Source: Rhizodiscina lignyota (Eukaryota). Taken from it: a DNA stretch of 64,000 nt. Position 1 is the first letter of the stretch, and each line of letters starts with the position of its first letter. This document shows positions 1 to 64,000 of the stretch, piece after piece. The notes beneath the pieces are model-generated. The model was not told where the DNA came from. It did not search any database and saw only the letters and a program-made list of their open reading frames with translations. The DNA is taken from positions 682,001 to 746,000 of the forward strand of contig ML978131.1 in the NCBI GenBank assembly GCA_010015805.1, read 5' to 3'. The position numbers and the translations under genes were made by a program.

Positions 1-289
1 CGCAGTCGCTGACTCGTCCACTGTTGTCGACGAAGATCTGGTTGGCATCGAACACAGGTATCCGCACCGCACCGGCGAGACGGCGATGGTGAAGAACAAC
101 CCAAACCACAAGTGGTACTACTGGAGCGGCATGGACAATGACGAGAGGCTCCTGCTCAAGTGCTACGATAGCGACGAGATTCTGGGAAGGAATGGACGCG
201 TACCACACACTGCTTTTGCAGACCCGAGGACGCCTGAGGGTGCTCCACAACGGGAGAGCATTGAGGTTAGGGCTTTGGTGTTTGGATAG
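1..289 (+). CDS. 3' end of an AsaB/CmcJ-like (GA4 desaturase-like) hydroxylase/oxidoreductase; 5' part lies outside the window
   Basis: Frame open from the window start; motifs HKWYY, LLLKCYDS, VPHTAF.DP and RESIEVRALVF typical of this fungal family. Confidence 0.75.
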   Translation, partial: AVADSSTVVDEDLVGIEHRYPHRTGETAMVKNNPNHKWYYWSGMDNDERLLLKCYDSDEILGRNGRVPHTAFADPRTPEGAPQRESIEVRALVFG

Positions 290-1675
290 TGGTACTTCGT
301 GAAAGACGGGAGATGAGACTACGAGGACATGATGAGATGAGATGTGCTGTCTGTACTTCTTGTAACTAAGGATTCTATTGTATAATTTCACCAAGTCAGA
401 GGTGTCTCTTCCTTTGTGTGTACTGTGTTCCAAATACGCGTTTGCACATAGCAAAATCCAGCTTCATCCTTTCGCCAGCGTTGCACAACTCCGCCCAGTC
501 TAAATGTGTAGCTCCACAGCCCGACTGATCGAGAATGTTTGCTTCACGGTCCGCCGGAGTAAGAGAGTGGCTTCTTCTCTCGGAACCAGGGAATCACAAT
601 ATATCTGAAAATGATAGAAGCCAGCTAAATCTCTACTATATGCATATATGAGGGTGACGTGGGTTTAGGCTTTCTTGTATATAACTTCAAGGCGCCTGAA
701 CTCTTACGGATACCTTGACTTGATCTAGTAGATCTTGCATTGCCGCGATCGTAGTCGAGGCCACCTCTATTCGCTCCGTCAATATGCTCGGCAGTATCCA
801 CGTACTACGTTGTCAATCTTCCTAGCGACGAAGTCGTCAAGGCCCATCACTTGCATCCACTGGCCGCGCATGTGCCCCGACGATAGCACGTTTACGTCCT
901 TCTCATCGTCAATCTCGTTGCACGTGATGTATGAAGACTCAATCGATAACCTCCTTTTCATGCCTGGTCTCTGCCGGGTACTTGAAGTTGTTGCAGATTA
1001 GACATTCGGTCAGGTCTACTGCGTGTGGCTGTCAAGAATCCGAGCGCGATGGGGCAGTAAAGAAGCCACAGGCCATAGGATTGGTATAGGAACGTCCCAG
1101 TGGAGATGCCTGAAAAGAAAAGCCTTAGAGAGTAGAAGAAAGATATAGGAACGATCTAGGGAACTGTCTAGGCTCTGTTGCTGAATCCCAACAGTAGGGT
1201 GAGTGCGTTATTCTAATCAGACTCGTGAGCCCCAGCAAGACCTTTCTGAGCATTACAACTAATTAGCTATCAAGGGTCTCTAGTACTTAAGAGGCTCCGA
1301 TGTTCATTATTCTTGAAATATAACGTGTCACTACGCCGTCGACGAGTACCTGATGTCCTCTGGTCGATACTGTAACATTTTGGATCACGTCCTGTGAGTC
1401 GCGCAGATCTGGGATCACGTAGATCTGGTGATGGCCTGGGGCAAGACATAATCAAGAATGCCACCATTGTTTCGTAGAGGAGATCATCATCGTGTGTCTC
1501 GGTCTTCATCATCTCCATCTCCGTTGTATATATATATCTTTAATGCAAGGTATATACCCACACTTGATGCCAAGCGTCACACCCCTGCACATGCACAACA
1601 ACCGCGTCCCCCACCCACAGCGCGACGCGCCGACATCATCGACAGAGTCAGCAGCAATGCTTTCACCGCGCAGAC

Positions 1676-4614
1676 ATGCCCGACAACATCCAGCAGCGCG
1701 TGGAGCATGCGCTCTCGCAGCTTGTCGAGAAAGTTGTCCCCGCTTACCCCGAAGATGACGACCAGGCATTGCAAGACCGACTCGACGATGCCTACGACTT
1801 CGCGATTGGCGTCGTTCAAGATGCTGGAGACACGCCGTTGAGCCCGGACGTCAATCATGCACACGATCTGATCAAGAAGAAGCTCATTCGAGACAACTTA
1901 GGCCCTGAGAAGGCGATGCGATTCTCGAATCTCTACTCGAGGCTTCTCACACTACCCGTACTACAAAACAAATGGGCGCTTCTTTACTTCCTATTCATTC
2001 TTTCAGAGGAGCGAATACCACTTAGTTTACGAGAAGTGGATCCTTCTGCGCTGAACAGACGGTTTGGACTCCATGCTACAGTCGAGCCTTCAGAATCCTC
2101 ACCTCCGCCTGAAAAGACTGGGAAACGCGATTTCGTCGTCGATAGTCCCGCTTTTAATGAAGCCTTCTCAAATGCTGGCCTACTCAAGCTACCGCTATCG
2201 GAGGATCAGAAACCTCCAAGACAGAGTGACGCCAACAAGGCAGGGCGGAATGTATCAGAGAGGCCCAGACCGCAGCAAGCAAAAGAGGAACCGGAAGCTG
2301 AAGGACCGCAAGAGGAGATCCAGTATCTTCCAATGAATCCTTCAGAACCAGCTTTGCTTCGCGACCTTCCTTTCACGCTCCAAGGACTCTCCTCGACCAA
2401 CTTCAACTTCGCTTCCAACAAAGTCCTCAAACTCCCTCAAACGCTTCCTGTACCTATAATCAGCCTACTACATACGCTTGCAGAACCTGCGCTACTCTAT
2501 CGCGGACTATCTGAATTCGTGGAGACATCAGACGGAGGGCTCATTGGCCAAAGTTTACGATCTGCATTAAGCTTGGAGCTTCGGGCATATCTGCGGCTAG
2601 TTGCGACCTTGGAAGGGCAAATACGGAGCGCGTTGGCGAAATTGGACGAGAATGAGCCAAGGCAGGGCATTGGCCAAGCGGGCGTTACGTTGAAACGATG
2701 CGTAGTGTGGACACGAGAACCAACCATGGGACTACGGTTACTCAGCTTAATCGTAGAAGAGAGCAAAGGTGGGCTTCTATGTCAGTCTCTGTTCAAATTT
2801 ACTCGATCTAACATCCAATAGGCAGGAAGGGCGGCGAAATCATATCGCTCATCCACTCTTTCTCACTATCCCATGGTGATCCTTTTGTCGCATCTTTTGC
2901 AGAACGACTGCTCACCCATGTCACCCGACCCTTCTACGACATGCTCCGGCAGTGGATATATGACGGCGAGTTGAGCGATCCATACCTCGAATTCCTAGTA
3001 CTTGAGCAGCAAGACGACCACAATAAAGGCGACACAGATGACGGACGGCGAGGAGCAGCGACAAGTGTCTGGCAAGACAAATACCAGCTACATGAGCGGA
3101 TGATACCAACAATAATCACAGAGGAATTTGCAAAGAAAGTCTTCTTGATTGGCAAGACACTCAATTTCATCCGGCATAGTTGTGGAGATGCAGCATGGGT
3201 GGAGTCATACTCGAAATCAGCGTCTCGAGAACTACGCTACGGCGACACAGCAACGTTGGAACGATCAATTGACGAAGCATACAAGACTACAATGGCTCGC
3301 CTGATCCATCTCATGGTCAACAAGTTCAAGCTACTTGAGCATCTGCGCGCATTGAAGAAATACATCCTCCTCGGCGCAGGCGATTTCATTGCTGTACTGA
3401 TGGAGTCACTTTCCTCTAACCTCGACAGACCCGCAAATACCCAATACAGGCACACCCTCACGGCACAACTTGAGCACGCTGTCCGTAACTCAAACGCGCA
3501 GCACGACGATCCAGAAGTCTTGCGGCGCCTTGATGCTCGAATGCTCGAGCTATCGCACGGCGAGATTGGCTGGGATGTCTTCACCTTAGAGTACAAGATT
3601 GACGCCCCGGTGGATGTCATCGTGACACCATTCGGTGCGAAGCAGTATCTCAAGGTCTTCAACTTTCTGTGGCGCGTTAAGCGCGTCGAGTTCGCTCTCG
3701 GCAGTACCTGGCGGCGTTCAATGACAGGCGCACGGGGTGTCCTCGCCAGCGTTGGCGACAAGCTCGGCAAGGACTGGAAGAAGGCGCGATGTGTGCTCGC
3801 AGAAATGGTGCACTTCGTGAGCCAGCTACAATACTACATTCTATTTGAAGTGATTGAGAGCAGCTGGAACGACCTGCAATCCGCGCTGCAGAAACCCGAG
3901 AGCACGCTCGACGACCTGATCGATGCGCATGCGCGGTACCTGACTGCGATCACGCGGAAGGGCCTGCTGGGCAGCACAATCATCGACTTTACGAGTCAGT
4001 TGCACGAGCTGCTCAAGATCATGCTCAGCTACAAAGATGTCGTCGACGGGCTGTACTCTTTCTCCGTGGCGGAGTTCACTCGTCGCCAGGAGCTGAGCGC
4101 GAAGATCGAGACGCGGACGGCTGCTGGGAAGTGGGGCATCACGGAGAAAGATGGTCTGGATAACGGCGATTTGGAGTCGCCGAATCCAGATGGGAATGGA
4201 AAGGGGAAGAGGTCGGCGCATAGCACAAATAGTCCGCTGATACCGCAAGGCCTGACGCTCCATGGGGGCGCGGAAGACGACTTGCTTCCCGCGTTAAGAC
4301 AGCGGTTGGCGCTACTTGCAAGCGACTTTAAAGCAAGAGTCAATGTACTGCTTGGGGATCTGATCCACCAGCCTGATGCGGACATGCGCTGGCTGGCGAT
4401 GGTCATGAACTTCAACGACGTGTATCAGCCCGTACGGCGGAAGCGGAAACACGCTAGCGAGAAAGACAAGGAAAAGTCGCGGAGTCAAGGGGGAGCGAAG
4501 TCTGAGCAGGAGAGCAGCAAAGCGACGCCGGCGGATGGAGTTGAGAAGGCTACGGGTTCTGGGACTGTGAAGGGTAAGGAAAAGGAAAGGCCACCTGCAA
4601 AGTCACACGGATGA
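1676..4614 (+). CDS. SPC98: Gamma-tubulin complex component GCP3 (Spc98/Alp6); one intron ~2769-2821
   Basis: Two long ORFs joined by a GT...CTAAC...AG intron; Spc97/Spc98 motifs (LLRDLPFTLQG, HGDPFV, WIYDGELSDPYLEF, GWDVFTLEYKIDAPVDV, LQYYILFEVIESSW). Confidence 0.9.
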
Positions 4615-5027
4615 TTCAGTACCGAGGCGTATTTTGGTGAAGCGAATGGAGTTCAAGGGCATAACGGTTGGGACATGGAAGTACTTTTGTGATACCACGG
4701 ATACGGGTATGTACTATATGAACAAAGCATATAGGTAGCGCCGGAAGCGCAAGACTCTGGCCGCACATCCCTCTCGCCCTGACGCAATCTTCAGGGTGAC
4801 CAAAAAGTTGCCCGCAGCATTGATCATTTACGATGTAAAGCGTCTAGAATCAATAATGCATACAAGGTTGTCAACAGTGTGTTGTTGTAGTACACTCCGG
4901 ACAAGAAAACTATGCTTCCAGAGGTAATCTTGCTTGCTTCAAAGTGCAAGACGTGCTCGCCCTTGGGCGTTCCAGTTTACCTGGACACCACCTATTCCGT
5001 CATCGAGACAATCATGAATACTCATAC

Positions 5028-7493
5028 CTATGCGCCCGTTGAACCTATGAGCCCATCAACGGTCGTATAGAGCATGGGTCCCATCGGCCAATCTGCGAAC
5101 GGATCCGCTGACCCATGGAAGCCGAAGATACTATCATGGAACACCTCGCCGTCCGTAAAGCCAAATGTCTGCGCCGTGCTGTCCAAAGCATCATTTGCCT
5201 GCAGCAATTGATTCGCTGTGCCGCCCTCGCCCATGACAGCCTCCCGCAAGCCAATAGTACTTTTTGGCCTCGACAGATCGCCTCGGCTCCTCTGGTTCGC
5301 AACCATAGTAAAGGAATCGAGTATCGCGTCGAGCCGGTCAGCTACGAAGTCCACAGGAATAACGGAAGGCTGCTGCCACAGCTCCGCATCGACCTGAAAG
5401 TTCGGCACGAGCTGCGCGTCATCGATGCCGCATCGCTGGATCAGCTTCTCCAAGACAAAGTTCGCACGCGTAACACCCGCGTTCGTGCGCTGGCTGTTGC
5501 GCAGGAACTCGCGCAGCAGCGCGAGACCGTCCCATAGCGCCGAGCCGTCGGGCACTTCCTCTGGCACGTGGCGTACGACGCGCACGAGGATCGTGCACGC
5601 GACATACGCGCAGTAGGAGATGAAGTACGGCGCGCGGCGGATGGTGAAGGCGGTACAATAGTGCTGGATGATGCATGAGAGGCGGATGGCGGCGAGGATG
5701 CAAGTTCGCAGACAGCCAGCAGCGACGCGGTAGTCGAGGAGATGGCCGCGCGTGATGAACGGGCGGTTCAGGAGGATGAGCAGCAGGTGGAACATGCAGG
5801 AGATGCTGAGGACGCTTGGCGCTGGGATTCTGGTGAGCGTTGCTGGTTCTGGGGTCCGCCATGGCTCGTAGCGGATGCTGGTTTCGGTGACGCCGACCCA
5901 TGCATCCAAATCCCCGGAGATGTCTTCGAGGATCTGGCTGTAGTCTTTGGTGCCTAGCTGGACAGAGTTTGCGTTTCCGAACGTGGTGTTGGCATAGATG
6001 TGATTGAGGATACGATTCAGAATGACATTCAAGCCGCAGTGCGCCGAGAACGAAGTGACACTGTAGGTCGTGGCCCCAGGATGCTTTGGCATAGGGTAGT
6101 CGCTGTCGATGTGGTTCCCTTGCTCGACTGGCGTCCATTGCTCCAGCTCTTCCAGGTTGTCAAACAGCTCTATCGGGACTTGGCACTCCGCCTCCTGGAG
6201 CGTCACGGGTCGTCCCAGATACATTGAATGCACCTTGTCGAAGATGAATGCGCCCCAGAAGACGCGCCGGCGAACTTCGAGATCCTCAACGCTGATTTGG
6301 CCGCGCTTGACTAAGTCTTCGCGGTCCACGTGCAGTCCAAGATCAACTATCATGCGGAATGCCACGCCGGAGTACAGCCAGGCCGTTGATTTTGCCTCTC
6401 CAATGGCGAAGAGACTACTTGCTACCGTGATCAGAGCTTGGATCGTAGGAATGGCACTTTGTTCAAGCGCTTCGCCTAGAAGATCTCTGATGCGCTGCCG
6501 AAATTGCCATCCGGCCGTGCTCGGCTTGTCAGGTGCCTTTCGGATGTCCGTTCGAGGAGAAAATTTCGACGCAGCGAAAAGTATCGCATTCAGTAGGAGT
6601 TTAGAGAAATATGGCCCTTTCCTAGCCATATCCCGCATGAATAGAGGCCGGTAGATTAACAGCAGGTTATGATGCTGTCGATTCCAGTGGATGTTTAGCA
6701 GGTGCATCACAAGCTCCGGATCCCAGCCATCGTACTCGTAGTTTCGAGAATTGTGGTTGAGACGTTCCCTTTGGCGTTCAATGGCGGCAGAGGCGACGAG
6801 CGTCTCACGCCAGGTTGCTTTTGGAGGAGCAACCATCTGCCCGTCGACTTCAATCCCAGGCGGCTCATCGCCCTCAAAATGAGCGCTGGTCGGGCCATGA
6901 TAAGTCGTCTGAGCTGGTGAATAGGGCTGCAAGGGTGGAACTGGTGGGAGAGATGGCCTTGCGTCTGGTCGACGCATAAGTGGGCTTGTCACGTCGTCGA
7001 CGCCATCACTCTGGGACTTGACATGACCGGAAGACTCCCTGCTTGGGGACATGTGCGCGTCCGACCCATCTTCTCCATGCTCGTCTATTGCGCCATCGAG
7101 ATCTTCTTGAATAGAGCCATTGCTTGCGTGAGTCTCCGCTGCGCGCTGGAGCTCAGGCGAGGAGTCAAGAAGTCTCCGCAGGCGCTGGTTCTCCTGCTGG
7201 AGCGCCTCAATGGCCGCCTTGGAGGGCCTAAATCACCTCAATAAGCATCATAGATCATCTCGAAAGGGAATATGGAGCGTCATACCTTGCCTTGGGCGTG
7301 CGGTGCGCATAGACGCACTCGATGCCCCTGGAGCGACACGAGGCGCATTGAGGCTGTCCGTTGTCGCATCGCAGCTGCGCGGCTGATGAGCATCCCTCCT
7401 CAACACACACCAGCGGGAGCCTTTTCCACTGCTTACCTTGCGCACTCTGCAGAAGTCGCAGGCTGCCTTCGAACGCGTGATATTGCTGCTCAT
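5028..7493 (-). CDS. Zn(II)2Cys6 fungal transcription factor with fungal-specific TF domain
   Basis: ACDFCRVRK / LRCDNGQPQCASCRSRGIECVY binuclear cluster split by an intron; AWLYSGVAFRMIVDLGLH and RRRVFWGAFIFDK...LGRP in the large ORF. Confidence 0.9.
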
Positions 7494-8275
7494 CGCCGTG
7501 CCCACAGCGTTGGCTGCAGAGGTTGATACGCGGATTCGGTGGATCCGCTCCGCGGAGGGGTTCGCCCGCAGCGGCCCTTTTATTGAAAATCAGAGGGAAT
7601 TTCGCCAAGACGCCGGTCGGTGTTGTTTAGCCTGGCGTCGAGACTGGGGAAGGGGTCCACATGGCGAGCGCACTGTGGGGACGGGCTGCGCGCGGCGATG
7701 AGGTGACAGGCCCGCACGACTCGTATCAGAGCCACAAGCTGGAACGCGCGACTCACCTTCGTTTCCCAACCATCTGGATATTCTCCGTGCGGAACGTAAT
7801 CGCGAGTGGAAGCTGTCTTCCATGGAGCCCTGCGGTGTGGGTACAGGCGGAATTGCGAGATGGGACGGAATTGTCGAGCAGACGCCTCGTCTGTCCAGCT
7901 ACACCTGAGCGCGAGTATTCCATATCTAATATAACGAGAGCCAGATACGTTATCACGCAAGTCGTAAAGCCCGACTAGTCTCCTAACACCGTCGAACTAG
8001 GCGCTGGCCATGCGTGTGAGGCTCTGACAATCAATTGCGGGCATGCTCGCAAGGGCGCCTTAGCATGTGTGTGATTACGAACTAATACGGTCCAGATACG
8101 GTAGGAGTTTGAACTGGTTGCTAGAGGCACGTATACAAACGGCAGAGGCAGTCTTCAATTCCCTTGCTTCACTAGTATGGCCTTCGTCAAAGTTCGTATG
8201 TGAACACGCCTTTTAAGTCATTCCGGAACTTCCGGTGAGTGAAAAGGGGGGCTTAAACCACCATGAGCCTCATAA

Positions 8276-9985
8276 TTACCAGACATAACGGAATCTGCCT
8301 TCTTCAGTCCGCTGGAATCTTGTAGATTTCTCCCCTGTCCTCTCTTCCTCTGCTTCGGCCTTGGCCATGCACTTGTTCTCATAGATGAGCCACAAGCTCA
8401 GCAGGGCGCTGACCACGGTAACCAACAAGCAAAATGCGGCGGATATCCACATTCCTTTGCGATAATATGGCTCTTCGCTAGCCGGGAAAACATCTGCACG
8501 AATATGAGCGTCTCATAGCGTGAAGGAGAAAAAGAGTATGAACTCACTCGTGCCAAGGAGCGGACCACACTGTCCGATTGTGGCCAAAATGGTGTATCCA
8601 CCCGCTTTGCGAGACTCGGTAGCATTAATATTTGCAACCCATGCCAGTAATATTGCCACAGATGCAAAAATGTTGACTGCTAAGAATACTCCGACATATC
8701 TCGGTGCTGTCGCCGATGTTGTCGCAAGAATGATGAATCCAATGCCGCCCAACAGCCCACCAGTCGCGCAGAAAGGACCGCGAACTTTAAAGCGGTCACT
8801 AAGGAAAGTGAGAAGAAGAATCATGAAGAAGCAGAGCACGTAAGGCGGAGCACTAAGACCATTCGACTGAATTGTGGTGAAACTGCCCATCTGGCTGATG
8901 ATGGTTGGGATGAAAAGTGGCAGGGACGCGAAAGACACGTTGCACGAGAAATACATGATAGCTGGTAGATAGCCTATATCTTGTTAGCCTCATTACGAAA
9001 GCTGAGATGCTCGTGGAAATACTTTTCGGGTCTTTGAATGCCTCCAGGAGCTGCTTGAAACGCAACCCGGTCTTCCCCTTGTCATCATCGGATACCTGGT
9101 TTCTCGCGACAAATCGACGTGCCATCCTCTTCTCACGATCCGTAAGGAATTTGCAATCGTCCAATGAGTCCGGAATAAACCACCACGCAAGAACGGAGAG
9201 CAGGCATGTTGGGACGCCCTCTAGCCGAGCGTCAGTAAAAAGACGCCGAGAGAATAGACAAATGTGCTCTCACCGATAATGAAAAGGATCTTCCAGGGCG
9301 CCACGCTGCCCTTTATTTGGGAGATGCCATAAGCAAGAGCGCTGCCGTACGCATTTGCTGCTGCTGCGCCAGAAATGAAGACCCCATGCCGAAAGCCAAC
9401 CTTCTCACGGGAATAGAAGTAAGTGAGGTAAAGGGGAACGCCTGGTCCGAACATGGCCTCCGCAATGCCCAGGAAGAACCGACAGGCAGCGAGACCACTC
9501 CAGTTGAAAGCTGTCGCCTGAATGGTCGCAATGAAGCCCCAGAGGAAAACCGTAAAGGCGGCCCATCGGTGCGGTCTGAAGATCTTCCAGCCTGTGACAG
9601 TCCATTGGGAAACAATGTCTGAGGGTGTCATTAGTCACTACTATCTATTTCGACATTAGAATCTATTCAACGTACATGCGACATAGAATATCGTTGTTAA
9701 GGTATTGTACCGATTACCGCTGAGATCGATGTCTTTCGTCATCCCAGCGAGCTTTGCATTGCCCAGATTGGAGCGATCCAAAACGGACAGCGAATAAAGG
9801 ACGAAAACCAAAGGCAAAATGTTTCTGTCGAGCTTGCGCATCAGCGCAGCCTCTTCGGCAGCCGTAGGGATATCCTCATCCTCATCAACAACCAATTGCT
9901 GCGGCTTTTCAGCGTATTGCGCACGCCCGTCAATGCTCTCCTTAATGTCGTCGGACATTGCGTCGCGTTTGTTTTCCTCAGACAT
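8276..9985 (-). CDS. MFS transporter, allantoate/nicotinate (Dal5/Tna1, anion:cation symporter) family; multi-exon
   Basis: RKLDRNILP, LDRSNLGNAKLAG, RFFLGIAEAMFGPG, WKILFIIEG-like segment, LSAPPY; terminal FRYVW-stop. Confidence 0.88.
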
Positions 9986-11051
9986 GATCGCAAATGTCGC
10001 TACTCCTTGGGTGACAGCGAGAATTGAAGGTGAGTTTTCACAGTAGCAGAAACAAAATTGATTCGCTAAAAATCCTTGGGACCGCCGAGCGGTGAATGTG
10101 ACCGTATGACGACAGCTTGCGTGTCTGGGGCACGCGACCCCTTTGCAGCTCTCAACGGAGTCCCAGTAACAATCTTGACGAAGGAAAAAACAAGACTCAG
10201 GCCCAAAGCTTATTTAAAAGAAGATTCTGAACAACCAAGGAGGGAGGCTCTTGGCTGGAAAAGAGCGAGATCGGATAAGATGCAAGAGTGTGCAAAGTCT
10301 GAAGCCCATCTTGCCTTCTCTTCTCCACTCAAGCGCAAACTCTAACCAAAGCAGAGAAAGTGTGGGGTAAAGCCAAGCACCAAAAAGAGCTGTGATGTGA
10401 CGTTGTGGACCTTTGGTGGTTGGTTTTTCCTACCTTCTGCCCTCACGCCCTCTCGCTGTGCCGTCGTGGCCGCGTGCGACCGAAGAGCTCGTACTTACTG
10501 CTCATGTCGTGACTGGCTTCAGCTGAGAGCCCTCCAGCTTCATATACTCTACCACGGACACTATCGAAAGTCGCAATGTGCACAACATTTATCTTGCCTT
10601 TATTATCGCACAGGAAGAAGAATTGCACAATTAGCGTCCTTTGTCATGCAATGAGGTGTTAATAGAGTTTCAGATCCGAGTATCTTCAAGGCAGCCCCAT
10701 ACCTGGCTTGAGTACTCTGTTCAGCCTGCGCTGCGGGCCTACATGCTTCCGTCGGATATGAATCCGCAATCATCAACCTTGTAGAACGGCTTGTGGCGAG
10801 ACTCTCACCGACATGAGGCTAGCCAGAAAAAGCGCGCGTCGTTGATCGCGGGATTTCCGAAGGATGCTGAACTTCCGGGCGCGTGCGAGTCAGTCTTTGT
10901 TCCTTTCGCGCGCGGCGGAAAGTCGGACTCCGGGCGAAATCTATACAAAGTGTAGCTTCTTCCAACGTACCTTTGGAGGTATTGTTTGTTTATTCCCTTG
11001 CTACACCCGGATCTCTGCAGTAAACCTACCACAGGTCGTGGAGCCAAGAGG

Positions 11052-12644
11052 ATGCCGGTAGAGACATTCGACGTTATCGTCGTCGGCTCGGGCAACGCTG
11101 GTTTCTCAGCAGCTTCATCAGCAGCAGAGAGTGGAGCCAAGAAAGTTCTCCTTCTTGAGAAGTCGCCTGAATCGTGGGAAGGAGGAAACTCGACATTCAC
11201 GGCGGGCGCGTATCGGACTGTCTTCCACGGCCTCCAAGATGTTCTCTCGTTAAACCCCACCAATGTTCCGGCGGACGTCCGGAACAGGATCGACATGGAT
11301 CCCTATGAAGAGAAGGATTTCATGGCCGACCTGAAACGTGTCACGAATGGCAGAAGTCACCCTGAGCTTGGTTCGGCACTGATCAAAGAATCAAACGCGA
11401 CGACCAAGTGGCTGGCGAGGAATGGCATCAAATTCCAACTCTCGTTCAACCGACAGGCTTACGAAATCAACGGTCGTTTCAAGTTCTGGGGCGGGATGGT
11501 GTTGATGGTGGAGGATCACGGCAAAGGCCTCATCGCACAGCACAAGGCAAATGTCAAGCGGAGAGGCGTCGCCATTCGCTATGACTCCCCAGTCGTGAGC
11601 TTATTGACTGACAAGTCTGGATCTGTCACTGGTGTCACTGTCCGGAGGTCAAACAACACGACCTATGACGTGAAAGCGCGAGGCGGCGTCATTCTCTGCG
11701 CCGGTGGCTTTGAATCCAACCCAAGCATGCGTGCGCAGTATCTCGGACCAAACTGGGATCTGGCCTACGTCCGGGGCACCCCGTACAACACAGGCGACCT
11801 GCTCAAGGTTGCTATCAACGACCTCGGTGCAAAGCCAGCCGGCAACTGGTCTGGCTGCCACTCCACCTGCTGGGACGCGAACGCGCCAACCGACGTGGGG
11901 AACCAGGTGCTCACGAACCAGTACACCAAGTCGGGATATCCGCTTGGTCTCATGTTCAACACCGACGGCGATCGCTTCGTCGATGAGGGGCAGGACATGC
12001 GCAACTACACGTACGCAAAGTTCGGCCGCGCTATCCTCCAGCAGCCAGATGGCGTCGCATTCCAAGTATGGGACGCTGATGGGGCGAAGTGGCTGCGGAA
12101 AGAGGAGTATGCGGACGACGTCGTGGAGCGGATATCTGCGCCTACGATCGAGGAGCTCGCGCAGAAGCTGGTGTCGAAGGGCCTTAAGCGGCCGCAAGCG
12201 CTCGTACAGAACGTACACGAGTACAACGACGCCCTCAATGCGTTCCACCAGGAGAATCCTAATGCCGTCTTCGACCCTTCGAAGAAGGACGGCGTCTCGA
12301 CACGGTCCTCGCGCGGGGGGCTCACGCTCGACAAGACAAACTGGGCTCTGCCCGTCAGCAGGGGCCCATTCCTCGCTGTCAAGGTGACCTGCGGTATCAC
12401 ATTCACGTTCGGTGGCTTGGCTGCTGACCCTGCATCTGCCGGTGTCATTGCAGCAACGACGGACAAGCCAATTCCAGGATTGTACGTTGCGGGTGAGATG
12501 TTGGGTGGTCTGTTCTATGGAAATTACCCGGGTGGCTCTGGATTGACTGCCGGCGCGGTCTTTGGGCGCAAGGCTGGAAGTGCAGCTGCGAAGAGAGCGA
12601 ACAGCGTCGACGCGATGAATACCCCCGTGGCTGCTCGTTTATAA
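11052..12644 (+). CDS. FAD-dependent oxidoreductase, TcuA/CobZ (tricarballylate dehydrogenase)-like; intronless
   Basis: GSGNAG FAD motif, GGNSTFTAG, FKFWGG, VRGTPYNTGD, YPLGLMFN..GDRFVDEG.DMRNYTYAKFGRAILQQP, GITFTFGG, GLFYGNYPGGSGL. Confidence 0.8.
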   Translation: MPVETFDVIVVGSGNAGFSAASSAAESGAKKVLLLEKSPESWEGGNSTFTAGAYRTVFHGLQDVLSLNPTNVPADVRNRIDMDPYEEKDFMADLKRVTNGRSHPELGSALIKESNATTKWLARNGIKFQLSFNRQAYEINGRFKFWGGMVLMVEDHGKGLIAQHKANVKRRGVAIRYDSPVVSLLTDKSGSVTGVTVRRSNNTTYDVKARGGVILCAGGFESNPSMRAQYLGPNWDLAYVRGTPYNTGDLLKVAINDLGAKPAGNWSGCHSTCWDANAPTDVGNQVLTNQYTKSGYPLGLMFNTDGDRFVDEGQDMRNYTYAKFGRAILQQPDGVAFQVWDADGAKWLRKEEYADDVVERISAPTIEELAQKLVSKGLKRPQALVQNVHEYNDALNAFHQENPNAVFDPSKKDGVSTRSSRGGLTLDKTNWALPVSRGPFLAVKVTCGITFTFGGLAADPASAGVIAATTDKPIPGLYVAGEMLGGLFYGNYPGGSGLTAGAVFGRKAGSAAAKRANSVDAMNTPVAARL

Positions 12645-13079
12645 TTTATCTCCTTTGCATGTTGCTCATACCCCCGGTGGAGGATCCCCTTAACTCATTT
12701 TGCATTGGACGGGTTTGGTATTACATCGGTAGACTCACTGACGACCAAGATGGAAGATTCTTGGATGCTATTGACTACTCTCCATTATTTATACATACTT
12801 TTGCAACGCTTCTGGCACTTATACATGCGGAAAGGCTGTCATACTTCAACCGGAAGGAAAAGAGCCGGAGATATCCCCTTTTCAACAAGCGCAACATATT
12901 TCAGATAGCCACCGGACATGTCTCCATGTCTCTACACCGACCTGTACTGGTATACATGCTGAACGTGCAAATCATTCTATAGCAATACCCCATAACGCCA
13001 TGCTAGAGCGCGATCACGCCTACACAACCACCACATGACCTCCCATGCCACGACTCAAATACCTTCATCTCATAGGACC

Positions 13080-15757
13080 TCACATCAATGCAAAGCTCCT
13101 CATCGAACCATCCCCATCCTCTGCAGGAGTTGCCGCTCTCTTCCTCTCCCACTCAGCATACGCGCCTCGGCTTGGCCCGGCACCGTTCGGCTTCAGCGTG
13201 CCCTCTGACCCAGGACGACTCTCATCCAGACTCCTCTGGCCAATAGAGCTCATCCTGCGTCTCCGTCTATGACTGTCGTATGGAGATGCATCAAACGCCC
13301 CGTCCAGGTCGCCGTCATTGCTGATAGTCTTCCTGCCGCTCGCAGGCCGCTCGCTCGTCGAGATCTCGTAATTTTGGGCAACGGGTGGCGCCGTCCTAAA
13401 CCGGCGCCTCGGCTCGGCGCCCTCTTCATCAATCAGCACAACCATCCACACGCCTACGGCGCCGTTGTGTCCGAGCAATGGCGTGCAATGGATCCATCGC
13501 GTCCGGCCGACGTCTCCTTGGGCAGCAAAATTCGAATCGTTGAGCGCTTCTGCCGTGTAGCGAGCTCCGACGGGGGTTGGTAGCCAGCGGACTTTCGCAG
13601 TGACACCTCTTCCAGAAGCGAGTGCGGCTGTGAGCTCATCGCGGACGCGAGGAGAACCACCTATGCGGGCAAGGAAAGGTGACTGTAACATTCCAGGGAC
13701 GCGCAGTGAGGGCGAAGCGAACAGAATCCGGAGAGATGGATAGGGCCGGACAAGTAAATACTATCAAAAGTCAGTGTGAGCTCTGATTCAATGCGTCATA
13801 TCGGGGCAATGGGAACTCACATTCTGGTAAATACCCTGAAGCTTTCCGCTAGTCTTTGTAGGATTAAAGGTGACTCTGTTGATATTGTTGAGGTCGGGAG
13901 TAGGACTGGGCTCCTTCAGGAGCAATCTCGGCCGATGAGCATTGAAATTTTCCTCCATCTCTTCTTCTTGCTCTCTGTGCATCTTGCCGCCATATTTGCG
14001 CACGATATCCAGCTCAGTAGAATTCAGCATCTCACTCAGCTCTTGGAACTCGTCCTTCTTTTCTACTTCTTCGGGCTCTTCTCCATTGGCAACAGCTTCG
14101 TGCTTGATCAAGAGCTTCTGAAGAGCTTCCAGATCTGTGCAGTCCTTCACAAGACCTGAGACGTCCACTTGCGCGCCGATGAAGTATCGCAGCTTGCCTC
14201 GGGAGTCGAACAGTGGCGCGATCATTAAGAGGTTCATGAATGGCGAACCATCTCTTCGGTAGTTGAGAAAGACTTCGCTGATCTCTCTTTGTTCCTCAAG
14301 GGCGGCGCGTATGCGCTGAGTACTAAATGGGTTTGTGCGTGGGCCTTGCAAGAAGCGGCAATTCCGACCGATTGCATAGCTCACGCCGTACTGAGTCGTG
14401 CGGTGAAATTCTAAAAGAATTAGACCGATGCCATCACACCCTCAGAGAATTGAACTCACCTTCGGAAGCGAAAACGATGGGATTGTCTGGCCGCGATGGA
14501 TCTGTGAGGCAGAAGACTTCTGCCAAGCCTTCTGATGCGTCCCGTAGATGAGGAGGCAATGTACCAGTAATTCTCCTTTGTATACTGACACTGACGTATT
14601 GAATGAAGACGTGGGTGATGTACGCTGGTAGTTCGTCTTTAACTAAAGCGTCGAACGCGAGCTGTGACTTCTCTTCCAGAATAGAGTTCACTGTTGGCCG
14701 AGCGGGATGCTCTGTGAAATCAAACCCATGGATTGGCTCCAAAGCTTCGGCAACAGCGTTTGCATAATTAATTGCAGAAATAGCTTTGAGGGAGTCGAGG
14801 TAGTAAATGAGCATGGGTATGGCCTGCGGCCTTGACTTTGAGAGAAAACTGGTAAATCTCAGCATAAGAGATGGGTCGGCAAAGATTTCTGCCAGGTGCT
14901 CGCGGGAGAACATGAGCTCTGAGCGTCTCTCCAGGGAATAGACCTTCCAGTCGTCATGTCCGAGCACCACGAGGTCGAAGGACGCAGGATCATCCTCGAC
15001 CAGTGGAGTAAGCCGATCGGATTCCTCGATTGGCTTCGTCTGCAAAGGAGGAAGCTCACGATGCAGTGAAGATGCGGAAGTTTCGTAAGACGCCACCGAC
15101 TCCGCGTAGGAGCTCTTCTCGGCGAATGACTTTTCGCGAGACTCCGGGGTTGTAGGAACAGATGAGGCGCTTCTGCGCCGTCGCGGTGCCGGCATTATTG
15201 CGGAGCTGCAGCACACCGTTAATCTCGACAGGGATTTCACAATTTATGAGTCTTTCTTACCTCGTCCGGGAAGGGATGTGTATCCCCCGTCGTGATAGAT
15301 CCGGAGGTGGTGCAGCGCCAGATTCGTCATCCGAAGACGCAGGATGACTGCCCGAAGATACTTGGAGGGCGGAAATATGAGGCGAGGGTTGCTCTGATCT
15401 CTGTTGCCTTGGTGGTTGGTATTCCTTTGGAATATAACTGTCTGCGAAATCGTGGATGATTGGCTCGCCAGCTGCACTGCCAGCACCACTGTAAGCACTG
15501 TCCGAATCAACCTCGATTTTCGGAGTAGTTGGCGTTAATAGGGTTGCTCCATGTGCAACCCTAGCGGTCGGAGTGACAGAACCGTCGCCTGTCATGTTGT
15601 CTAGTCGTAGCCTGGTGGATTGACGTGATGCTGAGCGATCTGAATATTGCCTAGCAATAGATACTTGGGGATACTGCCGATACATAATGTCAGAAGAGTG
15701 ACTTGGGACAGGCGCGTAGGCCATGAAGCTATGGCGGCGACGATCCATGGTGTCCAT
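13080..15757 (-). CDS. RGS-LOV type blue-light sensor protein (RGS-like domain, LOV/PAS, C-terminal conserved domain); ~4 exons
   Basis: FCLTDPSRPDNPIVFASE, GRNCRFLQG with the photoactive Cys, NYRRDGSPFMNLL, YFIGAQVDV; upstream helical RGS-like region; canonical introns join the ORFs. Confidence 0.85.
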
Positions 15758-17220
15758 GGTGCTCTTGTAGTGAAATCAAAAATTACATGTGAGGGGATTG
15801 GACGACAAGATATATGTTTTTTTGGGATGTCATGCATCCTCATAAAGCACGGGGTATGACTGACTCGAGCTTGAAACGAAATGTCATGCAGAGCGGACGC
15901 TACACATAAACTTTTGGGACTTACTAGTGAGTACGCAGAGCGCATATCGCGCCCGTTAGCGGGATCTGGGGTTGCTCGTTTGGGTGAGTCCCGCCGCCCT
16001 GTGCTCCTTTCTGTGATCCCCGACTCGGGGGTGAAGACGAGAGGGGAAGGAAATCGACTCCAGCGCGCTTGAACGAGATGAATCGCGTGTGTACGAGCTC
16101 CTGTGGACTGGTTAATCTGTTCGATAGGCGAGGAGGAGTCGAGGCTCATAGATCAAGCCCTCAAATACGCGTTTGGTGCGACTCAGGCGGAAAGCTGCGT
16201 CCTGCAAAGTCAAACCCAGGCGACGTGCTGTCGGACAAGGCCAACCTCGCCGCCGGGGACCCCAAGCTGGAGACGAATCATACGGCAGCAACGTTGCAGC
16301 AAACAAAGGGTGCCGAGAATCAGAGACGGCGGACGCAGGAGGCTTGGGAGAGAGTCAAGATAGTTTTCCGGCGGCGTGAGGTCAGGCCAAAGCTCAAGCC
16401 ACGTCGCGTGGTTTGTTCGATGGTGGTCCAACGGCAACGGCGCTTTGGGGAAGACGAAACCAAGCGCAGAAGTCCAGCTGCACGCCACGGCGAGCAAAGC
16501 GGCGCTCGATACTGCGGCCAATGGGGAGTAGCAGTGCAATTGCTGTGTGGTTCCCGTACGTCACTATGGCAAGCGGATTACACACTTGCAGTAGGACAGC
16601 CACTAGTGCTTCGTGGCAGCTCATTTTCTGCATTTGCTATCGCACGAAAATTTCGCTTGCCCCTGAGCAAGCATTCATTCAACTCAATGCACCCATGCGA
16701 AGTTGCCAAACAGCTTCTTCGCTTCAAGGCATGCAACCTGCCAGGTCCCTTTTGCTTCTGCACGTTTCTCGCCATGCCCGTGCCATCCCCACAGCGGATC
16801 ACTTGCAGGGCCCAACGATCGCAAGTCGCTCCGGGCGCCACTATCAGTTTGCGGAATGCAGCTAGCGTAACGGATATGCTTTCGACAGCTCTGTCTTCCT
16901 GCGATTCATGGCAAAGATTGACAAATGAGCACGGCTCGACACCATTAAGCACGGTCTTCTTCATATTCCTAAAGGCCATTCTGGCCAGTGTCAATAGCGT
17001 CGAGTCTACGGGTATTCCCCTCGGGGAGCCCTAGTTTCAAAAGTCGCGTAGTATCCTTGCACCAGTGCACCTAGCATACGGACTTCAAACCGTGACTTGA
17101 GTTGGACTTCACGATACCCGAATACGATGACGGTCTCTCTTCCTTGTTGACAATCAAGTCTATTGACTCATAATTGCGATCTTATGTCCGTACTACGACC
17201 CGATTTTCGTATTGCTTCAT

Positions 17221-18273
17221 TCAACGAGACTCGCCATCAACCAAGAGTGCTTGTTGCTCCTCATCGTCCTCCTCTTCTTCATCCTCGCTGGTATCCTTGT
17301 CTGCGAGTCGTGCCTTTCGATACAATCTGAATTGGTAAGATTTAATTGCAACCCGAACCAGTGTTTGGAATGTCGGATTACTCACATGTAGTGCTGGACG
17401 CAGAAGATTATGTCGAAGAAGATGCTGACATTGCCGAGTAGAAACTTGACTGGATTACCAGAGATTCCACTCCAGTCCTTTTGCATAGAGCTGTCGATCA
17501 CAAGCTGGAGAATGGAAAATATGCCTCCGGTAAAGTCGAGTAGAATCTGTCCAATAGCCCAACCAACCGTGCTCTTCCGCTTGTAGTTGACCAGTACTTG
17601 GGGACAATATTTAATGACGGTGGCGACAATTTTGATGTAGCTGACGGCATAGATCTATTCAGGTTGTTAGGGACGCTTTGCAACCTTAGCGTCAGTAGTG
17701 CCGGTCCCAGCTTACCACATCGATCCAAGCCCAGCCATGTGGATCGTAACCTCCATCGTGACCGTTCAAGCGCACGATGTAGATGACGATGAGCACACCT
17801 ATAATGCTGCCCCAGAAAATGCCAAGGACAAATTTGCTGGCTCTCTGTTTTCGGCCGACGTCAAAGCCCCAGAGTTGGGGCCAAAATTGGCTGTACGTGA
17901 TGATGCATAGCAGGGCGCCGTGAACCGCGAAGACAAAATCGTTGAATCTCACAGTTGTCTCGGGAGACGTCGGATGCCGAAAGGCGTATTGCGACTTGAT
18001 CGTAGGTGAATAGAGGAAGGTCCCAGTTGAGACACTGTACGCGGCAAAGCCGAGCACGTTAAGAAAAGGGAAATCTACGGCAAGGCCATGGGTTGACTTT
18101 CGTTGCCAGTTCAAGAGGGGCTGCGGGTAGAAAGAGAGCGACCAGCACAAGAAGCTTTGGCGGGATTAGAAATACGAGCTGAACACACGACACATGAATC
18201 AAACATACTATGTCCAGCCAAGCAACCGTGAGAGGGCCCTCAAGAATATGACGCCCTCCCTGTCCGAAGTCAT
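17221..18273 (-). CDS. ERS1: Cystinosin/ERS1-like PQ-loop vacuolar cystine transporter; multi-exon
   Basis: [29 protein letters not shown], second PQ loop [26 protein letters not shown], acidic dileucine-like tail EEQQALL. Confidence 0.85.
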
Positions 18274-18792
18274 GGTGAAGCTTGAAGGAAGAAATTCAGA
18301 CGCCGATCCACGAGGGAAAGCTTAGCTCATGGCCAAGTCAACTGAAATCACGCAAAGCAGCTGACGGATCGTGTACTTGGCCTCATTACTCGCTTCTGCA
18401 TGCAAGAAGCCAGGTACCCGCGCGCATTCAAGGTTGGGGACCTTGGGGCGGCGGGCTGGAAGAGGCGTGGGGCTTTTCGGAAGTTTGCCGAATATTATGT
18501 AAGATGCCAAGGCATATCACGTGATGGGTTCACAACCTCACCTCCAACGGTGGTGATGTGCCCGTTCGTCCACCGGCATTGACAGAGTCGCGCATTAAGA
18601 CACGTCTTGCAAGTGCCTTGTCATCTGCTTTATAGTCTAAGGACTCATTGCTACACCTTGCGCGTACGTCTGCTGCCGACCAACCCTCCGTCAGAGCGCG
18701 ACTTCCCCACACTTCACTTCACACTTCAACCTGACACTGCGACGCATACTCATGCCAAGTCCCGAATAGGCGCAATTCTGCGCGCTGCAGAT

Positions 18793-21700
18793 ATGGCGCA
18801 TGCATCAGAGTCGCCAAAACGACCCTCTGGACGCGGTCCAGGACGACCACGCACGCGTCCGCCGACGGATTACAGCCCGCCACAGAAGAAGCGCAAATAC
18901 ATACCGGGAGGACCTGGTGGAGGAGGAAGATACGTGGATAATGATGAGAGCATAACACCTAGGGTCACAAGTGCATCTGGTGCATTCGGAGGAAGGAGTC
19001 GTTCATCGAGGAGCCAACGAGAACGTGCGCCACTGAGTGCCCGTTCGCCTACGGCAACAGCTTCTCGTCCACGACGCGACAACAGACCTGCACCGACGCC
19101 ACGATACAACTCTGCCGCAGAGGCTTCGGTGGCAATGGCGCGCGACGACAGTAAGCCCCGTGAAGAGAAGGGCTGGGAAGAATACCATCCTGATCTGGAC
19201 ATTGATGCTGACCTGACGGTCTTCTGCGCTGATGAGGTTGATGGACGTGTCAAACCTGCAGAGCTATCGGAAGCGTTGCAAGGCATCAACAATGACGCTA
19301 GCAGACCGTCAGTCAATGGATATACTCAAGTGCAAGATGAGAATGTGGTCCCCATAGAAGTTACTCCAACGCTGAAGATGGGAACTTCTCAAGGAGACGA
19401 AGACACCGTTCGGGTTGGAAACCCGTTGCTGATCACGCCTGTCAAGAAGCGACCGGGGCGCCCACCTCGTAGACCGGATTACATGCTCAGTGGCTTAGGC
19501 TCTCCTCCAACACCGCGCATCGAACCCTCCCAGATTAACAACAAGGATGAGAAGTTGAAGCTCACCAAGGCAATCTTCAAAACTGTTCAACCGTTTGAGA
19601 TTTTTGAGGCCTCTAAAGAGCACTCTGCAAAGAATTTTGTCGATCGCGCGCTGTCAAACGTTGGCTACCAGGAGACGGACCGAGTTCCAGAACCTGACAG
19701 ATTCATATATGTTCGTGGAGGTGAAGGCTCGATAGAGGAGGGACTTGACTTAGCTTTGGCACTCAGGGCAGATGATGAGGCTAATTCGAGCGGTGCCCTC
19801 AACACGAGGGCCGAGTACGACATGGACGAGCAGGATGAGAAATGGCTTGACGAAGTCAATGTACGAAGAAAAGAAGATCAGGTTGAAGTAATCAGACCTG
19901 GGGTTTTTGAATCTACGATGACGCAGATTGAAAAGGAGTGGCATGCACTGGAGAAAAGTGAGTTGCTCCTCATACCTGAGTTACTCGGCAAACACTAACG
20001 AAATATATCAGGGATTCCGAAATCAGTGCCGAAGCCACCCCAGACGCATCGGCCGCGGTCAAGTTCTGCGGCTGCTGTGAATGGTGAACCCGGATCCGGT
20101 GAAGAGCAAGATTCCAAGTGCGCAATATGCGACGATGGCGATTGCGAAAACACAAACGCAATTGTCTTCTGTGACGGATGCGATCTTGCGGTTCATCAAG
20201 AATGCTATGGAGTGCCATATATCCCGGAAGGACAGTGGCTTTGCCGCAAGTGCCAGCTGATTGGTCGGGGAAGCCCAGTGAGTGCACGCTAGTCCACAAA
20301 TGTCAAATTGATCTGCTGACAACGCGTAATAGTCGTGTATATTCTGTCCGCACGAAGATGGAGCATTCAAACAGACAAACAATTCTAAATGGGCGCACCT
20401 GCTTTGCGCTATCTGGATTCCAGAAGTCTCGCTCGGCAACCAAGCATTCATGGAGCCAGTCATGGATGTGGAGAAGGTTCCGAAGCAGCGATGGAAACTT
20501 GTAAGGCATTCTTCTTTCATCGATGAGGGAGTTAGACTAATCTGACACCACAGAACTGCTACATTTGCAATCAGAAAACCGGCGCTTGCATTCAATGCGG
20601 CAACAAGAGCTGCTTCGCCGCTTTTCACGTATCCTGCGCAAGAAAAGCGAAACTCTATCTCAAGATGAAAGCACAACACGGTGGTCCAGCCAGCCTTGAC
20701 GCGAGTGTCTTAAAGGCCTTTTGCGACAGGCACGTCCCTTCAGAATGGAAACGAGAGCACAATGTTCCAGAGGCTGTGGAGTACGCCAAGTGGTCATTCC
20801 GTGACATGTTTCGCGGGAAACGCTGGAGTGATGCGCAAAATGCGGCCTTGAACGCTGGAAATCAACAAGTGGCTCCTCAAGAGGAAGACATCGATGACGC
20901 CGCCGACGCAAAGAAGCGGAAGCGCGACAAGCCCCAAAAGAATATTTGGCGACTACCTTCTGGTGCTCCGATCATTCCACAGGTGGTATATGTGAAAATC
21001 GAGGCCTCACTGGTTCGGTTCAACGTTCGCAAGCGCAAAGAGTTTGCTGCCGAAGTTTGCAAATATTGGACGCTGAAGCGAGAGGCTCGGCGAGGAGCCG
21101 CGCTGCTCAAACGATTGCAGCTACAGCTAGACACATTCACGTCCATGGAGATCACTCGACGCGACTTTAAAGCCATGGGAGCGGCTGGCCGACCGAGGTT
21201 ACAACGACGCATCGAGTTTGCTGAGCTTCTAGAGCAAGACATGGAGAAGATCCTTCAACTGTGCGAGAAGGTCATGCAGCGGGAGAAACAGAAGCTGGAA
21301 GATGCAGAGATACTTCGAACTATTGTCGACAGTGTCTACTTCCCCATTCCACCACTTCTGTGGCCAATTCTTGAAAAGGCACAAATGTAAGATTTCCTTA
21401 TTCCCCCCTATAACCCAGATATCTCACTGTGATAGACTTGATGCCGGCCCTAAAGACGACGGCCCAAAATATTTCAAGAATGGCTTGAGGGACATCCAAA
21501 GAAAGCTCGAAGAACGGTCCTACACGTCTATCCTAATGTTCTCCAACGACCTGGAGCTGGTGTTCGCTGCTGCGATTGGCACTGACGTTCCGACCTCAGA
21601 CATTTTCTCCTCAGGCGATGTCGCTGTCCCACCTACACTAACTACAAAGCAAAAGGACATAAAAAAGGTTGCGAAGCGCATAAACAAAGGTATTCAACCG

Positions 21701-22600
21701 GCGATCGAGGATGCGCAGCGAAAAGAGGCCGACCTTACCGGTAAGCCATTTGAGGGTGAGCTCATCAATCTCGATGCTATGCTCGAGAGCAATCTCCGTG
21801 CGGTAAGGCATGGTTCGATGCTACCTTCGGTTACCGGCGAATCTGTTGACCATCCACACGAGATGGACCCCACCTCGCCGCAGAAACTGTTGGCAAATGG
21901 CGTTACCGAAGACTCTCATGCCGCAGCCATCGACTCTGAGACAGTAGAAGCTGGCCCAGAAGCTCAGTTGACCGACGGTGATGTAAACATGGAAGATGCG
22001 CCTGAACTTTCAGCTGATGGCGAGCACCGTGGAGAAACCCATGAAGGATTGAAGGACGAAACTCTCAGCAAGGATGAACATACCGATGACGCGATTATTC
22101 GCCTTCAGCTGGTGCCGGGAGCGGAGACAATACCAATTATCAATACAGATCCCGAGAGCAGTATCCTGAATGACAAGGCTGCTACAGGTAGCAGTACAAG
22201 CTCAACTGTCACTGCTCCTGCCCTCTCTGCTTCTGGGAGCACGAACCCTTCGACTCATCCCCCCGGTCCGCTCACCCCGCCCAACCAGGAGACTGACGTC
22301 CACAACGAAGAGCCACCTGCTCCACTTCAGCAAGGCGGTATCCCTTGGTATCTCGAAGCCTTCGAACCACGCGGCACTACAATTCACGAGGAGCGATGGG
22401 TTGGTCGGGATGTGATGCGGGACATGAGTGAAGACTTGAGTGAGATCGATGATGATGCGCTGGAGGAGATGATGGATAATGAGCATGCGGATGTGGATGG
22501 GAAGCATGTCAACGGCGTGAATGCTAACGGCAACTTGGTACCTCCGAATCCTCAGACTACGAGCAAGGCCGCCGTCAAGAGGAAGCGCAGGCTGAGATGA
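18793..22600 (+). CDS. NTO1: NuA3 HAT complex scaffold NTO1/BRPF1-like (EPL1, PHD, zinc-knuckle PHD, bromodomain-like); ~5 exons
   Basis: [89 protein letters not shown]. Confidence 0.9.
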
Positions 22601-23169
22601 TTTAAGACAAAGCTTCTGTTACCACTGCTGAACGGGATGTGTAAATCCGGGAAATTCATTCGGATGGCGTTAGGTGTTTGCAATTCTGGTTTTTGATGGC
22701 AATATGGGCTGGATGGTACTTGTCAAGGATAATGGTATCGTACGGCACTGATCACCGATCAGATTCTCGGATTACAGGCTGGAAGTAAGATAGCGAAGAA
22801 TAAGACATTTGCCCACTCGTGAATTTAGCAGAATCCGACAATGCAAGTGATGCGCATGCATGCCACGCGATCGATCGCGTCGGGTGCATTAACGGCCTTT
22901 TGCCAAGGCTGGCGCTAAGCCGCATTTGCCTTCCGTAGAACTTAACAGCTTTCTTCGCCTCACTTTTCTTACCCAACCTTCTCTCTCCGCTCAACACCAT
23001 CCCAATCATCCTGTTGACGCGTCGGAGGTTGCCTTTCTTCTTCTTTCTACCTTCCGAGCCTCCGGAATTTCTTTTTTCTTCACTTCAAAGCTCCGCGCCT
23101 CACTTCTGGTAAGGCGCAGGTGCTGAGGTGATCTCGCCGTTTTTCGCTCACTGCAGCAACACCTAAACA

Positions 23170-24392
23170 ATGAGCACAATGGAGTACGAAGCTCCTGAGC
23201 CGCGCCACTACGAAGGTCAGTGTTCTCCCAGCTGCTCCATGCTTATCAGATACCTAACGCATGTTCCACTCGCAGACGAGGACCGTGGCTACGATCGCGA
23301 GCGTAGTCGCTCTCCGCGTGAAGAGCGCAATGGTGACGCTGAGATGCGCGCTCGTAGCGCATCTCCGAACGGTCGCGACACTGGTGTTGACCGGTATGTT
23401 CTACCCAATATACTTCACACCACTTCATCTAACTTCCATTCAGCGCTCCACCTGCGGAAGACCGCGGTCAAGAGGACGGCGGCTCTATCAACCCTGGCTC
23501 CAACCTCTTTGTCACTGGCATCCACCCGCGTCTCACTGAGGAAGCCGTCACGCGTCTCTTCGAGAAGTACGGAAACGTTGAGAAGTGCCAGATCATGCGC
23601 GACCCTCATAGCGGTGACTCGCGTGGCTTCGGCTTTGTCAAGATGGTGACACCGGAGGAGGCTGATGCCGCGAAGGACGGCTTGCAAGGTGTCGTTCACG
23701 AGGGCAGGACGCTTAGCATCGAGAAGGCTCGCCGTGCACGCCCTCGCACTCCGACCCCGGGCAAGTACTATGGTCCTCCGAAGCGTGGTGAGCCTTGGTC
23801 CTATATGTACTTGATGCCACCTACTCACTAAATAGAAACAGACGACTTCCGTCGCCCTCCTCGTGGCGGTGGTAGCAGTGGTGGACGCTATGGCGGCCGC
23901 GATGGGTACGATGATCGTCGACGCGGTGATCGCCGCGGAGACGACTCGTACTATGGCGGCTATCGCGATAGGTACGACGATCGCTACAATGACCGCTACG
24001 AGGATCGTCGAGGCTACGGCGGACGAGACCGTGATGAGTATGGTGGCCGCGGTGTCGACCGATACGCCTCTGGACGTGACGACCGTTATGGCGGAGCCCG
24101 AGGTGCTGATGGAGCCCGCGGTGGTGGTGAAGGAGCCCGTGGTGGTGATCGTGGTGGTGATCGTGGCGGTGATGGAGCCCGTGGTGGTGATGGAGCTCGA
24201 GGTGGGGATGGAGCCCGAGGTGGCGATGATCGCCGCGGCTACTACGATCGCGCCCCGCGTGGTGGAGGTGGCTATTCTTCTAGCGGTGGCGGTGGTGGCG
24301 GCGGTGGTGGTGGTAGCTACAATGATGCACCTCCAGCTGAAGAGCGCGGCGGCTACGACGACCGAGGTGATTCACGATATTCGCGCTGGTAA
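23170..24392 (+). CDS. SR-like/Tra2-like RRM RNA-binding protein with RGG-rich tail; several introns
   Basis: RERSRSPR, NPGSNLFVTGI (RNP2), SRGFGFVKM (RNP1), EKARRARPRTPTPGKY, then RGG/YD-rich tail. Confidence 0.85.
24090..24235 (+). repeat. Coding tandem repeat (GARGGD/RGGD units) in the RRM protein tail
   Basis: Repeated ggagcccgtggtggtgat-like units visible in the DNA. Confidence 0.8.
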
Positions 24393-26319
24393 GCGCCCCA
24401 TTTGCTGACCCTTTCTAGACACCTCGAAGCGGTTCTGAGGATGTCAACTTCCAAAGTCTCAAGTCAACAACGGTTACTAAGCGACTCAACGAAACAGGTG
24501 ATTCTCAACTTCCATACACTCTAGGCCTGGCGAGGTCTTATACTTTCTTAATTGCTTTGTGGGCATTCGGCATACCGTACCGTGGCGATGTGCACTCACT
24601 CTCATACTCTCACGGTCAGTTCCTTTGCGGCAGGAGGAGCCTTCGGCTTCGATTTCGAAATCCGCGCGGCGGATCAACACAGACGGGTTGCTTTTGAATG
24701 GTATATTCTGACTTGCCGTCTCCGTCGCTTTCGAAGGCTTTTCTATCATGGGACACAAGTCGACACGACTACTACTACAAAAGTCTACTTCGGGTTTGCT
24801 TCAGCTATCAGTCACTTTGCGGTTCGGGGATCTTCATCATCCTCTCCTTCTCGAGGGGAAAACAAATCAGTCATGTCGTCACTTTCCCAGCGTGTACTAC
24901 TATATCCTCTGAATGCATTTCGGCAAATCTGGCAGTCAACCGTCACCACTCGAGGTAAACTTCAACCAAACATGCTCCAACCTGTAGACGATGTCGACAT
25001 CACATTATACCTGGTCGCTCTTGCACAATATCGCGACGTAACTTGAAAGCTTGGAGCCGTAAATGGTTCTTAGTCGCGGCACGCAACCTGGTGCTGCATT
25101 TTCGACCGCGCCATTTGTCACACCGTGATTTGCCGCCTTGAACATCATCACTATCGCCTCACTCTGCTCGACTCTCGCCACTACGTAAATTCGCTACATT
25201 CGATTATTAACGCATCAAAACAACATTGTACTGGTAAATTGCTGTCGCCGCGAAACGTAAAGTCGCTATTCGACAACACCGCCACTTCGCTTAAATCTCA
25301 CGCGCTCTGCCAGTGTACTACAACGAAGTATGTTCAACCATCCACCAAGGCTCTTTGCACGTCAGCTTCGCTCATACTCGAACCACGAAGAATTGGTGCA
25401 GTTGGTTCCCGTCGGGTCTGCGAAGTAGTGTCAATTCTCGGAGAGCACAATCGGGGGAGGGGGCGCGACTAACTCATTTTACTGACTAAAGCAGGAAGCA
25501 GACACAGACACCCAATCATACTTAATTGTTCGAGCGGATTCGGTCTGCCTACCGAAAAACTACTTTTGACAGGAGAATCATCCCAGAGCGTCCGATGCGA
25601 CGATACTCTAACACTGTTCCAGGAAGGCAACTGAAAAATGGGCTTGAAACAAGCGCACCTGCGACTGTACGCTCGCAATCTCGAAGGTTGATATAGGGAC
25701 ACGTTCATGTCATCCGTTCTTGACAATGCTGGCACATGATTGTCCCCGAATCGCTAATGGCATTGATTTTTTGTCTTGCTCACAGTTTGGAAAGTCTCGA
25801 GGATGAGACAGCACAGGAGAAGATTGATTCGGCTCTCCCTGCAGACTCCTATGCTTAGTTTCTGGCTACGCAATCGGAACATGAGATTCTGATTTCTTGC
25901 AGCCGATGTTTCAAAGAGTAAGTCGTTGCATGCGAGTGCTGCTACTGCTATATATTGATACTTCGGGCTTTTGAAGCAAACTTTGGTTCTAGACAGGTGA
26001 ACTCGAGAGTTAGGAATTAAGTTACCATTAGGAATAGATACAATTCGCGAAGAGACAGAATCTATATGCTGCTGCAGTTCGATAAACCTGATCAAATCGG
26101 TGCAGGGGTGCACCATCATGCCTACCAAATGCGGAAGTATGTTTTGCGGGGTCGGGGGCTGCTTCCAGCTTGACAACTTCACAAATTCGCCCTCAAATCA
26201 ACTCTCCGTACACCTCTGACCACACACAATCTAAGGCTGGCCAGTGTCCTGAATCCCAGCTCTACATTCTTCATCGTGTGTATCGTGGGAGATTTGCGAT
26301 AATCCAGTGGCAGTTACGC

Positions 26320-27594
26320 ATGCAGCTGCTTCAAAATGGGAAGAGCGTGCCGCAATCGCCGTCCTTTCGTTCACTGTCTCCGATAGCTCGCAAAATGCCC
26401 TCAAGGCGAAGGCTGCTCCTTGCAGCAGCTACATTGGCATGTATAATCTTTGTCTTAATATTACGAAGAGGCAGCATCGAACAAACATTAGGAGGAGACC
26501 TGCAGATACCTGGAGCATCTTCATGGCTCTCGAACGTCAACATCGGCAGTGCCCTCCCCAAACTATCACATGGAGGAGTCACACACAGCGACAAGAATTA
26601 TACAAGGCTCCTGGTGGTGCCTACGATGAAAGGCAACGACATCTCATGGCTGGACCAGGAACTCCCCACCCTCGATAAGATAACCTACGTCGCCGACGAC
26701 CGCACCGCCCCTTACCACCCGCCCAAGAACAAGGGCAACGAAGTCATGATCTACCTCACCTACATCATCGACCACTACGATGCCCTCCCCGACATAACCA
26801 TCTTCCTGCACGCGCACCGCCACGCCTGGCACAATAATGACCTGCTGGACAACGACGCGGCGCAGATGCTGCAGCGGCTGAGCAACGCAAGGGTGATGAG
26901 GGAAGGATATATGAACTTGCGCTGTCAATGGGATCCCGGGTGCCCGCACTGGTTGCACCCCAAGAGTGACGATTTTCATCTGAAGAAGCAGGAGCAGATA
27001 TTCATTGCAAAGGCATGGGGCGAGCTGTTCCCCTTCGAGCTCATGCCCACCGCGCTCAGTGCGCCGTGCTGTGCGCAGTTTGCAGTATCGAGGGACGCGA
27101 TTCGCGCCTTGCCAATCTCGAGATACGTCTGGTTCCGCGACTGGATCATGCGCACGGAGCTGAGCAATTACATGGCCGGCAGGGTGTTTGAGTACATTTG
27201 GCAATACATCTTCACTGGGGTGCATGAGGTGTGTCCGAGCCAGCATGTGTGCTATTGCGATGGGTATGGCGTGTGCTTTGCCGGCGAGCGCGCGTTCCAG
27301 AGGTGGTTTGAAATGCGTTGGCGGATGAATGAGAAGAAGAAGGACCTGGACAAATGGCGGGAGATGAATGTAGAGTATGAGGAAGCGAAGAACAATGGCA
27401 CGCTGGAGAGTATGAAGGAAGCGGATAGACCGCAGCAGCCGGAGGCTGTGAGGGATGATGTACTGCAGAGGGAGATTGAGAGTATGAGGATTGAGATGGC
27501 GGATATGAAAGAGGTGGCGCTCAGAAGGGGATTGGATCCGAAGATCAGGGCGCAGGAGTCCGGGAGGAAATGGGAGGAAGGTGATGGCTTTTGA
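26320..27594 (+). CDS. DUF3431 family protein (type II membrane, possibly glycosyltransferase-like); alternative start at 26395
   Basis: N-terminal TM helix; PKNKGNEVMIYLTYIIDHYD.LPD, FLHAHR.AWHN, GYMNLRCQWDPGCP, PCCAQFAVSR, GRVFEYIWQYIF. Confidence 0.85.
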   Translation: MQLLQNGKSVPQSPSFRSLSPIARKMPSRRRLLLAAATLACIIFVLILRRGSIEQTLGGDLQIPGASSWLSNVNIGSALPKLSHGGVTHSDKNYTRLLVVPTMKGNDISWLDQELPTLDKITYVADDRTAPYHPPKNKGNEVMIYLTYIIDHYDALPDITIFLHAHRHAWHNNDLLDNDAAQMLQRLSNARVMREGYMNLRCQWDPGCPHWLHPKSDDFHLKKQEQIFIAKAWGELFPFELMPTALSAPCCAQFAVSRDAIRALPISRYVWFRDWIMRTELSNYMAGRVFEYIWQYIFTGVHEVCPSQHVCYCDGYGVCFAGERAFQRWFEMRWRMNEKKKDLDKWREMNVEYEEAKNNGTLESMKEADRPQQPEAVRDDVLQREIESMRIEMADMKEVALRRGLDPKIRAQESGRKWEEGDGF

Positions 27595-28966
27595 AGAGAT
27601 GAATTGTACAGCTTATGTGTATATGATATGGAACTGGGGCTTCATCTAAAAGAACATATGGGATATTACGAAATCATGGATTCAAGATGGGTGGAGTTGA
27701 ATTAGCATCATAGCGACGGAGCTTTTGCAATTATGGCATTTGATGAAGAATACTGGCATTCTGCCCTGCACAGCAGACCGTGGGAATTTAGCAACTCTCA
27801 GAAAAGCATTCCATCTTACGGAACTTAAATCGCCGAATCATGTCAACCTTTGACGATCTGAAAAGCATCCATTGGGCACATCGAGGTTAGTCCCAGAATC
27901 ATATTTCATATGTGAGCGCATCTATCCGGTTTGTGAAATTCTGTCTAATCAAATGAATTTCACAATGTTCGTGAAGGCTAGGTCCTTATAAGCGCTAGAC
28001 AGTATGGCCGAGACCCATTACTAACTATTACTAGGCACTGATGATGGCCCTAACCCTCGACCACTGCCCAAATAAAATAAACTAGATCCGCAAACACATG
28101 ATTTCACCCTTCCGACTACAAGCAGTACATAAACCCCCATAACTGCGACGTCCACGGGCCTTGTCACTCCAGCTATGATAACTTCTAGTTCAAAGTTCTG
28201 CCATCTCGTCGGCTGGCAATCAACCAACAACAGTCTTCATCTCTTATACCATCGTCCAAACCCCAACCGAAAAATCCGAGCCTCATGAGCTCCCGTGCAA
28301 GCGATCACATCCATCTCAAGCTCCTACTTCGGCACCTTTGAACTAAGGCTACTTCGTACAATACATCGAAGCAATTGAAGCGCACACTCGCTTTAGTAAA
28401 GATAAGTTGTGTTCATTAAAGCTGCGTATCGTCAATAGGTTCTCTCTAAAACATATTAAATCATGCTCTGAGAGATGCTCTCATATATACGGAAGAACAA
28501 AACTTGTTCGTGCTCCATCCTTTTCGAACATCATCGAGCCCGCCTAATTCATTACTACTGATGTTAGCTTACCACTTCTCAGAGTTACAGCTACTCCGAA
28601 CACGTACGGTCCGGTCCCGGTCGTAATACGACCCCAAACCTAATCACCCTCTTCTTCTCCGCTCGAACACCCATGAGCTCACATCCCTTGAACACCAGTT
28701 GGAAGGTCACATGAGTGTTGGCTAGCGCCTTGTCATGTTTATAACCTTCCTTCCACAAGCAAATAACTTCGTCACCAACGCTTTTCGACTATCCTCTGAC
28801 AACAACCCCGCTCATGCTGAAGGCCTACACAATGTCAAGTCGAACGTTACCGAGCCAGAGAATTTGGGCAAGTCCTCACAAATTCAATAAGGAGACTGCG
28901 TATAGTTGAATACAAGCTATACACAGCAGCGCAGAGTCCTACACTAACACGCTTCAGACTCGTGTA

Positions 28967-29947
28967 CTAAGCACCGTGCTCTAATAAGCTCTTGACTACG
29001 TCAACCACGCATGGTTCCAGTAGAGTGTAGTGCAAACCCAGTACGTCTCTGGAACGACGCGTATCCACCGAAGTGGTCTTATTGTCTTTTAGCTCGGAAG
29101 GGACCCTATTAGATATTTGTGGGAAATTTTTCTTGATGGCATCTCCGATCTCTTTCTCCGACGCACTTCCGCAGGTGATCAAGAACCTCTTCCCTGCAGC
29201 CTCTTCCTTCTCGATCGCAAGAACATGTGCTTCTGCGAGATGCCGAACGTCAACCCACAATGTGGGCCCCGTATCACCCGGCCGGAATTTGCCTTGCACC
29301 ATGCTCAGAAATCGCTTGTTGGACGTATTGACATCATCTAGAGACTTCAAGTGCTGAATGACAGGCCCAAAAACCATTGGGGGATTCAGCACCGCAAGCG
29401 TAAACCCCGGCTTCTCCCTCTCAACAAACTCCCATGCTGCCCGCTCCGCAAACGTCTTACTCCCCTCATACGCGACGTGCCCGTTCGTGGTCGTGAGGGC
29501 TTCGTCCATCGTTATCGGATTCCAGGAGTCCTCATTATACGTCTTCGGATGATTCCCCGGGTTTACAATCGCCGCGAAACCCGACAAAATCACCACCCTC
29601 TTCACAGACGGCGCATATGCCTTGATAGCTTTCAGTATTCCCGTGGTACCGATGATCGCCGTGTCGATCAAGTCGCGCTTGTTGTCCTGTATGTTGTAGT
29701 GGAAGGGACTTGCGGTGTGGATCACGGCGTCGAATTGCGTCGCTTTGATGGCTTCATCGAATGCACCTTCTTGGGCGATGTCGTCGACGAGGGTATAGGA
29801 CAAGTTCTTCCCACGATGCATGTCGAGCAGGAATTGGCCCTTCTCCGCAGACCGGACTGTGGTTACGACTTCCTGGCCGCGGGTCAGGAGTTTGTCTAAA
29901 CAGTGAACAGCAACGAAGCCACTGCCTCCGGTGAGAAGTACTTTCAT
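28967..29947 (-). CDS. NAD(P)-dependent ketoreductase/epimerase (GRE2/aldehyde reductase II-like extended SDR); intronless
   Basis: LLTGGSGFVA, VIHTASP, YEGSK (YxxxK) TFAERAAW, NPPMVFGP. Confidence 0.88.
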   Translation of the reverse strand: MKVLLTGGSGFVAVHCLDKLLTRGQEVVTTVRSAEKGQFLLDMHRGKNLSYTLVDDIAQEGAFDEAIKATQFDAVIHTASPFHYNIQDNKRDLIDTAIIGTTGILKAIKAYAPSVKRVVILSGFAAIVNPGNHPKTYNEDSWNPITMDEALTTTNGHVAYEGSKTFAERAAWEFVEREKPGFTLAVLNPPMVFGPVIQHLKSLDDVNTSNKRFLSMVQGKFRPGDTGPTLWVDVRHLAEAHVLAIEKEEAAGKRFLITCGSASEKEIGDAIKKNFPQISNRVPSELKDNKTTSVDTRRSRDVLGLHYTLLEPCVVDVVKSLLEHGA

Positions 29948-30663
29948 GATGGGACTGGAAATGAGAAACCTGAAACGACGACTTCAAGTGTAGATTAAAT
30001 GAGAAAATGGATGAAATGGATAGATTTGATGGTCTTCTAAATTGACCAAATACCTGCAATTCTCAACGCCCTCGAGTACTCAACTCATTCAGCTATGCCG
30101 GACCTTGAGATTCGAATAAGCTGCCCGGGACAACATCGCCAATGTCGCTAACAGATGATAATTGGAATCATTGGGAACATTTGCAAGCCGCGCTACATAT
30201 GTAAACGCCGTACTTTGAGGGTGGGCCAGGGTATCGCAAACCGCTTCGGTCGATTTGCCATGTTCGACGGCAGGATGTCTAGAATTGGAGGGCCTCACAC
30301 TTACTGTCCATCTACGGGTGCATCAATCTGAGGCATGCCTTGTTGCTCTCCTTTAATCGCTTTAAGCTTCTTTACTTTCGGCGTTTCTTGAGCGTCCGTC
30401 TCTCTAGACTCGGAAGCCGCAGTTGGTAGCTCCAACAGCCCAGTGAGCGCGACAACACCGAGTCCCCTCACATTCTGCCATTTCAAGATCCTGCGCTTCG
30501 GGCAATTTGCACGCCGGAGAGATTTCTAAGGAACGAGATATTTAATTTCTAACTTGAAGTTGAGAGCGGAACGAGTGCGGAATCCTCTTGAGATACCACT
30601 CTACCCCTAACCCTACTCCACTATATTGTTGCCCACAACACTGTTTCTTAGGGTTTCCAACCC

Positions 30664-30883
30664 TAACGTGTTCGACCACCCTTGACTGCTGGGGCCCTTC
30701 GGTGCTTACTAATGCAGGCTAACCAGATCCAGCAATCACATGCTTAAAAACGTTCGAAAACCTTTCAATCCTATACGAAATTAATAATTAGTTTAACCCT
30801 ATTGAAGCTAAAGGCTCGAAAATCCCCCCATTACCTAATAAGCATCAAAGGGAGCCAGCAGTCAAGGGTGGTCGAACACGTTA
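30664..30883. mobile_element. MITE-like non-autonomous Tc1/mariner-pogo type element with TA target-site duplication
   Basis: Perfect 29-nt inverted repeat taacgtgttcgaccacccttgactgctgg (30664-30692) / ccagcagtcaagggtggtcgaacacgtta (30855-30883), extending imperfectly inward; AT-rich non-coding interior. Confidence 0.75.
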
Positions 30884-31488
30884 ATTGTAATCTTACCTTT
30901 CGGCTGATATCTGGGGAATTCGCGCAGTATCTCCGACTTCCCCTTTTTCAACTTCAACGTCGACAGAGAAGGCCTAAAGCACACTGTTTAAGGCCTGAAT
31001 GCTTGAAAGGAGCCAAAGCTTTCATAAAAGTATTTATTTAAAAGGGATTATAAGGCATACTGTATGATTAGTCAGGCAGAAACCCCCACGTGGGCCAGAA
31101 ATGGCCTAAAAGCGCGAATGAAAATCTCTCTCCCTCTCTCTCTCACGTCGACAGAGAAGATCTTGAGATGGTCGGCCAGGAGTTCCGTTACAGGAGAATC
31201 CTAACAATGATATCTTATACCTGACTTTAAGAAATAACACTAGCCTTCGAACCAAAATATATATGCCCTCTAGAGTAATGCCTCTCACCAATTTTCATAA
31301 AACTCTTTTCCAACTTGATATTCAACTCCAAGAGTAACTCCAGTGTCAAAATCGCTAATGACATCTCTTAAGAGAAGAGCAATTTCTTATGCCAATATTT
31401 CATGAACTCCCGGCCCAGACTTTACTTGACCCCAATTTTGTGACCAGTTCATTTACACTACGACCAAAACCGCAATGCACACTACCCT

Positions 31489-32339
31489 TCAAGGTATCTC
31501 TGAGTCTCTCAGCTCTTTGCGCGCCTTGCGTTTCTCATCAATCTCCTCTTTCGCTCGGAAATATGCACTTAGCTTCCCAACAGGTCTGTCCCCTCCGAAC
31601 AAGGCCTTGTATCTATACATGAAAGCCTTGATCTCGGTATCCATCTTATCAAGTGGCGATGGCGCTGCACCCTCGCTCTCAAGACTGGAAATAGCGGCTT
31701 CCAGCATGTCTCGCTCCTCGAATTGGATCTGCTTGCTCAACTCCACTTCCCCTACTGTATGTCCCCAATCAGTCTCGTCGACCACGACCTTGAACTGCCC
31801 ATCGACCAACCAGGTCTGCCTGTGAGTAAACAACCACAGCATCTCCTTCAGTCCGAAATTGTCTAGTGTGCTCTTATCCTGCCTCCCTGCCCCCGCATCC
31901 GCGAGCGCACTATAGCCGATATCTCTGTGGGCGACTGATACTCCTCGAACCGCGAGTTGCGATAATCCCCGCCCCTATCGACTTTCGCTTCCCACCCAGC
32001 ATTCGTAGCAAGCCCTAGACTCCCTATCATCGTCTTATGTGGCACATCCCGATCGTTCATGAAGTACTGCTCGCGGAATCGGACCCAAACGCCTCTAGAG
32101 CAGAGGGCGGCATTATCATCGTAGTAGGTGTCGGTGATTCCTTCTGTGTTCAGTTTCTTCACACTCTGGAAGATGCAGACAGGCGGTAGTTCGGTATGCG
32201 GTTTAGCCAAAACGTCATTGGGGACAGTGATCTTGTTGGGAGAGGCGACATTTTCAGTGCGAAGGGCAGTGAGCAGGCGAGGTGTGGGTACGAATTTGCG
32301 CTCGGCCTCGAGGATTCGGGTGAGAAGTCTTCGAGACAT
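31489..32339 (-). pseudogene. CYTH-domain (thiamine-triphosphatase-like) protein with an apparent frameshift near 31860-31900 (real lesion or assembly error)
   Basis: EAERKF (ExExK), TDTYYD, GVWVRFR, WEAKV, RFEEY in the first ORF; DNFGL, WLVDGQFKVVVDETDWGHTVGEVEL, GKLSAYF in a second frame. Confidence 0.7.
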
Positions 32340-32656
32340 TGTTCTCGATGTGTTGTGTTACTCTTTGAAGTTGGTTATATAGATAGGAATCACAATTACA
32401 TTAGTTGAATAGAAAGATCTAGTGATAATGTTTGTACATCATGTTGTACACCAAACCGTTGCCACAGAAGGGTGTTTGTTATAACCCAACTAGTGATACA
32501 TGTTTACGCAGCCTCAAGGTAGCCTGGAGCCATATGCCCAGTAAGGTAAATGTTGTAAAAATAGGTGAACCTAAAGCGGGTGTTAAGGGCGGTGGTTGTG
32601 TAGGAACCAGATTAAATATATGCCTATATATTTAATATTCCAATTTCCATATCTCA

Positions 32657-32760
32657 GCGGTGTGGTGCCCGATTGGTTAAGTTGGAATCGACAGATGGAA
32701 TCGAAGGCTAGTTTCGATTCAAAGCGACGCTCTCCACGCGTCCAATCCACGCCAGCCGCA
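32657..32760 (+). tRNA. Degenerate tRNA-like / Pol III-like element
   Basis: GCGG...CCGCA acceptor-like ends, A-box/D-arm-like TGGTGCCCGATTGGTTAAG, degenerate T-loop GTCCAATCC, immediately followed by a T10 run. Confidence 0.3.
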
Positions 32761-33415
32761 CTTTTTTTTTTCTTCTTATTTCTTTTTCGCCTTTTTCTAT
32801 AACCTCTAGTTTATATTCACTTCTAGTTCCAGCTCATTTCCTTTTATCGCTGTGGGTTGACGTTTTCACGGAGCAGAGTTGGGGCACGCGGCTTGAAGTT
32901 GCACTTCACTAGGCACAAACACACCAGGCGAAGACCCGTCTTCACATAATATTGTCATTGGAATGTCCGCATGATATTTCTTTTGCCAGCAGCAATATTC
33001 TCGAAGTTTAACGTTCTACCAGCCACTTAGCTGTCTGCGCAGACTCAGTCTAAGGGGCAGGCGGTCTGCCGCCATACGGACGCTCACGATGGGTGCGCGT
33101 TCCGCATATCTTACAGAACCAATCACACTCTCGCTAGTGATAGCTTAGTTCTATGTTCTTCTGAGTATATGATAATGACAGACAATTGAAAAACTTGCCT
33201 GCTCACAAGGCTCAAGAGTGACTGGAGAGTTGGCTGCCGGACAGAGAAAGTAGAGACAACGCGGGATGACTCGCTCTGAGGAGGCGAATGCTGTAACGCA
33301 CAAAGGCAGTTAGCTCTCGCTGAAGATACAGTTCTGTATTATCTGGAGGTTACACATCATGTCCATTCGGCGCCCTGAAGACTACAGCTAACTTCTCTGT
33401 CACTCTAAGCTTGAC

Positions 33416-34230
33416 TCAGGCTCCCAGCAAGAGCCTGTACCACTTCGCAAAATTCTTGTACGACATCTCTGTCTCCTCTCCCGTATCAAAGTCTAGAAAC
33501 AAATGCTTGTAATTCTTTAGAATTTCAAAAATGTTCTGCTCGTATTCCGAATATCGTTTCTCAAACAGCTGCTCATCATCCGCCTCTCTCGCACGTGCCA
33601 GGTACCTTTCCTTCGCCAACCACTTGGAGCAATGTAGATGCAGCACTGCTTCTGGCTTCCCGAACGACCTCTCAAACTCCGCTGCTTGCGCGACATCCCG
33701 TGGGAATCCGTCAATGATGATGGCGCGTGGTGGTTGTGCGATGTGCTGGACCTTGAATTCAGGTCCATCTTTGACTGTCACAACTTTATTCTCATCGACG
33801 TTGTAATGCATGAAAATCTGCAGGACCAGCGGTCTGGTGCTTGTCGTTTTGTACAGATCCGGAGCAATGCGCGTCGCAATATGGTCCAACATAAGCGGGT
33901 CGTTGCACTCCAAGCCCAGTTCTACGGAATCAATCTTCAGCTTCAGAAGCGGCATGAGGACACATGCAGGGAGCAGGTCTCCGCTCGTGAGACGCGCTTC
34001 GACGATACTACGCAGGAGGTTCGGTCCTTCGCCTTGAGCATCGCGCACACTGCGGAGGAAGTCGCCCACGGACAGGTGGTAGAGATTGTGATCTTGAGCG
34101 AGGCGTTTGAGAAGGGTACCTTTGCCGGCACCCGGTGGACCTTGTACGTGAGGAGTTAGTATCTGCGTGTTCTGTTGAGGATTCAAATAGTTTGGAGTTC
34201 ACCTATTGCAAAAATGATGGGAATGCCCAT
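33416..34230 (-). CDS. Nucleoside monophosphate kinase, adenylate kinase / UMP-CMP kinase family (short LID); one intron 34141-34202
   Basis: Spliced N-terminus MGIPIIFAIGPPGAGKGT (P-loop), HLSVGDFLR, IIIDGFPR, RYLARAREADD; GT...CTAAC...AG intron restores the P-loop. Confidence 0.88.
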
Positions 34231-34753
34231 CTTGTTCAAAGCTGAATGTGGGTGTCGTGGAGACTGATAGGATTGAGAGGTTCTGGCTCCAGAGCAGGTG
34301 GACGCCTTTATGTATGGCAGCGATAAGTCGTTTGTGGAGTGAGAAACGGGAAAGCAGAGGAGGTTGAAAGGTATTCAATGCCGCTTGCAATGAAGCAATT
34401 GAATGCCGGAAAATTGAAAACAGCAACAAGTATTCTCATCGTTCAACAATGGCAGGTAACAAATGCACATTCATGGTCAATGAGAAGCATTGCATGCTGG
34501 TGATAGACGCTGTGAGGGAATAATGAATAGACAAGCAAACCTGTTGCGCGAGCCTCTGCAGCTAAGAAGTGGCCATAAAAGTTGTCTCAAACAATGAGAC
34601 AATGATTCCCTACCAAGCATGTGCTGTCCAAGAACAGAGCATTCAAACACGCATCACGGAATATATAATCTACGCATAGACCGTAAGTCTCGTTGAATCC
34701 TTAAGCACTTGCGTCCAGAAGATCTCCGGGAAGATCTTTCACTTTTTGTCACG
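34231..34753. promoter_or_regulatory. Short divergent intergenic region shared by the kinase and viperin genes
   Basis: Head-to-head ATGs ~520 bp apart; a TATA-like atatataa near 34660 upstream of viperin. Confidence 0.55.
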
Positions 34754-35788
34754 ATGTTGTCTTTCCAGCAAATCAAAGCCGTAGGAGGCATTTCCATCCT
34801 TCTCCTTGGTGGCGGCGCATACCTATTCCATGAGAAAATCGGCATCGTATTTACGAAGCTTCGGGATCGTCTTCCATTTTTGGCTCGTCGCAAAATTCCG
34901 GTCTCCGTCAACTACCACTTTACAAGGGTTTGCAACGCAGAATGCGGTTTCTGCTTCCACACAGCAAAGAGTTCCTACAGAGCTCCCTTGGAAGACGCCA
35001 AACTGGGTCTGCTCATGCTCAAACGCGCCGGGATGCGAAAGATGAATTTCGCCGGAGGAGAGCCGTTCATGTACCCCAAGTTCCTTGGCGAGCTGCTGGA
35101 ATTCTGTCGCGATGAGCTCCAGCTTGAGAGCATATCGATCGTGACCAACGGGACCAAGGTGACGGAGAAGTTCCTTGAAAAATACGGCCGATGCATCGAC
35201 ATTCTCGCCGTTTCGTGCGACTCGTTCGACGCAAAGACGAACATTGAGATTGGCCGCGGCAAAGACGGCGGAAACAGGGAGCAGCTCTTCCGAATTGCTG
35301 AGTGGTGTCATGAGTATGGCATCAAGTTCAAGCTCAACACGGTGGTCTGCAAGCTCAACTATCATGAGGACATGGTTGACACGGTGGAGCAGCTGGGTCC
35401 ATTCCGCTGGAAGTGTTTCCAGGTCCTGATGGTTGAAGGGGAGAACGACTCTGAGAAGACGCTACGAGATGTTAGGAAGTTCCAAATCACGGACGAGCAG
35501 TACGAGGAGTTCTGCGACCGCCACAAGCACCTGAAGTGCTTTGTACCAGAGTCAAACAAGGTGATGGCTGGTTCGTACTTGATACTGGATGAGTTTCTGC
35601 GTTTCCTTGACAAGGCTGACGGCATTGAGACTGCGTCTGACTCGATCCTTGAGGTTGGCGTACAGAAGGCTCTGGAGCAGGTCCGTTGGGATGAGGAAAG
35701 CTTTGAGAAGAGAGGTGGAGTCTACGACTGGAGCAAAGAAGTGGCAGCGGGATGCGGAGAAGGCTTGGACAAGGCGCTGGAGTTTTGA
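34754..35788 (+). CDS. RSAD2: Viperin / RSAD2-like radical SAM enzyme (ddhNTP synthase); intronless
   Basis: SVNYHFTRVCNAECGFCFHT (CxxxCxxC), NFAGGEPF, SIVTNG, DILAVSCDSFD, FKLNTVV, RWKCFQVL, VPESN..M.GSYLILDE..RFL, RGGVYDWSK; N-terminal hydrophobic helix. Confidence 0.95.
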   Translation: MLSFQQIKAVGGISILLLGGGAYLFHEKIGIVFTKLRDRLPFLARRKIPVSVNYHFTRVCNAECGFCFHTAKSSYRAPLEDAKLGLLMLKRAGMRKMNFAGGEPFMYPKFLGELLEFCRDELQLESISIVTNGTKVTEKFLEKYGRCIDILAVSCDSFDAKTNIEIGRGKDGGNREQLFRIAEWCHEYGIKFKLNTVVCKLNYHEDMVDTVEQLGPFRWKCFQVLMVEGENDSEKTLRDVRKFQITDEQYEEFCDRHKHLKCFVPESNKVMAGSYLILDEFLRFLDKADGIETASDSILEVGVQKALEQVRWDEESFEKRGGVYDWSKEVAAGCGEGLDKALEF

Positions 35789-36796
35789 AATCTGTTGAGA
35801 ATGCTCTGACAAAGGATAGAAAGGAGGAAGAGGACTGAGAGATGAACGGATCCTGAGAATGACAGAAATGTTGGTGGTAGCTTTGAAGGCATTGCACTGC
35901 AATAGGGTGTAACCTCTGTAATCAACACAGCATACAGGTTTTTCAAGAGTGTGCTGACGTTGTGTACACTCCAAGGAGCGTAGGACTGAGCTTCCACCGA
36001 TGGCCTTGCTTCCTTTAAGTGTGAGCTGCTCCCCCTGTCATTGCAGCTTGCCCGTCTGCCCGCTGGTCTGTCACCTCGAGCGGATGGAGTCATGGTGGAA
36101 GAACGGATGGAAGAAAGGGAAATGTTGAGTTTGCTTCTTTATTCACAGTTATTTTCTTTTGATCACTTCTATGAAGTTGAACGAACGCAGTCGCGGATGA
36201 AGTTGAGATAAGACGGGCTCCTTTGGACAAAGCGGCCGCCAAGCCTCCCGGGATACGCGTAAGGGCGCTGTGCTCTTACTGGACCCTGGGCCAAATTAAT
36301 TCGCGTCGATTAGCGTGATGAGATGCAGCCATCTTGCGGGGCCAGCAGGCAGCGATCACGGGCGCGACTTATTGGCCGTTCATTTCGCGTGGCACGGACT
36401 TGGATGATGCACTGCCAACCACAGCTTGACATTCTTCCACATGCGTGCGTTCAACTTCATCGTTAAACCTACTCTCGCACACCATCCTCCACGCCTCTCT
36501 CTCCCCAGCGTGACCCCTAGCTTGTGCCTGTCATGTGCGCGGGGTTTGTAGCCATTACCAAGCCCGCGGCGAAATAAATAAAAGGTCGGTCTGCATTCCC
36601 ACGCGCGAGGCCTCGTGCCCATCTTTCCGGTCATCGTGGCCTCTCGAGTCGCCCCGTCGTCGTACAAAGGGCGGGCAAGACAAAAGCCATTAACATGCTG
36701 CAGCCTCCTTTACGCCCCAGACCACACTTCACCCATCACCGAACTGCTTCTTCCGTCCTCTACCGCGTCGAAGAGGAATCTTCAATAGCGCCCAGC

Positions 36797-38510
36797 ATGT
36801 CTGACCCACTCCCTATTCCCTTAAAGACTCGCTCTCAACCCGACCTGGTCGACTCGAGATTTTCTGCTGCAGAGTCTCTTGCAGGTGACAAAACATACGC
36901 TTCCTCTGCTTTCCTCGGCGAGTCACCGCCAAATGGCTCGAAGACCCCGAATTTCTCATCATCTCCGCCTACGCCCGGTAAGCTGTCGCGGACGGCCTCC
37001 TTTTCTAATGGATCCGCCTACGACGACGATCCGTTCGTACCGCCGCCGGATCGAATCACCGTATTCGACCTCCTCGAAAATCTTGCTCTCCCACAGCGCC
37101 TAGAGCAGCTGCAGAGCACAATGACAGAAAGTGTGCGAAGGCAGCAGCAGCGGTTCCGGTCCAGTGGGCAGAACGCAAAGGATAAAGTCATAGATGAATG
37201 GAGACGGAGGCTGCCAACCGCAGATGAACAACTTGGGAAGTATAGAAAGCGGATGCGCGAAAGAGTGGACAGAATTGGCAAGACGTGGAACGACCGGAAG
37301 ACCGTCAGTGTCCGCGAAAAGGTTTCCTTCATCGCTGGCGTATTCAACATATTCATAAGCGGCTACTTTATCGGCTCGCATCCAGAATGGTTCCACTTGT
37401 GGTACGCGGCGCAGCTCGTATATTTCATGCCTATCCGATTCTATACCTACCATCGACGAGGGATGCACTATTTCTTGGCCGACCTTTGCTATTTCGTCAA
37501 TGGACTTCTTTGTCTCAGCATATGGGCCTTCCCGAACTCCAAGCGGCTCCTCCTGTCAACATTTTGCCTTGCTTACGGGAATAACGCCATTGCAATAGCT
37601 ATGTGGCGGAATATGTTGGTCTTCCACTCTTTGGACAAGGTTACGAGGTATGTCATTCCCCTAAATGCGTAAATCCATCTCTCGTCTGACCTTTCTTTCT
37701 AGTCTCTTCATCCACATTATGCCCTGCGTAACCCTCCACTGCCTCGTCCACCTCATCCCCCCGGAGCTTCAAGCTGCCAAATACCCCGCAATATACCGCA
37801 TCAAGAACGCCCCCAAAGGCACCCCCTTCCACTACTCCCCCGCCGAATTTCTGCTTTGGGCCTCCGTGCCCTACGCCCTTTGGCAGGCCACATACTACTT
37901 CTTCATCACCTGGCGGCGTAAAGAGAAAATCGCCGCCGGCCGCCTCACGTCCTTTGTGTGGCTGCGACGCTCTTACAAAGGCACCATGCTCGGCAACATC
38001 GTGCACCGCCGCCCCGAATGGCTGCAGGAGCCGACGTTCATGCTCATCCAGTACTTCTACGCCATGCTCACCACCCTGCCGTGCGCCTTGTGGTTCTGGT
38101 ACCGCTACGCCAGCGCGGGCTTTCTGACCATTGTGTTCGCGTGGAGTGTGTATAATGGCGCCACATACTATATTGATATCTTTGGGAGACGGTTTGAGAG
38201 GGAGCTCGAGCAGCTTAGGCGCGATGTCCAGAGAATGCAGAATAGTCCGGATGGGTTTAAGACGCCGCTTCTGACGCCGAATGATGGCGATAAAGGGCTT
38301 GAGATGACGGCTGGTAGGCGTCATGAGAGGAGCACGAGTACGGGAAGTGACAGTGAGATTAGCTACATGGGCAATGGGCATACGAAGAACAGAGAAAGCG
38401 TGGATCACATCCCTCTGCTCGACGAGAGTGTCAAGGATGTCGTGGTCAATGGTGATGGAGATGCTGGGCAAAGGACGCCGACGGGTCTGGAAGACAAGAA
38501 GAATGCGTAA
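36797..38510 (+). CDS. GPC1: Glycerophosphocholine acyltransferase GPC1 (DUF2838); intron ~37648-37702; possible upstream start at 36695
   Basis: EKVSFIAGV, MPIRFYTY, HYFLADLCYFVN, WRNMLVFHSLDKVTSLFIHIMP, GRLTSF.WL, YNGATYYIDIFGRRF. Confidence 0.88.
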
Positions 38511-38987
38511 TTTGGTTAAGTAATATACTTACGTCGTGACGGTACGGATGCGATATTTTGTGATTTGGCCTGTTTAGGGGCATGGCGGGCCTGTTCTGAT
38601 AGTCATTCTCAGCGAACACGCATCTGGAAGATCATTGGGGGATACGCATTCATTGGTGAATTTTTTTGGTGGCGTACAACTGTCTTTTTGATTTTTGCGT
38701 CACAGATACCCCCTTTCATTTCCCGGCTGCAACATTTTGACGTGTGCTGTTTGCAATACCCGGTTCGTCTAAGTAGAATGCTGTTTCGAGGTTCGGATAC
38801 GCGAGTACGTTTGTTAATTTGATCACTTTTGTTTATTCGGCCAGCATTGAAACGATGGTTCTGATATTAAACAACCAAATGGCTGATTTGGACTTGATTC
38901 AAATTGATCGAACGCTGATGCTAGAAAACTTCGCTACATATGCATATCGCTGATAAGAACAGCCAACTTCAATATGAAAATCTATTC

Positions 38988-40772
38988 TCAACCCATAGCC
39001 TTCAGCGCAGCTCTCATATCGTCGGTCAAAGGACCCAATTTGATTGCAGTGAAGTAGTTGATCGCAAAGCGCGTCGCTCTTGGATCCTCATCTGGGCTGG
39101 GGAACAAGCCAGCGTACGCCTCCTTCATGAGTGGATCGTGCATTCTCTCCACCAACTTCTTCATGCCAATTTCGTAAAGCATTGACTCGAAGAGAATCCT
39201 AATGAAAATACGACTGCTGGAAGTCGTCTCCTCTTCATTAAGATGGATGTTGCTAAGAACATACCATCCCAGTGCATCCGTCGCCAACAGATGCCCAAAG
39301 AACGCTGAGATAATACGAAGACGGTTCGTTTCGTAGCGGTGGATGGTGCTGTAGTACTCCGCAAACGCATCCTCGAACAACTCTTTCCACATGCGGTTAA
39401 TCTTGCAGAAGCGCTCGCCAATCAGGCCATAGAACTTGTCATATGTTTTCTCCTGACTAGCGCATTCCACGAGCATGCTAACGAGCTCCTTCTCCTCGCC
39501 TCGGGGTAGATCGATCTTCATGAGCTTGTGGACTGCTTCTTCGAAGCCTCCAGAGGATTTGATGGTGAGATAGATCTTGCGGCGCAGGTTGACGAGATCA
39601 GTGTTCGTTTGGTCATGGATCTCCATTACATGATCCTTTTCGTCTTCGCCGTCTGACTCGTCAGAGTCGTCTTCTGAGCCGTCTTCATCGTCGGAAGCAT
39701 CGCCCAAAATCTCCATCTTGACCTTCTTGTATTCATCTTCGTGCTGTTGGTAGTCCGGGTCGAACTTGAAAATGTTTAGTCCATCTTGGACATCAAGATC
39801 GTCATCATCAAGCGCAATATTATGGGTGATTTGATCATCCTCTTCAACCAGATCCAGCTCTTCCTTGACCGCCGGATTATCCTTGAACTTGTCTCTGCGT
39901 ATCTGGAAAAGTACTTCGATCATGTATTGTGTCCGCTTGTCGATGCTGGCTTCGTGAAGGATGCTTCGGAACTGGTCAAACAGCACCATCGCAATCTTGC
40001 TGTTCATCTCTTCCAAGTGTTGACCCACTTCGCGGGTCAAGCCAACTGCAACTTCCACGCTGTCATCGGTTGGATTCTTCAAAAGAGTAAGAAGTATCTG
40101 CGCTGCCAACATCTCATGTACGACTTGTTGGTTGCACAGGTGCGCAATGAATTGAGTACTGGCCATACAGACGGATTTGTCATTCCGCCTTAACGCCTTC
40201 TTGAATTGCACAACAAGGCGGTGTACGAGTAGTTCTCCAACCTGAGGAAGCTTGGTGTTGACGATGGCAACCATGGCAGCATAGATAGGCGTGAAGACTA
40301 GCGACGATGATTGCGCCTTCATGATAGACCGACAGAAGAGTCCACGGCCTCGGATCAAGTTCTCACTAAACAGCTCTGGGATGATGTGCTTGATATTCGA
40401 CACGTTGATTTTATTGATCAACCCATTGATACTCTTCTTCAGCGCCTCCCATGCCATGCGTTGGAACTCCTTCGTCGCCGGATCCGTGAACTGCGCCTGC
40501 AGGGCGCGCAGCCGTGCGGGGGGGATATAGGTGCCACCAGAGCGCGATGTAAGAAGCCTGTCATATTCTGCTTTTGCGGCAGCCTTCTTCTCCTCCTCTG
40601 TGAGAGGTTCGCGTTGACGGGGTGGGCTTGGAGGTGGTGGGCGGCGTAGAGGCTCTGGTGACTCGGACACTCTTCGTCGTTTCGCGGGTGGATGAAACGC
40701 AAGTTCATGTTGCTCAGGTAGGTCGGGATCAGGGGTTGGGACGCGCACCGCGCTCTGGAGGACTTCGGCCAT
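38988..40772 (-). CDS. CWC22: Pre-mRNA splicing factor CWC22 (MIF4G + MA3 domains)
   Basis: RSGGTYIPPARLR, QRMAWEALKKSINGLINK, ENLIRGRGLFCRS, TTSSSRIFI, TRFAINYFTAI.LG.LT. Confidence 0.95.
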   Translation of the reverse strand: MAEVLQSAVRVPTPDPDLPEQHELAFHPPAKRRRVSESPEPLRRPPPPSPPRQREPLTEEEKKAAAKAEYDRLLTSRSGGTYIPPARLRALQAQFTDPATKEFQRMAWEALKKSINGLINKINVSNIKHIIPELFSENLIRGRGLFCRSIMKAQSSSLVFTPIYAAMVAIVNTKLPQVGELLVHRLVVQFKKALRRNDKSVCMASTQFIAHLCNQQVVHEMLAAQILLTLLKNPTDDSVEVAVGLTREVGQHLEEMNSKIAMVLFDQFRSILHEASIDKRTQYMIEVLFQIRRDKFKDNPAVKEELDLVEEDDQITHNIALDDDDLDVQDGLNIFKFDPDYQQHEDEYKKVKMEILGDASDDEDGSEDDSDESDGEDEKDHVMEIHDQTNTDLVNLRRKIYLTIKSSGGFEEAVHKLMKIDLPRGEEKELVSMLVECASQEKTYDKFYGLIGERFCKINRMWKELFEDAFAEYYSTIHRYETNRLRIISAFFGHLLATDALGWYVLSNIHLNEEETTSSSRIFIRILFESMLYEIGMKKLVERMHDPLMKEAYAGLFPSPDEDPRATRFAINYFTAIKLGPLTDDMRAALKAMG

Positions 40773-41140
40773 TTTTGGCAGTTTGTGAGTGCTGTTTGAA
40801 TGAGTAACTGACTGTTGACTTGTGGTGGTACGAGAGGCGAGAAAAAGTGCGGGAGCATGCTAGGGAGCTTTTGCACCAAAGGGCTTGGCATCACGAACCA
40901 ATCAGAGCTAAGTCGATAAACTACTAACACCGCCTACATTACTGGCATGTCTACAAGTGAGTCGTGACAGGTAGAGAGTGTTTCGACCTCATCTCACGCT
41001 AAACACACATCTACTTAATGGCTTCTGCAAAATTGACGCACGTTTTCATTCGCCTGTAAAGCTAAAGTCTCGGATTGAGATACGATCAACACGCATGGCC
41101 AGCAGCCTTGGTCTTTTTAAAAGTCAAGTTTGATCCTCTC

Positions 41141-42145
41141 TCAATCCGAGACTTTAAGCACCACTTTTCCTCTGGCATGACCACTATCGAGTCTCTGAAA
41201 TGCCTCTCTCCAGTCATCAAGCGACCAAATACTGTCCACGATAGCCTTGCACTTCCCGCTCTCGATTAGATTTGAGACCAGTTCAAGCTGTCCACCATCG
41301 GGGTCAACAATGAACCAATGAGTCCTTACACCCTCAGCAACGCCTGTAGCAGGTTTCTTCGTCTCAGCTGGCTGAGCAACACTATTCAAAAACCCACTTG
41401 GCTTAACAACCGTCCACGCTTCAGCAAGCGTGTCACCACCTTTGCAGTCAATGACAATGTCAAATCTCCGAGAGTCGTCTTCCTGAACCCATTGACTGAG
41501 GTTTGTATTTGTGTAATCCAAAACCTCATGAGCTCCAAGCTCTTTAACGAAGTCGATGTTACTTGGCCCACAAGTGGCAACTACGAAAGCGCCTGCCCGC
41601 GACGCAAATTGGACTGCCCAAACTCCTACACCTCCGCTTGCTGCCGTGACGAGAACTCTCTTCTTTTCACCATCCTTTTCATTATCCTGTGGTAGTGCAC
41701 TCAAGCCAGCGTAAACAAATAGCGCTTGTGATGCTGTGAGAGCACTTAGTGGCACTGTTGCAGCCTCTTCCCAGCTAAGTGATTTGGGCTTCAGAGCGAG
41801 TTCCGCATCAAGCGCGATTTGTTGCTCGCGAGCAGCACCAGCTCGGCTGAAGGACGTGAGAGCATACACTTCGTCTCCTGTCTTGAACTCGGATCTCGAA
41901 GCCGGCGAGATGACGACTCCTGCCATGTCGAAACCGGGTATTGGAAATTCGAGAGAGTTTGGCTCAGGCCAGAAAAGCTCTCCGCTGGTCAGAGATGTTG
42001 CCCGAACGCTAATGAGATTGTATTGGGAGCGACTTTGTTCAAACATAAGAGGGTTACGATGTTGTATAAGAGAAAGAGAATGTGTTTTTTTATCGTGTAG
42101 TAACGTTTTGATGCTCGAGTCGGACATTGTTGAGATTAAGGACAT
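41141..42145 (-). CDS. Medium-chain dehydrogenase/reductase (zinc-free quinone oxidoreductase-like)
   Basis: PIPGFDMAG, EEAATVPLSALTASQAL, VLVTAASGGVG, GHARGKVVL. Confidence 0.85.
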   Translation of the reverse strand: MSLISTMSDSSIKTLLHDKKTHSLSLIQHRNPLMFEQSRSQYNLISVRATSLTSGELFWPEPNSLEFPIPGFDMAGVVISPASRSEFKTGDEVYALTSFSRAGAAREQQIALDAELALKPKSLSWEEAATVPLSALTASQALFVYAGLSALPQDNEKDGEKKRVLVTAASGGVGVWAVQFASRAGAFVVATCGPSNIDFVKELGAHEVLDYTNTNLSQWVQEDDSRRFDIVIDCKGGDTLAEAWTVVKPSGFLNSVAQPAETKKPATGVAEGVRTHWFIVDPDGGQLELVSNLIESGKCKAIVDSIWSLDDWREAFQRLDSGHARGKVVLKVSD

Positions 42146-42876
42146 AGAGCTCTTGAAAGGCGATTAAAGAATGATAATATTACTCTTTTGATTCAGTGAA
42201 ACTGAAGTTTCCAACCTATTTCATCCCCGTGATCTTGGAATTATCGGCGATGAAATGTCCCTGATAGTAACAGAGCTGAAGTTAGACCCGTATGAGTAAG
42301 CTGGTTGCCGATTAGGCTATCGAAGAGGTTTCGAAACTGTCCCGTAATATGGTACCCGTGAACTTTCTTGACAGCAGATTTCAGGAATGCCTCGCATCCA
42401 TTGTGGAGGTGGAGTGGAGTGGTCTAGCTCGCTCAATCGGAATTCAGGTGGACACCGTGGGAGGAAGTTGTACTCGACAGAAGGATTGCGCTCTGCTGCA
42501 GCGCTAAAGATCGGACTCTTGCTCGGTTAAGTCGCTAACTAAAATGTCATCTAACTTAGGAATCTGAGCTGCGAAACAGCAGATGCCGTGGATGGAGATA
42601 TGACACTGATGCAAGAAATCGGGGAGTAAGGGATGTGGTTGGGACGCCACAAAACCAAAAGAAGATCTCGGTCCGAGCCGAACATCGCGCCTTGGCCTGG
42701 TTGGAGAGCTCTGATGTCAGCTCTTTCATCCCAGCTTTTCCTTTCCATGTCCCCCTCATTCTTGTCCATGAAATGGAATGCTTGTCAGAGCATTCAACGT
42801 TCGGATTCTTCAGCCAACATCAACTTTACGACACAAGGGCCGTTGGGCCAGATCAATTGGAGCCAGTCCTCGAAAG

Positions 42877-44014
42877 ATGAAGCTCGAGCTTTCGGGCCCA
42901 CTGCCAGAAGCAGTGGCAAGTAAATTTCGTGAAGCAAAGTCGAAGGAGAGCCTCACATTCTCTCATACGGAGCTCGCAACAATATGCACGAGCTCCGGAA
43001 TACCGGTGAGTAAGTAGCAGTTCAAATTGTCGCTGGAAAATAAGTATGGTAGTTGACAAACATGGGATGGAACAGTTTCAGCTCCGCTACTGTCCAGCGC
43101 TTGCAAAGAAGCCTACACAAAATGACAAGCCAACTCCCTCTGAAAAGAAGCCCGACCCATTTCTAGACCCACCCGACGACCTCCTGATCACAAGGATCTC
43201 CTCTGCTACATCTTCTCACGTATTGGTATTGAATAAGTACCCTGTAATTGCCAACCATTTTATAATCGCCACAAGAGAGGACAAGCCGCAGACACACGTT
43301 CTAGAGGCAGAAGACCTTGAAGCTACATATCTGTGCTTGCATGAGTGGGAGAAAGATGGTGGAGGGAAGCGACTCTTCACGTTCTTCAATTCTGGAGAGC
43401 ACAGTGGCGCCAGTCAGCCGCATCGACATTTACAATTTCTACCGATAGAGAGCATGAAAGAAGGCGATGAAGACGGAGAATGGCAAGTCCTGTCGGATAG
43501 GATATCCGGTCGTTCAAGGAGGTACAGCGCGGGAGCTGCGGCCACAGGCCCATCACCCCAAACAGAACTCCCTTTCGCCTGCTTCTCTCGAGCGATTCCG
43601 CAAAATGCGAGTTCTGACCAGCTGTTTACCATCTACACCACGCTCCTTTCTGAAGCGACAGTGGCCGCAAGGTCTTATGCGCAAGCGCATCCAACAGATT
43701 TTGCGCTTCCCACTATCTCCGGAGAGTCTATTCCGGCACCAATATCTTATAACCTGGCAATGACTACGTCGTCAATGGTATTATGCCCACGAAGCAGCGA
43801 AGGAGTGGTATTGAAACAGCAGGACGGGTCAGAAGCCGGATATGTTGCCCTGAATGGCACGATTTTAGGCGGGACCCTAATGGTGAAGCTCAAAGAAGAG
43901 TGGGACATCCTGCGAGGAGATTCGACAGCCTTGGATTTGCTGCTGGCGGCAATTGGGATCCCTACAAGCGGTTCATCGAGCGAAGAGGTCGTCGAAAACG
44001 AGTCAAGATTGTAG
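42877..44014 (+). CDS. APA2: ATP adenylyltransferase / Ap4A phosphorylase (APA1/APA2 family); intron ~43006-43075
   Basis: FQLRYCPALAKKP, KPDPF, LVLNKYPVI..HF, FFNSGEHSGASQPHRHLQF (HxHxQ), SYNLAMT, LNGTILGGTLMVK. Confidence 0.88.
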
Positions 44015-45677
44015 TCGATGAGAATGTTGACAAAGAACGCTGAATGAGCATTGGGGGCCGATTCTGTGCCTTCCACGGCCCATGGCTTGCGAGCTTCACT
44101 GTCTCACTTTTTTTCTTCCAACTTTTCGACAAAGTTCTCAAGCCCTCTCAGATACGAACTACGTGTATTGCGATTGATCTTATGTAAGCTTTGAGTGAAC
44201 GGAGGCTAACTGTCCAGGGAAGCTGCAACGAGCGCTATGTAAAGATGTTGAGTGGTGGGTGGTTTGTACACTTCGAGTCTCTGTGCACTCTCGACCGAGA
44301 GGCTGCTAATATCTGCTATCTTCTAAGGTGTAGAAGGGCATCTTATTCGTACGGATGTAAGATGCTGTGGCCAAAAGCGGTAGCAACCAGTTCATCTTCC
44401 TAGGTATTCCCAGCGACTGCCAAAGGGCGTGACGTAGGATTGCAGCTTGGGAAACCGCCCTCTGTGACCTGTCCTCCCATCTCATAATTACGCGTACCAG
44501 TGATGCCTCGGGAGACGCCATTGATTAGGAAAAGTCCGCTCACGGAAAACTGATATGGGATTAGCTAAGATCCATGATGGTCTCTAGGGACTCCTTTGGG
44601 GCCAAGGAACATTCCGAACATGCATGAATTTCCGCGCGAGATGTCGTTTAAACTCATGTTGCGACGGCCGGTTTGCCGTCAGTGACCGTCACCGCGCAAG
44701 CCCGCATTTCCACTCAGGTTAGCTAGCCGATGTACATCCCGCTGACGTTTTGGCCTACCTGAAGTCAATGCTTTGACAAGACGCGGCGCTGACCCGCAAC
44801 ATCCTTACTGTATCGCAGGTACCGGGTGACAAGTGAGACATGAGATCTATCAAAAGTAGTCATGAAGATGACTCAGGTATGTAAACACACATGAACCTCA
44901 TACGAGCCAAATTCGTGCAAGCTTGAAACTCCCGTCCGGTTCTTCTTGGCCGCTGTGGCGGAGTTAATCGGGGCTTTGGCGATGTCTCCATACTGCCTCC
45001 ATGGAACTCGACCGTACATTGGCTACAGCGAAGTCCTGGTAACATTGGCAAAATGGAACGATGCCTCCTCTTTCGTCGGCTTGCGGCGAGAGTGCAGCGC
45101 CCAGAGAACCTCGCGGACTGCCCTAATGTCTCTGTCGTCACAATCGGCACACCGGCCTACTGGGATGGACCTCGCGCAGCTTTCTAGTTTTGAACTCCCA
45201 TTGCTCCCCCACATTCAGCTATAGCTAAAGTTGACTTTAAAGCTCTCACACACCCGTAGTGGACCGGTGGTTAGTGAACCCGCAATGCGAGAGCGACCGG
45301 CGAATTGGAGCACTTACAATCATCTCTTGCCAGCAGTGCCAGCCTACCATTGTTGAAGTTAAGTAAGCACTAATGTCAGAATTGGAGATTGGATAGTCTT
45401 GAGCTTGCGGGGGAGGAGAATGGTGGAGCCACCCTGCATATTCCCTGGCTGTTTGCGTAAAGCAGAAAAAGCCTGAACAGGGTGTGTGATACTACAGCAC
45501 AAGTATCGGCGTTAGAGAATGCTGTTAACAACCGGACGAAAATTAGTACCGATGGGAGCACACATTATATGATTGCCAGGTTACTTCTTTCCTTCTTTGT
45601 CTCCTCTGCTTCAGCTTTAAATTCCAAATTTCTGTGGACACAACTGTACCTTCTCAGGACTCGATCACTGCTTCAAT

Positions 45678-47345
45678 ATGGGTTTTACTATTCCGGACAA
45701 GATTGAGAATCGTCTGTTTATTAACAACGAGGTGGGTTTTTTCCGAAATTAGTAAATGGCAGGCTAATTGACTATGTGTAGTTCGTCGAGAGCTCGGACG
45801 GGAAGAAATTCAACGTCAAGTCGCCATATTCGCACGAGACCGTAGCTTCTGGTTCGTTTACTCATCTTTGATTTGGTTTCAAAGTTATAGCCAGCATAGA
45901 ACCGATTTGCTGACGCAATCCTCTCACTGCAGTTTTCGAAGCAACCGAAAATGATACGAACAAAGCGGTTGCAGCTGCAAAAGCAGCATTCCCAGAATGG
46001 TCCGAAAAGGATCCCCACGAGCGTGGTCAGCACCTCGAGAAGCTGGCCACTCTGATGGCTCAGAACCATGAGCAGTTTGCTGTCCTCGATGCGATCTGTA
46101 TGGGCCGCCCAGTTTCCAGCTATTTCGATGCGCTCTACGCCGCGGGTTTCGTCTCGCACTACGCGACAGCTGCCTACGCATATGGCAAGGGAACGACTAG
46201 CTTGAACACAAAGGGCTTCGTAAACCTGACTTTCCGTCAGCCTATTGGTGTGGTGGGCGCAATCATCCCATGGAACGTGCCCGTTGTTATGCTGGCCCAT
46301 AAGATCACTCCAGCAGTAGCTTCAGGTTGCACGATTGTCTTGAAATCCTCCGAGAAGGCGCCGCTGTCCTCACTAAAGTTCGCTCAATTGGTCAAAGAAG
46401 CTGGCTTCCCTCCAGGAGTCATCAACATTATTTCTGGTTATGGTACTCCATCTGGCTCAACGCTCGCTCTGCATCCTGACGTTCGCTGCCTCAACTTCAC
46501 CGGCTCCGGCGCGACGGGCAAGAAGATCCAAGAGATGGCTGCCAAGTCGAATCTCAAGCGCGTGATCCTCGAGCTGGGCGGTAAATCTCCAACACTCATC
46601 TTCGACGACGCAGATATCTCTCAGGCCGCTGCCGAAACTGCCGCCAGCATTCGCCTAGTCTCAGGCCAGGCCTGCATCGCCAATAGCCGCATTTACGTCC
46701 AGGACACAATCGCGGACAAGTTCCAGACCGAGTTCAAGAAGCACTTCACCAATGCCCAGATTGGCGATCCCCTCGACCCTGCCACCACTCACGGTCCCCA
46801 GGCAGACGAAATCCAATACAACAGGTTTGTGAACAGGGCTATACCAGAGTGTAAAATGCTAATGATTCCATAGGGTGAAGGAATTTGTCGAGCTTGGCAA
46901 GAGCAAAGCCCTTGGGAAGCTTGTCGCAGGCGGTGACTTCCCGAAAGCAAACGGCAAAGGCTATTTCGTCAACCCAACAATCTTCCTCGACGTGCCTGAG
47001 GATGCGCGGACATTCAAGGAAGAGATATTCGGCAGCGTCGTCGGCATCAACACATTCAGCAACGAGAAAGACGTCCTGGCCAAAGCAAATGACACCGAGT
47101 ACGGTCTGTACAGCGCCGTTTACACCAAGGACATCAGTCGCGCAATGAGAGTCGCGAAGGCACTGGAGGCTGGCTGTGTCGGTATCAACTGTACAAGTCC
47201 GAGCATGGCACATGATATGCCGTTTGGAGGCTACAAACAGAGTGGTCAAGGCCGCGAGGGCTTCGGGTATAGCATGGAGAATTACCTCGAGGAGAAGGCC
47301 GTTCTGATTAAGATTGACAATGCGGCTGCCGGTATGATCGGATAA
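45678..47345 (+). CDS. NAD(P)+-dependent aldehyde dehydrogenase; multi-exon
   Basis: RLFINNE, IIPWNVP, LKSSEKAP, FTGS..TG, LELGGKSP, GQAC (catalytic Cys), EEIFG, PFGGYKQSG.GREG. Confidence 0.92.
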
Positions 47346-47654
47346 TCGTAGGATGTTAACAGGCCTGTAAGACAAACGGGAAGCTAGTATGTCTAACAAA
47401 AGTTATTAACAGTATATTCCCCGTTTCGGACAATTGAGATGGACGAGAAGTATCGCACAGACGTTTTGTTCTTCAGCTTATTAGGCCGAAAGCTTAGTAT
47501 GATTTCTTGGCCGGTTTACTAAGATTACACCATCTTAATAAACATGTGTCTGCTGAAGCCGCTAAGCACTTTAACACCTCCCCGATGGCAGTCCATAAGC
47601 TCTATTTGGCGATGCACCATGAATCAAAGCAGCTGCTGGGGAGCACAAGCCGGT

Positions 47655-50034
47655 TCACACGCTTTTCGCCGCCACCTCATGTTCGTGCTCGATACCCTCC
47701 TGGGGTCCAGTTCTACGCGAGCTATTGTTAATGTTCTCGTCAATTGCACTGAATGGCATCGAATACGCACGAGCAGCTATTTCGACCACTGTGCGGCTCA
47801 CCCTTGAGCGGCATTTCGTCTCTCTTGACCAGAGAAGCTCTTCTCTGCAACTGCTGCTCCGAACTTGAAGCGCACTCGCGATGTAGTTCACCGCTCCGAC
47901 AGCTAGGGAAGCAGGGTATCTGACCCAATGCACGCACCGGCGGAATCGCCGCACCATCCTGAGACCACGTAGTGCATCGTCGTAGTCCTCCGTCGAGAGA
48001 TGCGCCTGTAGGCACCATTCGATTACAACATAGACGATGCCGACACCCATGAAGGTGCAGGAGATGATAGTTCCTTCCACCCAATACTTGTGGAGCTGTG
48101 GGTTGGCCGAGTACTGCCACACATTGAAGTCGAGGTAGCCACCTCTAGGGCTCCAGGTACTGGCCTGGCATGCGCAGTTGACAAATGCGCCAGTAGTCTG
48201 TGCCAGGAACAGGTAAATAAGCCATGCGCAGTTGAATGCTTCCACCGGGATAAAGAAGCAGTATTCAAACCAGCGGCGGGCGTTCAGTTGTCGCAACGCC
48301 TTGATATTCTTCCGGACCGTATCCTCAAAATGCGTTGAGTTCGACTTTCGCTGACAGCAGAACAGACGCATTGTACGAGCACACAGGGTGACCAGTCTAT
48401 CTTCCATACATTGGAAGAAACGATGGCAGCCAGACTTCAGTGGGACGATGCGGTTTCCTTGCCCGTTGGCAGATACGGACAATGCCCGCATAATCAGAGC
48501 ATGAATCTTCCCATTTCGAACGGGAGATGTATATGCCCAGATCAAAAATTCTGCGACAAGAAGCGCCGTTGCCACTACACCGAAAACCATGTAGCCTCCG
48601 CTGCGACAGGACAGTCCGACAGTAGGAGTGAAATAGGATAAGATGAATGCGCCGGCAATAGTTCCGCCCACACACGAAATCGCTCCAAGTATTTGCCTGC
48701 AGAGATATTATGAGCATCTAGACCAGAGGTCAAGGTTATGCGCCTACCAGCACTGCCGGCCATCGAACCACACAAAGCTTCGATCCACATGGCCGAGAAC
48801 CAGATTTGCACGAGCAACACGTTCATTGGCGAGCCAATTCCGGCCATAGTCAGCGATGTAGGCCTTTTCAATGTCGATTAGGATTGCGTGCGCAGCACCG
48901 TAGTGAAATCGAACTCTTCCTTGGCCAGCGAAACCTGTGAAGTAGTTGCCTTTGATCAGATGTGTTTGTTCAGAGATCTTTCGGACCCAATGTGTCATTA
49001 TGTGTGCCTCAGGTAGATCATGGAATGAGTTAATAAACGCCTGTCTATTTTCTTCGTCCTCGAGGGAAACGCATACCAGGTCTACCAGCTTATTGAGCTT
49101 CTTTCGAATATCGTCAGATGCTACTGGATTCCGATCAACAATGGAGCAGAGAATAAGGACAGGGAACCATCCCATAAACAGACCAATAGCAAGATCGTGG
49201 GCTTGGGTATTGTTTCCGAGGAACCCGAATGCCGATTGTATCGAGATACCAAGCGAAAAGAGGAACCACAATGTTGAGATGAATACCGGTACCACTCCTC
49301 GCCTCCTGTTGCTCCGGAGCTCCCGAGCAAGTTTTTGACGCATTTGATTCAGTGTCTTCCTGGAGCCTATCAACTGCAGATTTTTCGAGAACAAGGCGAT
49401 TCGTAGAAGTCCTTCCGCTTCTTTGGTCATAGATATGAGCGGCTTCATCTTGTACTGGTTGATGTTCATCAACAAGTAGAAGGAGTCCCTCATGCTCGCA
49501 AAATCGCTTTCCATATCTGGCAACGGCCCGTCATATGGCGCCGACATGTCAACTGTGAATTCAGATTAGCATCCGTGTTATAATAAGGGAGAGTGTCACA
49601 CCAAACATTGCGCACTTTCCGCTGACCTTTATATTCCACAATACATATGCCAGACTTGACATCGGAGAGCCGACCCAGCGGCAGATGGCTTGAATTGTGC
49701 GCCAGAACGCGTTGCTTTCAAATGGTGCCTGGAGAAGTGTCCCGAGTATAGGCAAGATCCAGGTTGTGATGAAGCTGGATGATATAGACCAGTCGTACCA
49801 ATTGTTTCCTGTGCCGCAAAGAGCTACGCACCCGCTGTAGGTGATTTGAGAGCTCGCATTCGGTGGGACGAGACGAACCGGACCACTATAGTTGTACTTG
49901 GCTATTAAGGACGGTGAGGATGTGTATTGCGCACCACATTGTTCAAAATTAGCAGCCTTCACCATTTTGCCGAAGATAGGGGATGGAAGAATGGAAATTG
50001 CCTCAAAGGAGACGAAGGCCTGAACGTCCCACAT
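47655..50034 (-). CDS. Fungal multi-pass membrane protein of unknown function; ~3 exons
   Basis: Three consecutive long minus-strand ORFs with many hydrophobic segments, separated by short intron-like gaps. Confidence 0.7.
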
Positions 50035-51062
50035 ACTCTATCTTAGCGATGCGATTCATGTGAAACGACGATATGAGCGATCTGTTGTACTACCTAAAGA
50101 TGCAGACCCCGCCGGAAAAGATGTATGATATGTTACACCTCCGATCGATGAAGCGAATCATTCTTAAGCTTGAAATAGCGTGGCGTGAAAGTAGAAGCTG
50201 ATCCTTATCATCTAGTAGCCATTCGCCAGCCAGCAGAGAGCTATCAACGAAGTTTGTTCCAAATTAGCCTAACATGAATTTACGAATTACCTAATTACCT
50301 ACTCTTGGGCTACCAGGTTTCAAGGCTGAGGGCATTCGAAGAGCAGGTCTTGTTCATCCTTAGGCGACCCTCCGGGCCCTCATTGGTGCTGGAAGTAGAG
50401 TATTTCTCTTGCAAAATGCAGATTCTCTTAATAAAGTAGCAATAGCTTCCGCTATATATTGTGGTGCAAACATGGGTGACACCTGATGATTGACGTAGCG
50501 AAATTGCGCAGTTGATCCTCGCATGCCGCCGTGGGTTGGAACGAATCGCGTCATGGATGGCTTCGGGCGTGCATCCTTCAACCGCAAATTTTGAGATCTG
50601 GTTTCACAAGATCTTTTGTGCGACGAAATGGAGAAGCCATGATATGACGATGTCTTATCACGAAATCCACCCCTTTTGAATTATCGTATCCTAGCGCCGC
50701 TTGGTCACTGGTGGCGCGATATTTCGCTAAATTGGGACAGCGCCGACACCACCGTCACTGATACTTAAAAACTCGCGTGTCGAGTGTACAGTTGATCGAG
50801 CTTGACGTCTCTTCCTGATTGAACAGATCGCTGTATTTGTGGAATAACGTAGTAGTTCTGGAACCTCTAATTCCTAGCGACCGCAAGCGTAATTGACGGA
50901 ACAGCTTATCCGCAACGGACACCATGATGGCAGTGGTTGAAGGTTTCCTCGTGTCGCCGTATAATGCATTGTGTTCAGTAGACTTAAGAGAGTATCACTA
51001 GTTTCGAAGATCATTTCCGTTCGATCAATATTCCAGGTTGTGATCTTCATCAAAGCCGAAAT

Positions 51063-52149
51063 ATGAGCGACTTCTCCCAGCAAGTTGCCATTGTCACTGG
51101 TGGGGGCTCAGGTGATTGATTCCTAATTAGTTATTCATATGGATGCACTAACTGTAATCACAGGTATTGGGCTGGCATTCACGACTCTGTTACACTCAAA
51201 GGGCTGCAGCGTTGTCATTGGTGATCTTGCTCTGACCGAGGACGCAAAGAAACTTGTGGAGTGCGCAGCTGGCAAAGTAGTCTTCAAACAAACAGATGTG
51301 ACGAATTGGAAGCAGCTGGCAGAGCTATTTTCCTTCACAGAGACGAAGCTTGGGGCCCCAGATATTGTATGTCCGGGTGCAGGTGAGTGTCCCGTGCCGC
51401 GCATATGCATATTACTCTGACCTCAGCAGGTATCTTCGAACCGGTAAGTACAGCCCGAAATTAAATTTCACTTACGTACAGGAGCTGAGATTTGGCAGAA
51501 ATGGTCGAGCTTCTGGAATGATACAGAGGAGAACAGCTACAAGACTATTGATATCAATATCACTCATCCTACGAAGGCCACACGTCTGGCCATTCGGTCA
51601 ATGATACGAGCGAAGAAAGGCGGCACAATTGTGCACATTTCATCAATTGGTGGACAGACAACTCGTCTCTCAGTCCCTATATACTGCGCTACTAAAGCAT
51701 ACATCAACCATTTCGTCAGAGCATTTGCCGGACTGGATGATGAACAAGGCATAAGGGTCTTGGGGGTCGCTCCGGGGTATGATTGATATGCCACTAGTCC
51801 GCCTTATTAGCGACCATTTACGGAGAATAATGAATGTTAACAGCTTGACAGGCTAGTGAGGTCACCACTCTGGTTCAAGGAAAATCCAGACAAGCTCAAA
51901 TCAGTGGGCGAGAATGATCTGTGGATCGAGCCATCGGAGATTGCGGAAGTTTTGCTTGAGTGCTGCGAAAAGAATTCACAATGGACCGCTGGCACTATTG
52001 TCGAAGCTTCAGGCCAAGGCCGCAGAAGAGAAGTGAAGGTCTTCAACGATGAAGGACCACCAGGAATCGGCCGCTCTGCCGGGGCGAACATGTCTTTGGA
52101 GGATGACGTCTTAGCCATGCTGAAGGAAGAGAGAGCCCGGAAATACTAG
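51063..52149 (+). CDS. Short-chain dehydrogenase/reductase (15-hydroxyprostaglandin-dehydrogenase-like); many introns
   Basis: VAIVTGGGSGIG, DIVCPGAG.FEP, IVHISS, YCATK (YxxxK), VAPG. Confidence 0.88.
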
Positions 52150-52955
52150 GCGAGGTTGCCCTTGGCGTGCTTCTCGAGGGTGCCAATGCCATCGAGTTTG
52201 CAGAGATTGCCACAAGAAAGGAGGTGTCATCGTGATCAGGATTTTGTAGGATCATATGGTTTCGAGGGAGGCCGAAGATTTTGGCCCCGGTGCAGCTCGC
52301 GTAACGTAAGCTAGCTGACTCGTGGAACGTTTAAATGCTCGCTGTCTTGCCCATTCAAAGGATCCGCCTCGTCTGCTTGGCTTGCAGAAGGTGATCATTC
52401 GACGTGAAATATGTTTAGTAGGAGAGACAGACGGGAAGCTGGAACGAAAGGATGGTGGTCGGGTGGCGCCTTACCAAGTGAGGCTTAGTCTCAAGGGGCG
52501 TGTGGGTCTCGCCAATTCCGGCACCGAACCTTAAATCGCATCAAAAGCAGTCCACTGCTTTTTCCTCCGCACCGTCCGCCTCCAACGTCAATCATCCACT
52601 AGCTGAATATTGTGCACTCTATACAGAGGCGAACATTGGCGCGAACGATGGATTGTACTACTCTCCACGATGTCTCTGAGCATCCAACATGTCGGTACCG
52701 AAATCCCGAATGTTTGCACCCTTTTAGTAAGTTCAAAATCCGGGGCTTGGCTGGTCTTGGATGGTCTTGGATCATAGTGGTTGCTTCCTGATATTCTGTC
52801 ACAATTGCCTCCACTGGATTCGTATTTCGTTTCTCAAATACTATCGAGCTATTGTTTGTTGGCTGCAGGCTTCCAGTTACGTTTAATGCTCTCTGCCTCT
52901 CAAACTTTGCGAATATTTCTGTGAACTTGAAACATCGGCGTGTCGAACGTACAAC

Positions 52956-55186
52956 ATGGTCGGCGCAAAACAGCGCGCAGCTGCTGTTCCAGTCTCGAGG
53001 CTTCCTGGCAAGCTGCCAGAGGTCGACGTCCCTGAAGATGTAGATCACGAGAACGTTGTCAAGACCGCGCTGAAGAACCTCTCGCTTGGGCTCAAAGCTC
53101 AATCACTTACCGACGATGCAATCTGGCGCGACCTGTTTTCTATGACAGGAACCCTTCGTACCTTCTACGGCAACAAGAAAATCGAGGCAGCTTGGAGGGA
53201 CAGGTCCCAAGTCCATGAGCCTGCGAACTTCACTCTCATACCCGGAAGCTCCGGTGTCATGCGTCGCGGTCCCAATGTGTCTTGGGTCAAGGGCATGTTC
53301 TCTTTTGTCACACATGGCAAGCCGAATAGCATTGGTTCCGGTATCATCAACCTTATCCCCGTCGAAGGAGCATCTTCGTGGAAAGTCTGGTGCATCTGCA
53401 CCATCTTGGAGCGCATTCATGGTCTGAGTAACGTCGATGTCTTTGATCCTGAAACTGCAACCCAGGGTGAGACGAAGAATGGTATACTGGAGGATGACAC
53501 AAAAGGATCTAAGATGTTTACAGAGATTCAATGGGATGGTCAGCCAAATGGAGGATCAGAAACAGGTCCAACCTCCCGACCTGTCGATTTCGATTGTGTT
53601 ATATGTGGTGGAGGGCAAGCCGGCCTATCCATTGCTGGCCGTCTTAAAGCCGGCGGAGTTAAGAACTACGTGGTGCTGGAGAAGTTTGATGTGATTGGCG
53701 GTAACTGGTTGGACAGATACGATTCTGTGAAGCGTCAGTTCATTTAGAAACGTTGATTATCTGCCACCGAGGCTAACGCGTGACAGTGCATACCTCGAAG
53801 GATATCAGTCAACTCCCTTTCGGTCGCATCTTCCCGCCTGACGACCCATATTATCTCACAGGCAGGCACATTGCAAGAGGCTACCAGCGCTTTACTGACA
53901 AATATGGCTTGGTATGTTCGATCAATATCTTCATGCTAGTCTCGTATACTGATACATCACGATAGAATGTCTGGTGCTCGACGGAGCTCCAATATGCTTC
54001 GTATGACGAAAAGGAAAGTTGCTGGAATTTGAATATCAATCGCAACGGAGAGCCACAGACGGTGACTGCGAGGCATCTCGTCCTTGCTCTTGGTCCTGGT
54101 GGCACTGTTCCAAAGATGCCAACCTTCCCCAACCGAGTAAGGCAACCTCATGTCAACGCGTAAAATTAGCTCGGTCCGCTAATAGAGCACTCTTTCAGGA
54201 CGCGTACAAAGGCACAGTCCTTCATTCCGCTCACTACAAAAATCCGCACGCATGGAAAGGGAAGAAAGCCATCATCATCGGCAGCGCTAACACGGCACAT
54301 GACGTTGCAGACGATATGATAAATGCGGGCTTGTCTTCCGTCACGCTGGTTCAACGGTCACCAACCTGCATTGTTCCAGCAGAGTACATGCGCGCCAATG
54401 TTGAGCCATTGTACAATGCATCCAGCAATATTGAGGTTGTTGATCGCATTTTCATGGCCATGCCTACTGCAGTCCAGCGCATCATGATGAACAACGGCAT
54501 CAATGGCATGGCGAAGAAAGAGCCTGAGAGATTCGATGCACTGGAGAAGAAGGGATTCAAGGTCGATCGGGACGTCGATATGATCCATATTCTGTTCGAG
54601 CGAGTTGGCGGCCACTACATGGACGTCGGAACAAGTGCGAAGGTTGCAGACGGAACGGTATGTCTCCCGCTTTGTGCATCTGTCTTTGCGCCTCTCTACT
54701 GTTGGCTCCGCCAGTGCTAATGCGCACCCTGCAGATCAAAGTCAAGTCCGATGCAGCAGTAACGTCGTACACCGAGACTGGTCTTGCCTTCTCCGACGGA
54801 ACGACGCTTGAAGCCGAGGTTATCGTCTTTTCAACTGGCTTTGTCGGCAACCCGCGTGACCAAGTTTGCAAGATCATTGGCCCTGAGATGGAAGAGAAGC
54901 TGGAGGATATGTGGTGCTGCGACAAGGAAGGTGAAGTTCGCGGCCTGTGGAAGCCAATCGGACGTAAGTTTGACCTGTCGCGTCCTCTTTTCGTTGCAGT
55001 CCTTTGAACACCGTTATGCGATCGTCTCAAATGGCTGACACTGTATATACAGATCCTGGAATCTGGTATGCTGGCGGTGGCATCAGTACAACCAGATTCT
55101 ACTCGAGGTTCTTGGCTCTTCAAATACAAGCAGATCTGGCCGGAACACCACTGCCAGTCTACTATGACGACCCAGAAGTTGAGTAG
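52956..55186 (+). CDS. Flavin-containing monooxygenase (FMO/YUCCA-like) with N-terminal extension; multi-exon
   Basis: GGGQAG FAD motif, GGNWLDRYDS, YKGTVLHSAHY (FMO-signature-like), IIGSANTAHD, VFSTGF, WYAGG....RFYSRFLALQI. Confidence 0.88.
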
Positions 55187-55822
55187 GAGACACAAATGAT
55201 GTGCAGTTGAGACGATAAAGTTCGCTCAAGGATCATTTACAAGAATAGACGTTACAGAGCATCATTGTATCATAATTTGCGAAAAGGCAATTTAGAGGCT
55301 ATTGGAACTGGTGTAAGATATGGTTTGCTCTGGATCTTGAAGTTGCATCTTAGACATTCAGCGAGAACATTAGACTTCCCGATTCCCATAGAAGCAAGTT
55401 AAACTCCCAACGTGAACATTTTCCACTGATCATGTTGAGACATTTGCTTTAACCTTGATCAGTCTCGATAGTCATCCCTACAATCGTATTCCAGTCGTTG
55501 ACTCGAAGTGTTCAATTCCGTGGATAGGTGATTTGCCGCGGGATCTGCGAAGGAGCTTCTTATTACTTGATGCGGAGGATAGAGCATGCGGATTGATCCG
55601 CTTATCCAATTCGTACGTATTCTCTTTCCTTCATGAGCTCATAAAACCCTGTTTCATGGACTTGTGACTTCTGTACATAAACTTTGACTGTTACAAATTA
55701 CCTCTTACTAAGAATACATCCACTGGTTCACCCGTCACAATATCTGCAGCGCAGTGCTTTATTCCTGCACTTTAAACAGCACCTATAGAGCCCAATCCGC
55801 TCGACCCATTACACAACCGTTA

Positions 55823-57717
55823 TCAATAGACCGCAAAAAGTTTGAAACCTCCCCCATATATCCGAGCAGCGGTATAGAAGAACAAGCTGACAACTTGACA
55901 AGCTCCGGCGAAACATTGTACGCCTAGCCACGAGTCGAAGTTGTCGAGGATGGCACCAGCAATCGGGTTCGATACTAAGGCCCCGAGGGAGACGATCAGC
56001 ATGGATAGACCAAGAGAGAAAGGTACGGTTTGCGGATTCCAGTTCGCCGCTTGCGTCACCGCTGCGAGGAGCTAGAACCAAGCCGTTAGCCAAGTAATAT
56101 TACGTCTACGCGATGCGTGTACTCACTAGAGGCAGAGCAGAGGCGCGAAGAACCCAAACAACGCGCTGAATGCGATGATGCTGGCGTTGGTATTTGCAGG
56201 AATCCATGCACCGAACAAGAGGGCGATCATGGTCATGTTAACAATTATGAGGCCGTTAAATACTCCGTAACGATTCGCCAATGCAGGAATGATGAGTCGC
56301 CCCAGACAGCTGCTCATTGTTAGCAATATGAGGCGATTATGCTGAGACGGGACTGGTCGCTGTCTGCTTACCTTGCGGCATTTATAATGACTATGTGGTC
56401 CTCAGCCAGCTCGAAAGACATTCCCTTTGCCAACCCATACGCTCCAATGTAATTGAACGGCACCCAGTAGCCCAGCCAGGAGATTAGTGTCGCAAATACA
56501 GTGAACAAGAGTGTGATGTTTCGGGAGTACGCAACCAGACCGTCTTTGCCGACTGGTACAGCGTGCCCAAGAGTTCGCGCTTCGACGGTGAAAAATCCGA
56601 TGCCCTGTATACCAAAATAAGTACTTATTCGACAGAATTCTAAAATGAACGTACAAGGAAACCCAAGATCATAAAGGCCATGGCTCGCATTGTCCAACCG
56701 AATCCTATTCGGTTGATGAGTCTAGATATCATCAAAGGAAATATAACACCTAGGCAAGGTAAGCAAAGGAACGTATGCGCAATCTTGTTGCTAGTAATAT
56801 AATCGATTGTCCCGCTGAAAGCTGCATTCTAAGGAGGATGGAGTCGTGTGAGGAAGACTAAGAAGTCTAAGAGAAATTCGAGCTTCTCTGATCATACCTC
56901 CAAGCGCTGTGCCAACTGTTAATATTCCGAAAGCTATCGGGGTCTTTGATTTGAACCATGTTGGGATTGTTTGGGTTGCTTTGGTTCCATCAGTGGACGA
57001 GCTTTGCTACCAGCGTGAGTTGGAAAGATGCCGCACCCGGATGATATGCTAACGCAGCACCAATTGGAGAACAAATGCCTTGTGCCAAAACTAATTGATA
57101 TTCCTTTTTCGACAGTGATGCCATCATTAGTCCAAAGACGTGTATGATTGCTCCAATTGCTATTGCTTTGCGGGCGCCGATTTTCCGATAAATTATGACA
57201 GAGAAAGGCGACTACTGAGGTCAACGAGAAGAGGTCTTCAATCTGGGCGGAAGTGGTTACCAAGAAGAATAACAAAAACACTTCCAGAGAGCTAATCCAG
57301 GATATAGCCCCCTCTGATTTCCCTTTGAGTTGATGTGTCTTGTAGTACGCTTGAAATGATCCAATAGCTGCAATAGGTTAGAAGTGGCCTGAAAATGTGT
57401 AGACGTACTCACCAAATATCCAACCTATGCTTGCCATACTGCGAAGATGAAGTTAGGCGTAGAAGTACAGTTTACGGTGTTTGCAAGACTCACAAGACGA
57501 AGAAGCCGCCGAAAACAGCCATCCAAGCACGCAACCCTCCATTCGGAGGTTCATCTACGACATCGCCTGCCCCAGATTGGTCTGCAAAATTAGATTCTTC
57601 TTTCGATGGCGGGACATTGCCCGAACCTGCTGTGGCTTCTTTCTCCTCGCCTCCAAGTGGCGATGTCTCCTCAAGTTTCTGGGAACTCGTCGTGCCAGTC
57701 GGCAGAGCTGCTGGCAT
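55823..57717 (-). CDS. MFS monocarboxylate/riboflavin transporter (MCH-family); many short exons
   Basis: PPNGGLRAWMAVFGGF, GSFQAYY, ISWISSL, LAQGICSPIG, GFGWTMRAM, GRLIIPALANRYG recovered by manual splicing. Confidence 0.82.
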
Positions 57718-60415
57718 CAGTCACACTGTATGCACTATAAAGTAACTGCAATTAGCGATTGCAACTTACTGGTAGCGGGGCTCCTAGAATGTTGTGAATC
57801 AGGGTGCATTTCTTATGGTTGCCTATGATAAAGGTTGGCCCTCTCCTGTCAGGGGAACAATCTCGACTCGGTATCGACGAGGATTCCTAAAGACGGCTAG
57901 TAGTTCAAATGTCAAGACAAACGAATATCGTACAACAGCGAAACTGATTTTGCTGTTGAAATTCAATTCTGCAGTAGAGAGGATGAAACAACTGGAATAG
58001 GGTTCTAGAGTGTCAACCAACTCAGACTTCGGGAATGTTCGTTTCTTATTGCTAAGCGATCTTGCTCCATTGAAAATTTGACCCCTAACTGCCCAGCCAG
58101 CCAACTGAGCCAGTATCACATCTTGGGCTGTTGGTAATGTAAGCGGCCGCATAGGCATCGGATTATGGTCAGATATACTTCCAGCGAAACCCAGCACAGA
58201 TTTGCCGCTACCATCAGTGAGATGCTGAGCCTCAGGGAGAGCATTAATGCCTGCGTAGAATTTATGAAAGGCCATTAGAGCAGGTTATTGCATATGCTGT
58301 TTTCCCGGCCTTAGTATAAAAAACTCAGCTCCCAACAGTATTGACAAAGCTTGCTGTGGCTTGAAATGCGAAACTGTCTGCACGCCAAACAGGCCCATTG
58401 TTAGGTGTAAGAGAAATATGAAAACTTTGAAAAGATCAGATGTATCGGCCGATACTGTATGTGCGGCCGCTGTAGTACGCATCGGTTTATCAGTACCCCA
58501 AACGAGAATAATTGGCCCTATTCAAGTCGACGCTGTCGAGGTAATTGTACTCCGTATCATCTCGCATTTTTTCATCTTAAGGACTCCTTAGACATCATTT
58601 GGCGTTTCATCAGAGCATCACTCATACAACACACGAATAACATCGCCTGGCGTCCATTTCGCTTTCTTCGCGTCCTCTTCAAAGATACAAAATCCTTGTA
58701 GTGTACGAAAGAAGTGGTGAAATTAATTCAACTTAACGGCCACATTCCTCCCGTAGTGGTTGCCTCGTGGAGTTAGGAACAGCTCCAAGCTGACACACGG
58801 CGTTAGAGCAATGTCGCGATCAATGCTACAAAAGGACTTGAGGACAACATCGTGGCTTTAGGGGCAAGTAAGGCCTCAGGACATGTCGACGTTTTGCAGC
58901 TCGTAATTGATTAACCTTATGCGGGTGCATACTTGCTCTCCTATCTCTTTGCATTTTTCCTGCTTTCGCTGAAGTTACATGCTCCAAACCTTTTTCCAAC
59001 ATCATTGCACGGCTCCGAAACATTGAGTTTGGACAAAGAACACCGTGCTCAAGCATGGGAGCCCCACTGCAGAAATTCCACCAGCCGCAAATAGCTTCAA
59101 GTGCATTAATCAACTATCTGACAGCAGGTCTTAGAGCATCTATGTCCGCATCGGTATGTCCGTCCGCATCAGTATGCCCGCATCGACGATCCAACAACTC
59201 ACGATTTGGTCAGAGGGTACTAGCTACATGTCGGCAAGGCATTACAAATCAGCTCTGGGACAATGAAGCCCACTCCACTTATTGATATAAGGCCAGCGAC
59301 ACATCGAATCCGACATTGCCACGCGCGAACTGCAATCAGGTCGCTGGCGACATATATAATACATGGTAGCAACATTCATCTTGCTGCAGCCGATTCATTA
59401 TATCGCCAATATACCACGGAAGTAGCGCGAACAATAAGGGTCTAGCCGGAAGACTTGAAACCCCATTGGCGTGACCGAGTCGAGTGAACGTTGGTCGACA
59501 TTGAATTAAGTGGCATCGATCGATGAACTCTGACCAGGAATGTAGCTTGCTACAACGCACACAAGCATGGACAACTAGATCAATAGAGCAGAAGCACTCG
59601 TTGAGGCTCCAACTCTCTACAATGCGATGCATATGCCGTAACCACTTTGAGAGCACTCCTTTCAACAGTCAACGTACCAGAATCTACCAACAAGCTGTCC
59701 TGAAAGCATAGCCAGGCGGGAATATACAATAGAGCATGGCTACACTGATGGATGTCGTCGCGTTCATCAGGCCTCTCATCATGTCGTGCAAAGCCGAAGT
59801 TCTGGCTACTCCGAGGAGACGTAGCTGGAAGTCGATCCCGCTTACATCGTCACATCGAAAGGCAAACTTACAGAAGGAGTGTTGACAATGCGAGGCATGT
59901 ACAAGCAATCATGTATTGGCTACGACGACCACGGTCACTAAGGTCCTTCCCCAAACCACGCAAGTCAAAGGGCACAGCATCTTTGAGAACGCTCAATTCA
60001 ACATCAAACTTGCTACCATCTATTCATAAACTGGTGAGGAAGCTGTAGCTACGCTGAGATAAACGATTGGCAGAGTTTACAGAGGCTGAAGTAGCTGCGC
60101 TCGGTGAAGGCGCATATATGACACTTGAAAGAGAACAGTATAGCGACTCCGACCCTACTGAGGACGACGACGAGTCCATGGGCGCGTATGATAGGCTTGC
60201 GTTGGGAGTGTAGCTAGCGGCGACATTCACATGGACACAGGTATGCAGTGGTATTTGATGAGCATTCACTGCTTGCATTTGCCTAGATATTGGCTGGACG
60301 CCAATATCGTTCGTCGAATAACTTATGCTGGCCTAACCCAGCCTCACAATCTCACACCATTTTTTATCCTCCACCCCTTCTCCCCTTCTGCCCCCTCTCC
60401 CCCCTCCACGCAACT

Positions 60416-63009
60416 TCACTTGCCAGATCTCAAAGACCTGGCCGGAGTGGAGGCCTTCGAGCCGGCCTTGGAGCCAGCCCTCGAGTCCCCCCTCCGTCCT
60501 CCCTTCGCCGCCTTCATGGCCTTAGTGCCGAAGGCACCCTTCAGGCCCTCCAGCTCCTTCTGCATGCCACGGCGCTTCGGCGCGCGCTCCGCATCGGCGG
60601 CAGTCATCGAACGGCGCATGGTTGGCGCCTTCTTGCGCTTGCCATCGTTCGTAACTTGATCGGCAGCGTCGTCGGCGTCGTCCATGTCAACGTCGCTGTC
60701 CGCACCAGCCGCCATGCCCACGTCAGCGATCGGCAATGAATGGCGCGCATGAGCTCGTGCCGCCTTGATCTCAACCGCGAAATCGTCGTCCGCCAAGCGC
60801 TCGGCCCTATCCAGCTTGAGTCCGCCTCTCGGGAGTCCGCGATCCCTGATGAGCTTTTTGAGCTCCTCGTCCTTCATCGTTATCATGTACCTGTCGACCT
60901 TGGTTTGTCGGGTCAAGTCATTCTGGCCTCCTTTGTTCGTGTCTTTGGCCGCAGTTGGGAGTGTCTGCATCGGTTTTGGCAGACCGAACGCACTCTCAAG
61001 CTTTCTGCTCACATCCTTCAAGTGTTGACGGAGTTCCTTCCTTGGCCGACCACCTTTCGGACTGCCTGGCGCAGTATATCCTGGGGCGAGGGTGGCGTAA
61101 GGAACTGGAGTGACACTCTTGTGCGGAGAAGCGCTGTGCCTCTCGCTCATCGCTGGAATCTGATCTTGCACGCCTGGAGTGAAGACCTTCTCGTTGTAGC
61201 CAACTTCTTCCATGACGAGGTCATTGGGACCCGTCGCATCACGCTGACCGGGCGAGACGTATGCCATGACACTTGGGCCACCGAGGATCGAAGCCGGAGG
61301 CGGGTATGGAGGGGTATAGCTCTCGCGTTCACGGCTGATCGCAAGCGAGGCGAGAGCAGCGCGCTCAGTGGCATCTGAGGGTGTGCGATGCGCGCGAAAC
61401 GCTGGGTCATCACTCATTGTGTGCGTTGCAAGAGACATCGACGTTGCGTTGACATCGTTCGTTGTTGGCATCGTATGGAGCGCGGCAGAACTATGGGTAG
61501 TATCGAAGCTGTTGGCTGTAGGCATCGCATGGAACGCGGTAGAGTTCTGGGTAGTATCGAAGTTGTTGGCTGTAGGCATCGCATTAAGCGCGGCGTAACT
61601 CTGGGTGGCATCGAAGCTGTTAGCCGCAGGCATCGCACCGAATGAATCGTAACCATGAGTAAAGTCGAAGCTGTTAGCGGCATGCATAAATCCAGATGCA
61701 GTGCCATTCCAGGGAGCGCTAAGCGCTGGAGGCATCGCAGCTGGAGTCGGAAACCCGAAAACACCAGGACCAATATGTGGATGAGGGGGAACATTGACCG
61801 TGTCTTGATATAGTGGACCGACTGGCTGCTGCAGCAGCATCTCGTGAGGGAGGAAAGTGTAAGGTACGCTCGGAAAGTCGGGTGCGTAGGGAGTCTGCGG
61901 CACAGCACGTGAAATACACAGTATCATTCTGAGGGTATCGCCAACATGTGTTACCTGCTCTGCTCCAGCTGACGTCTCAATGGTCATTTCGATCCTCTCC
62001 TCGGGGACGTTCCTGCCTATTTATTGTCAGAAATGAAGGTCACTATTAGGAGAGTGAACGTGCCTTGCATGCCGGTCTGGACGTTGGCGCCAGTAGGCAA
62101 TCCTGGCAGGGTTGCTGGTGACATGCGAGTGAACAACTCGAAGATGTCTATATCTATTTGTTGTTAGGATTGAGCAACACGCGATTGGGATTGCCTTCAA
62201 GCTTGCCTTCGGTGTTGATGTTGAGGTTACCAGTAAGGACCGCTAGCTGTCCTTCCGTTGCGGTGTTGGCAGTCATCTCTCCGTGCATGGTGAAGTCTAC
62301 ATTTACTGTCAGAAAGGAGTGACAACCTGTCGAGATTCAGAAACTTACCTTGCGTCCAGTCGAGGTTGGTATTGACGTCAGGATGCATCAGTGTCTGCTC
62401 TTCCACTGGCGTTTGCAAGCTCATATCCTTGGCCATCTTGTTGTCTGTTTATGGTTAGCGATGAGAACCACGCGTCTAGAGCCATGAACTTACCTTGCAT
62501 ACCAATCTCGTCCTTCTCAACATCAGGTACTGCCATCTGCTCTTCCTCTGGTGCATCGACGATCATCTCTTCGCCCATATCGTTGCCTTTTTTATTGTTA
62601 GAAATGACAAACACGCGCCTAAACAACTCAAACTACCTTGCATGTCGCCCTGGAAGTCGACGCCGCCGCCAGTAGGCATTGCTGGTTGTGCTTCCGATGA
62701 GGCTTCCGCGGTCATCTCCTCGTTCATGTTGGTGGGGTGGTTGTATTGGGCTATTTATCATCAGAACGAAAAACACGCGTCAAGAGTGGTGAACTTGCCT
62801 GAAGCCTCATCTATAAGTGCGACAGTGGCGTCCCAGTCGAAGTCCTCAATCACATCCATGATCTCTTCATATGTCGAACCGCCTGGTTCGTTGCGATCAA
62901 TGGGCCCAAAGACAGGATGATCGTACCAGTTTGGTCCTTTCCAATTGTCCATGCCCGCCGCTGCTTGAGGATTCGAGAACCACGCCGGTTTCGGTGGAGG
63001 CTCCGCCAT
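60416..63009 (-). CDS. Hypothetical low-complexity protein with a SAP-like motif and internal 18-aa repeats; 5' exon structure uncertain
   Basis: 523-aa ORF 60416-61987 plus upstream coding-like fragments bounded by splice signals; MKDEELKKLIRDRGLPRGGLKLDRAERL resembles a SAP motif. Confidence 0.6.
61410..61690 (-). repeat. Coding tandem repeat, ~54-bp unit, ~5 copies (AMPTANSFDTT-like)
   Basis: Recurring tcgaagctgttggctgtaggcatcgcat-like units at ~54-nt spacing. Confidence 0.85.

Positions 63010-64000: not shown

Follow-up and report, generated by a model that had tools for sequence, protein, structure and literature searches.

A viperin, kinase and CYTH gene trio of Rhizodiscina lignyota recurs at a second fungus-like locus and in this fungus has a very probably inactivated CYTH gene

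Introduction

Three adjacent genes of the wood fungus Rhizodiscina lignyota, encoding a viperin, a divergent NMP kinase and a CYTH-family protein resembling thiamine triphosphatase (ThTPase), represent a known two-gene module and a hitherto undescribed, probably genuine third member, which this strain carries in inactivated form. We give about an even chance to the reading in which the viperin–kinase pair and its CYTH neighbour form a conserved cluster of three genes in fungi. The genes were analyzed in a window of 64,000 nucleotides (GCA_010015805.1, ML978131.1:682001-746000), by which the whole stretch is meant, and positions are counted from its first nucleotide; the same trio is found at a second locus, L003.

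Viperin products are natural chain terminators, and some prokaryotic viperins (pVip) lie beside a kinase or are fused to one. Linked kinases have been reported for ~70% of fungal and animal viperins, those in fungi being of the CMPK1 type, in the study by Shomar et al. (10.1101/2023.09.13.557418), and fungal viperins are patchy in distribution according to published surveys. The original prediction, made from the sequence of this locus, proposed the three genes as a new, co-regulated fungal cluster. Its novelty is confined to the CYTH member, since the viperin–kinase pair was already published for fungi. The passages of Shomar et al. that were compared mention no ThTPase-like CYTH third neighbour, and our literature search found no publication connecting viperin with CYTH or ThTPase.

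Organization of the locus

The predicted region, 31489-35788, is bounded exactly by the stop codons of CYTH (31489) and viperin (35788), and its sequence confirmed all three predicted genes. Its features and flanks are as follows.

26092-27594: flanking DUF3431 gene
28967-29983: NAD-epimerase-family gene
31489..32339, minus strand: CYTH gene (thiamine-triphosphatase-like), in tandem with the kinase gene and 1076 nt downstream of it
31489..31889, minus strand: CYTH 3′ part in frame B, stop at 31489-31491, with FGL...THRQTW (invariant Arg), VVVDETDWGHTVGEVEL and the C-terminal helices FM..Y...F....GKLSAYF
31816..31910, minus strand: 95-nt CYTH 'intron' of database gene model P0001 (251 aa), a probable artefact
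31890..31894, minus strand: CYTH G5 run lacking one base for a continuous frame (...RMRG in frame A, continued as AGRQDK... in frame B)
31890..32339, minus strand: CYTH 5′ part in frame A from the ATG at 32339, with EAERKF (ExExK), DTYYD, WVRFR and WEAKV
32340..33415, no strand: kinase–CYTH spacer between gene ends, 1076 nt, presumed CYTH promoter, containing a low-complexity stretch
33416..34230, minus strand: kinase gene, AK1/UMP-CMP-type, one intron, head-to-head with viperin
33416..34140, minus strand: kinase exon 2 including the stop, with P-loop GPPGAGKGT, LSVGDFLR (NMP motif), DGFPR and LID arginines
33731..33937, minus strand: lineage-specific kinase insertion of ~60-69 aa that separates the NMP-binding part from the DGFPR strand, from alignments
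34141..34202, minus strand: kinase intron 1, 62 nt, GTGAAC...CTAAC...AG, phase 1, directly 5′ of the P-loop, with a counterpart in L003
34203..34230, minus strand: kinase exon 1, encoding MGIPIIFAI and ending after base 1 of a Gly codon
34231..34753, no strand: viperin–kinase intergenic region, 523 nt between divergent ATGs, presumed bidirectional promoter
34754..35788, plus strand: viperin coding sequence, 344 aa and stop, single exon, supported by the sequence, Radical_SAM, PDB and NF038283
36578-38510: flanking DUF2838/GPC1-type gene

The DUF3431 and GPC1 flanks named in the original prediction were confirmed, with the NAD-epimerase-family gene lying between them as well; the description of the stretch as accessory was not borne out, as housekeeping genes are present in the wider 64-kb window. 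The database accessions of the CYTH and kinase products bear adjacent numbers (KAF2095615.1 and KAF2095616.1). In read-derived contigs, the 1076-nt spacer is covered twice as deeply and differs by a single T>C, at 32683.

Viperin and kinase

The window viperin is intact, as predicted, and is from its sequence a membrane-anchored, predicted radical-SAM ddhNTP synthase. The single 344-aa ORF contains an N-terminal hydrophobic helix, the cluster motif CNAECGFC of CxxxCxxC form at residues 60-67 (C60/C64/C67), a GGEP SAM motif and a C-terminal RxxxY motif (R-G-G-V-Y within KRGGVYDW), the last being described elsewhere as the viperin substrate clamp (10.64898/2026.09.10.750538). The protein matched Pfam Radical_SAM (E 1.6e-18), and solved viperin or viperin-like chains made up 9 of its 20 PDB matches (E 4.8e-123 to 3.2e-99), with solved fungal, cnidarian and mammalian viperins aligning over residues 38-341. 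Furthermore, it scored 251.9 bits against NCBIfam NF038283, a model covering prokaryotic viperins (pVip), above the cut-off of 180, and 385.3 against the vertebrate-only model TIGR04278, under the cut-off of 450.

The neighbouring gene, whose ATG lies 523 nt from that of viperin, is classified as encoding an AK1/UMP-CMP-type NMP kinase with all catalytic motifs present, and its joined exons correspond to database protein P0002 (250 aa). Pfam ADK was matched in two stretches (E 5.7e-20; 72.4 bits, threshold 26.8). The scores for the UMP-CMP kinase family TIGR01359 (77.0 bits, cut-off 207.6) and for AK1 TIGR01360 (77.1 bits, cut-off 284.1) were too low, and no NCBIfam cut-off was reached; the label 'divergent' therefore stands, as does the head-to-head arrangement, and sequence alone cannot name the substrate. 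The best PDB matches were AK5, yeast uridylate kinase, AK1 and UMP-CMP kinase, and the structure neighbours of the Atlas model were UMP-CMP kinases (TM 0.67-0.71). The P-loop, R39, DGFPR, R188, R192 and R205 are invariant in alignment A3. As in the viperin–kinase pairs of Shomar et al. (10.1101/2023.09.13.557418), including vertebrate RSAD2-CMPK2, the window viperin adjoins an NMP kinase and diverges from it, and as in their fungal pairs the kinase belongs to the CMPK1/AK1 branch. It differs from the linked-kinase systems in its insertion of 60-69 aa, which interrupts the alignment of the exon-2 translation with AK5 (breaks at residues 67 and 137) and is missing from all eight other sequences in A3 and even from the L003 orthologue, where DGFPR stands at residue 91 versus 153 in the window.

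The CYTH gene and its frameshift

The window copy of the CYTH gene is very probably inactive, being one base short in a G run. Contigs built from reads at 142x are identical in sequence, with no indel at the G5 run, and frame A, read on, meets a stop at 31863-31865. The 5′ part is 42% identical to P0012 over 159 aa (E 5e-31) and the 3′ part 60% over 55 aa (E 9e-20), the latter alignment beginning exactly at AGRQDK; P0012 itself is continuous across the frameshift point of the window (RMCMVEAGIQDKS). Once both frames are joined, the tunnel residues ExExK (EAERKF), RxR, K, R and ExE are complete, and of 38 columns with 85% conservation or more among 59 homologues, 37 show the majority residue, including the columns of ExExK, RxR and ExE and of the single Y, W, K and R. 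Inactivation would thus be recent, because the conserved residues are still present in the read-through.

The 95-nt 'intron' in the GenBank model is most likely an artefact bridging the frameshift, since it deletes 32 codons conserved in homologues. P0001 is without an L found in 54 of 59 homologues and an R found in 59 of 59, both encoded by frame B, and the donor is weak (GTGCGC). An alternative 59-nt intron (GTATCA...GAG), by which the CYTH frame would be restored, was rejected for its poor signals and because homologue-conserved residues would be lost with it.

Membership in the CYTH family, part of the original prediction, holds transitively, through homologues and a family profile, the gene's own product having no Pfam CYTH match; the frameshift had merely been implied there by the wording 'repaired CYTH'. 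Neither the two halves nor P0001 matched Pfam CYTH when hits up to E 10 were admitted, and 7 of 15 homologues pass PF01928. Against PDB sequences, the family profile matched thiamine triphosphatases only (5/5; E 1.8e-23 to 1.6e-22), namely the mammalian 25-kDa THTPA (3bhd, 3tvl, 5a64, 5a65, 2jmu). An AF2 model of the annotated product (pLDDT 82.1), which is truncated and lacks one strand of the eight-stranded tunnel fold, had only ThTPase chains as Foldseek hits at E <= 0.001 (8/8, mammalian THTPA forming the top 8); class IV cyclases and TTM3 came next. The fungal family shares with THTPA the ExExK motif, the Tyr/Lys dyad, the stacking Trp and the RxR and ExE positions, and its retained Trp, Tyr and Lys are tied in the ThTPase literature to ThTP binding and catalysis. 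Unlike THTPA, to which it is <20% identical and with which fold overlap is poor (TM only 0.33-0.41, from the model of the truncated annotation), the window protein has additional loops, a long helical tail at the C terminus and, as a new feature, genomic linkage to viperin.

The family is common in Pezizomycotina, with 185 profile matches named thiamine-triphosphatase or CYTH-like in many classes, and named fungal homologues come from Cladorrhinum samala, Venturia inaequalis, a Diploschistes diacapsis MAG and Zalaria obscura. A word-index protein search with a CYTH half returned itself only, and one with the kinase returned its own protein and a best non-self match of 30% identity; such blanks weigh little, because the method had at first overlooked a 48%-identical homologue that HMMER recovered.

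Recurrence of the trio at a second locus

L003 is a distantly related, fungus-like stretch within a 6.65-Mb record labelled as a bacterial MAG, and it carries CYTH, kinase and viperin in the order and orientation of the window. Its viperin is 61% identical to the window viperin over 302 aa. Its kinase aligns with the window kinase at 46% identity across 80 aa and 35% across 110 aa, and the first introns of the two kinase genes (48 nt in L003) agree in position and phase. The L003 CYTH gene is an intact 210-aa ORF, 33-41% identical to the window CYTH and 56-57% to P0168-P0170, and is the sole family-profile match in the 6.65-Mb record (E 7.5e-74). The trio is compact, with spacers of 295 nt and 283 nt, and adjoins AT-rich, repeat-like DNA. 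The ~97 kb around it contain no homologue of any of 10 ORFs flanking the trio in the window, which argues that the trio was kept together while its surroundings changed. Three-gene linkage was found at both loci with enough flank (2/2, the window and L003), a very small sample. Absence of the linkage elsewhere, which the original prediction named as evidence against itself, was not what we found, since L003, the only other fungal-type locus with enough flank, has the whole trio; the recurrence suggests more than chance adjacency.

A viperin scan of metagenome contigs additionally gave L001, 57% identical and at 1273 nt too short for linkage, and L002, a distant radical SAM; a scan of viral contigs gave 107 pattern matches and no relatives. 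Pfam found neither CYTH nor ADK neighbours at 61 bacterial radical-SAM loci, which are not viperin systems (481 ORFs in 234 clusters, 123 representatives compared, with ORFs >700 aa and many singletons omitted); neighbours were accD, ftsZ/ftsA, smpB and similar. Their radical-SAM genes align with viperin residues ~49-157 only, and the survey is thus uninformative on prokaryotic viperins.

Regulatory regions

The 523-nt divergent region and its 283-nt L003 equivalent have 11 8-mers in common, including AAACAATGA, ACAATGAT, ACCTGCCAT and CACGCATCA, against 4.6 ± 2.7 in shuffles, which is weak evidence. In repeat and k-mer searches, no motif common to the CYTH upstream region and the viperin–kinase promoter in both loci was found, and the 1076-nt spacer contains no 8-mer common to all three other regulatory regions compared. 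From the predicted co-regulation of three genes, the divergent viperin–kinase pair is retained, and CYTH has no promoter motif in common with it.

Interpretation

In the proposed pathway, viperin would convert UTP/CTP to chain-terminating ddhUTP/ddhCTP, and the kinase would supply it by phosphorylating UMP/CMP. The CYTH pocket may be suited to an 'aromatic heterocycle plus triphosphate', and the enzyme might cleave the terminal phosphate of a ddh-nucleotide or related triphosphate, a step that could limit self-poisoning or begin conversion to a ddh-nucleoside; activity of CYTH or kinase on ddh-nucleotides is purely conjectural. Owing to the CYTH frameshift, no three-enzyme system can work in this genome now, and the module here would at present be a two-gene version. 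As viperin and kinase are intact beside it, CYTH appears, over short periods at least, to be dispensable. The further-reaching proposal that the ThTPase-like CYTH family is an ancient dedicated viperin partner, a ddhNTP phosphohydrolase guarding polymerases or channelling to ddh-nucleosides, is in our judgement rather unlikely; under it, CYTH would have been linked to viperin and kinase at least since the split of the two lineages, whose viperins are 61% identical. The CYTH family is widespread and fungal viperins, according to published surveys, are patchy, which suggests a viperin-independent function. A housekeeping gene of ThTPase/tripolyphosphatase type, adjacent to a two-gene module by ancestral synteny and now decaying, is accordingly a serious possibility, though we place it short of an even chance: the family is conserved across fungal classes, its ThTPase-defining residues are retained, the copy at L003 is typical of the family and its top scorer, the frameshift leaves viperin and kinase unharmed, and no promoter motif is shared. 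However, order and orientation persist although the viperins have diverged to 61% identity and 0/10 flank genes recur within ~97 kb. Gene order in Pezizomycotina is scrambled, so that neutral retention of a third neighbour over such a distance would be unlikely.

It is improbable that the locus serves not intracellular antiviral defence but a free ddh-nucleoside or derivative, secreted or stored as an antimetabolite, with CYTH beginning dephosphorylation. The combination of kinase, modifying enzyme and phosphohydrolase is like that of nucleoside antibiotic clusters, the cordycepin cluster being an example, and the L003 trio appears to move as a compact unit beside repeat-like DNA; yet no transporter, further phosphatase or tailoring gene lies near either locus, a triphosphate tunnel metalloenzyme (TTM) takes off one phosphate rather than three, and the viperin membrane anchor is retained, as in antiviral forms. 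More improbable still is a thiamine-triphosphate pair with viperin as an unrelated neighbour, in which the AK1-like kinase would convert ThDP to ThTP and CYTH would degrade it. A review lists ThTP synthesis by cytosolic adenylate kinase and states for fungi 'no specific ThTPases identified' (PMC8615392), which fits such a pair, and kinase and CYTH are in tandem at both loci; but the kinase has its promoter region in common with viperin and not with CYTH at both loci, its structure neighbours are UMP-CMP kinases, and viperin–kinase linkage is documented independently in published work.

Significance

In practical terms, the 251-aa CYTH model in GenBank appears to mask a frameshift by a false intron. 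A link to viperin would give the fungal ThTPase-like family, no member of which is characterised, a testable function, and would add a rare eukaryotic multi-gene immune cluster beyond the published viperin–kinase pair. We know of no mechanism by which producing cells protect themselves from viperin products or dispose of them, and an enzyme that cleaves triphosphates, if conserved and genetically linked to viperin, would offer a first candidate for this step. The physiological role of the thiamine triphosphatase family is, to our knowledge, unsettled. If CYTH were a dedicated viperin partner, this would name the missing enzyme between ddhCTP and serum ddhC, and 'thiamine triphosphatase' may in fact be a viperin-pathway enzyme, perhaps even in animals.

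Organization of the Three-Gene Locus

The viperin, nucleoside monophosphate kinase, and thiamine-triphosphatase-like CYTH genes lie between the stop of the CYTH-like gene (31489) and that of viperin (35788), exactly the span of the original prediction, with all three genes inside it.

Features of the window locus (window coordinates, strand)
34754 (ATG) to 35786-35788 (stop), + strand: viperin, single exon, 344 aa
34230 (ATG); exon 1 34203-34230, exon 2 33416-34140, - strand: kinase; joined product is the database protein P0002, 250 aa
34141-34202, - strand: kinase intron, 62 nt, phase 1
32339 (ATG) to 31489 (stop), - strand: CYTH-like gene, two reading frames required
28967-29983: NAD-epimerase-family gene, between the DUF3431 and DUF2838 flanks

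The viperin and kinase genes are divergent, with 523 nt between their start codons, and CYTH shares the kinase strand, with its start 1076 nt beyond the kinase stop; the GenBank accessions of the CYTH and kinase models are consecutive. The flanks were also correctly predicted, namely DUF3431 at 26092-27594 and DUF2838 (GPC1-type) at 36578-38510, but an accessory character of the region found no support, because the NAD-epimerase-family gene lies between these flanks and the wider window includes genes of housekeeping type (gamma-tubulin complex, EPL1, MIF4G/MA3). In the kinase-CYTH spacer, low-complexity DNA (32618-32777) lies on a short contig of its own with roughly double depth and one T>C difference at 32683; it is probably a repeat common to another genomic place.

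The viperin gene is counted as intact, as originally proposed, and its product combines a hydrophobic helix at the N-terminus with the CNAECGFC cluster motif, GGEP, and, towards the C-terminus, RGGVY. Nine of its 20 PDB matches are solved viperin or viperin-like chains (E 4.8e-123 to 3.2e-99) and the remainder are other radical-SAM enzymes (E >= 6e-9); the protein scores above the NCBIfam NF038283 cut-off (251.9 bits vs 180) and under the vertebrate-only TIGR04278 cut-off (385.3 vs 450). A 2026 preprint describes the RxxxY clamp as essential in fungal and human viperins (10.64898/2026.09.10.750538). The kinase matches Pfam ADK (5.7e-20, split over two stretches), its closest PDB relatives are human AK5, yeast uridylate kinase, AK1, and UMP-CMP kinase, and the structure neighbours of its ESM Atlas model (pTM 0.80) are UMP-CMP kinase clusters (TM 0.67-0.71). 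Its predicted divergence was confirmed, since it falls below every curated NCBIfam cut-off (UMP-CMP kinase family: 77 bits vs 207.6). An insertion of approximately 60-69 aa (33731-33937), placed after the NMP-binding part and ahead of the DGFPR strand, is missing from all eight other aligned sequences and from the kinase of the second locus, L003. Given the missed cut-offs and the insertion, together with the P-loop, LSVGDFLR, DGFPR, and LID arginines, all kept in the alignment, the kinase is divergent yet probably active.

The CYTH-Family Gene and Its Broken Frame

Neither half of the window CYTH gene matches Pfam CYTH, even at E 10. A HMMER search of 1.84 billion representatives, with the annotated product as query, returned 209 proteins at E <= 1e-3 and 65 at E <= 1e-10, the best non-self match being P0012 (48% identical), and PF01928 is passed by seven of 15 tested homologues. 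A 60-member family profile retrieved only thiamine triphosphatases (ThTPases) from the PDB (5/5, E 1.8e-23 to 1.6e-22) and 185 proteins from a word-indexed protein database; among the best 120 of these, many carry the names thiamine-triphosphatase or CYTH-like, and the taxa include Sordariomycetes, Dothideomycetes, Eurotiomycetes, Leotiomycetes, and lichen fungi. Because homologues pass PF01928, the profile finds ThTPases in the PDB, and many fungal classes are covered, the family is classified on sequence grounds as a widespread fungal THTPA-like branch. According to a review, a specific ThTPase is yet to be identified in fungi (PMC8615392). The AF2 model of the annotated product, which is shortened by 95 nt, is confident (pLDDT 82.1), and all eight of its Foldseek matches at E <= 0.001 are ThTPase chains, at a TM of only 0.33-0.41.

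The reading frame of this gene is broken. Frame A runs from the ATG at 32339 through EISAIVRSRMRG to a stop at 31863, frame B contains AGRQDKSTLDNFGLKEMLWLFTHRQTWLVDG and extends to the stop at 31489, and the closest homologue, P0012, is continuous over the junction as RMCMVEAGIQDKSRKQNFGLKRW. BLASTP against P0012 aligns frame A at 42% over 159 aa (E 5e-31) and frame B at 60% over 55 aa (E 9e-20), the latter with its first residue exactly at AGRQDK. Since the homologue is continuous and the alignments of both frames meet at this junction, the gene is short by one base in a G5 run (31890-31894). In the database model (P0001, KAF2095615.1, 251 aa), 31816-31910 is treated as a 95-nt intron, whose GTGCGC donor is weak; its removal costs 32 conserved codons, including a Leu (54/59 homologues) and an Arg (59/59) that frame B encodes; this intron looks like a gene-caller bridge over the frameshift. 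Read-derived contigs (DNA run, approximately 142x) span the site with no indel; they probably share their underlying data with the assembly, and their agreement rules out an assembly slip, with a strain-specific mutation as a possible origin of the break. Of the 38 columns with conservation of 85% or more, 37 still hold the majority residue in the read-through and one has changed from F to W; the inactivation is therefore recent. Hence, the predicted third member is present as a THTPA-like family gene, but its open reading frame is broken in this genome.

Conservation of the Trio at a Second Locus

A prokaryote genome collection was scanned with two fungal viperins and 62 loci were returned, among them L003 (OZ255840.1:5638718-5655611), whose record title is that of a Lapillicoccus MAG chromosome and whose viperin is 61% identical to the window viperin over residues 31-332.

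Features of locus L003 (L003 coordinates, strand)
6570 to 5941, - strand: CYTH, intact 210-aa ORF; 33% and 41% identity to the window's two halves
7651 to 6866, - strand: kinase, 212 aa; 46% over 80 aa, 35% over 110 aa; Pfam ADK 1.3e-24
7935 to 8942, + strand: viperin

The GC content ranges from 18 to 56% within L003 and from 21 to 56% across the surrounding approximately 97 kb, vs 71% at 1.0 Mb of OZ255840.1, and the L003 kinase gene has three spliceosomal introns (signals GTGAGC; GTATGT...CTGAC...CAG; GTAAGA...CTAAC...TAG); L003 is therefore not actinobacterial DNA. At 5.60-5.69 Mb (L003, L066-L070), 97 kb or more of this bacterial record is eukaryote-type DNA with fungal-family genes, and either chimeric assembly or mis-binning of a fungal segment is the probable cause.

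The order and orientation of the trio are identical in L003 and the window, so the linkage on which the original prediction depended is borne out outside the window genome. The spacers in L003 (283 nt between viperin and kinase, 295 nt between kinase and CYTH) are shorter than those of the window. The first kinase intron has the same place and phase in both loci, interrupting the Gly codon that immediately precedes [PA]PG[AS]GKGT, which argues that the kinases are orthologous. L003 CYTH is the sole family-profile match in the 6.65-Mb record (E 7.5e-74) and is typical of the family, with 56-57% identity to the homologues P0168-P0170 (one from a Diploschistes diacapsis MAG); it is 39% identical to window CYTH, which clusters with P0012 and P0025 (Zalaria obscura) in a FastTree analysis of weak support. 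The L003 trio is surrounded by AT-rich DNA and ORFs without a Pfam match, and none of the 10 ORFs flanking the window trio had a homologue in the approximately 97 kb around it. With order and orientation kept and no flanking ORF shared, the three genes have remained together while their surroundings wholly changed, in both scorable loci (L001, a viperin contig of 1273 nt, is too short to score).

The ORFs at L003 9621-10634, beside the trio, give no Pfam match at E 1e-3 but bear a CxC...LPCxH-like motif resembling that of SWIM/MULE transposases. A further nucleotide-handling gene of the window, encoding Ap4A phosphorylase/ATP adenylyltransferase (43010-44014, approximately 7 kb from viperin; Ap4A_phos_N 4.4e-28, ATP_transf 1.5e-20), has no counterpart near the L003 trio.

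The other 61 loci are housekeeping radical-SAM genes rather than viperin systems; none of 123 ORFs scanned around them matched CYTH or ADK, and they consequently say nothing on CYTH linkage of prokaryotic viperins. In L005-L042 (Cytophagales, Chlorobiales, and other bacteria), resemblance of the radical-SAM gene to viperin is confined to the N-terminal half (33-40% identity over residues ~49-157), and in many Bacteroidota it adjoins accD, ftsA/ftsZ, or smpB, a context of housekeeping type and not a defence island.

Proposed Function of the Cluster

The analysis establishes which three genes are present, that viperin and the kinase are divergent, that the trio is conserved, and that CYTH is broken. 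Half of the proposed novelty had been anticipated: a 2023 preprint finds linked kinases for about 70% of fungal and animal viperins and describes the fungal ones as CMPK1 type with an origin separate from CMPK2, which may support a preference of these viperins for UTP (10.1101/2023.09.13.557418). The viperin-kinase pair is thus already published, and the present kinase, of the CMPK1/AK1 branch, is linked to viperin in the manner described there. By contrast, full-text searches yielded no paper tying viperin to CYTH, triphosphate tunnel enzyme, thiamine triphosphatase, or THTPA, although a prior description elsewhere is possible.

Whether CYTH is a real, undescribed third member of the cluster is, in our judgement, evenly balanced. 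The conserved linkage speaks for it; against it, the sample comprises two loci, the gene is dispensable in this genome, and its family is far wider spread than published fungal viperin descriptions suggest. The main rival, which we regard as a tentative but serious possibility, is that CYTH is a conserved bystander of the viperin-kinase pair. A further point against membership is that, in the window and L003, no motif is common to the DNA upstream of CYTH and the viperin-kinase promoter. Between themselves, the two viperin-kinase intergenic regions share 11 8-mers vs 4.6 +/- 2.7 in shuffles, a weak signal; AAACAATGA and ACAATGAT occur in both (window 34590-34612; L003 ~7725-7745), overlapping as AAACAATGAT in L003 and apart in the window, ACCTGCCAT and CACGCATCA are likewise common to both, and these 8-mers may represent a shared regulatory site. 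A 19-nt direct repeat (84% identical) at 33174-33192, upstream of CYTH, and 34402-34420, in the viperin-kinase promoter, may well be due to chance.

The prediction of a ddhNTP system is thus supported in part, as a linked trio built on a known pair, but with CYTH broken here and its role on a ddh-nucleotide suggested by linkage and pocket. From their families, viperin would make ddhUTP/ddhCTP and the kinase would increase pyrimidine nucleotide supply. CYTH relatives bind "heterocycle plus triphosphate" via a stacking Trp and a Tyr/Lys dyad, according to the ThTPase literature, and, as in mammalian-type ThTPase, all of these residues are kept in the window CYTH read-through. The CYTH step would be absent in this strain; where the gene is intact, the linkage and pocket type suggest that the enzyme would strip the terminal phosphate from the ddh-nucleotide, a step that may limit self-poisoning or begin conversion to a nucleoside.

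Follow-up and report, generated by a model that had tools for sequence, protein, structure and literature searches.

A viperin gene and a divergent adenylate-kinase-family gene arranged head to head in Rhizodiscina lignyota

The DNA analysed here is a 64,000-nucleotide window of Rhizodiscina lignyota contig ML978131.1, in which positions are counted from the first base. Between positions 33416 and 35788 it contains a viperin gene on the plus strand and an adenylate-kinase-family gene on the minus strand, which are divergently transcribed; 33416 is the final base of the kinase stop codon and 35788 the final base of the viperin stop codon. The two start codons (34230 for the kinase, 34754 for viperin) are separated by 523 bases, which bears out the divergent orientation and the gap of about 520 bp given in the initial annotation. 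A tblastn search of the 64-kb window identified one adenylate-kinase-family gene and one viperin only, and the pairing of the two at this locus is confirmed. The features of the pair are:

33416..34140, minus strand: kinase exon 2 with stop codon, adenylate-kinase-family NMP kinase
33698-33712, minus strand: kinase DGFPR motif, in exon 2
34115-34140, minus strand: kinase P-loop GPPGAGKGTL, in exon 2
34141..34202, minus strand: kinase intron of 62 nt (GTGAAC...TACTAAC...AAG)
34203..34230, minus strand: kinase exon 1 of 28 nt, ATG at 34230, encoding MGIPIIFAI and the first base of Gly10
34231..34753, no strand: divergent spacer between the start codons, 523 bp, GC 0.449
34754..35788, plus strand: viperin gene (predicted RSAD2-like radical-SAM ddhNTP synthase), single exon, 344 aa and stop codon
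34931..34954, plus strand: codons of the CxxxCxxC radical-SAM cluster (Cys60, Cys64, Cys67), computed from the ATG at 34754

Both promoters are presumed from this geometry to lie within the 523-bp spacer. The spacer also holds a 16-nt imperfect direct repeat (34368-34383 and 34393-34408), possibly by chance.

The plain open reading frame of the kinase requires a small correction, as the gene consists of two exons with the ATG in the short first exon. Removal of the intron restores the P-loop strand IIFAIGPPGAGKGT, which is the same as in relatives, and the spliced product corresponds letter for letter to the deposited 250-residue R. lignyota protein P0001 (100% identical). The viperin reading frame has its first ATG at 34754, and its 344-residue product matches cluster P0053 with 100% identity and coverage.

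The viperin protein has a hydrophobic N-terminal segment and a radical SAM domain (PF04055, E 1.5e-18). It passes the cut-off of the NCBIfam viperin family model NF038283 (251.9 bits, cut-off 180) and stays under that of the narrower model TIGR04278 (385.3 bits, cut-off 450). In an alignment of 29 sequences it is 54–63% identical to other fungal viperins, and residues C60, C64 and C67 are invariant in all 29. The C-terminal tail is conserved apart from the last residue, which is a Trp in 28 of the 29 aligned fungal viperins and a Phe instead in R. lignyota (LEF, encoded by GAG TTT TGA). Judged from its sequence, the protein is a predicted ddhNTP synthase of the viperin family.

The kinase contains all of the adenylate-kinase-family motifs initially ascribed to it, i.e. 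GPPGAGKGT (residues 10–18), SVGDFLR (33–39) and DGFPR (153–157). A Pfam scan assigned it to PF00406 (adenylate kinase; E 5.4e-20, 72.5 bits, cut-off 26.8), and the same scan found nothing for the thymidylate-kinase family PF02223 at E <= 0.01. With a structure model of pLDDT 83.3, the best fold match was yeast uridylate kinase 1UKY (E 8.7e-13, TM 0.80 by target), followed by AK1, both at a probability of 1.00. In an alignment of 38 family sequences, D153, G154, P156, R157 and R205 (R. lignyota kinase numbering) are invariant, and G10, P12, G13, G15, K16, T18, R39, R188 and R192 are conserved in at least 90%. The kinase is likely to be enzymatically active.

The initial annotation regarded the kinase as a divergent extra paralogue rather than the housekeeping URA6 and suggested a tree with UMP-CMP kinases as a check; family models and tree are both in agreement with this view. 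Against the NCBIfam UMP-CMP kinase model TIGR01359 the kinase scores 77.0 bits and fails the cut-off of 207.6 bits, and five of its family relatives reach 89–129 bits, while the references P0319 (227.5 bits), P0314, P0327 and P0320 all pass. Likewise, its match to yeast URA6 (1UKY) amounts to 63.7 bits, versus 236 bits for the URA6-type representative P0319. The search of protein representatives was topped by multi-domain flagellar-type adenylate kinases with summed scores, and only single-domain entries were used afterwards. In the maximum-likelihood tree, all 52 of 52 family members, including the R. lignyota kinase, form one clade (support 100/99, stem 0.69), and the UMP-CMP kinases (URA6/CMPK1), represented by five reference sequences only, form a clade of their own (97/90). 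The family clade is sister to the latter and lies beside it, not inside. Twelve sequences with viperin linkage, as read from locus tag or contig, fall in the same clade as the R. lignyota kinase.

The likeness to URA6/CMPK1 includes the fold, the P-loop, the NMP-binding Arg, DGFPR and the LID arginines, in addition to the neighbouring position in the tree. The differences are a GKGTL motif where the canonical references have GKGTQ, HLSVGD versus HLSAGD, a LID segment with about four residues fewer than that of yeast URA6 in the alignment, and an insert of about 57–68 residues in the R. lignyota kinase. Among the 176 single-domain sequences fetched, the P-loop reads GKGTL in 119 and GKGTQ in 17. 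These data support a dedicated fungal NMP kinase clade beside URA6/CMPK1, which is distinct from both the URA6 and the CMPK2 types.

We find it hardly credible that the kinase is the housekeeping URA6 of this fungus, unusually divergent and located beside viperin by chance. Such a reading could draw on its being the sole adenylate-kinase-family gene in the 64-kb window, and on the automatic naming of some family entries as 'uridylate kinase' or 'UMP-CMP kinase'. However, the kinase is only 26% identical to P0319, which itself matches yeast URA6 so well, and its separate clade is supported at 100/99 and linked to viperin in at least 13 other cases. An essential role and conservation throughout the fungi are established for URA6; the presence of two family members in Hymenoscyphus albidus fits poorly with a single essential gene.

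The insert is located in the following segment:

33725..33928, minus strand: insert-bearing kinase segment, residues 81–148, with about 57–68 residues inserted between the NMP-binding helices and the DGFPR strand

Fifteen relatives show a gap at this position in the alignment, and the spacing from P-loop to DGFPR is 143 residues in the R. lignyota kinase; in a set of 141 proteins, no other exceeds 105 (median 87). No known domain was found in the insert by Pfam or NCBIfam beyond the kinase core, and a features search of the ESM Atlas likewise turned up nothing usable, all structure hits having TM <0.5. In the structure model the insert segment has a pLDDT of 49–71, versus 85–96 for the kinase core. 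An annotation artefact in the form of an unspliced in-frame intron was considered, as a GT..AG candidate of 180 nt (GTAGAA...TCCAG, 33749-33928) exists in frame, and its removal would give a length like that of the relatives. This candidate has a poor 5' site, however; in GC3 the segment (0.603) is on a par with the coding sequence on either side (0.588 and 0.602), and stops occur in both alternative frames. Moreover, the independent representative P0189, a relative sharing the insert, aligns across the entire segment without a single gap (43% identity over 187 residues). We consider an artefact very improbable and have rejected it.

Linkage in other fungi was read from locus tags and from contigs of equal length in the best 120 matches each of a viperin and a kinase search. 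A family kinase is located on the same contig as viperin in at least 13 other cases, i.e. 12 named species and one contig of 17,870 nt; within these best 120 matches, the 12 species represent 12 of the 44 named viperins from other species. In six of the 12 the two genes carry consecutive locus tags: Chlorociboria (g4878/g4879), Chaetothyriales (DV737_g4496/g4495), Xylariales sp. (043260/043270), Hymenoscyphus (1736/1737), Neofusicoccum (011339/011338) and Xylographa pallens (004320/004319). The other six are Melanomma, Hypoxylon FL1150, Annulohypoxylon moriforme, Glonium, Periconia and Lachnellula occidentalis. The head-to-head arrangement is established for the R. lignyota locus, and the evidence from the other fungi concerns linkage or adjacency alone. 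In 31 of the 44 named cases, the best 120 kinase matches include none from the species of the viperin, which is uninformative either way. In Diaporthe australafricana, the kinase (Daus18300_006666, contig of 268,841) and viperin (Daus18300_004394, contig of 379,099) are on different contigs, and Hymenoscyphus albidus has a second, unlinked copy of the family kinase (HYALB_00002209). A metagenome scan for related loci yielded only a viperin contig of 1,273 nt and a weak match of 24%. The fungi with adjacent viperin and kinase genes presumably span five classes of Pezizomycotina. The pairing is conserved in many Pezizomycotina, and is not universal.

Comparison of 14 linked pairs (91 species pairs) gave a mean pairwise identity of 58.0% for viperin and 37.8% for the kinase, the kinase identity being below the viperin identity in all 91 species pairs. 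The kinase evolves much faster than viperin. In principle, the two genes could have stayed linked by shared descent alone, with no functional coupling and with independent regulation and action, and the broken linkage in at least one species and the extra unlinked copy in another are in line with this. On the other hand, adjacency has been kept across Pezizomycotina despite divergence of the kinase to about 38% identity, and animals have arrived at the same functional pairing with another kinase, other eukaryotes through fusions. We therefore regard inherited synteny alone as very improbable.

The vertebrate RSAD2-CMPK2 locus resembles the R. lignyota pair in that an antiviral radical-SAM ddhNTP synthase adjoins a pyrimidine nucleotide kinase, and the human genes are also in divergent orientation. 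CMPK2 carries PF02223; since the R. lignyota kinase matches PF00406 and gave no PF02223 match, its lineage differs from that of CMPK2. In further contrast to the vertebrate pair, the fungal PF00406 kinase starts at the first strand without an N-terminal extension (alignment), and the spacer is only 523 bp. Vertebrate RSAD2 and CMPK2 are described as neighbouring genes that the interferon response regulates together and that some organisms have fused (PMC10436258), and CMPK2 as phylogenetically distinct from CMPK1 and adenylate kinases, with a mitochondrial-targeting N-terminal domain (10.1101/2023.09.13.557418). The main product differs as well, being ddhUTP for fungal viperins and ddhCTP in vertebrates, according to the same preprint (10.1101/2023.09.13.557418).

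A literature search for prior statements of fungal viperin-kinase linkage returned, in the texts accessible to it, the preprint of Shomar et al. alone. In its available passages, this preprint reports fungal viperins within three genes of a CMPK1-type kinase, interprets the distinct origin of these kinases as convergent evolution, and ties the pairing to the UTP preference of fungal viperins, those of Trichoderma virens and an Aspergillus making mainly ddhUTP (10.1101/2023.09.13.557418). The R. lignyota kinase, as the immediate neighbour of viperin, lies well within the distance of three genes used in those passages. The independent recruitment of a different kinase lineage, as put forward in the initial annotation, is supported by the PF00406 match and the lack of a PF02223 match, and had already been stated there (10.1101/2023.09.13.557418). 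The separation of the clade from URA6, the GKGTL motif, the faster evolution, the orientation and the insert are absent from the passages of the preprint that were available. In prokaryotes, the same passages give a linked kinase for 12% of bacterial and 5% of archaeal viperins, mostly of CMPK2-related type (10.1101/2023.09.13.557418). These prokaryotic systems share with R. lignyota a ddhNTP synthase beside a nucleotide kinase, and model NF038283, passed by the R. lignyota viperin, covers prokaryotic viperins too; they are organised in operons, however, whereas the R. lignyota pair consists of two separate eukaryotic genes, one with an intron. In other eukaryotes, 18 viperin-kinase fusions are mentioned, and viperin-triphosphatase/cyclase fusions in four (preprint passages, 10.1101/2023.09.13.557418).

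Taken as a whole, we think it probable that the locus exemplifies an antiviral nucleotide module of two genes that is conserved in Pezizomycotina. As far as the accessible sources describe them, characterised fungal viperins convert mainly UTP, and traces of CTP, to a chain-terminating 3'-deoxy-3',4'-didehydro nucleotide. By analogy with these homologues, the R. lignyota viperin would be a membrane-anchored radical-SAM enzyme that turns UTP into ddhNTP. The kinase would be a dedicated cytosolic enzyme with a predicted activity of phosphorylating UMP and CMP, and could, together with nucleoside-diphosphate kinase, replenish the pyrimidine NTP pool drained by viperin. In this way, the fungal kinase may fill the role that CMPK2 has beside vertebrate RSAD2, from a different kinase lineage, and the common 523-bp spacer would allow joint induction of both genes. 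We infer the substrate and product of the kinase, its metabolic coupling to viperin and the co-regulation of the two genes from these comparisons.

The kinase could also belong to the viperin module while using a substrate other than plain UMP or CMP, for instance by re-phosphorylating ddhUMP/ddhCMP or ddhUDP/ddhCDP recovered from turnover, or by acting on another nucleotide; its fast evolution and insert would then reflect this changed specificity, or else a part in regulation or docking. Its score far under the UMP-CMP kinase cut-off (77 versus 207.6 bits), the separate clade with its long stem (0.69), the family change from GKGTQ to GKGTL after the P-loop, and an identity below that of viperin in every one of the 91 species pairs all point in this direction. 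In addition, the efficiency of human CMPK1 is reported to be about 82-fold lower with ddhCMP than with CMP (PMC10436258), so a specialised kinase would have something to gain. However, in its residues for phosphate binding and catalysis the enzyme does not depart from ordinary NMP kinases, UMP-CMP kinases are closest to it both in the tree and in fold, and no residue-level signs of altered base or sugar recognition were obtained. We consider such a modified substrate unlikely, and prefer the two-gene module with a UMP/CMP kinase.

A more far-reaching reading combines several of these observations, and is offered as a tentative and, taken as a whole, rather doubtful proposal. The viperin-linked kinases would be an immune-dedicated paralogue family of Pezizomycotina, marked by GKGTL, and not ordinary CMPK1; their fast evolution would result from conflict with mycoviruses, or from a shift towards ddh-nucleotides; and a length-conserved module of about 57–68 residues would have been gained in the Rhizodiscina lineage, regulating the kinase or docking it to viperin.

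Another gene may be considered in connection with the pair:

31489-32339, minus strand: two-ORF gene downstream of the kinase, possible CYTH-like triphosphatase

No usable match was found for it in Pfam, NCBIfam or a PDB sequence search, its single-sequence AlphaFold model is unusable (pLDDT 39.9), and many GT..AG combinations join both ORFs in frame. It is a speculative candidate for a third member of the module, which would echo the viperin-triphosphatase/cyclase fusions.

Viperin is among the few immune enzymes common to bacteria, archaea, fungi and animals, and eukaryotes offer few instances of conserved functional gene linkage like its recurrent association with a nucleotide kinase. The gain from the present analysis is incremental, because the central evolutionary point has already been published (10.1101/2023.09.13.557418). 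The R. lignyota locus adds an independent and well-delimited example, and from sequence alone it shows that the fungal partner belongs to a dedicated clade rather than being the housekeeping URA6, and has diverged much faster than viperin. The fungal pair may thus serve as a tractable system to establish what the kinase contributes to viperin, be it substrate supply, handling of modified nucleotides, or regulation.

The viperin gene of Rhizodiscina lignyota, a Dothideomycete of the order Aulographales, and its neighbouring kinase gene have divergent start codons separated by 523 bp, in agreement with the initial annotation of a divergent ATG pair about 520 bp apart. Splicing of the kinase gene yields a translation exactly equal to the deposited 250-residue R. 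lignyota protein (100% identity), which is named 'P-loop containing nucleoside triphosphate hydrolase protein' and contains all three motifs expected from that annotation (GPPGAGKGT, SVGDFLR and DGFPR).

Features of the viperin-kinase locus (kinase structure from the spliced translation)
34754-35788, plus strand: viperin, intron-free reading frame from the first ATG (34754) to the end of the stop codon (35788); the 344-residue product is cluster representative P0053
34230-34203, minus strand: kinase exon 1
34202-34141, minus strand: kinase intron of 62 nt with a TACTAAC branch site
34140-33416, minus strand: kinase exon 2
31489-32339, minus strand: gene with two reading frames (158 and 117 residues), directly downstream of the kinase and on the same strand

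The spacer contains a 16-nt imperfect direct repeat (34368-34383 and 34393-34408; 81% identity, 25-nt spacing), which also makes a 10-nt inverted repeat and lies roughly 140-180 bp ahead of the kinase ATG; it could be a shared regulatory element, or have arisen by chance. By eye, each gene has an AT-rich, TATA-like stretch ahead of its ATG, at a distance of about 90 bp for viperin (34661-34667) and about 80 bp for the kinase (34306-34315), which suggests that the spacer holds two distinct core promoters some 350 bp from each other.

The viperin itself matches the Pfam Radical_SAM domain (E 1.5e-18) and scores above the cut-off of the NCBIfam viperin family NF038283 (251.9 versus 180 bits) and below that of the narrower model TIGR04278 (385.3 versus 450 bits). 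Aligned fungal viperins (29 sequences) are invariant at the cluster cysteines (C60, C64 and C67) and at about 70 further columns, and a hydrophobic N-terminal segment is found in all 29. The window protein ends in Leu-Glu-Phe (35777-35788, GAG TTT TGA), whereas the other 28 of the 29 end in Trp. The terminal tripeptide and Trp have been tied to substrate selection and Fe-S cluster delivery, according to 10.64898/2026.09.10.750538.

The window kinase belongs to the adenylate kinase family (PF00406, E 5.4e-20), and no match to the thymidylate-kinase domain PF02223 was found in Pfam at E <= 0.01. Its top sequence matches among solved structures are human AK5 (67.6 bits) and yeast uridylate kinase URA6 (63.7 bits), and its AlphaFold model (pLDDT 83.3) is most similar in fold to yeast URA6 (1UKY), followed by AK1 and UMP/CMP kinases. 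Despite this URA6-like fold, the protein is far from canonical, with 77 bits on TIGR01359 (UMP-CMP kinase family, cut-off 207.6) and likewise 77 bits on TIGR01360 (AK1, cut-off 284.1). It shares only 26% identity with the URA6-type reference kinase P0319, which reaches 227.5 bits with TIGR01359 and 236 bits with yeast URA6. The window kinase looks like an active enzyme with a constrained catalytic core and a freely varying remainder, since conservation across the family alignment extends to the P-loop Lys, R39, DGxPR, R188, R192 and R205 (window-kinase numbering).

Several hundred relatives were recovered in sequence searches; a kinase profile search gave 396 proteins at E <= 1e-10 among 8,000 candidates scored. 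Named entries among the relatives listed (the best 120 of 396) are all from Pezizomycotina, once a handful of multi-domain proteins, whose scores are summed, are set aside. Members of this family are characterized by GKGTL after the P-loop, as opposed to GKGTQ in URA6-type and adenylate-kinase references (Leu at the position following GKGT in 119 of 176 single-domain sequences, Gln in 17 of 176), and by HLSVGD, which is likewise shared among them. A careful IQ-TREE analysis was performed on 68 rows and 211 columns, comprising 52 family members hand-picked across named genera, five UMP-CMP kinase and three AK1/AK5 references labelled by passing NCBIfam cut-offs, two sub-threshold GKGTQ proteins, and six bacterial adenylate kinases as outgroup. 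The family forms a single clade (support 100/99, stem 0.69), as do the UMP-CMP kinases (97/90), in a tree with only five UMP-CMP kinase references and long branches on several rows. The two clades adjoin, and both are nested in a short AK1/AK5/UMP-CMP kinase group. The origin of the fungal kinases within the superfamily therefore lies on the CMPK1/URA6 side and not with CMPK2, and they represent a lineage separate from the URA6-type enzymes sampled. Together with the Pfam assignments this supports the earlier proposal that a kinase lineage other than that of CMPK2 was recruited independently, and the missed TIGR01359 cut-off and separate clade likewise uphold its proposed divergence from URA6. 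The sub-threshold row P0273, a 225-residue kinase with canonical GKGTQ (147.6 bits, below the UMP-CMP kinase cut-off), falls on the family side with support 84/58 and could represent either an intermediate or a peripheral relative.

Linkage in other fungi was read from names and contig sizes among the best 120 of 2,181 viperin relatives and the best 120 of 396 kinase relatives. Among the matches listed, 44 named viperins are from species other than R. lignyota, and for 12 of these a family kinase from the organism in question lies on a contig of equal size. Locus tags are consecutive in six (Chlorociboria, Chaetothyriales sp. CBS 132003, Xylariales sp. No.14919, Hymenoscyphus albidus, Neofusicoccum ribis and Xylographa pallens); the other six are Melanomma, Hypoxylon sp. 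FL1150, Annulohypoxylon moriforme, Lachnellula occidentalis, Glonium (8.4-kb contig) and Periconia (8.3-kb contig). One further contig of 17,870 nt bears both genes. In Diaporthe australafricana the two are on different contigs, and the remaining 31 viperins, from species without a kinase among the best 120 of 396, are uninformative either way. The linked fungi belong to five classes (Leotiomycetes, Eurotiomycetes, Sordariomycetes, Dothideomycetes and Lecanoromycetes), so that the linkage must be ancient and has been kept, albeit not universally; the divergent geometry was observed at the window locus. H. albidus has two family kinases, P0366 and P0362, of which HYALB_00001737 adjoins the viperin and HYALB_00002209 is unlinked on another contig; their sister position on short branches points to a recent duplication. 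The viperin-adjacent P0369 of N. ribis (SLS56_011338) is annotated with 410 residues, about twice the usual kinase length, either because the protein is extended or fused or because gene models were merged.

The partners differ in rate of divergence. Over 14 linked pairs (91 species pairs), mean pairwise identity is 58.0% (51-81%) for viperin and 37.8% (26-70%) for the kinase, which is the more diverged in all 91 comparisons.

Extra residues, absent from 15 aligned relatives, lie in the window kinase between its NMP-binding helices and its DGFPR strand; the spacing from P-loop to DGFPR, with a median of 87 residues, reaches 143 here, the sole value above 105 among 141 proteins. Reading this segment as an unspliced in-frame intron is unlikely: a 180-nt in-frame GT..AG candidate is present, but its donor is poor (GTAGAA), the segment has the same GC3 (0.603) as its flanks, and stops occur in both other frames. 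Moreover, P0189, an N-terminally truncated representative from a 50%-clustered library, aligns with the window kinase at 43% identity over 187 residues without a gap through the insert, which is conserved at both ends, and is its sister in the tree (100/98). The insert is therefore coding and goes back at least to the split between these two proteins. Model confidence for it is low to moderate (pLDDT 49-71), and searches of Pfam, NCBIfam and the ESM Atlas gave no likeness to anything known.

The flanking genes (DUF3431, NAD-dependent epimerase, DUF2838, a MIF4G/MA3 protein, zinc-type dehydrogenase and Ap4A phosphorylase) look ordinary, and hence the locus is not a defence island. The Ap4A phosphorylase/ATP adenylyltransferase gene (PF19327, PF09830; 43046-44011, plus strand), another nucleotide-metabolism gene, lies about 7 kb from viperin, probably by coincidence. 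For the two-frame gene downstream of the kinase, sequence searches of Pfam, NCBIfam and PDB gave no usable match, and the single-sequence fold model was unusable. By protein-language-model features only, its first frame resembles CYTH-domain clusters (score 0.91, 26 of 30 matches), sharing 151 features, under the 170 typical of true members. Its EAERKF start and later GEVE presumably resemble the CYTH pattern, and a CYTH-like identity is a weak lead. A viperin fused to a predicted triphosphatase/cyclase domain has been described in four eukaryotes (10.1101/2023.09.13.557418).

According to the same preprint, viperins from Trichoderma virens and an Aspergillus produce mainly ddhUTP, with traces of ddhCTP, and the Thielavia terrestris viperin is reported to take both CTP and UTP (PMC9642334; 10.64898/2026.09.10.750538). 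Human CMPK2 is described as supplying the viperin substrate. We propose that the fungal kinase would similarly raise UDP and CDP, and hence UTP and CTP, for viperin, with the 523-bp spacer driving both genes together. Alternatively, the kinase clade might have shifted toward handling the ddh-nucleotides themselves. Unlike the mitochondrial CMPK2, the window kinase lacks an N-terminal extension in the alignment and is thus probably cytosolic.

Recruitment of a different kinase lineage beside fungal viperin is already in print (10.1101/2023.09.13.557418). Added here is that the partner kinase constitutes a clade of its own, distinct from the URA6 type by curated cut-off and by tree, that it evolves much faster than viperin, that a conserved insert is present in the kinase of the Rhizodiscina lineage, and that the viperin of this fungus terminates in Phe where nearly all aligned relatives have Trp.
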